DNA from: Pelomyxa schiedti
Lineage: Eukaryota > Protista > Evosea
Direction: 5' to 3'
NCBI GenBank assembly: GCA_020536535.1
Contig: JAHLWZ010000930.1
Coordinates: forward strand, 1-44,080
Length of the DNA stretch: 44,080 nt
Shown here: positions 1-44,080 of the stretch, one piece after another
Layout of the letters: each line of letters opens with the position of its first letter
Position numbering within the stretch: position 1 is the first letter of the stretch
Notes under the pieces: generated by a model
The model's input: the letters and a program-made list of their open reading frames with translations, nothing else
Database searches by the model: none
Told to the model about the DNA's origin: nothing
Program-made: the position numbers and the translations under genes

Positions 1-302
1 AACTGTGGTGGTGTGGGTGACAAGTGAATTTGAGCTGTATGCCACTGTCGGCCCGCTGGAACAAAAACAAGCCATAACCAAGGTATCACAACTCCAACAA
101 TCGAACTAAACTAAAACCCAACAGCTGTGTACCAAACTTGCCAGCTGGATAGAGGCAGAAGAGCCAACCCTTTTAATTTTGGAAGCCCCCTTGTGGTGAG
201 AGCTCTTTTGTTGTGCTAGTCATAAAAGGAAAAAAAACCCACCGCAGTTCCGGTTTAGTTTTTTTTTTGTGTTTTTTTTGTTTTTGTTTTTGTTTTTTGT
301 AA

Positions 303-1439
303 TTAATACTTCCCGCGAATAGAAAAAATTAGATTGAGATTGTGAGAGGCAGGGTGTTTTGGGGGATGACATTGTGATAGTGTATGGTCGAATTTCGTTG
401 GGATTCTTCTCATTCTTGTCAGGGCACAACAACAGAGTATGTGTTGTGTTATTTCAGACATCTGTTCCCCCGGGCCTCCTGTCTGGCCGTTATCCGATAT
501 ACTATGACTTGATTGCCCATCAAGAGCCACAACTTGGTTGAAAACAGGAAAATTAAAAAAGAAAACAAGTTGGAATGTGTGAGACGCGTTGCAGAGGGCG
601 CAGTTAGTCATTCGCGTATTGTGGGAGAGGGGACCTATTTTCGAAGACATTCATCAAGGAATCAACGGCCAAGAAGGCGTGCTGAGCCCTCCCATAATGA
701 AGCGCTCGTGAGGGTGATGAGCTCACTACTCCAGCGGGCACACTTCATTGTGGACTTGGTTGTTTCCAAATAGACAACAGGTTTTTCCTCCCAGAGCCTC
801 GACCAGCAGCAACTTGCCATAAACCCAACAGAAACAAAGGAACCAAGTAAAAAAAAAGTGTTGCTCTTCCATTTCCCTAAAGCTCTGAGAGTCACTATGG
901 GGGTGAGACTCACTTGGCCCCCCAGTTGTTCTCATTATCCTACGTGTGGTATCTGCTGCATTGTTCCTTTGACCCTTGCGGGCTGTGTTTTCCCAGTGTT
1001 TTAAACTTCCTCAAGCTGCAGTGCCCTTGTTCCCTCTGTGGCAATCAGCAAACAAATCGGCTGTTACTCCAGCGGATATAACTCAGAAGGGCACACCACT
1101 CCCTCCTCACCGTCACAATTTTGGAGGGCCAATGCTTTTCGGTTTACTCTTTCGTTCCAACTTAGTTTTTGGAAGGAAACTTAAGTAAGAAACGAACAGC
1201 CTGTTTGGTCAAACTACACTAACAAAGACATTTTTGAATTTCACTGGGGTGTCACCTTGGCTGTGGTCCAACCACATCACTGTGACTACTGTTACAGAGG
1301 AAATGTGACAGATGACTCCCAACATAGAATGCCTGGGGAACACCATTAGTTAGTATTGGGAGCAATGAGGAACAGACCAAATAGTAGATACCAAGTCTCT
1401 GGTGCACCAATCATCAGTCTGATGTTTTTGGTGGGGCAT
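303..1439 (-). CDS. Possible spliced gene of unknown function (or degenerate coding sequence)
   Basis: ATG at 1439 (MPHQKHQTDDWCTRDL) followed by a GT..AG intron-like segment and minus-strand ORF fragments 662-913 and 303-650. No recognisable motif, and the exon chain was not fully resolved. Confidence 0.25.
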
Positions 1440-1625
1440 CTGGACCCTGCTGTTGTTTGGGTTTTTGTTTTTGTGTTTGGTTAGTGGGTTTTTGGAATAA
1501 AGAGTTATACTGGTGGTGATTCACTGAGAGGGAAGGGTAATATGCACAAAGCCGATAGCTCCGCACTTGACGTTTGGGTTGAGTTTATGGGTGTTTGTGG
1601 TTCTGGCACTGGGACTGGTAGTACA

Positions 1626-4457
1626 TCACCCTGATGATGTGTGGTGAGTTGTTGTATGCAGCATATGCAGGAGAACCTCTTTTGTTCCTTGGTCAGATAC
1701 AGTCGGGGGGGACACTGCAGCACAGAGAACAGACATATTTGGGTTGTTTGGAACATTTCCGACTGTGGTCGTACTTGGAGCTATTACAGCAACAAGGGGG
1801 GTCACAGGTATTTTTGTTGGCTGCGAGGCAACCATGTTTGGTTTACGAGTGAGAAATGGTCCTGAATGTGGAGCTTGTTGGGACCGCGCTATTGCTCTTA
1901 GTGTGCCAAGTTTGGAATTGGATATGTCGTATTCACCAGTTGCCTACTAACAATGAATGCCAGCAGGAGGTTACTCCCCACTGATACCTCAATAAGTACA
2001 TCCGGCTTTACAGAAGCGGGAAAATTTTGGAGTGTTGTCATGAGAGAATTCGCATCGCAATAGCTAAGCAACTCATCCTCACATAACCGCAAAAGACCAA
2101 GTACTACTCTGAAGAGTACTTTATCTCCCTGTTGTTGAGAAAGTAAAGTGTCAAAAATATCAAATCAAGAGACCACATACGTCATAAAAAAAGGAATCCA
2201 CAATTCGGAGGGCCGTCTAGTCAAAGACTTAGTACCACAGAGGGAGGGAAAGCACACACCTCCAAAGGAAATACACCAATAAATAAGGTTAAGAACCAAC
2301 GTGCAGCAAAAACATCGATGATTATACCATAACTGGCAAGGTGTTCCTACAGTATATTATAACAAGATACAAGTAATAAACTTCAAACCAAAAGTTTTGA
2401 GAAGTGTTGCTGCGCAAATTGGTTAAGCACAACCATGTCTATCATAACACCAGCAAGGTTATCTCTATTTCAGGTTACAGAGAAAACACAAAAATGGAAC
2501 ACACGTGAAATAGTCACCTGGAAGTAGGTTTTCGATCAGAGTAATGAGCAACCTGATTCGTCATAAATAAAACTCAAACAGGAAAAATGGAAACCAGAAA
2601 GCATCCTCTTCTTCCATGTGGAGCAAAAACATGGCTGTAATGAAATTCATGGCCTTTCATTTCATCTTAGAAAGATTGTATTTGACTGATATACACACCT
2701 GGCAATATCCAACATGGGAATTAAACCAACTGTATGTAGTAAGGACGCGGAGGAGGCTCTGTCGTCCCTCAGTCGTTTGAAAAGCATTACTACCAATATG
2801 GGTTCTTGTAACATCCTGTGATGAGGTTGACACATCGGAAAGGGAAAAAGTGGATAAAACAGAGCTCACTTTTTCTATCTGCTCTATGGCGTGTGATTTT
2901 TTCCCTTCATACCGGGAAAGTAACACTTGATAGTAGCCTGTGTTTTTCTCTTTTCTCACTGCCGCACTTGTCATATTCATCCATACCTTAATCTTTTGAA
3001 TCGAAGATGTTAATAGTGTGTCTATACTTTTGCCCGTTTCTCAGATGGTATTCCAAATTTATAAATAATATTTCTCATATTTCTCGATTTTTCAAAAACA
3101 GGTGAGTCTCCTAATCCAAGTCATCCACAATTTGCATTGAAAAGAGAAACCATGCAATCTAGAACAGAACTGATCCCAAAATTGGGTTGGTGACTGGTTG
3201 CCAAACCATCCCTGAAACTTAGGGGAATAAAACACGAAGTAATAGAGTGGTATCGTACTCTATTTTTGGGGATTGGAACAACGGGAACAGCAGGAGGTGA
3301 CGTGAGCTCATCAAGAGTATCAGTAGAACGCCACTGGGGAGGAATCCTGTGTTCTAAGTTATTTGCAATTAAGAATGAAAATGATGGAGTTTACGCTGCA
3401 TCTTGTGGTTTCTGTGACGTAGGAATTGCCTGGGAGGTACGAGATGGAGCAGTGGCGAAGAGTGAATTAGTGGAAGGCATGGGTGCTGTGGAAAACAGTG
3501 CTGCGTTACTGTTTGGCGACCTCCTTGTAATTGTTATGCCTAACCCATCCAACACAGATGTACTGCCCATTGTTACCATTCTTCTGTTTAGAGACACAGA
3601 CTCAAAAGTAGAGCCTCCAGCATGCCGGGGTAAGAGAGTGTTCGTTTCTTTCCTTGGGGCAGATGATGAATTCGCAGCTTCTCGAGGACTGACTGGTGTT
3701 GATGTTGGTGTATTTGATGGTGAAGAGTTTGGGGATGGTATTTTTGCCAGATTGCTCAGCAAAGTTGGTTTTTGTGTAGAATTAATTACATCTGGGGTTG
3801 TTTTGGTTGATAGCAAATAGTTCGAAGTGGATGGCTCCACGCTAGGAGGAGTAGTAGGTCGAGTAACATTACAGGTCATAGGAGTCATTGGGACAGTGGT
3901 AGACAGGGAAACAGGAGTGATATCAACAGCGTATTGATATTCATGAAAGTATTTCCACTTTTGCCACTCTTGTAGCAATTCTTGGGACGAATTTCTGAGT
4001 ATTGGGGAGTCTTCTTTACTGTAAAGGCAGGTTAAAAAAGCAAAACAAAACAAAAAAAAGTCATAATGAACAACTTCAAGTCTGTCCAAGAAGCGAGAAG
4101 CTTCAGCGAACGAGCCATCCTCTCCGCATTTGACAAAGTAGAAGGAGTCTCCAGCGGTTGCTTGTTCCCCGACGCAATCGTGGCATTTCCTCCTCCACTC
4201 CCGCCTCGCGACGTAACACTCACGGACGACGACGCAGAAGGCGACGATGACGAGGACGCGGGGGTCGGCGACGGAGAACGAGGGGAAAGGGACGTGAAGC
4301 GCGACGTAATGCTGTTACTGCCACGCATTATGCTATCAGATCTAGATCTACGGCGCAGTAACAACGCAGGCGACGATCTACGGCCGACCACACGGTGTTT
4401 TGCTTTTCGTTTCCGGAAAAGTGGAGATTGAACGGAAAACGATGAAGCCCAGCCCAT
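1626..4457 (-). CDS. TBC-domain Rab GTPase-activating protein with S/T/P-rich N-terminal region (multi-exon)
   Basis: Spliced motifs QIEK|DVTRT (IxxDxxR arginine finger), GRQSLLRVLTTYSWFNSHVGYCQ|AMNFITAMFLLHMEEEDAFW (YxQ glutamine finger), LRIVDSFFYD and GDKVLFRVVLGLLRLCEDELL. Both ends are approximate. Confidence 0.85.
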
Positions 4458-4757
4458 CCGTGTGAAAATTATCAGACATCAAACTGGAACTGAAACTGAA
4501 ACTACCCAAAGGCATCGGAAATGGAATTGGAACCCCTGCACTAAACAAACCAAGGAACCGCGCTTGTCTTGGTTTCTCAAGAGTTGCAAATCTATTAATA
4601 TAAAAATCCTTCAAAATCTGATGCGTTTTTTTTATCCGCACGGAATTGAAAGGGAAAAATAATCCGCACAAAGCGGGGAAAAAAAAAACAACAAATTAAA
4701 AAAAAAAACCCCCAACAACAGACAACAGATCTCCCCCTTCACCCTGCGCGTGTGTCT

Positions 4758-7303
4758 ATGTTCACCAGCAACCGTTTCAAGTCTGCCCCCAAGAAGCCAC
4801 AAAAGCCTGCCTCATTCGGCAAGCGTGAGGCTGAGGACGAGGACGAGGACGACCCCGAGACCGCGGCCGCCGCCCAGCGGTTGGGTTTGACCAAGGTTCC
4901 CCTTGGAAAGCCCAAACGACCCACTGGAATGAGGAAACCGGCCAGGCGCGCTAGGAGATGTCCTCCCAACTTCAAGGGTGCCATATACAAAGTCCTAAAG
5001 CAGGTTGGTTGCGTTGCATTGAATTTATTTGCGGTAATTATTGGGGTGGCGTTAATGCCCGGCGCACGTGTCACACTCGGGCTATTATAATGGATCAAGG
5101 GACATAACTGTATTTAATTTTAAAAAATGTAGTTGGGTGCAGGACGTAAAGAGGGTGTTGTTGGCGGTTAACTAAATGTGCGCAGGTGCACCCTGACACT
5201 GGAATCTCTGTTCAAGCTATGGCTGAGGTCAACGACGCTTGCATAGACACGTTACACAAGTTGTGTGACGAGGCTCTCACTCTCATGTCTACTACAAAGA
5301 GGATGACTATTACTTCTCGTGAGGTAATGCAATAGTTACATTTGGTCTTTCATTTTCCAATCTTCTATTAGATTCAGACTGCTGTTCGCCTTGCTTTTCC
5401 CGGTGAACTTGCTAAGCACGCTGTCTCTGAAGGCACAAAGGTCGTTTTTTTTTTCCCCTCATGTCCATCACTTTACACCATAAAAAGGCTGTAACAAAAT
5501 ACAACATGTCCTCAGAAGATGGTGGGAAAAGGAAGGTGAGGGCTACTAAGTCCCTGAAGGCTGGTCTTCAATTCCCTGTCTCAAAAGTTGCCAACATGAT
5601 GAAGGAACACACATTGATGCGTCTTGGAGCTGGTATGAGGACTCCTTAAATCAATCTAATACTATTAGGGGCTCCTATTTATTTGTCTGCTGTTCTTGAG
5701 TACCTTGCTGCTGAAGTACTGGAACTGGCTGGAAATGCTGCCAGGGACAACATGCATAAGCGGATTATACCAAGGCATTTACTCCTTGCAATCCGAAATG
5801 ACGACGAGTTGAACAAGGTCTGTTCCATTTCTTTACATAACTGAAATTATGTTGACCTTCCCCAGTTCTGGAAACACTGCACTTTTGCATCTGGTGGAAC
5901 GTTACCAAATATTCATTGTGCGTTACTTCCAAAGAAGTCGGCAGTGTCCGAGGATTCCGAGAAGCCTAGTTTCGGTGGTTGCTCAACCGCGTCTACTGGA
6001 TTTACCAGTGCATTTACAACTTCATCCTCCCCGTTTGGTGGTGCTCCGGCCTCCTCCCCTTTTGGTGCTCCAGCACCCTCCCCTTTTGGAAGTGCTCCTG
6101 CATCTTCTCCGTTTGGAAGCGCTCCTGCGTTTGGAAGTGCTCCTACATCCTCTCTGTTTGGAAATACTTCAACTTCACCATTCGGTGTGTCACCAGCACC
6201 CTTGTATGGACCCACTGGTGGCTTATTTTGTGCCTCATCAGGGGGATCTGCCTTCGGTGCCACCCCAACAACATCCCTGTTTGGAACCGGAACATCCTCG
6301 GCGTTTGGTTCACCAGCGCAACAGTCTTTTGGCTTCGGCTCGCCTCTTAGCACCCCATCCGATGCTGAAAGGTTCCTTGGTTCTTCTTTTAGGAACTGAC
6401 TGATTTTTTACAGCAAGAAACTCTTCATCAAGACTTTGACGGGGAAAACAATTACCTTGGATTTCAATTCCGAAATTACTGTTGGTGAGGTGAAAGTGCA
6501 GGTGGAGATGAAGGAAGGTGTACCACCTGAACAGCAGAGGCTAATTTGGGCAGGAAAGCAACTCGAGAATGAGAAAACGCTTGCTGAGTACAACGTCACA
6601 GCCGATTCGACTCTTCATTTGGTTCTAAGGTGCTCTACATGTGTTCATCTACCAATAATTTACCTCACCTTAGCCTCCGCCAGCCAATCGCCTCCCCAAA
6701 GAAAAGTACGAGAAAAGTTGAGAAAAAGACACTTGAGGTGAAGCCTGCAATGCCATCTGTGACTCTCCAGACTGAGATTGCTCCCACTCCTCAAGTCGCT
6801 TCCAACCTCATGATGAAAGCCAGGTCCCCTCCCCCTTTTATTACACACCCGTTTCTCATTTTCCTTAGCCAACCAGGGGGCAAGTTGTTCATCAAGACAC
6901 TTACAGGGAAATCTCTCACCCTTGATTATGATAGAGCACTTACAATCCAGCAAATAAAGCAACACATTCAGCAAAGTGAAGGAGTGGACCCTCTCCAACA
7001 AATGCTTGTTTATGCGGGACGTAGGCTGGAAGATACCACAAAGACCCTTGGTGATCTGAAAATAGATAAGAATTCCTCCTTGCACCTTGTTTTGGCGTAT
7101 GTATCTGCTCAGCACACTGCAGTACTCACTCCCCTTGCAGGTTGAAGAAGAAAGCCCTGTTTGCACCAAAGAAAATCATGCCCAAGCTCATCCCTAAGGG
7201 TATTCCCAAGCCCTCAAAGAAGGACAAGGATGATGAAGATGGAAGTGAGGATGAGGACGAAGAAAAGGAAGAAACTGAGGGCTCTGAGGAGGATGATGAG
7301 TGA
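4758..7303 (+). CDS. Histone H2B-H2A doublet fused to FG-repeat linker, two ubiquitin-like domains and an acidic tail (10 exons, 669 aa by manual splicing)
   Basis: Exons 4758-5003, 5186-5323, 5372-5440, 5488-5632, 5669-5817, 5866-6371, 6414-6629, 6674-6823, 6869-7096, 7141-7303, all GT-AG and phase-compatible (2010 nt). H2B: [15 protein letters not shown]...[35 protein letters not shown]2A: KAGLQFPV...[29 protein letters not shown]...[19 protein letters not shown]...[18 protein letters not shown]1: [13 protein letters not shown]...[18 protein letters not shown]...STLHLVL. UBL2: [13 protein letters not shown]...SSLHLVL. Confidence 0.88.
5968..6340 (+). repeat. FG-repeat low-complexity coding segment (SPFG/SAFG/SLFG)
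   Basis: 13 FG dipeptides separated by S/T/A/P/G spacers, in the same exon (5866-6371) as the H2A C-terminus. Confidence 0.9.
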
Positions 7304-7403
7304 AAGTGGCGAACTCACACCCTCACAATGTAACCCCATCAAGAAAAATTAAAGGGAACAAAGTTGTTTTTTATTTCCACTTCATTCCAACTTGTTTTTT
7401 CTT

Positions 7404-10400
7404 CTAAGTGTTGGTGGGCATCCTTCTTATTTGTAGGTCCTTTATGAGCCCCGCACCCATAATGTGTATGTTTTGAATAATCTCGGTGGCATTGAGAACC
7501 ACTTTTCCCTTGTGCGGGCCTTTCTGTAGAAGAGGTAAGCATGGGAAGGTTGTGGGAGGGTGTACCAATATGGGTTTCATCCCATGGGCACATGAGGGGT
7601 CAAGTGGTTGTGGTGCAAAGGCTGTTGGCCTCCACACCCCGGTGATGACGTCGGTGGTGCCTTCTTCATTGTAGAACCAAATAGCTTGTTTGTGATAGTA
7701 ACTCTGTACGAATTAGCAGTGCCGATAGAAAGAGTTTTCGCCATACACGTAATTCTTTTACAAAGGATAAAGCCGGATTGAAATCCACCAGATATTTGCG
7801 CCATACTCTGTATGATTGTTGGAATTTTTCTTTATTCCGGTAGAGAGATATCACACTAACAGATAGTGAACAATAGGTAAAAAAAAAAAAAGGTCAAATA
7901 CATGTCATAGTCTTCTAATGGGGTGACAAACAGGTTCTACAAAGTAATGAAAATTAATTCTTACAATGGATGTTGTTCATACTTTCCAAACGATGCTTTC
8001 TTCCTGCACAAGTAGACGATGAAAGATTGGAATAGAGACCTTGGCAAATTGAATAATTCGTTTGAAAATCTTCATAATTGAATGTTAATGGTACAAGGTG
8101 AGATTGTTTCCACAAACCACTGGCTCCAGAGTTCTTGTCCAGAAGCTGGTCCAAACTTGCCCAAACTTGGGATAAGTAGCGAAAATAGCAAGTGCGGGGG
8201 CGACTTTGGAGTTATCAGCAAACTTTTTCCACCCTTTAGTTCGATTTAAATTAGGAACTTTCCATTTTACCAGTAGTCTGGATGTGGCATGTGCAGAAAG
8301 GGTGTTCTGGAAATCAACAACCACCGAATGGGGGAGTTTGGAGGTGTCAATAGAGCCTAACAAGTGAAGGAATCTAGTTTGGTTGGTAAAAATTGATATC
8401 ACCAAGTAGTCCTGTTTTGTTTGAAACCTGAGGAAACCAAGTACATGTGAATGTGGAGCGCCAAGAGCTCCAGGTTGAAGGTAGCATGATGCGACAAGAA
8501 GTTCAACTGCTTCTTCTTGTAGGTGTGTGGAAAACATATGAGAGTTTACCCAGTGTTTAGAAAGCCTATATATATTTCATTGGTACAGTTAAGGGACAAG
8601 TTCTCAACCTAGTGGCGTAGCTGTAACTTTTGAACTTGTCTGCAATAGCATTAATGCATTCAACGTGAATGGGCAAAGCTGCAAGCCGTTTGAGTGCATT
8701 ATGCTCAGAAGCAAAGTCAAAACACTCCTTCCCTGCTTCTTTTTAGGCTTCATCTCCACATTCACAACATACTTTGCTTTTTCATTACAAAGTGTTCTTT
8801 GGGTAAATGCATTTCCAGTGAAAAAACGAAATGACGATAGTCAATAAGTAGTCTTCCTTCCTGGGCAATAGAATACGGTTGCAACCTTCCCGTCAAGTTA
8901 ACAACCACTCGTTGCCAACCCCTGGGAAAGAAAAAAAGATGTCGAACCTCTGTGCAATTTCGAGATAGAAGGCAGTTTTCAGGGTCCTGAGGGGTTTTAT
9001 ATCATCTGGCCATCTGTCACTGGGTTCAAGCTAACCAGTAGTTGGTGCAATTTAAAAGATATCCAGAAACAACCTGAAAAACAAGTCTTATTGGAGTGAT
9101 AGGGTTCCCTCGGCGGTGTTGTGTAACAGGTTGAACTTGCGTTTGAGAAAAAACTGAAGGGTAACTTGAGATTGCCAAGAAAGTAAACTAGACATTACTT
9201 GGATCAGCAGGGGATAAAGACAAAAGTGCTAGTGGTAACTTTGGAATACGTTTGATTGCTGATGTCAACCGTAATAAAGCGTCAGCTACTTCCAGGTGAT
9301 TGTCAGCTAGAAACAGGTGAAAAAAGAAAAGCAAACAAGAGGGGTACGTGGCACAATAGAGTCCATGAGGGAAATAGTGCAAAAAATATCACTCTCCTTT
9401 ATTCCGTGGTGTTTAGAAAGAACATATTTGCAGATCTACAGTTGGTTAATTAATTCCTCAAGAAAGGGAGGAACCTCTGGAATGATGAGGTGACGTTGTG
9501 GAAAGTCCCAAACTAGAAGAGAATGAGAAAGATCAAAACTTTAGGAATGATTTTTGGAAAAATTGCAAGAACAAACCGGCTGCATAACAAACAGTAGAAT
9601 CTTTGAACCTCCGTAGGGTAGACGCAGAACCCCAGAAGGCATTGAATTTCTCTACCTGTTACTAGATATGTATTTCGAAGGAAAATGTAAGAAACTAACT
9701 TGATGGTTGGAACTGTCCCTTGGTCCCATGTCTACAAGCCGATCGAATGTGGCATCATTATAAATCATGCCAAAAACCAACTTGTTGTTAGTTGAAGACT
9801 GAGTAATGGGCAAGAGCAGCGACAGTCTGTCTGTAAGAGCTTCCTTCAAAGTGGGTAGGATTTCCTGCATTTTCCCAGGCATGTCTATGCCTTTGATTCT
9901 ATTGGGATCGTTAGATGACATTCTACGTGAAAGGAAGCCTACATGAGTATATTGTCAAATTTCGTTAGAGGTTCAAAGTCCACTTTGAACAGATTAAAAA
10001 AGGTATATGCTGTTGGAGACTTCACTAGGTCCAATGACCTCGTTGCATAGAGTTGCAGCTTTTTTTTTTTAGGGAGTTAGATGGAGCACCAAAAAACACA
10101 AAGTGTTTTACCTCTTGGATAACTTCTAGAGGGACATTTCGGGTAAGATTAAACATTCCTGTGGAATCGACAAATACTGCGGGTGCCACTTGTTTGAATA
10201 CCTGCAGGAAATTATAAAATGAGAGGAAAAGCCATTTTACCTCAATCTTCGATAAGACTGAAGTATTTTGTGAAAGGGAAATGCCTTTTGCTAAGTCACC
10301 TGATTCTTTATTGAATTAGCAAGAGCTATTTTAGCAGATATGATACCAAAAATTTCCAGGACCTTATAGAAAATGGTGTGGGCAGGTGTAAGGGTTCCTA

Positions 10401-11646
10401 CATCTTCACGGCGGGTGACGTACATAACGAGCATGTTGATCACTAACCCCGAGATTGAACCATAGAGCCTGCGCCGGGAGAGCCAAACCTATGTTGATTA
10501 GTTAACATATGTGGAAGGAACCCAAGGAAAGACAAACTTTGAGCATCATTACGACGGGCTTAGCATTTTTATAGGATGACATCAACTCATTGAAGAGAGT
10601 TGTTTGGACAATGACACTCATGTCTTCAATCATAGGAACGAGAGAGAAATCTTTAGGAAAAAAGACTAAGAGATGGCAATAGTTTAAAAGTATCTCGACC
10701 TGTAGAATTGGGATGGTCAAAAGTTAGTGGGAGAACTGAAGAACTGAGGCAAGGTATCAAATTAAAACTGCATGAATGCATTCCTACAGCAATGGTTAAT
10801 TTCTATTAGATGAAATTTCCCGTACCGTCAGAAACATAGAAATTAAGATAGACAGACCATTTGCCAGTGTCGTTGTGAAATGCAAAAACTTTCACATCCC
10901 TTGTGTTAGGGATTTTGGAGCATGATGTGGCAAGGAACTCTGCGTATTTCCGCCGGATTTCGGTATAATTTGGGAACTCCTCTGGAGGGAAATATACCTT
11001 GTTTTGTGAAAAAAAAGCAAGTTAGGTTTTTTAAAACAATTTTTAAGTGTAGCAATGCCAAGGAGAATAACACAACTGATGGCATTTCCACTGCTATATC
11101 AACAGTAGAAAAAGCCTTAATCATGGTGCCCGAAGAAAAGCTTCCAATAATTTGAAGTTTACTAGGAGGAAGAAAAGAACTCTTTGGCAGGTTATAGGCT
11201 TGATATTGACTTGGAGGGTGTACATTTTGAATGGATTTGAGACGCTTCATAAGCATTGGAGCTACAATACCCGGATCGCTTAGACTAGGGTGAACAGAGA
11301 TACCCTTAATCATGGCCATCACCTGCATCAAATTAAGGTGACCCTCAAAACCCCTCCTTTGATGCAAGTTACCTCAAGTTGGAAAAAACGACCTGGATCA
11401 TCAACCTCAACAGACGGTGTATTCAGAACAGTATCAATAAGTTTAGTTTTTGAAGCTTTTATTTGTGAAAATTAAAATTTAAAAAAAAAAAAAAAACAAA
11501 CCACATACTCTCAGGTTTGTATTTCTTTGATGAAGGTGGCTTCCCTTTATGTTGTGGTCCCTTCTTCTGCTACAGTCAACGTGGTAAAACAAAAAAAACA
11601 AACCAACCATACCGGTGGTCGCTTTCTCGACACCTGAGATCCGCAT
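7404..11646 (-). CDS. NOL6: Nucleolar protein 6 / Utp22 (Nrap family, SSU processome)
   Basis: Nrap-family motifs across many exons: LQIIGSFSSGTMIKAFSTVDIAVEMPS, MMLKVWL, FVDSTGMFNL, FWGSASTLRRFKDS, LEPSDRWPDD, and C-terminal EIIQNIHIMGAGLIKDL. Start (MRISGVEK) is inferred. Confidence 0.85.
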
Positions 11647-11943
11647 TAAAAACACAAACAAAGGGCACAACGCAACGATTTGGGGAGCGCGACCTCTGCC
11701 TTGCCTCTCGCCGACATCTTATCAGATCGACCGGGCAATTAATGTCGCGCGTGCAACTGCAAATGAGCAAAAAAAGGAATGTAAAAACCTGCAAACCAAC
11801 GAATGAACATCAACAACTAAACGCGAAACCAAACATCAACTTGTGTGAGAACAAAGCCGAGAGAGACACAACCCAAACAACAACAAACACAAAAAAAAAG
11901 AAAAAAACAAACCCCACAAAGACAAAGACCTCGTGTTGTTGGG

Positions 11944-13750
11944 ATGAGGAAAGATCTGGTGTGTGGTGTTGTCCTCCTCTCTTGTTTGCTGTCGCTGTCT
12001 ATGTGTGAGCCGAACCCCCCTACTTGGCCCAAGAACGTATACATCTTCGATCCGGCCACCCCATCCACGACCCAGGCCGCCATCGACGCCGTCTTTGCGG
12101 AGAACGGCGGCAACTCTCCTCCCGACAATGGCCAGTGGAGCAACAGCCGATACGCGTTGATGTTCATGCCCGGCACCCACGCTGTCACCGTGGACGTTGG
12201 CTACTATACTTCCGTCATTGGATTGGGCAAGACGCCTCAGGAGACTACTCTTCAGACACTGAGGTGCCAGAACGGCGACTTTGACTACACCGTTGGTGCT
12301 CTAAACGCGAGTTTTTCCCTTTTTCCCCTCACCCTCTTTTTTTGTTGTTCATTTTATGAACCAACTCTAAACCTAGAACTTCTGGCGCTCTGCAGAAGGT
12401 TTTTCGACTCAGTCATACACCTTGTGGGCTGTATCTCAGGCCGCACCTATGCGACGAGTTGTGATCAGTGGCAATATGGACTTGTATCAGTATAACTACG
12501 GGTGCTGCGCTGGGTATGCTAGTGGCGGATACCTCGCGGATAGTATTATAAGTGGGACAGTCACTTCTGGCAGTCAACAGCAGTGGTTGACACGAAATAC
12601 CAACATGGGGAGCTGGAGCGGGAGTGTGTGGAACATGGTCTTTGTAGGTTGCGCGGGAGGCTTACCAACCGCCAATTGCGGGTCTCCCACTCCTTTCACT
12701 CTTGTTACTGCTACACCAGTTATTGCCGAGAAGCCATACATAACTCTTTACAGTGGAAAGTACAACCTGGTTATCCCGAAAGTAGAGTACAACAAAGTCG
12801 GTGTTACTTCCAACTATGACAATGCTAACACAGTCGGATTTGAAAATGTCTTTGTCGCCACTGAAACCGATACTGCCGCTACAATCAACGCCAAACTCGA
12901 TTCTGGCCTTCATGTCGTTCTGTCTCCAGGAAATTATAACCTTACGGAATCCATTGTTATCAACAACAAGAACACAGTGTTGTTGGGTATTGGCTTCCCT
13001 ACTCTGATTTCTACCAATGGCAACCCTTGCATCACCGTTGCCTCAGTTGATGGTGTTCGAGTAGCTGGCATTCTAGTTCAAGCTGGAAAAATTGAGGCCC
13101 CCGTACTTGTCAAGTGGGGTACAACTGATTACAGTGGAGATTCTACAAACCCTGGCTTTATTTATGACCTCTTTGTACGTGTTGGAGGTGACAACGATCC
13201 ATTTGAATACCAAGTCAGTGCGGATACTATGTTGGAAGTAAATTCTGGTAATGTAGTGATTGATAATACTTGGTTATGGCGTGCTGATCATTACGTTGGT
13301 GGCGGCATTGTTTACAACTCTATGAATCCAGCCAAGCACAGTGCAGTCATGAATGGCAACGATATAACCGCCTATGGTCTATTTGCTGAGCATACTCTTC
13401 AAGACATGGTTTTGTGGAATGGTGAGGGTGGAAGAACATACTTCTTCCAGTCAGAGTATCCCTATGACGTCACTCAGGCGAACTACGGCAGCCCTGGCTA
13501 CGCTGCTTATCGCGTGAACTCGACTGTTACTACTCACAATGCATGGGGTGTTGGTGTCTACTCCTACTTCCGAGACTACAGTGTAGTTGTCAACAGTGGA
13601 ATTGCTACACCCGGAACTTCCGGAATCTCCTTCACAAACTCCCTCACCGTGTTCCTCAATGGAATGGGCTCAATTCAACACGTAGTCAACAACAACGGTG
13701 ATGCCGTTTATGCCATTGGAATGCAAGAATGGCTGTGCTCTTCCAACTAA
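11944..13750 (+). CDS. Secreted GH55 exo-beta-1,3-glucanase (laminarinase), bacterial-type
   Basis: Signal peptide MRKDLVCGVVLLSCLLSLSMC. Motifs VGYYTSVIGLG, NFWRSAE, WAVSQAAPMRR, SGGYLADS, GSQQQW, WNMVFVG, WLWRADH, YGLFAEH and FFQSEYPYD match Streptomyces-type GH55 enzymes as I recall them. One intron, 12307-12376. Confidence 0.85.
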
Positions 13751-13882
13751 AAACGCAAACAAAACAGTAATTTTATTCGTTCGTTGTGGCCCTTTCCTCC
13801 AAAACAAAAAGAAAGCATCACGTGTACATAAAGAACAGTAATTTTAGAAATACCCTAGAAATAAGTTGTACAACATAAGCAC

Positions 13883-15870
13883 TCAAGAGGATCTGCCTGA
13901 ATTTTTCTTTGCTTTGGCTAACGTTGTGTCATCTTTGCCAAAAATGTCCTGATTTTGGTAATTGGTCTAGAATAAAGATAGTATCGAATCCAAACCTTCG
14001 ATTTCTTCTCCAAACTGGGGTTTTGTGCCTTCATGGCTGCTCTGAGGGGTGTTAGATTAAGTTCCCATAAAGGTATTGATTGTCATACATTGTGAGGGGG
14101 GTTGCTGGTTCTAGAGACACGCTTACATCAAAGGCTTCATCAGAAGTTCTAGCCTTGAATGACTCCAAGTAAGCTTGAATCTCTGCAACGGGCTTGAAAT
14201 TAGGTCCTACCACCTGCCATACTTTCAATCCCCTGAAGCATTTTAGTACTCACAAAGGAGTAGGCCTGCCATACTTGACAATAGAACTCATACTTCTCCA
14301 TTTGGCAAAGTTAACAAGTGATGTACCAGGAATGCAGTCAGTATTTCCGTCATTTGCGAAAGTAACATCCGTCAAAATCATCCCTAGACTGGTATGAATG
14401 TGTAATAAAGCAGTGCGAATTCCCACCTAGATGTGGTATGCACGGCGCAACAGCAGATTTTATTACATTTCTGTACGCCACAAAATTGGCAGATGGGTCA
14501 AGTAAAACGGAATATTTGTCAAATAATTCCCAGGACGGTTGCGGTAACAACTGGAAGGATGGTTAGGTAGGTAGTTTGTAATGATAGTATTTTAATTACC
14601 GCCCAAGATTTCTTCAGTCTGTGCACAGCAGAGTTTTGAAGACTGGAAACTATCTCGAGCAGACCATTGTAATTTCGGAGCTTGTAACAACACTAAAATA
14701 ATGTAAGCAATCTGGGTTCCGGATGAAGAACAAATTTACATCAGCGACTTGGATCAGCCGGTTAATAGCCAAGGCTCGATCTTTTTCACTTGGCAAATTA
14801 ATGACTTCAGATATGGCCCAAAGAGTTCTCTGGGGAAAATATTAGCTGTTTCAATGAATGTGGGCGGATCACTTTGTTTGACTCGTTTATCATGGCAGTT
14901 ATGTTTGGGGCAAGTCGACCCTTGACATTTGGCTTGTTCCAAGAATTTGTGATGAATTCTACTCACGTTACGATTTGCATACATATCTCAATTTGGAAAC
15001 CTTTTGGCTTGATTTTTTTCCATAAGTTCCATTCAATCAAAGATATCTGTCTTGCTAGCTCCTCTGGGTGGAGATCCAAAATAGTATTTATTGCCGAGGT
15101 TAGCAAAATCGGAGGTGGGCATTCGCCTGTTAAATTTACAGGGGAAGCCGTATTTAGCTGAACGAAAAGGCTTGCATGAGTCAATGAGACATTCTACTCA
15201 GTGTGCATACCAATTTTTTTAGAACAGCTCCGGCAATAGCGTTGTATGATGTGAAAAGGGTTAATGCCTCCGCGATTTTTTGTGAAAGTTCCATATTGTC
15301 AGACAGATCCTCATGTATACTCTTTAATACATTGATCACCCTAGGGCCAGTTAAAGGTGGAAGAGGTAAAAAAGAAAGACCTAGCCCTGACAGTTGTTCG
15401 TATTGTAGCGAACATGGATGGATCGAGAGTTTCAGGCATCCGGATAAAGAATCTTTATTACAATATAAGAAAATTCTGGCTGTAAAGCATGTACCGTGCG
15501 GTCAGCATATCAATAAGTTTGGATTCCTCCACAAAAGCTACGTAGGAGATAAAAAAGGACTGTGAAAAATCGGGATCTAGGTTGTGGTTAACAGCTAAAA
15601 ACATTGGAGGAGGCTAATACCACATTCCTCAGAATGTGTCAGATACTGAACAAGTTTAAAAACTGTGCCACCTTGTATTGTAAATGGCCGGGAGCCCGTA
15701 GAACTCTTTTTCATATGAGGAAAAAAAAGGAAAAGCTGGAAATGGTACCCCAGTATCTGAAAGAAACGTCCACCTGACATTACTGTTGGAGTCAGGCTCT
15801 TCAAAGTACTTGAAGTACTCCGCAAATTTGAGTAGAACTTCTGGTGGGATCTGTGAGGGGTCATCCACAT
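13883..15870 (-). other. RasGEF module (REM + CDC25 catalytic domain) of the fusion gene
   Basis: SOS-like REM start (FEEPDS...IQGGTVFKLVQYLT) and CDC25 conserved regions (ELARQISLIE; NYNGLLEIVSSL; PCIPHLG; VNFAKW). Stop at 13883-13885. Confidence 0.92.
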
Positions 15871-18800
15871 GCTTTGTTTTGTTTCCAGAAGGTTAGCAAT
15901 TTCAACTACGTGGGTGCTGTTATACCGGAACACTTTCTTGAGGGCAATTTGCCACAGCACCAAAGGAGTTATTTTGATAAAGAATAAGTAATTGTGGGGG
16001 ATTAAGTTCAGATTGCTGAAAAGCGAGTTGCGAATTCCTTCTTGGGGATGATGTAGGCGATATGTCCTGTGGTATGAGGCCTTCACCAATTGCAGATAGG
16101 GAACCCATTCGTGACTGATATCTACCTGAAGGCGGAACTTGAGGTATTGCGCCAAGTGGAATCCGGGCAACAGGACGGGATGTGGACGTGGATGTGGATG
16201 TGGATGCGGATGTGGATGTGGATGTCTTCAGAGGCAACGCTTTTGGCACTTTTACGGGCTCACTGCTACCCATAATGTTTGGCTGCGGAAAATCGCTGAT
16301 GCCGATATAGGTGAGAATTTTGTCACCTTTCTCTGGTTTTTTGTTTTTTTTTTTTAATGTGAGGGAAAAGACAGCAGGTGGCTGATGTGTACATACTGCA
16401 GCTGAGTAAAAATCGAGAACAGAGACCATTTTCAATTTGTTTTACACAAATGAACTGAGTGTTTGGAGGACAATTCTCCACATAAATAGGGGTGTAACAA
16501 CGAGGCATCATGGGAGGAATAACCGTAACAAGTACTTCAAGAGGTGGAATAATCTTAAAATGGAGTAGAATACTCATATAAGTATCATCCTTGGAAAATT
16601 CGTATGATGTTTGTGTTGTCCTAGGTGAAAAATTAAATGGGAAATATAGCTAAAAACACACTCGTCCACATTTGCTCCCACTAGGGCATCAAAGAATCGT
16701 TTATGTGGTTTCGCATAGAGGTCCAAGAATTGCTCAAATAATTGCCGCACACTGAGGTGGGTAGGGAAATGGCCAAATGTTTTTCCTTTGTCCATGGTCA
16801 TTAATTAAACGGGATCAAAGAAGGGGGATGCCTGTTGCTCCAAAGAGGTTAATCGAATGATTGGATATGCCAGGGAAATGGGTTGTAAGTAATTGGTCCA
16901 CTTCGTGGGCTGGGTTGCACGGTAATATATACAGATATTCCCCTGGTTGTGGGCTAAAAATAAATAAGGGATAATGAAAATTAATAAGTGTTCAAGGCAC
17001 CATAAAGTTGTTGAAAGTTGTACACAAAAGAATCTTTTATTTGGACCACTGAGATGCTTGTACTCCACAATACTTTTGATGGCAGAAAGTTGATACCCTC
17101 TTGGGCAAACTCTTAGTGAGGGCTTCCCTGCTTGTAAATGTCAAATTGATTGACTAGTAACGCTTTTGACCTGAAATTCCTGGTGTGATAACAACCTGAG
17201 GTTCTGGCAGTTCAGTGCGTTGTAAAGTTGCTTCTAATTCCTTCAACCAGCGAGTGAATGGTCGTTGTCCTCTGCAAGAATGAGTGACCAGGAAAAGGAG
17301 GAACCAGGTACTTGTCAGGCCGTTCTACATCGATTTTAACGACGGGAATCATTGGAGAAGCTCCAAGTCGCCTGAACATATCGTTTATCTGGTCTGCAAA
17401 CACACAGAACTACGTGAGGTGAGCTTGACTTAGAAGTCAGGAGGGGGTCTATCTTCACCTTATCATAGACACTTGAACCAAAGCCAAGAACTGAAAACCT
17501 TGTTCCTGAGAGCAGATGGTTGAAAGAGTCAAGTGGCAATGCACATAAGTAGTCCCAAAATTTTTGTGCATTGTAGGGCATGTTTCGATTGTTTTCACTT
17601 TGCCACGTTGAAGTCAGAAGGATGAGTGTCGTGCAATGTCCAAGTGCCTCGATGGGAAAGTGGTCCATGGAATGAATTGAAACACAACCTTCACCAAGTG
17701 ATTTTTCTAGAACTGCATGCACTTTATAAGCATAGGAGGCAGTAAAACCTCCCTGTGACCCATACATGATGGCAACGTTGCCAACAGAGCCAATAAAATC
17801 ATCACCCCCCAAGCGCACACCCTTACGCAGAGCGAGTGGAGGGGGGGTATATACAGGGGGATAATACTCAAGAAGCTTTCTAGATTTCTTCGATGCAACT
17901 CCACTGAGTTCCGTCTCTTGGAATTGTTGCTGTCGGAAGTATGGAGAGGGTTCTGAAGAATTTGCTGACACTTTATAGACTTGTGACCGTCGTTTAGCTT
18001 GAATGCATGGATCACTGCTATGAGGTTGGCCTCCACCCCCCAAACAACCCCCAGGACAAGCCATGCATTCGACAAAATGCTTTCGTACTGTAGTTTTCCC
18101 GGCTCGTTGAACATCTTCCAGACCTTGTGAAGAGAGAAAATCTTGTATTTTCCGTGCTCCACTGATAATTACAACTTCTAGTTGCCTGTTTGAAGAAGGT
18201 TTCGTGGGTGAAATGTCAATTACAGTTTCAATCCAAGAGTCAGTCTTTATAACTTGGCGACATTGTTCAAAGATCTTAACATCTGACTTTTCCAACTGTA
18301 GTTCATGTAATTTAGTACAGGAAATCCAAAGAATTGCGTACTTTTTCCTGTGTCAAACAGGAGAATGCGACTCTAAGTGCTGCCTCCTTGAATGCAGTTA
18401 GAAAAGCGGTGAGAAAAGGTAGGACAAACTGTCACACCACCACTTGCTGAGAACAAGTTTCCTCCTCCACTTGAGACAGCAAATGGTTCATCAAATGTAG
18501 CTTTTCCTTTCCCGGAGAAAGTACTCCATGCAGTGGGGTCAAGCCGTGCTTTTAGAAGCTGTGCCATCTCCCGGACTGTTAACACAATATCCACATCTTT
18601 GTGCCCACTGTTTCATGAGTCAGAAGAAAGATTCATGGAAGTTACTTGCCATGGGTCACGAAGTTCTGGTTTGTTAATCTCTTCCTTTTTGGCAATGCAG
18701 GGCATAACAGCAACAACGAAGTAGCGATTACGAGGGATATTATTATGCTTCATCCAGCTGCGGATCATTGCCCCAAGCATCATCATTGGTGACCTGCACT

Positions 18801-20362
18801 TGGAAACTAGAGCTCGCAGGTGAGGATATTTCTAGAAAACAATTGAGAAAGTGATAATACACGTAAAAGTTACATGTTCCACGAGTCTAACCCACCCAGG
18901 GCAGCATGATGTAAATAGAGGAAAGGGTCCCCCAGCCTTCACGCGTTTCAGCAACTCTATAGCCTCCAATGTAGCACATGTATCGGCAGCAAATGTAGTG
19001 TCAAAGACATATTCGAATCCAATTGCATGTGCTGCTTCAACAATACGCCACATGTCTTGGTTATCATTAATATGGGAATCTCCTTCCCCCATAAGTTCAC
19101 AGATTGAGATTCTGCTGGTAGGTGCAGTTTGAAGTATGAGTGTCTTTCTATTTGGAGAAGACTTCTCTGTGTCTAGTTCCTGGAGAACAGTATTAACATC
19201 ATTTCTTTCAGATACAGCACCCGTTGGACAAACTGCAGCACACTGCCCACATGTAATGCAGCTTGTTGCGTGAAGAGGAAGATTTTTCTCAAAGGCGATT
19301 GGTGCAAGAGGATTGTGAGTATTCAGCTGAAGGACATTCATGTTCTGAACCTCTGAACATACACGGACACAACGTGTGCATAGACAACACAGACTCTGGT
19401 TCCTAACTAATGCATATTGTTGTTGAACTTCAGGAACAGTAGATGTTCTCTGTACCGAAAAAAATGAGCACCATGAATGAACAAGATTGTACGAACCTTG
19501 GTGTATGCAAGGATATCCTCAATTTCAGGAGTGCGAGGTGATATTGATTCCAGGGTCCGTGTACCCAAAAATTCTTGTAGATTAGTGGTACCTCTGTAAT
19601 ATACTTCAGGTGCATTTGTAGTTACAACCATTCCATCTTCCACTAATGTTTTGCAAGCCTTCACGAACTCCACGACTGTTCTAACATCTGATCCATAAAA
19701 ATACGAAGTAGTACTTTTCCCAGAGCCAGATAAACTGCTGCGGTCACCATCAGACCCGTTGTAGGAAGAAGATGAAGAAGATGAAGAAGCACCAGCACTT
19801 CCACTAGGACCTCCTATGGAATTACTTCGGCGCAAACCCAAATTGGGTGATAGGGGTTGTGAAGGGCTTGGTGAAACAGTTGCAGGTGTAGGTGGAGCTG
19901 AAATCATAATGGAAGGCGATGGCGATGAAAATGGTGAGTGTGGTATAATTGGAGAAGTAATGGGAGGAGTTCTAGTTGCCGAATGTGAGAAAATGCCGGA
20001 ATTGGCGGGACTTTTGTTTACAACTCCTTGACTTCCAGATGAAACGATGCGCTCCACCTGAACGACACAAAGGCCACATTTTCCCGTAGATGGCAGTGAC
20101 GGGTGGTGGCACAGCGTAGGAACATGAACATTCACTTCGTAACAGGCTCGTAAGATCGTCCATTCTCTTGGCGCTTGTAATACTTTCCCATTTATTGTAA
20201 CAGTAACCTCAGGTGCCACACTCTCCTTTACATTTTGTTATTGATTGTGAAGTACGAGGAGTACATCTTTCAAAAAAAAAAAAGTGTCAACTTGTAGCAT
20301 TTGACATCTGTCAAATGCCCCAAAATTTTGTGGGTGCCACGGCCCGTGGGTGTGCTTGCCAT
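13883..20362 (-). CDS. [FeFe]-hydrogenase-flavodoxin-FAD-binding domain-RasGEF (REM+CDC25) fusion protein
   Basis: Phase-compatible exon chain traced from the 20219 ORF into the REM domain. [2Fe-2S]: LCHHPSLPSTGKCGLC...KAC. 2x[4Fe-4S]: CCLCTRCVRVC and CITCGQCAAVCP. H-cluster: P1 FTSCCPGW, P2 MPCIAKKEE, P3 ECMACPGGCLGGGGQP. Flavodoxin: IMYGSQGGFT, TSTWQ, FSVLGFGSSVYDKFC. FAD domain: PGEYLYILPCNP, PRCYT, GLCSRFLLSCKKGDKI..SDFP. REM: FEEPDS..IQGGTVFKLVQYLT..DPDFSQSFFISY. CDC25: LDLHPEELARQISLIE, LRNYNGLLEIVSSLQNSAVHRLKKSW, PCIPHLG, ILTDVTFANDGN, VNFAKW. The first exon (ATG 20362, MASTPTG) is tentative. Confidence 0.8.
16178..16225 (-). repeat. Imperfect (GGATGT)n hexamer repeat encoding a (TS)n linker
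   Basis: Visible tandem ggatgt units on the plus strand; translates on minus as TSTSTSASTSTSTSTS between the FAD domain and the RasGEF. Confidence 0.85.
16285..20219 (-). other. Hydrogenase-flavodoxin-FAD module of the fusion gene (group A-like [FeFe]-hydrogenase with CysJ-like tail)
   Basis: All three H-cluster motifs are intact, with F-cluster Cys motifs upstream and flavodoxin plus CPR-type FAD-barrel motifs downstream. This part is secure whether or not the fusion call holds. Confidence 0.93.
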
Positions 20363-20837
20363 TTTATAAAGGGGAAAAAAGGAGGGAGGTTGGGGAAGCA
20401 CTTTTTGAGGTCTTAGGTACTGAATCTCGGGTAAGCTTGTTTCTGTCTTGGCCTTCATTTGCAATTTGGCGTACCACTCCCCTCTTACTTGTTTTTGAGT
20501 TATTAAGTTGTTCTCAGGGATAGTCGAAGACGAAGACAAAAGTTCAAGGTACATGCATCCTCGGGAGCGCGGAATTGCTGTTTTTGGGTTTATACCTGTT
20601 CCTGGAAGGGGCTAACATCCACCAAATCTCCACAGCACCATCAACCACTTCTGTTTCCTTCCTTTTGTTTGTTCGATATTTCTGCAACGGGAAAAAAGCC
20701 CAGTCAGGGTTGGGCGGGGTCGACAAAACAAAAGTTTAGAGAATACACAACAGAGGAGGTAGTTTTATTGTATGGGTTTTTGTAGAGGTAATTACATCTG
20801 AGGTGGCGGTGCCCAACCAAGAGCTGCCGGCAGCACC

Positions 20838-21786
20838 CTAAAAACCAAAGCCAAGTGAACCTGTGAGAGACCTTCTCTTCAATTTATCAAGGGCGGCGGC
20901 TGTGTCATACTCGTGAAGCAGCGTTTCTATGGTTGGCTGGTCAAGTATGGGGTACTCTGTTGCGAGCAGGTTGGCCAGGTGCTTTGGGTCCGGGCTACCC
21001 TTGAGCTCCTCCAGGTCAATGAGCAAATCGCCACAGGCATAGGACATGAGGCGGGAGATAGCGGCATTTTTCTCAAAACTGCTCATCCACTCCTCCATTG
21101 ACAGAGTTCCGTTGTGATCGGTATCCGCCTTGAAAGCCAACTCGGCAAATTGATCCGCATTCACGTGGACTGCTGTAGCAATCATCTTACTGATCATCTT
21201 GACTGTGAGGGATTAGTTGGCAACCTGTAAGAAAAGGAGTACTGTATACTCACAAGATATTTTACTGCCTGGATGTTTATGGATGTATGACTTGAGCTGC
21301 ACCTTGATAAGACTAATGCAAGATGTCATTGACACCCGGAGCGCCTGTATGAACTCCACCTTGGTTATTTGTCCGTCGCCGTTCAGGTCACATGCCGTGA
21401 ATAGCATTTTGGCGCGTTCTGTCGGGTCACCACTTGCCAAAATACTTAGTCCACTAAGGAATTCGCGTTTTGAAACCATTCCTACAGTTAAAGTTGGTGA
21501 TAATATAGGCCGCAGGAGAGAGTAAAAGGAAACCGTTGTGGTCGCGGTCAAACAGCCAGAACAGCTCATCGGCAAATCCTTTGGTTGACAAGAAATCGAC
21601 GTCGGGCATATTTGCGCTTATCGCCTCTATGAAGCGCTTGAACTTTGAGATCTTTAATTCCTCCTTGTGAGGTGGCCAGTACGACATAATGAACTTGACG
21701 TGGTCAACGGTCAAATTGAGCTCCGAGGCCAACGACCCCACTTCAGAGTCCGATGTCAAGTGTGGTTTCGACGCATCCGCACCCAT
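20838..21786 (-). CDS. N-myristoylated EF-hand calcium sensor (NCS/calcineurin-B-like) with C-terminal CUE-like helical extension
   Basis: MGADASK fits the MGxxxS myristoylation motif. EF loops DRDHNG|MVSKRE, DLNGDGQITKVE and DTDHNGTLSMEE; typical FLSGLSILASGDPTERAKMLF segment; three exons. Confidence 0.85.
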
Positions 21787-22112
21787 CTACGTAACAACTG
21801 TTGTCAATTGTCGTAATTCCGCAGTGTGTCCCTTATTCACGTCTGGATCTCAACCACCACAAAGCACCCCTCGCGTTTTTTTTTTCCGTACTTTGCGGAT
21901 TGTTGGTTTGTTTTTTTTGTTGTCGAATTGGTAGATCGCTGGTTCGTTCATAGAAAAAGTCATTTTAGGCTTTCTCCTTATTGAAAATGAGCCATTTTGT
22001 AGATGGACCGGGAAAAGTCTCAAGAGGAAAAACTGGGATGCCGGCACAGGAAGAAAAATAACAGAAATTGCCTAAGGAAATAGAAGAGATTGTTGGCTCT
22101 TTGTTTTGAGTT

Positions 22113-24241
22113 TCAGTGCTTGAGGAACCCATGCAGATCATCTTGTAGTGCTAGTTTCTGAAGTACATAGGCAGAGGCCTTTGTGTGCCTCTCCAGGGCC
22201 ACTGGGGAATAGTTATCAAGGGTATCACAATACTCATGATAGCAAGGGTCATAGTCCACATTGGAAACACCCCCAAAGGTATTGAACTCTTCATCGGTCT
22301 TGATTAAATCTATATATATTTTTAACCATTTGTAAATCCACCGATTTAAATGTAAATTGTGGAATCGCAACCTGGACCACCTCCTTCTGATAGTGGGGCA
22401 GCGGCGGGAATCAGCTCCTCTAGGAAACCGGCATAATCAGAATTTGCCTCATAGGGCACAAGAACTGGGGTTATGTCAATGGATGTATAGTAATCAGTGT
22501 ACAGGGACTATGGTGGAGGGAAGAGTTGTGCCAGTGAACCACAATGAAATGTCATGAGGGAGAGGATACTTGAAGTTTCGAGCAGGAATCCCGGAGTGTT
22601 TTGTCTTCTAAGGCTGAGGCATTGAAAATTGCGGTTACGTAATTTGGGGCTGCAACCATGTCGTGATTGAGATCTAAATTGTGAACAGTTTAGAATTTTC
22701 ATATTTTAGTTGAAATTTATAGAATCGGCGTACATGCTTCTACAGAGTAGCTGTGCTCCCCAAGGTGCTGCGTTGAATAAGTAACATACAAAAAACCACT
22801 ATCAAACCTGAATATAATAAAATGATCCATAAAGCCAGACTTCCTCTGCTCCCCATAGAGCAAAGATTATTTTATTCGGAGAGTCAAGAGCCCTAATCAA
22901 TTGTTGGAAGTAGTTACCAATTGAGCGATTACTTGGAGTTGTGCAGAGCTGATGCAAGCTCCAGAACAGCAGCAACACCACTGTTGCACTTATTTACAAA
23001 AAAAAAAAAAAAAAAAAAAGAAAAATGGGCCTTGTGCCTTCCATTATCCTCAATCCCAGTTGATTCTGTGGAGCCATCAAGATGTCCTCCCACAACAATT
23101 GCGGCCACTGAGTCCTGTTAAGATTGAGCATAATGAGAGACAAAAGGGTGATACATTCACTTTGCCTGTCTCTGCTAGTACATTAACGCTTTCTACTGTA
23201 ATATTTTCAGTTTGTAGCTGTCATTTTCAGTTGTTGTATGGTTAAGAAAAGCTTACATCAAGTTGGATGATTGGGTTCTGTTCTAGAGCCAACTGATATC
23301 CAAATTTGAATGACAGTCCAACCACAGGAATGTGGACAAGGCTGGGATTCACATTGCTTGAAGGCGGGCCAATGCTACCATCTGCATTGTATATTATGGT
23401 TGCAACTGCACCTGCTCTGAGTTTACAAATGTTGGAACAAGAGAAAAAGATAAAAATAAAAGAAACGGGAATCACATTTGAGCGTAAAGTGCTTTAAAAT
23501 CGGGCCAACAGCCACCCCTATACACAAGAGCAATATTTCCATGTGGAAACCCTATGGGTGATCAGTTCTTAATTTAAAAAAAAAAAACAATGAAACCTTG
23601 AAAATCCTGTCTGGAACAGCCATACCCCTCCACAACAGTAACATTTGCAGTCAGTGTTGCACTGGGTGAGCCTGTGTATATGCTAAAGTCATTGACGTAA
23701 ACATAATCTCGAGCACTCGGTTGTAGCTCACGCAATGTGGGGGTTCCAATAGGTCTTGTGTCAGGGTAAGTGAACCGTTGTTGAGTTACTGTCAAGTAAT
23801 CATGTTTGCTGAGTTCAGTTGTGACATAGTCGACAGAGGCAGTGTAGCTAGGAAAGGAATTCTATTAGAAAATAATGATCCATTGTGAGGGATTCTTGAT
23901 GTGGTTTGCATACCCAGGGGTGGCATCAGCCCTATTTCCACCGTTTGCATCTCCAAGAGCCTGAAGCTGTTCCAAGTGCCCTTGCATGTTTTCCAAGCTC
24001 ACATTTTGGTCCAAATCAGAATTCCTTTGTGTGAACACAACAGCCAAGATAATGACAACTTTTTGTGTGAAAAAGGCACCGTTTTAGACACGAAATGGTT
24101 GATTTTTTTGGGGGGGCAAGAAAAACCTAGGGAAGTAATGGCCAAAAGAGAGATTACAACACAGACAACAGTCTTCTTGACATTGCAGTTGGCCAGGGCA
24201 GTGGACACACCCCCTCCCATCAGCGAGGACTTCTCCGCCAT
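22113..24241 (-). CDS. M28 family aminopeptidase with PA domain and N-terminal signal/membrane anchor
   Basis: HLEQLQALGDANGGNRADATPGY, PA domain IALVYRGGC...AGAVATIIYN, and zinc/catalytic motifs GGHLD, EDNGSG, WGAEE, LNHDMV, SDY and YDPCYHEYCDTLDN. Hydrophobic N-terminal helix. Confidence 0.88.
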
Positions 24242-24634
24242 ACCTTTGTGATGTTTTGACTGATCAAACTGATCTATAATTTCCAACGGACAAGCCGAGC
24301 GAATCGGGTTGTTGAGAACTGAACAGGTTCTGAGGGACCGGACTTGGGTAACCATTAAGTTATGGACTATCGCGCGTGACCAACCTCACACTCAGGTGAC
24401 CCACCCCCTCTCTGGGCGAGAAGATTGCAACGGGAAGTCTTGAGTCAACCACTGATTACGGCAGGAAGCTGGGCCTGGTAGTGCGAAATGAACTTCACCG
24501 AAACCACCCTCAGGTATGGTGGACACTCACGAACGAAACAACGAAAAGTGATGATCATCTCGGGATTTTTTTCGCGTTTCGTTTCAATCGTGTGCCGTCA
24601 TTGTCAACCAGTGATTTAAGGTTTTTTCCCCGGC

Positions 24635-27600
24635 ATGTCCTCGGCACCACCGTTGCCATCCAGGACCCTCAGCACCCCCAACTTGGCTGCTTTGGGTTAG
24701 TTTTTTTTTTTTTTCCCCCTTCCCTTTATTATAATGGCCCGCCTCCGCCACCAGCAACCACACGCACACCAAACAACTAAGTGCCAAATAACGAATTGAA
24801 AATCAATAGCACCCAGAATACCATCCAGAAATGCGAACTCTTCATCACCACTGCACAGTTCCACCACAGGGACACCCCCACAGATCCCACTTCGTTCCAG
24901 TGCGGCGACAACCACGCCCAATCCCAATACTAATCCCACCACTACCACTACTACCACCGCTTCTTCTCCCTCCACCACATCGACGACTACCACTGGGGGA
25001 GGCCCACACACGCCCACGACCACGGGCCGCCCGAGCGGCCGCAGTGCACTCACCAGCTCGGCTCCCATAATGCCATCTCGCACAACCCCGGCCTCCACAC
25101 CCTCCTCCCCGCTTCAGCCTCAGCGCCAGCAGGAAACCAAACCCATAAGTGCCGCAATGCCCCCTCGGCCGAGTGCTCCTGCTACCCCGCCTGGAAGTTC
25201 TGCTAATGGCAGTACTTCATCACATGGCTCAGTACAACCACAACTCCCAGCCAGGTATCTTGCCTTATTCACCGTATTCTGATTCACCTGTTTTTTTTTT
25301 TTTTTAATTTGTTCCATTTGGTTGGTGGTGGGTGCCACTGCAATGCAACTAAATTCTATTCTTTTCTCTCTAACAGAACGGCTGCTACTGGGAATGCTCG
25401 TTCAAGCAGTCCTACTACTGTTACTACAACACCTTTGGCTGCGGACTCCACTGCTCAGTCCAATCCTGGTTCCCCAGTATTACCTCCCCGAAGGAATGCT
25501 ACTCCTGCCGCGGCAGCACCTCCGTCACTTCCTCCCAGGTCCTCAGGGGATTCCTGTTCTCAACCTGTGACTGAACATGTGCATGAGGAGGTTGGCAGGC
25601 AGGATGACGAGGAACACCCTCAGAGCACACATGAGGACTCCACCTCACCTTCTCCCCTGCAGGAAGGTGATGACAACACTGCACCCCAGACTGAATCTAC
25701 ACCACCTTCCTCTAGTGATTCACACACATCAACTGCTCATCTCCCTCATCCTCACCCAGTCCTTCGTCGTACTACAAGTGGAGGTGAAACCAACTCCCCA
25801 TCTGCTTTTCCAAGACCAGTGGCAATCCGGCATCAACACTCCGCAAGCCAACAAATGACACCAACGGAAACTGATAACCTACGAGAAAAGGCGAACAGTG
25901 CACCTCCCCGTCGTGCCCCACCTCCAATTCCCCCCAAAAAGCCTCTAGTTGCAAGTGCTGCCAAATCTTCCATGGAAACAAACACTGCACATACCCCTGA
26001 AAGCTCAACAACAACCTCAACCTCTGAAACAACAACTAGTCAAGAATCTCATACCCAATCAGAAGCGCCATCAAGTGCTCCTCCCCTTCCACGCAGAGTG
26101 CCAGGCTCAGTTACTTGCCGACCAACTCTTACAACCTCCGCATCAGCAACAAGCACGACATCTAATAAGTGCCTGCGGGGCTCCTCCGCCACAAGTTCTA
26201 CTACGACCACACCACCACTTGCTCAAGATACAGAAGCTAGCAGCGCCGCTCAAGTGAGCCCAGAATCTCCGCCATCCTCTTCAATGTCAGCAACTGAACT
26301 TAGTGGCTGGGTGGAGCATCTCACTCCAGAAGAGGCAGGAAAGCTCCCAGACATGCTTAAAAAGCGAACCCAAGTGGTGGCTGAGATCTTGTCAACTGAG
26401 GAAACTTACTTTCAGCAACTAAATGCAGTTGTACAGGTATTGTGTTTGTCTTTTCTTGCTTCCTTAGCAAGTGTTAGAGGTTTGTTGAACACCTGAAGTG
26501 TGTTCCTAAAGGCCTTGGCCTATCATCAGAAGATATATTCAATATTTTCTGTAATCTCGAGGTCATCCGTGACTGCCATTCAAGGTTTAACCATTAAAAT
26601 GTGCAGTGGAAACAAACTAATGCAAAAAAGATTGCTAGCTGCAATTGGGGCAAGAGTTGCTGCCTGGGATGCTAATTGTCTAATAGGAGATATTTTTAGA
26701 AAGGAGGTACCTTTTCAAACCTTTTTATCTTTAGACTTACACACCTAGACTGCATGGATCAAACTTTATAAGCACTATATAAACAACTATGGCAAGAGTT
26801 TAATATCCTTGAAGGAATGCAAGGACAAGCACCCTCTTTTTAAGAAGTACCTGGAGGTAAAACAATAATAAAATGATACTTTTTGATGCCTGAAATAGTT
26901 AATGAATTACTCACCTGCACTGTTTGGTCTCAACTTAGAGAGTCTACTTATTGTGCCAGTTCAAAGAATTCCTCGATGTAAGTGATATTTCTTGGTATTG
27001 GTTTACTCAAAACATTCTTAGATGTACTTTTGTTGACTGATGTACTGCGAGCTACTCCTAAAGCCCACCCCGACTATCAAAACCTTGAAGAAGCATTGAA
27101 TTTCATTAAAGAGCTTGCCGATTACATCAACGAAAATAAGGCTGACGCAGATTCAATTGCTGAATTATGTGAGATACAAACAAGACTACTTGACTTCCCT
27201 GGTCCTGGCAAACTTGCCAGTCAACCAAAACGCAAATTCGTGAAGGAGGGTGCTGCACTTTTAAATAAGAAGAAGAAGTACCTGTTTCTGTTCTCAGATA
27301 TTTTGGTCACTGCCAAAGGTCCAGACAAGTCTGGTAAGTTCAAATTCGATCAGTTGATACACCTGAATACAACCTCCGTTCAGGTATACGGGCAAATCCC
27401 TTACTTGTTTCACACTCTATTGTAGGGGGGTGCTGCACATAGCATCAACATTATCAGTACAGATGGAATGCAAAACTGCACATTCCACACTGAAAAGGAT
27501 TTCGATGAATGGTACAAGGCACTGTCTCTTTCTTGCCAATCTGCAAGGGATACAATGATTGCCAGTGCCTTTGTTGATACTGTATTCTTTTGTTTTTCAT

Positions 27601-28514
27601 CTCCTTGGGTTTTTAAAAGTATGTAGGTCAACTCTCTAAATGAAGGTTCGCGGTCTTACACAGCCATCGTAAATGCCGAGAATGACAAAAAATGCAGTGC
27701 AGCCGTAGTCAAGCTTGGCGAGTCAGAAGCGGAATATGTAAAGCATATAAAAATTGTATACACGGTACTCTAAGCATGAAAATAAATATGGGACTTACCA
27801 ATTATGTTCTATCTAGCTCTTTATACAACCAATGAAACAAACTGCAGATGGCCCCGCTCCAGTAATTGACAGCACAATTGTTAACCAGCTATATAATTGT
27901 TGGGTGAAGTTAGTTGAAGAACATTCCAGGTATCAATAACTATGCCGGACCCAGCTAACATGTTACAGATTGTCATGCGAGTTGCAGAAGAAAATCGCCT
28001 CATGGGAACCCGGAAGCACTGTTACAGATATATTCGATGCACCAAAACTTGTTGCCATCTACACTGAGTACGTGGAACACTATGCAGAGCAAACTTCACG
28101 AATTGACAAAGCCAAAGAATCCAGTCAGTCTTTTCTTCTGTGGCTATTGGTGTGCATAAACGAAAACAAAATGGAAAGTGCGGATTTTATTCTCACCTTT
28201 AAATCGCTTCAGGATGTGGAAGCCAAGAACAAAACCGACTTGAAACTGTCTCTGGAAAGACCACTTAAACAAATTTCCTCTTACTACTTGCAGCTTCAGG
28301 TAAGAATTGCTTGGCCACAATCCAAAAATGATTACAAAACAACACACTCATGTACTCTTCACAGGAAATGATGCACTACACAAACAAGAAATCAACACAC
28401 TTCGAAGTTCTGAAGAACCTCGTTTTACAGTTAGGACTTGCCACAGAGGAACTTAAAAGAAAAACCACACACACAACAGCCACAGTGGAAAAACGGAAAA
28501 AGTCAAAATCATAA
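24635..28514 (+). CDS. Dbl-family RhoGEF: Pro/Ser/Thr-rich N-terminus, DH-PH, second divergent DH
   Basis: KRTQVVAEILSTEETYFQQL, WIKLYKHYINNY, LESLLIVPVQRIPRYVLLLTDVLRATPKAHPDY and PH RKFVKEG...YLFLFSDILV. Second DH: KLGESEAEYVKHIK, IYTEYVEHY, LERPLKQISSYYLQL. First exon MSSAPPLPSR joined through intron 24696-24809. Confidence 0.88.
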
Positions 28515-28693
28515 CACCAACCAAGCCAAGTGAGTGTATTTTTTCCCATACAATAACTATTTATTTATTCAAAAAAAAGTTTTTTGTTTTTTAAATAATG
28601 GGCTTTGAGAGAAATCCCAAGGTTCTTTTCCGTGGTTTAGGTAGATATTGCTCTTCAGTGGTTTCTGTATAGTTGGAGACTGTAATGCAATAT

Positions 28694-29711
28694 CTAGCAG
28701 CACCCTTTGGAGGCGGCTTGTGGTGCCACGGTGAGACCAAATGCGTTGGTTCTGGCCCTGTGAACTGGTGAGAATTTGTTTTTGTTTGCGTTTGCGTTCG
28801 CGTTCGGCCTGCGCGTGAGTATATTTGTGTGCCGCCCTCGTTAAATCCTTATATACTTGGGTGATTTGATTCGGTTGTTCAAAATAAGCTCTGCTGTAGT
28901 TGTGAATACTTGAAGTACACTCTCCTCTTTAAGAGCACTGCACTCTACGAACTGATGCCCTTGCTCAGCGGCCCAGTTTGCAGCTCGTTTAGCAGGTACC
29001 TGGGGCAGTTACTTTTCTAGAGAATCAACAAGAGATATACCACTGCTTCCTTATCAGTCTTATTTCCTACAATCAACAGAGGAACTTCTGGCAGGAAGTC
29101 TTTGGCAGAGGTATACCACTCTATGAGTTGATCCAAGGAGTCAGGCTTGCTAACGTCATACACAAGCAAGCCCGCTTCCATTCCTATTTTACTAAGTTCA
29201 CCACTGTGATCCTCTCTGAAACGGGGGATGAAAGATACCGTGGAAGTATGATTTACAGACACCGTTATACCTTTCCATGCCTTAGGTGTAACAATTAGAA
29301 TAGAGGATAATGAGGAACAGACCAACCCTGGGTATCCCAGACTAGGAGAGGGATTTCCTTGTCCTTAATAGTAATTGGTCTCATCATGAAGTCGCAACCA
29401 ATTGTAGCCTGAGAAATACATTAGGAAAAAGGGGAAAAAAAAGACAAAAAAAAAGGAATCAATACCTTGTATGTGTCGAGAGACGCGAGCGGCTTTTGTG
29501 TTGCAAACCTGACCTCGAATTAAACCAGAAAAAAAAAGAAAAAAAACAGAGGTACCTCGTCCATATCGACGTCTTTCCTACTCTAAAACCAGCAGAAGCG
29601 TGAGTGATTTGATTCTCCGTGATGAAAAAAAAAAAAAAAAAGTGGAAACACTACACACCCACAAGGACCAAGCAACACAACCTTGGCTGGATCTGTTGTA
29701 AGTACGGGCAT
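28694..29711 (-). CDS. Divergent Rab-family small GTPase
   Basis: Spliced: KVVLLGPCGVGKTS, YKATIGCDF, WDTQGMERY, GLLVYDVS, VGNKTD, FVECSAL, and a C-terminal KGCC* prenylation motif. Confidence 0.88.
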
Positions 29712-30066
29712 TTGCGCTCAACACACACAGGGTATTGGTTCGGGTTTGATCTCCTCTGATTTTTTGAAATGAATTGTGAATTTCTGAGGATCTCTGGGTT
29801 TTGACAGCAGTTGCCTGATGAACCTTTTTGTGGAACGGCAGAAGCCTCACAGCCAGGCCAATACACGATTTCTCCAGCCGTCCACGCAGTGGAACTTCCC
29901 TCTCATTCAGGTCCTCCCTGACCATGAAACTTCCCGCGAACTAGAGTCATCTCTGACTCTGATCCAGTTCCCCCTTGACTCTAGTTCCTGCGGGACCTCC
30001 TTCCCAGTTACCCCCAGAGTCTCAGATAATCATTTTTCCGATAAATAGAATTTGGCGGTTAGACGC

Positions 30067-33000
30067 ATGTATTCCGCCAAAGTGGTAGTCGTTGGTGATG
30101 GGGCCGTTGGCAAGACCTGCCTGATCACTACGTGTGCAATTGGATAACCTATTAATTGGTCCACTTGCTTTTTTTTTTTTTTTTTTTTTGACCATGCGGC
30201 CAAATGCAGCATGTGCTGCGGAACTTTTCCACATTGGGAATACGTGAGCACGATCTTTGACAATGTAGTACAATTCTGTCTCCACTTCAGTTATTTGTTT
30301 CTTTCATTATTTGTGACCTGGAATCTCAGTTTACTACCAACATCATTGTTGAGGGAAAGTCTGTGTGTGTGGGACTGTGGGACACGTTAGTTCTCATATC
30401 TGTGCATATTTACTCTGACCAACCTCCCTCTCCTTTCACAGGGCTGGACAAGAGGACTATGACAGGCTTAGGCCACTTTCGTATGTTCCTGAGTTGAGTT
30501 ACAAAATTTCATGAAATTCCAGGTATCCCGAGACTGATGTGTTCCTCATTTGCTTCAAGATTACTTCCAGAAACTCATTTCTAAATGCAACCACAAAATG
30601 GATCGACGAGGTTAGACACTATTGCCCCAAGGTTTATATGCGAAAACTGGTAAAAGCTATCTTAATTGAGATACAGACAGTAGTACTACTCGTGGGTCTG
30701 CAGAGCGATCTCCTCCTTGTTGCGCCGAAGTCGGCTTATGTAGTGTATTTCTTTATCACTGTTTGCCTACTCTCTGCAGGAAAGAGCTCAAGGTCCCCCA
30801 GTGAGATTTTCCGAAGGAGTAGTTGCTGCTAGTAAAATGAAAGCCTATGGCTACTTCCAGTGCAGGTTCGGATGTTACATTGATGACTACCATATTTCTA
30901 ACGGGGTCTTTTTCATAGTGCCCTGACAAGTACGGGAACCAAGGTTTTAGTGGAAGAAGCCACCAGAGCAGCACTGACCAACGATCTGGTAAAAAGAAAG
31001 CTGAAATGGAACTTTTCGTTGTTCAGTAAGCCAGAAACTACTCCAACACTCAATACCAGCGCCGTGGTCCCAATTCCAAGTTTCACATCCAAAGCTCACT
31101 CTCCCTGGACAAAAATTAATGGTGGAGTACCAAGGTAAGCCTCTTTTTGTTGTGATTTCATTTGTAATCCTCCTCACTAGATACGGCCATGTTGCCCTTG
31201 TAATAGGCTCCATTATGTTTACTCTGTTTTGTATGTTTCGCTTTAACACCAAGTAGGTACATCTTTGGTGGCAACAATGCACAGCATCAGACTCAGAACT
31301 GTGAGGTTCTTTCTCCTTGTTCCAAAAAAAAAAAAAAAAAAATAAAAACCCATCACCTTTTTTACATCTATTCTCCAGGTACTTAGATACGATTTATTTG
31401 ATGAAACTTGGCTTCCCTCTGCTCCTTTACCTGCTGATTTTTGTGGTACCGTGTTCCCTTGCGCGATATCACACTCAGGCTGTATGTTCGCGTTCGGTGA
31501 GTAATTGAAATTAGTTGAACTTCTTCCCATTACTCCAATTTCTCACAACCAATAGGGGGAAGAAGTTCTAGATACTCTAGCAAAATGATAATAGGGATTC
31601 CCGACACGAAAGAGTAAATAAAACTGTTTCTTCACAGCTCACTCACTTGGGAAGACCAGGGTTCCTTGCTAAATTCATTATTTGTGAGACCGCACCGCCA
31701 GCAGTTTTTGGGGCAACGACTGTTGCTCACCATGGGAGCATGGTTATGTTTGGTGGTTTTGATTCTGTTACTAGCACTCCCTCAAATGGGTTGTATTCTT
31801 TGGCACTTTCAGACCTTAATTGGAAGCAGCTGGTACTCAGCCCTGTTTTTAATTCCTAAATTGCCGTTAGGAAATACCAGAAAACTCTATTTTTCCCTCT
31901 GCCAGGTACCATCACACTGCCGTGCAATACAAGTCATCAATGATCATGTTTGTCGTCATTTACTTTTCACTCTAAAACACTACATAGTTATGGGGGAATC
32001 GGTGAAAACGGGATGTGGCTCAATGATTTGTGGGCTATCGATGTTGATAACTTACCTGTATGTCCACCCATACATCTTAAACCGTCAACGATGACAATAG
32101 AACGCCACCAATTTGTCACCTAGTGGTGAACTTCCTCCCGCAATGAGAGGACATGCCGCCTGTATTGGGCAAGAATTCATGTTCATATTTGGGTATAATA
32201 GCAACAGCTTCCAAAACTCACATCCTGCCACAGCTCTGCTCAACATAGCAGCGAAGGAATCTTATACCGCCTGGACCTGCAGCAGTATGCACAGCACTTC
32301 CTTTATTAGAGCTGATATTGAACAGTATGACCTGGTCGAGAATGATAACTGGTGGGACCCCAGTTGCTCGTGATTTCCACAGTTTAGTGTGTCCAAATGA
32401 CCGGCTTCTCTTATTGTGCATACATCAGCATTTATTAAACTGTAACTACTTTACTTAGATTTGGTGGCCTTATGAGGACTACAACTGCAGTAGATGATGT
32501 ACTCGGTGACTGTTGGGTGTTAGATGTTAGGTGTCCAACTGCTGAGTGTGCCAATCTTCCAGTGGATGTTTGGTTGGGTTAGTATCTATTTTCTAGTTTG
32601 GAATTGGTAATGTCAACAGAAATTCTTCAATACTTGGACTTCGTTTCATTGATCAAAGTATCTCGTACCTGCAAGGCATTTTATCAGTAATCCTTGAATT
32701 TATTATCTTGGAATCAACTCATTTTAGCATGGCAAAAACGGAACCCCTTTGGTCCCAAGCATACAACCGAGAATGGAATTTGCCAGGGGAGAATCAGATT
32801 ATGTGGAAAAATGCAGTGTTCACATATGAAGAAGGAAAAACTCATCTTCAGCCTCCTCCACCTGTATGTTTCGACCTTGAAATCTGACTCTAATAAACCG
32901 GCAGAGGTTTACATCACACAATAGAGACCATGAACCTGCGTGCTTTGGTCCTTTTACCACTTTGAAAATGCATGACGGGTCTCTAAAAAATATGCGAAGT

Positions 33001-33536
33001 CTCCTTGTTGGAGACAAAGTCATCACCGGAACTGGTGCCATTTGCACCGTCTCGTGCATTTGGAAGTAATATCCACAATAAAACCCTTCCTCATCTCACC
33101 GGAAAAAAAACCCAAATAACATAGATATGTCTTACACACTCCCGCAATGCTGATATGCAAGCATAGCGAGCAAGACAAAGGCAACCTCCTTCAGATCACA
33201 ACTGACCACCCCATTATGCACAAAGGCACATGGACCCTCCCCACCGTGCTCGGCCCCGCCGCCAAAGTGCCAGACGTCGACTGTGTCTACAACCTCGCGA
33301 TTGACCCCGACGATTCCCACAATCACACCAACCAAAAATCCCTACCAGAAGCAGCAGCAGCGCACAACAGCACAGTAGTAGCGGGGGGAGTAATATGCTG
33401 CACACTTGGAACCCCCGTACCGCCCCCAATGTATGATCCCTTCTGGAGCTCCCACCAAGTCATTGACTGGCTCGAAGCTCGCCCCGATTACCCCAACGTG
33501 GTCACCTTCGCCCTGGTGCCTTCTACTTGTATGTAG
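30067..33536 (+). CDS. Rho/Rac GTPase-Kelch repeats-F-box-Hint (Vint-type) fusion protein
   Basis: Rho: [65 protein letters not shown]. Exon 30919-31133 runs from the G5 helix into the first Kelch blade (GVPR|YGH). Kelch: [44 protein letters not shown]-box: LPVDVWL|[24 protein letters not shown]. Hint: [45 protein letters not shown] possible extra 5' exon starts at 29818. Confidence 0.82.
32941..33536 (+). other. Hint (hedgehog/intein) domain of Vint type with C-terminal extension
   Basis: Block A Cys1 (CF...DG..K....L.VGD.V), block B TxxH (TTDH), block F VYNL, then C.TLG and DPFW...VIDWL. There is no terminal HN of a splicing intein. Confidence 0.82.
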
Positions 33537-33655
33537 TAGATTCAGCCAGTACCCTGGCTTCCGTGAAATCTCCCTTATCCATCAAACACACGGAAACAAA
33601 AAAAAAAACCCCAAGCACCTTTGGGAGCGAAGAGCGGGGCTCGTCGCACAAGACG

Positions 33656-34098
33656 ATGGACAGCAGCAGCACCAACAGCAGCAACGGCGCACGGACGGTG
33701 GTGGTGACCACGACTACGACGGCGCTGGTGCGGGAGGCGTCGGTGGACCCGATGAGGCCGCTGCCGCCCCACCCGTGCTTCCCGCCCCCGCCGTCGTCGC
33801 TGACCCCCTCGTCGGCAGCCACGGCCCTCTCGTCCTTCGCCTCGTCCCTCACCTCCACCCTCTCCTCCTCCCCTTCTTCTTCGTCGTCCTCGTCCTCCTC
33901 CTCCCCGCCCTCTTCCTCCGACAAGCCGGCGGCGCCCCCCTCGGCCTCCTCGCACCTGGTCCCCACCAACATCCCGTGGGACGACGCCCGCCTGTCCCCG
34001 GACTGCTCGACCGTCGCCCTCCGCTCCAAGGCGCCGGCCTCGGCCCTGGCCTTCTGCACCCTCCAGCAGCATCGCCCCAAGCACCCGCAGCCGCAGCC

Positions 34099-34133
<35 letters not shown>

Positions 34134-37100
34134 CCCCCGAGGCGGCGGACGACCTCGGCTGGTGCTGGTGCCCCGGCAGCCCCTCGCGGGTCTCGGCGTA
34201 CGAGTGGGTCGACGTCGTGCCCGCCGCCCGCGCCTCCTCCGTCCTGCTCGCCGCCACGTCCTCGACCCCGCCGGCCCCTCCTTCCGCCCCCGGCGCCTCG
34301 CCTGGCGGCGCACTCTCGCCGTCGCTGTCTCTGCAGTCGCTGGCCGCGCTGTCCCTGCCCTCCCTGTCGTCCATAACGCTGGCTCTGCCTTCGCTGTCGG
34401 GCCTGCAGCTCCGCCCTTCCTCGCCCTCGATCACCGCTTCGTCTGTTCGGCCGAGCTCGCCGGCTATAAGAACCTCGACGCCGCTGCCTGGCGGTTCGTG
34501 CGACTCGAGGCTGTATTTCGTCTATACCAGGCAGGTGGGTGGTTCCGTCCTGAAGGCGTGCGCGCCGCCGGCTGCCATCCCACAAGTTGGTGACAACTCA
34601 GGGGCCAGGCCGCTTTTAATGCAGTGGGTCGAGGCGCCCTCGGACGGACCGGCACAAAACAGGCTTGATTCGGAGACTATTCCCCTTTCTAGTGTTGGAA
34701 TGGACCACATCACATCGATTTCTCAATTCGTGGAAGAGCGTGATGGCGCAGCCCCCTCGACTCGTATCGTTTTAGCTGGGTGTGTGCCTTCCAACCCCGT
34801 TTTCACCACAAAGTTGATAATGAGTTTTTAGCACTAGTACTCAAGGTTTAACTTCAGCAGTACTGCTATCTTTTGATAGTACTGGTCTTTACATCGACCA
34901 TCAAGTTGAACTTCAGTTTGGGTATGCGAATCAAGAACAGCAACAGCTTCATCCTGCAGTAGTAGATACCCATTGCCAACAATGGTGTGCGTTTTTCTTG
35001 CTTGACTGTGGCGTTATTCATGCAGTCAATGTAAAAAACGGCAAGCCTTTTGCTAGCATTTCCATTACAGCTCCACAGTTTGATGAAGCTGTGCACACAA
35101 TAAAAGTATCAAGTGATCTGTTGACACTTGTTGCTGAAACAGGGCCAAGAAATAAGTTCTTTATTGTAGACTTGGATGAATTCTTTCATTCAAGTTCCAC
35201 ACTGCAAGGCGCAAAGGAAACAGCTCCCAGTGAAGAAAACTCTGAAAGGAATTCATTACAAGAGACTAATGATGAGAGCAAAACATCAATAGGCAATGAC
35301 AATGAGCAGGGTGAATCGAATGAGGAATCTCTAGACCTTCCACAGTACCCTGGAATGGACGATTGTCACGAATTTCTTCACTGGTACGAGTGGATGACAT
35401 CGTCCACACCCCCTGCCCCCTCTTCATTGCCTCGCCCTCAGATTCCAGCAGTTACTCCAATTTCAGGGCAGAGTGTGGTGGCTTTATTGATGTCCACTTC
35501 ACTAGTTTGTGAAACTCCCTCCAAGGGGAGTGGGGTAAGAGAAATGTGCCTCCACAACTTGGAACACAAGGTGGAGACAAAATTTTCAATCGGTCATTCT
35601 GCATTACCATGCTTCTCTCACAGCAGAGGCTACCTATACTTCGATCTTTTAAAAGGAGGCCTCTTCCAGGTAGTTCCAGGCATAACGCAGAAAGAGCTTA
35701 TTGAAAGCCTTATGTTGGAGTCCCCCCAAATAGTTGGTTGGTATTCTGTCAACACCAATATTTTTACCAAAACCTACCTCAATAGAGCATCTGTGTCTTA
35801 TAAATGACTGGGATGTCAAACAGCTGAATCTTACAGCTCTGAGGCTTGGAATTAAATCTCACCAAATAGAGACCATCGAATCTGCATTGCAAAAAATGGA
35901 GCAACCTGAGCAACAACTACTGGGTGCACGCATTTTATTGGAAGAATTGAGACTACTTAAATCAGCTCCCTGTTCCAAGGACGTGCCCATAAGATTCTTG
36001 TATGCCTGTTTAGAATTTGCTATGCGAGCACTGGATTCAACAGTAGGGAAGCAGCCAATACGCGAGGGTATGGAGCAACAACCACGTGAAGTGTTTATTG
36101 ATCTTTTATTACTGACGCGAGAATTGATGTCAACATTTTCCGGGTCAAAATCTGATGCACCCCTACCTCAAACCACTGTTAGCCCACTTTCAGTATCACC
36201 CCCAAATAGTTCCACCCTTTTCTGGTCACATTGTACTGAGATCAATGGTTGGGATAACCTGGAAGATACTGAGCTTTTGCAACTTGGGCTCTGTACTGGG
36301 ACTCTTCCTACAGTAATGGGATTTTTGCAGTGTTCCCGCAGTACAAGAGACAACGAAAATCCTCCCAAATACACATTGCAGTGGGTAAACCAAAATGGCC
36401 TTTGTTTAGTATACAAAGTGCTCTGTGAGGGGAAGCAGATGGAGCTCGCCTCCACCATGCTCTCCAACCTAGGTATTGAGAATGTGTTTTCTGCTTTGGC
36501 GGAAATAGCCACCCATACAACCAGGCCGTGTCTTCGATCAGAGCTGGTTAAATACATTCGCCAACATTCCAGTTTTACTTCAGTGCCACTGAACAGCTGC
36601 ACACTTGACTATATGAAGCAGTTGGAAGATACTTACAAAGAAGTGTTTTTCTACAATGAATACGACCGTGTTGCATCACAACCTGCTTCTGTAAGTGCTG
36701 GTGATGATGAAGAAGAGGATGACTTCTTTGAAGATAAACAATTTATTTGTGGCGATGTTTCCGATTTACCGCAATCTGTACAACACCGATACAATGTCCA
36801 ACAGACTATCCTTGCTGTTCCCGAGCTTTACAAAAACCGGAATAAAATATGTATACAGCCACCAACACAATGCCTGGATTCAGAACCAAATTCAGATACT
36901 GTAAAAGGGTATCTGCACACATCCTTGTGTTGGGTGTCCCAATGGGACCAAGAGACAAGAGATCGTGTTATTCTTGATAGAGGGGGGGATTTATCCACAT
37001 TAGCGATTTCTCCAAATAATACCTTCGCATACCTTCTTGATCATACTGATTTGAATGGGATTGTATCATGGCTGCACTCAACATGTTCCTCTTCACCAAT

Positions 37101-40100
37101 ACAGCACAGACTTGATCAACTTACACCTGAGTCGAGGAAGGCCATAAAATTGTTATTGGAAGAAAATGGCATCAAGATGAACACGCTAAAAAAACGTGCC
37201 TCTTGGGTGATCCGTGATCAAATTTTGAACCACTTAGTTGTGTTCAAGAATTTCTTTATAAAAAGAGAGGCTAAGTGCTTCTATAAGCTAATCAAGTCTT
37301 TTGATAAAGTTCCTAGAGATAAGTCTTTTACAACTGTTAAGAGACGCTTAGCATCTTGTGGAATGCTATTTTCACCTCATTCCATGTACCCACAGATATT
37401 TCATCACAATTTTCTTTCTTTTCTTGCTGCACATAATTCTTTCTCTGTGGCTCAAGCCTATATTGCTTTCTTTGCCAGCAACGGGCAAGAAATAAGCCTC
37501 TCTGACACTCTCAACCCATGGATCAAGCTCTTTTTACTCTGCCAAAAACCGCCAAATAATCTTGCTCAAGTGGCAGCTCTCAATGCTTGCCTGGTGTCAC
37601 CGAAACACTGTGATTTTGTGGATATCCAAGCTTTGTTGACAATGGTATCAGAAAACAAGGCTGACATATCCAACCTGCTTGTTTTGGCACTTTCCCAACA
37701 TGCACCCATTCAAACTCTTCCTTTGGTTCCTGAATCACCAACTCTTGACCGCGCTATCCACGAAATTAACGCTGGAACCCCAGCAGGAGAGAGCAAGTGT
37801 TCTCCGACCTTGTGGGAGCCCGATCTGCAGAGCAGCAATGGCGACCAAAAGCTTTCTACCCTCCTGGGTGAACCAGATTTTTTCCGTCGATTTTCTGCTT
37901 TGAAAAGACAAGGTGAAAGTGGGCTCTCATTTATTGACAACGAACTCTCCATGATGGCAATGAAATACGAAGTCGATTTTTGCTATTATCTAAGCAAGGG
38001 ACACCCAGTTAGGGCCCTTTCTGCTTCCAAACCACCTTTTCATCAAGGTGGTACTGAAGGATGTATATTTGTTAAACAATTTGCTCTCTCCCATCCAGAG
38101 AATTTTCGGTTAGTTGCTGCATGCGCTTGTTATCTAGAACTTTTAGGCCATGACAGTTTGCCCTTGCGTGTTGATGCACAGTCAAAAGTTATCACTCTTA
38201 TGCACGCAAACGAGAAGGAACATTCGAAAATCGATGACATGTTTGCTACTTGTGCTGCTGACCCCAAAAATCCCCAAGCACAACAGCTACTGAGCTATTT
38301 AGAAGACGCTGTTGACGCACTTAAATTTGACAATGACGATCCCACAAGACTTCTTCCGCATCTATTTTGTATGGCACACGGTATTCCGCCATCTTTAAAG
38401 TTGCTGATATCACTTGCGGAGAGTGGAGATGTGGTTGCTTTTCTTTACACTGCCCAACTTCAGCACATTCCCGTAGATACCCTGCTATCAGTTATCACCA
38501 GCTCTTGGGGAAAGACTCATTTAACATCGCGAGAACATGTTCTGCTTACACTGAGACACTTCGATCCAACCATGCCTCCTGCAGAAACTCTTGTAACACC
38601 TCCTATTTCGGAAAGGAATATTATTTGGAATGCGTACAGATATAGCACGCAACATTTTGACAATGACAGCACTGCACCCAGACCATATTCCTCTCCCCTT
38701 CTCGTTCTTGCACTGAATCAGCATGCAGACCTGTCTGATCCACGCACCTCAACCATGCTATTCTTAGAGTATCTTCATGCCATTTACCCCACACAAATTT
38801 CTGCACCAGACTACTCTGAGACAGACGACCACCTGGCTTCCAAGATGGCCCAAGTGGTGGATGAGTTATTGCAAAAACAGAAGTTCATTGCTCTAGAGAT
38901 GGCTTTCATGCTCTTCGATGCTCTTAACCCTCTTCTTCATTTAGTTGTTTTTTGTAAGTTGTTGCAACAGTCACGATTTCCAGAAGCACTTTCAGAGCTT
39001 GTACTTTTCTCCAACAACCAAGACAAACTCCCCCAGTGCATTTCAGCCACAGGAGTCAGTTGTGTCGAATTGTTGATCCACCAGTTCCTTGAACAAACAG
39101 ACTTCTTTTCACTGGGAAAACTTCTGCAGATATGCTGTGAAGCACATTTCGCGGCTGGAACCAATGTTGGTAACCGAGTCATGCAGTTATATTCAATGTT
39201 TACACTTCTTCAAAAAACTGAGCTCCCCATGTACCTGATTGCCAGCACTCCAGATATGATCCTTGAAGAGTTAAAGTCTCGTGCTTTATTTGATGAAGCT
39301 ATCCAATTTGCCACAGAACAAGGCCTAAATATACAAAGTGTAATCTTTGCAGAGGCGATTCACATGCTGATTCAGCATCACTCCGGCTGTTTGTGGAAGT
39401 TGGTGGCTGAAAGAATGAAACTATGGAAGCGCATGCACGTTTATTTCCTGCAGCACAATGCCAATGGAGAACAAGTAGCTCGCTTTTTCCTCTTACTTGC
39501 GCACTATGACCCTCTATCTATACCTGGGGGTTGTGGCGAGTTCGTTCTGCCAGAAGGTATCATTAACCAGATACCAAATGATGCTACAGAACAAGTGGAA
39601 CTTATGTCATTAGCGTACGCATGGCTGGTAGGTAAGCAGAATGAAGCCATTGTTGTACCTCCTCCCACAACTGATGTTACCAGCTTTGAGAATTGTCGTC
39701 AGGGTGAAAATCTCTTGTGTAACAATCCCGCTTTCATGCGTGAATTGGAAACAAGAACCCTACTGTTGAGCACATGTAGCAAAGTTGGTTTAGAACTGAC
39801 CTCTGTAAATGAAAATGCACGAGGCGATGACCAAGTCCCAGTTCTGGATGAAGTTGTGGTCCATTTGCTTAATGCTGCGAAATACGACAGTGCCAAAGAC
39901 ATTGTACGAAAATTCAACCACTCATGCTTTGATTTGTTGGTGGCAGAGGCCATGCTTTGCCTTGCAGAAGGAAAGATTGAGTGGGATTCTGTTTCGACAT
40001 CTATCTCCCCAGAAGTTATTTCTGCACTTAATGCTCGTTTGGGGGAGGAGACTGTTACGCAGTTCATTCAGGATCGTAACGTTTTATCACTATTATCTTC

Positions 40101-42065
40101 CCTGGTGCCTCTCGTTCCGAGGTCTCGACAGTGCTGCTGTAATATAGTCATTCTTTTCAGTTCTTCAGTGGAACTAAGTTCGAGCTTCAGTGACTTGAGC
40201 AAGGTGCCCAAAGATAAACTTCTAAGGTTGTTGCTTGACCGTGGTACATGCAAATCAATTCAATTGGGCTCTGAACTTGTACAAAACTCTTCGGAACTTT
40301 CTTCTAATCTTGTAGCGCTCGTTATTGCCAGCTATTTCCTGGACTGGACCACAGAGCAGCTAGAGCTGCCTTCAGGCACAAGAAAAAATATCCTTTTTGA
40401 ACAATTTGTCCTATTTAATCTCCGTGTTCACTTTAACAAAGTGCAGCTTTTTCTAGGGCTGCATTTCTGCAAATTGTTGCTCTCTGCCCAAGACCAAGCA
40501 AGATAGCTGACTCACTGTGTCGTACTATTCACTTCGAGGGGACCACCAAAGGAGAGCTTAAAAGGACTGCTAGTTCCAGCTCTGGGAGTGGATCACCCAG
40601 ACCCGGCGCTTCCACAACAACCATTTCTACTGTGACTACTACAGCACTTTCCAGTGGACCCACCTCTTTCACAATACAGCGAGGAGAGGTGGAATGGGAC
40701 CCAGAAACCGAAATTGAGGTTGCTATTGCTGCATATCTTTGCTATGAAGCAGGATCTTCAAGAACAGGGTGCCACAAGATTCTTGATTTCTTTCACTCTC
40801 AAGTGTCTAAACTGGCAGACCAGAAGCTCTACCGTCTCCTTTTCCGCATACTAACAGGTGCGTGAAATCTTTCTAATCTTTTGCCTACATCTGTTAGGAA
40901 CCAGAGCCTATCAAGATTTGCAGTACATTTTTGATACCCTGTTTGATGCTGCCCAACTTGATCTCTTATTGAAAAGGGATGTACTTGATCCTACAAGTGA
41001 TGATGATGGGCTCCCCTTTGCCATAGTTTCTTATCTGAAACAGAGGCGGTAGTACCCTGATTTTTTCGATTACTCTCCACTGAGCAACCTCTAGGCCTAC
41101 TGATACCGCTACTCTTACACTAGTATGCCGTAGATACAGCCTGCATCAAGATTTTGCCCAATTAATGGAAGAGCAAGCAACCGATATCATCGAGGGTCTT
41201 TTCCCTAAAAAAGATGAAAACGCATTGCCCCCAACATCAGGCTCAGCCAGAACCGTATTTGAGAAATCTTTGGTATCAGCAATGGAATTGCTCCTGCAGT
41301 GTGCAGGTGTGTTTACCTTTTCCCTCTTTCTCCACTCATTTTATGCCTTCAGGGCACTTTTCTGCTGAACGTTCCTTCCTGCATACCACAGCAGTTCTAA
41401 ACCGGGCAGCATTGGTATCTTTACAAATGAAAAGAATGGACATCAGAATCCTTGCCCTACGGTGAACAACACTCGTGTCACCCTTTCTTGGTAGCATTCT
41501 CACTTCCACTCAGACCTGATCAAGCCAGGCAGCTTATGGTGTTTCAGGCCACAGTCTCTGATGCTCTTGCTTTGGCAAACGGATACAGTCTCAGTGAACC
41601 AAAGGAATGGGCCGCATTGTTATACCATCAGGCCGTTGTTAATGAAAACCTATCCTTCCTGTATGAACTGTCCAAATACACAAGTATGTACCAAACATTC
41701 CCCACAATCACCACACAATCAACCTTAATTGATTGATCAACCCACACTTATACCTAAATAAAAAATCCATTGCAGATATTTCCAGTGGGACATACCAGGA
41801 AGTAGCCAACATATTCATGAGCGACCCACAGAAGGTCTCCCACGTCCGGCAGTTCAAGCAATTCGTCTCGACGTGCGAGGACTACTTCCTGCAGTATGAC
41901 ATCGCCATGCAGGTCGGCATGCATGACATGGCGGAGTCGCTCAAGGCCGAGATACCAGGACTCAAGTACTTGAAGGCCTGTGCTCCCACGTCACCTGAAG
42001 CGGCAACATCGTCAGCATCAGGCTCAACCACAACAACTGCAACAGCAACAACCCAAAAGACTTGA
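33656..42065 (+). CDS. SPG11: Spatacsin (SPG11; AP-5 coat partner)
   Basis: Very large protein whose segments LCLINDWDVKQLNLTALRLGIKSHQIETI, FCYYLSKGHP, ERMKLWKRMH, EIEVAIAAYLCY, LLFRILTG|TRAYQDLQYIFDTL..LDLLLKR, AALVSLQM and DALALANGYSL..EWAALLYHQAV resemble spatacsin conserved blocks. The low-complexity GC-rich first exon is less certain. Confidence 0.85.
34100..34132 (+). repeat. (CAG)11 microsatellite encoding polyQ in the SPG11 N-terminal region
   Basis: Uninterrupted CAG run preceded by CAG-CCG units (QPQPQ11). Confidence 0.9.
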
Positions 42066-42173
42066 AGGGGGTGCTTCACCCAGTGAGTGTGCCACTGGGA
42101 TGAGCGACTTCACATGTCATAAAACAATGGTGTAATTTAGGGAACATCTTGGGTCCACAAACACCGTGTGGTG

Positions 42174-44080
42174 TCACTTGTCCTGTGTTTCATCCAAAAA
42201 AGAAGTGGGCAGTGAAGGAGGGACTTCACTGGCTGCACAAAAAAAAACCTGTGAGCACCACTGAAAGAGAGAGGTTCGTGGGTGGGGGCATGACAGCCTC
42301 ACTGGCTTCCGTTCCCCAAAAGTAGTAGAACGATCCCGCAGAACAACCCTGTTTTTGTGGGTTCGAAAGTGAATTGTGGGAGGTTTAGGCAAAAAGCGAA
42401 GTTTGGTCGTCTGTTATTCGCCAGGTGGTCTGGTGTTTTTTTTTTTATTCAGCCGAATGTTTGGGCAGTTTGTTGTTTTGGTTCCATTCACAGTGCATCA
42501 TTTTCATTTGGTTTGAGTGGGAGTGCAACAACAGGGGATGTGGTGGCGGCCGTTGTGGTTTTGGGTCTCTTCGGCTGGGGTATCTGTGGTGTTTCCTCTG
42601 CTTGGTTATTCACTGATTTGTTCTGCACATTAAGAGCAGTGTTTATAGCAGATTGTGGCAGAAGGGGGTATTGAACCTCCTTTGGTTATGGCTCCTATTG
42701 TGATTTTTCCCTTTCCTTTTCTTTTTAGCTGTTTGCTTTTTTGCTGAGGGTTGTGTGCTGGCAGTGGCTACCACTGCGCATGGCTGTGCAGTGGCAATAG
42801 TCGTTCCTGTCAAAGGCCTTATTTCTTCCAGAAGTGGTGGATCATGCTGCATTTCAAAGTCATCGGATTCCAAAAGAGAACCAAGCACTCAGTTGTTCAC
42901 TGTCCTGCATTTATTCATACAGTAGCAGCACTTCGCGGCAAGAAGACCCAGATTGGGCTTAGTGCCTGGCAAAGAGCAAAGAACTCACAGTATTTTGGAG
43001 ACACAGGCACAGGCAGTCAACAGGACAGGGAACATTGCCAGCTCATCACCGTAAACCTGCAAGAACTCCTCCATTTTCCCTGAGAACTTTGGTGTTTGTA
43101 CAGACAAACAGGCTCCACTGGAACAGGGAGCACATCACCTTGGGTTTGGGTGAACTTGTAATCTCCTCTGTAACTAAATGCAGGTACTTCACCTTGGGGT
43201 TCATGTCAAAAAATACAACCTGGGATAAAACGTTGTTGCTCTAGTCCTGATGAAGTTGGGTCTTGCTATTTTTTGGGATTGGTGTAGTGTGAAGGAGGGC
43301 CTCCAGAATCCTCAACTCAGTGGTGCAGCTGGAAACTGAATATCTCTCAAAAACGTTGTTGTAAAGCCATAGCATCCAGCAGTCCTTTTGTCTAGCTGGC
43401 CCATCCCGAATAGAGTCATATTTTGGTTCTGGTTGCTGGTGCTACCTAATTTAGAAGTAATCTTCCGAATGCTTATGATAGTGCTTTGCTTCTGGCATGA
43501 GCAAAGCCATTGTTAGAAGGGTGAATGAGAATGCTTTCATCTGGGTCTTGGCTTCATCTTGGGCCAAGATCCATTGGAACATGTGGTAGTTGTTGGAAGC
43601 CAAAACTACCACCATTCCTAGAAATGATTTTTGTTCAGAAGTTTTTTTGGACCTTTCCAGAACGCATGACCACAGAGCACCGCAATGAACAACAGGTTTT
43701 GCTGCTAATCACAACAGATTCGATTAGATCAGTGCACATCAAATTCAAAGAATAAGAGGTGATCAAATCAATTACGGATGTAACAGCAACAACTCAACAC
43801 AATCTCTGCATCAGCAGCCATTCTTTTCAGAGAAGAGAAAACAATACAGAGGTTGCAAACCCTGGACATCCAAAAAGAGAAACACCTTTGGTTTCTCAGA
43901 CAAGACCACTGCTTATTGAATTCCTGAATTCCCACTCTCAAGAGGCAGGGAATAGAACGGGTTGCCCATCGGGATGATCACCATCATGTGATGCATCACC
44001 CTGATGGTTCTAAACAAACCGAAACAGCAAGAATCTTGGATGACTCCAAGATATCCCTTGTGAGGGAGTTTATTGAGAAA
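42174..44080 (-). other. Unresolved region with fragmentary coding-like segments (possibly degenerate gene)
   Basis: Short protein-like pieces (e.g. 42643-42888 with a basic KKKRKGK stretch; KMEEFLQVYGDELAMFPVLL) but frequent stops that I could not remove with plausible introns. Confidence 0.2.

What the first reader, a model, noticed from the sequence alone, without database searches (positions are those of the whole stretch)
13883..20362. [FeFe]-hydrogenase-flavoprotein fused to a RasGEF: candidate eukaryotic H2/redox sensor driving Ras signalling
Seen: what looks like two genes in the ORF track joins through a canonical 64-nt intron (16333-16396, GTATGT...CAG), giving ...ENGLCSRFLLSC-K-KGDKILTYIGISDFPQP-NIMGSSEP.... 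The first downstream residues (GDKI..SDFP) complete the CPR/CysJ FAD barrel, and the same exon runs without a stop into the linker; two further phase-compatible introns lead into the REM domain. Known: hydrogenase-CysJ/flavodoxin fusions occur in anaerobic protists, and sensory group C [FeFe]-hydrogenases linked to signalling domains occur in bacteria. I know of no hydrogenase joined to a small-GTPase GEF. Inference: H2 level or ferredoxin redox state, read through the H-cluster, FMN and FAD, gates nucleotide exchange on a Ras/Rap protein. That would suit an H2-producing anaerobe that depends on H2-consuming partners.
Basis: partly seen in the sequence, partly recalled or inferred. Interest (0 to 1): 0.96.

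Follow-up and report, generated by a model that had tools for sequence, protein, structure and literature searches.

The report
Hydrogenase fused to Ras activator
An oxygen-avoiding amoeba that depends on hydrogen-eating microbes has one gene joining a hydrogen-converting enzyme to a Ras-switch activator, which suggests an undescribed way for a eukaryotic cell to sense hydrogen or redox state, though no experiment has tested it.

Summary
The window is Pelomyxa schiedti. The fusion is real at DNA level: one 28-exon, stop-free frame (20458-13883, minus strand, 1738 aa) encoding [2Fe-2S], 2x[4Fe-4S], H-domain, flavodoxin, FAD barrel, linker, REM and CDC25. No RNA crosses the junction. A paralogue on another contig (GenBank KAH3758981.1, one 1766-aa protein) keeps the layout and all 26 of its intron phases despite saturated silent sites (dN 0.07-0.19, dS about 2). 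The junction intron is also shared with two kinase-tailed paralogues. The NAD(P)H domain is gone. The gene belongs to a long-branched Archamoebae clade in which the NAD-less hydrogenase-flavin module carries swappable outputs: RasGEF, kinase (intron-free 1692-aa ORFs), or an Ig/WD-like tail. H-cluster residues are prototypical group A, not sensory group C. Best reading: a dead-end redox chain reports H2 or ferredoxin potential to a Ras GEF (0.6). Coupling is unshown: the linker is disordered and the Sos-F929 position is His. Corrections: the start is 20458, not 20362; a second, GC-AG intron is also needed. The gene is published only as 'mitochondrial hydrogenase' Pelo_14332, from a truncated model. 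I found no paper describing the fusion. This scan had already noted the paralogue and the kinase versions.

The parts
13883..20458 (-). Whole gene: 28 exons, 27 introns (40-64 nt, one of 176 nt), 1738 codons, no internal stop; = Pelo_14332 / KAH3744271.1 (published model starts late, at 19907)
20402..20458 (-). Exon 1 with the clade's N-terminal YL(R/P)xQK motif, followed by a phase-0 intron 20401-20226
19497..20225 (-). [2Fe-2S] domain split by a Ser/Pro-rich insertion; the His-ligated [4Fe-4S] motif that follows in CpI is absent
19228..19389 (-). Two [4Fe-4S] ferredoxin motifs
17850..19146 (-). H-domain: L1 TSCCPGW (18912-18892), L2 MPCxAKKEE (18705-18679), L3 ECMACPGGC (from 18070); CpI C299, M353, K358, M497, E279, E282, R286, S319 equivalents kept; small-subunit part diverged. 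The lower boundary is approximate
18608..18649 (-). GC-AG intron (GCAAGT); agrees with the published Pelo_14332 sequence and with paralogue intron positions
17272..17770 (-). Flavodoxin (FMN) domain: YGSQGG P-loop, clade-specific TSTW loop, GFGSSVY; intron 17458-17410 spliced in RNA
16286..17271 (-). Connecting domain and FAD beta-barrel of CPR/CysJ/NOS type (RCYT, GLCS); no NAD(P)H domain follows; introns 17170-17131 and 16661-16621 spliced in RNA
16786..16831 (-). Required GC-AG intron (weak donor GCATCC) that removes stops in all three frames; GT-AG at the same site and phase in three paralogues
16333..16396 (-). Junction intron (64 nt, phase 1), inside the FAD barrel; shared with the C721, C730 and C1164 paralogues; not covered by RNA
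15926..16332 (-). Exon 14: last barrel strand (GDKI..SDFP, 16327-16286), then a Ser/Thr/Pro-rich linker (32% identity to the paralogue, pLDDT < 50). The evolutionary seam, where the NAD domain was replaced, lies in or just after this exon
15211..15871 (-). REM (RasGEF_N) domain, GGTVFKLV at 15672-15649
14089..15157 (-). CDC25 catalytic domain: HPEELARQ, RLKKSW, helical hairpin PCIPHL-G-MILTDVTFANDGN (His at the Sos F929 position)
13883..14041 (-). C-terminal basic tail (two exons), shared with the P. schiedti ankyrin-RasGEF subfamily; stop TGA 13885-13883

Best explanation
One cytosolic polypeptide that works as a one-component redox/H2 sensor with a Ras-family GEF output. Shown: the domain order, loss of the NAD(P)H domain, retention of all H-cluster ligands and proton-transfer residues, purifying selection on both halves, and exchange of output domains within one clade. 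Inferred step 1: the H-cluster is matured and equilibrates with H2/H+, or with ferredoxin through the [2Fe-2S]/[4Fe-4S] wire. Inferred step 2: with no NAD(P)H domain the flavin arm is a dead end, so its redox level follows that potential rather than turning over. By the Nernst equation 1-10 Pa H2 at pH 7 is about -270 to -300 mV, near the FMN semiquinone/hydroquinone couple of diflavin reductases (my recollection, not measured here). Inferred step 3: the redox-linked open/closed swing known for CPR/NOS FMN domains releases or occludes the tethered REM-CDC25 unit, as N-terminal domains do in Sos, Epac and RasGRP. Inferred step 4: a Ras/Rap GTPase is loaded with GTP and adjusts feeding, motility or growth to H2 build-up, the variable that the essential methanogen symbiont controls.
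For: Stop-free model. Paralogue annotated as one protein with the same Pfam order; 26/26 intron phases shared. dN 0.07-0.19 against dS 1.6 to saturated in every folded domain, against dN 0.46-0.70 in the insert and linker. NAD-less clade monophyletic, SH-aLRT 100, long stem; RasGEF type sister to the P. schiedti kinase pair. Kinase outputs in P. schiedti (two), Mastigamoeba balamuthi (two) and metagenome contigs, including uninterrupted 1692- and 1307-codon ORFs. Every clade member long enough to test ends its flavin module at the barrel with no GLGTGxAP. The genome keeps two separate NAD-bearing hydrogenases for metabolism. Both halves fold confidently like CpI, NDOR1/CysJ/NOS and Cdc25/Sos. 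The host needs low H2 and dies when methanogenesis is blocked (PMC10579272).
Against: No RNA across the junction, and no spliced RNA in the GEF half. No biochemical data. The paralogue model shows an ~100-residue disordered linker and no confident sensor-GEF packing (pTM 0.53; the alignment has almost no paired rows, so this is weak). The active site lacks the substitutions typical of sensory groups C/D. The FAD site is altered. The Sos-F929 position is His in both copies (Tyr in most of the closest GEFs), and F929A cripples Sos1 (PMC3762125). The HydEFG maturases are predicted organellar (PMC8887013), so cytosolic maturation is open.
Confidence: 0.6

Rival explanations
1. Tethering without redox gating: an active group A hydrogenase (ferredoxin- or flavodoxin-linked H2 production or uptake) is carried to membranes or near symbionts by the GEF/Ras interaction, or signalling controls the enzyme rather than the reverse.
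For: Fully prototypical catalytic residues; long flexible linker with no predicted interface; a basic C-terminal tail that could bind membranes (inference).
Against: Three unrelated outputs on the same module, two of them classic signal transducers; loss of the electron donor domain; clade-specific remodelling of the FMN loop, the FAD site and the small-subunit plug; separate canonical enzymes exist.
Confidence: 0.2
2. A sensor, but of O2, oxidant stress or Fe-S/H-cluster loading rather than of H2: the uncovered flavin or the O2-labile clusters oxidise, or the protein stays without the [2Fe] subcluster, and that state switches the GEF.
For: Loss of the NAD domain removes the residue that shields the flavin in diflavin reductases (established knowledge); maturases are predicted to be organellar (PMC8887013); the organism lives in hypoxic sediment (PMC10579272).
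Against: Residues that matter only for the [2Fe] subcluster and proton transfer (C299, M353, K358, M497, E279, E282, R286, S319) are kept in both RasGEF copies under strong selection; other protists lacking maturases make active enzymes (PMC11216029).
Confidence: 0.13
3. Two genes, a mainly truncated isoform, a pseudogene or a misassembly: a NAD-less hydrogenase ending near 16325 and a separate RasGEF starting at ATG 16273.
For: No RNA across the junction; intron retention gives a stop at 16325; an ATTAAA at 16358 and an A-run lie in the intron; RasGEFs are very numerous in this genome; the model needs a weak GC donor.
Against: One DNA contig spans the stretch and a second run tiles it (these may be the assembly's source). 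The paralogue on another contig has the same layout. ATG 16273 is not conserved, while the 20 codons before it evolve as coding sequence and supply the last barrel strand. Only about 50 nt would separate stop and start. The intron is shared with kinase paralogues, and relatives show the equivalent join in intron-free ORFs.
Confidence: 0.06

Closest known systems
CysJ-fused 'long' [FeFe]-hydrogenases of anaerobic protists (Trichomonas, Stygiella, Pygsuia; P. schiedti Pelo_7496/Pelo_7270)
   Same: N-terminal Fe-S wire without the His-ligated cluster, group A H-domain, flavodoxin and FAD barrel in the same order; about 30% identity.
   Different: NAD(P)H domain replaced by a linker plus REM-CDC25; RLYSIAS changed to RCYTP; ~11-residue loop before GLC deleted; altered FMN loop; separate long-branched clade. 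PMC10579272 describes the long P. schiedti enzymes as CysJ fusions with an NADH pocket; that holds for only two of six.
Bacterial group C (TmHydS) and D (TamHydS) putative sensory [FeFe]-hydrogenases
   Same: Logic: an H-domain linked to signal transduction.
   Different: No PAS domain, no Cx2Cx4Cx16C motif; C299, M353, M497 and the proton path are retained; group A ancestry; flavin relay; eukaryotic small-GTPase output. A convergent design, not a member.
REM-CDC25 RasGEFs (Cdc25, Sos1, RasGRF, Epac, RasGRP)
   Same: Complete REM + CDC25 fold (Z 32 to Cdc25, 30 to Sos1); N-terminal putative regulatory domains.
   Different: The regulatory region is a metalloenzyme-flavoprotein; His at the F929 position; closest kin are P. 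schiedti ankyrin-RasGEFs (50-53%).
Archamoebae hydrogenase-flavin-kinase fusions (KAH3758890.1; M. balamuthi m51a1_g2097, m51a1_g192)
   Same: Same NAD-less sensor module, shared introns, same clade.
   Different: Ig-like + Ser/Thr/Tyr-type kinase output instead of RasGEF; also undescribed in the papers I could search.

Membership tests
Group A [FeFe]-hydrogenase | H-cluster motifs L1 TSCCPxW, L2 MPCxxKxxE, L3 ExMACxxGCxxGGGQP | tested here: met
Group A [FeFe]-hydrogenase | Proton path C299, E279, S319, E282, R286 and framing Met353/Met497 (CpI numbering) | tested here: met
Group A [FeFe]-hydrogenase | H-cluster occupancy and H2 turnover | not testable with these tools
   needs maturation and assay
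CysJ-fused NAD(P)H-linked hydrogenase | Flavodoxin + FAD barrel after the H-domain | tested here: met
CysJ-fused NAD(P)H-linked hydrogenase | C-terminal NAD(P)H-binding domain (GxGTGxAP, PF00175) | tested here: not met
CysJ-fused NAD(P)H-linked hydrogenase | Intact FAD-binding motifs (RxYS, loop before GLC/T) | tested here: inconclusive
   R, Y and GLCS kept; Ser to Thr; ~11-residue loop deleted
Group C/D sensory [FeFe]-hydrogenase | C299 and proton path lost; M353/M497 replaced (PMC8163306) | tested here: not met
Group C/D sensory [FeFe]-hydrogenase | C-terminal Cx2Cx4Cx16C motif; PAS domain (group C) | tested here: not met
RasGEF (REM-CDC25) | REM and CDC25 domains, complete and colinear | tested here: met
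   (whole-domain scores from the paralogue P0001, 75-80% identical)
RasGEF (REM-CDC25) | Helical-hairpin residues needed for exchange | tested here: inconclusive
   LTDxxFxxDGN kept as in Cdc25-type GEFs; aromatic F929 position is His; Sos numbering from memory
RasGEF (REM-CDC25) | Exchange activity and substrate (Ras, Rap, Ral) | not testable with these tools
   many Ras-superfamily genes in the genome; substrate not predictable
MRO-targeted hydrogenase (published label) | N-terminal targeting sequence | tested here: inconclusive
   the published '+?' call used a model starting at residue 126; the true N-terminus resembles paralogues predicted non-mitochondrial; no predictor was run

The most novel reading that the evidence does not exclude
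A eukaryotic H2 receptor: an active H-cluster sets the redox state of a dead-end flavin arm that directly gates Ras nucleotide exchange. It would be the RasGEF member of an Archamoebae-wide family of H2 sensors with interchangeable outputs, letting the host read the performance of its methanogen symbiont.
Probability: 0.4. Interest if true: 0.95.

Novelty: new variant of a known kind. Interest (0 to 1): 0.84.

Why it matters
To my knowledge no direct H2 sensor is known in eukaryotes, and no small-GTPase GEF is known to be fused to a hydrogenase; the paper searches found none. Sensory [FeFe]-hydrogenases are only 'putative' even in bacteria, where the output is usually on another polypeptide. 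Here sensor and output are one chain, and the output has a standard real-time assay, so whether an H-cluster can drive signalling becomes directly testable. It would give a mechanism for how a host monitors H2-consuming endosymbionts. It also corrects the metabolic map of P. schiedti: four of six 'long' hydrogenases cannot bind NADH the CysJ way, and the 'mitochondrial long hydrogenase' rests on a truncated gene model.

Tried and rejected
RNA check: one laying of four runs on 14301-20300 gave spliced contigs for three introns only. Pieces in the GEF half (run X4) retain introns, so they are DNA or pre-mRNA and prove nothing. Start at 20362 with intron 20305-20226: open in frame but rejected for 20458 on motif and intron homology. 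A stop at 14053 (my first model): rejected, since two more introns reproduce the conserved tail. GT-AG or AT-AC alternatives for 16831-16786: no GT-AG exists; AT-AC options do not match the paralogue site. A PPxLLIL motif at the end of exon 14 resembles the ankyrin-RasGEFs by eye but was not significant against shuffles, so it is not used as evidence. The published full-length Pelo_14332 protein did not appear in the three homologue searches and the supplement shows only its first ~400 residues, so I do not know where that model ends. No hydrogenase-RasGEF fusion outside P. schiedti was found (length limits apply). The NAD labels in the tree came from too strict a pattern for the outgroups; one search is the valid test. 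Both trees are quick searches without bootstrap. The bacterial promoter scan is irrelevant to a eukaryote. Two key papers (PubMed 34762819; PMC4379409, M. balamuthi hydrogenases) were not held.
Full report
SOURCE. The assembly has 52,367,397 bases in 5337 contigs, matching the Pelomyxa schiedti genome (52.4 Mb, 5337 scaffolds, 7.4 introns per gene, 1.59% GC-AG; PMC8887013). The gene is Pelo_14332 (KAH3744271.1, '[FeFe]-hydrogenase, mitochondrial'). The first ~400 residues printed in that paper's Table S2 match exons 2-5, starting at an internal Met at 19907, residue 126 of my model.

1. OBSERVATION. Reading three frames I placed 25 introns before seeing any homologue and obtained a stop-free frame. 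Homology then corrected the first donor and added two 3' introns: 28 exons, ATG 20458 to TGA 13883, 1738 aa. Twenty-six of the 27 introns are 40-64 nt. Exon-by-exon Pfam gives Fer2_4 (1.7e-14), Fer4, Fe_hyd_lg_C in four colinear pieces, Flavodoxin_1 (2e-9), two weak FAD_binding_1 pieces, RasGEF_N (weak) and five colinear RasGEF pieces (best 1e-9). A second weak point exists: stops in all frames near 16815-16800 need the GC-AG intron 16831-16786; no GT-AG alternative works. RNA contigs splice 17458-17410, 17170-17131 and 16661-16621, so the hydrogenase-flavin half is expressed and spliced, but nothing covers 16396-16333 and the GEF-half pieces are unspliced. One DNA contig spans the stretch; it may be the assembly's source. 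All four runs come from one study.

2. THE JOIN IS OLD AND SELECTED. Contig C721 carries a paralogue matching 25 of the 26 exons queried, in order, from [2Fe-2S] to CDC25. It is deposited as a single 1766-aa protein, KAH3758981.1, named only 'Fe-hydrogenase 2', with Pfam hits Fe_hyd_lg_C 5e-61, Flavodoxin 2e-15, FAD_binding_1 5e-9, RasGEF_N 3e-14, RasGEF 6e-54. That record is itself a prediction, but all 26 of its introns match mine in context and phase, 23 of them placed independently. Exon-wise codon comparison gives pS 0.66-0.86 (dS about 1.6 to saturated) and dN 0.07-0.19 in all folded domains, against 0.46 and 0.70 in the Ser/Pro insert and linker. The junction intron and the GC-AG intron both occur at the same site and phase, as GT-AG, in C721, C730 and C1164. 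The 20 codons before ATG 16273 are conserved in 11 relatives with a third-position bias, and the ATG is not. In the structure model they form the last strand of the flavin barrel. The junction intron therefore lies inside a domain, and the evolutionary seam lies downstream, in the linker of exon 14.

3. THE FAMILY. Searches recover a set of proteins with the same module but other tails. Kinase: P. schiedti KAH3758890.1 and Pelo_16670, whose kinase lies beyond a 100-N gap; M. balamuthi m51a1_g2097 and m51a1_g192; JGI and Logan contigs. An Ig-like plus WD-like tail: two Mastigella eilhardi transcripts (no Pfam hit; Atlas lead 0.79 only). P0160 and P0163 are uninterrupted ORFs of 1692 and 1307 codons on contigs barely longer than the ORF, and the P0009 contig ends in a poly-A run. 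The equivalent join therefore exists without any splicing assumption. Trees (quick IQ-TREE, SH-aLRT only) make these one clade (100, stem 0.7-1.2 changes per site), with the RasGEF type sister to the P. schiedti kinase pair (99-100) and nested among kinase types. The simplest history: a CysJ-fused group A enzyme lost its NAD domain and gained a kinase in early Archamoebae; in Pelomyxa one copy swapped the kinase for a REM-CDC25 unit from the local ankyrin-RasGEF subfamily (50-53% identity), then duplicated. That order rests on midpoint or outgroup rooting and was not tested formally. P. schiedti keeps two canonical NAD-bearing enzymes, on C594 and C579.

4. ANATOMY. H-cluster ligands, the proton path and both framing methionines are those of CpI, unlike TmHydS and TamHydS (PMC8163306). 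The His-ligated cluster is absent, as in other CysJ fusions. Clade marks: GGVM to GGVT in most members, LLHT to LLEY-like, STYG-EGE to STW plus a longer loop at the FMN site, RLYSIAS to RxY[TA]P-like, and an ~11-residue deletion before GLC. All complete NAD-bearing relatives continue into GLGTGxAP or a close variant after the barrel; no clade member does. Models of the paralogue fold well (mean pLDDT 80): CpI-like H-domain, flavodoxin Z 24 to NDOR1, FAD module Z 16 to nNOS/CPR, REM-CDC25 Z 32 to Cdc25 and 30 to Sos1. About 100 residues between barrel and REM have pLDDT < 50 and pTM is 0.53, so no fixed interface is predicted. The hairpin has His where Sos1 has F929, a position whose mutation cripples Sos1 (PMC3762125); numbering is from memory.

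5. MECHANISM. I commit to a one-component sensor (0.6). A catalytically competent H-domain wired to a flavin arm with no NAD(P)H sink takes on the ambient H2 or ferredoxin potential, and a redox-linked rearrangement of the FMN domain relieves or imposes autoinhibition of the tethered GEF. The architecture, NAD loss, selection and output swapping are shown; cofactor loading, conformational coupling, direction and substrate are inferred. Within that reading H2 itself as the signal is about two thirds, giving 0.4 for the most novel case. Rivals: tethering or reverse regulation of an ordinary hydrogenase (0.2), O2 or cluster-loading sensor (0.13), two genes or artefact (0.06). Context fits but does not prove: H2 removal by the methanogen is thought essential, and BES kills the amoeba (PMC10579272).

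6. KNOWN SYSTEMS AND NOVELTY. It descends from CysJ-fused hydrogenases (PMC4989108) but fails their NAD-domain test. It may work like group C sensors but fails their residue and PAS tests. It passes the fold test for RasGEFs, with one doubtful residue. The two P. schiedti papers do not mention a RasGEF, and library searches found no description; subscription papers are mostly not covered. I rate it a new variant of a known kind (signal-linked hydrogenase, independently built); it would be categorically new if direct gating of Ras by H2 is shown. Earlier notes of this scan describe the C721 twin and the kinase versions. I had found these from primary data first and do not count the notes as evidence.

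LIMITS. Whole-protein scans, trees and structure models use the deposited paralogue P0001 as a stand-in (71-90% identical per folded domain).

Noticed in passing
window 19907 (published start of Pelo_14332): The 'mitochondrial' label (graded '+?') was predicted from a model missing the first 125 residues, including half of the [2Fe-2S] domain; it is probably an artefact.
   Followed up: partly
G000:C1164, L027 7200-8650: The 'partial' hydrogenase Pelo_16670 continues beyond a 100-N gap into an Ig-like + kinase region like Pelo_9301, so P. schiedti has two kinase and two RasGEF versions.
   Followed up: partly
P0009 (Logan SRR33036527), P0163 (JGI): Two kinase-type members replace the M353 equivalent (Ser; Phe); Ser is the change typical of group D sensors. 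Possible convergent tuning.
   Followed up: no
P0002 (Cyanophora paradoxa, 4122 aa): Gene model with seven H-domains, three flavodoxins and one FAD domain; tandem array or merged model.
   Followed up: no
P0170, P0175 (Anaeramoeba): WD40-hydrogenase-flavodoxin fusions, one with filamin repeats, outside the Archamoebae clade: a second case of a hydrogenase joined to interaction domains.
   Followed up: no
window 16333-16360; C721 72422-72466: The junction intron ends in an A-run rather than a pyrimidine tract in both RasGEF paralogues; here it includes ATTAAA at 16358. Could allow a short isoform or internal oligo-dT priming.
   Followed up: partly
window 15341-15380: The only intron not shared with the C721 paralogue (gain or loss after duplication).
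   Followed up: no
window 20838-21786 (-): EF-hand protein gene directly upstream on the same strand, ending about 380 nt before the start.
   Followed up: no
window 11845-13750 (+): Convergent neighbour with a signal-peptide-like start and no Pfam hit; from memory it resembles bacterial GH55 beta-1,3-glucanases, a possible lateral transfer.
   Followed up: no
window 35734-40506 (+): 1590-codon open frame with no Pfam hit, unusual in so intron-rich a genome; from memory spatacsin-like.
   Followed up: no
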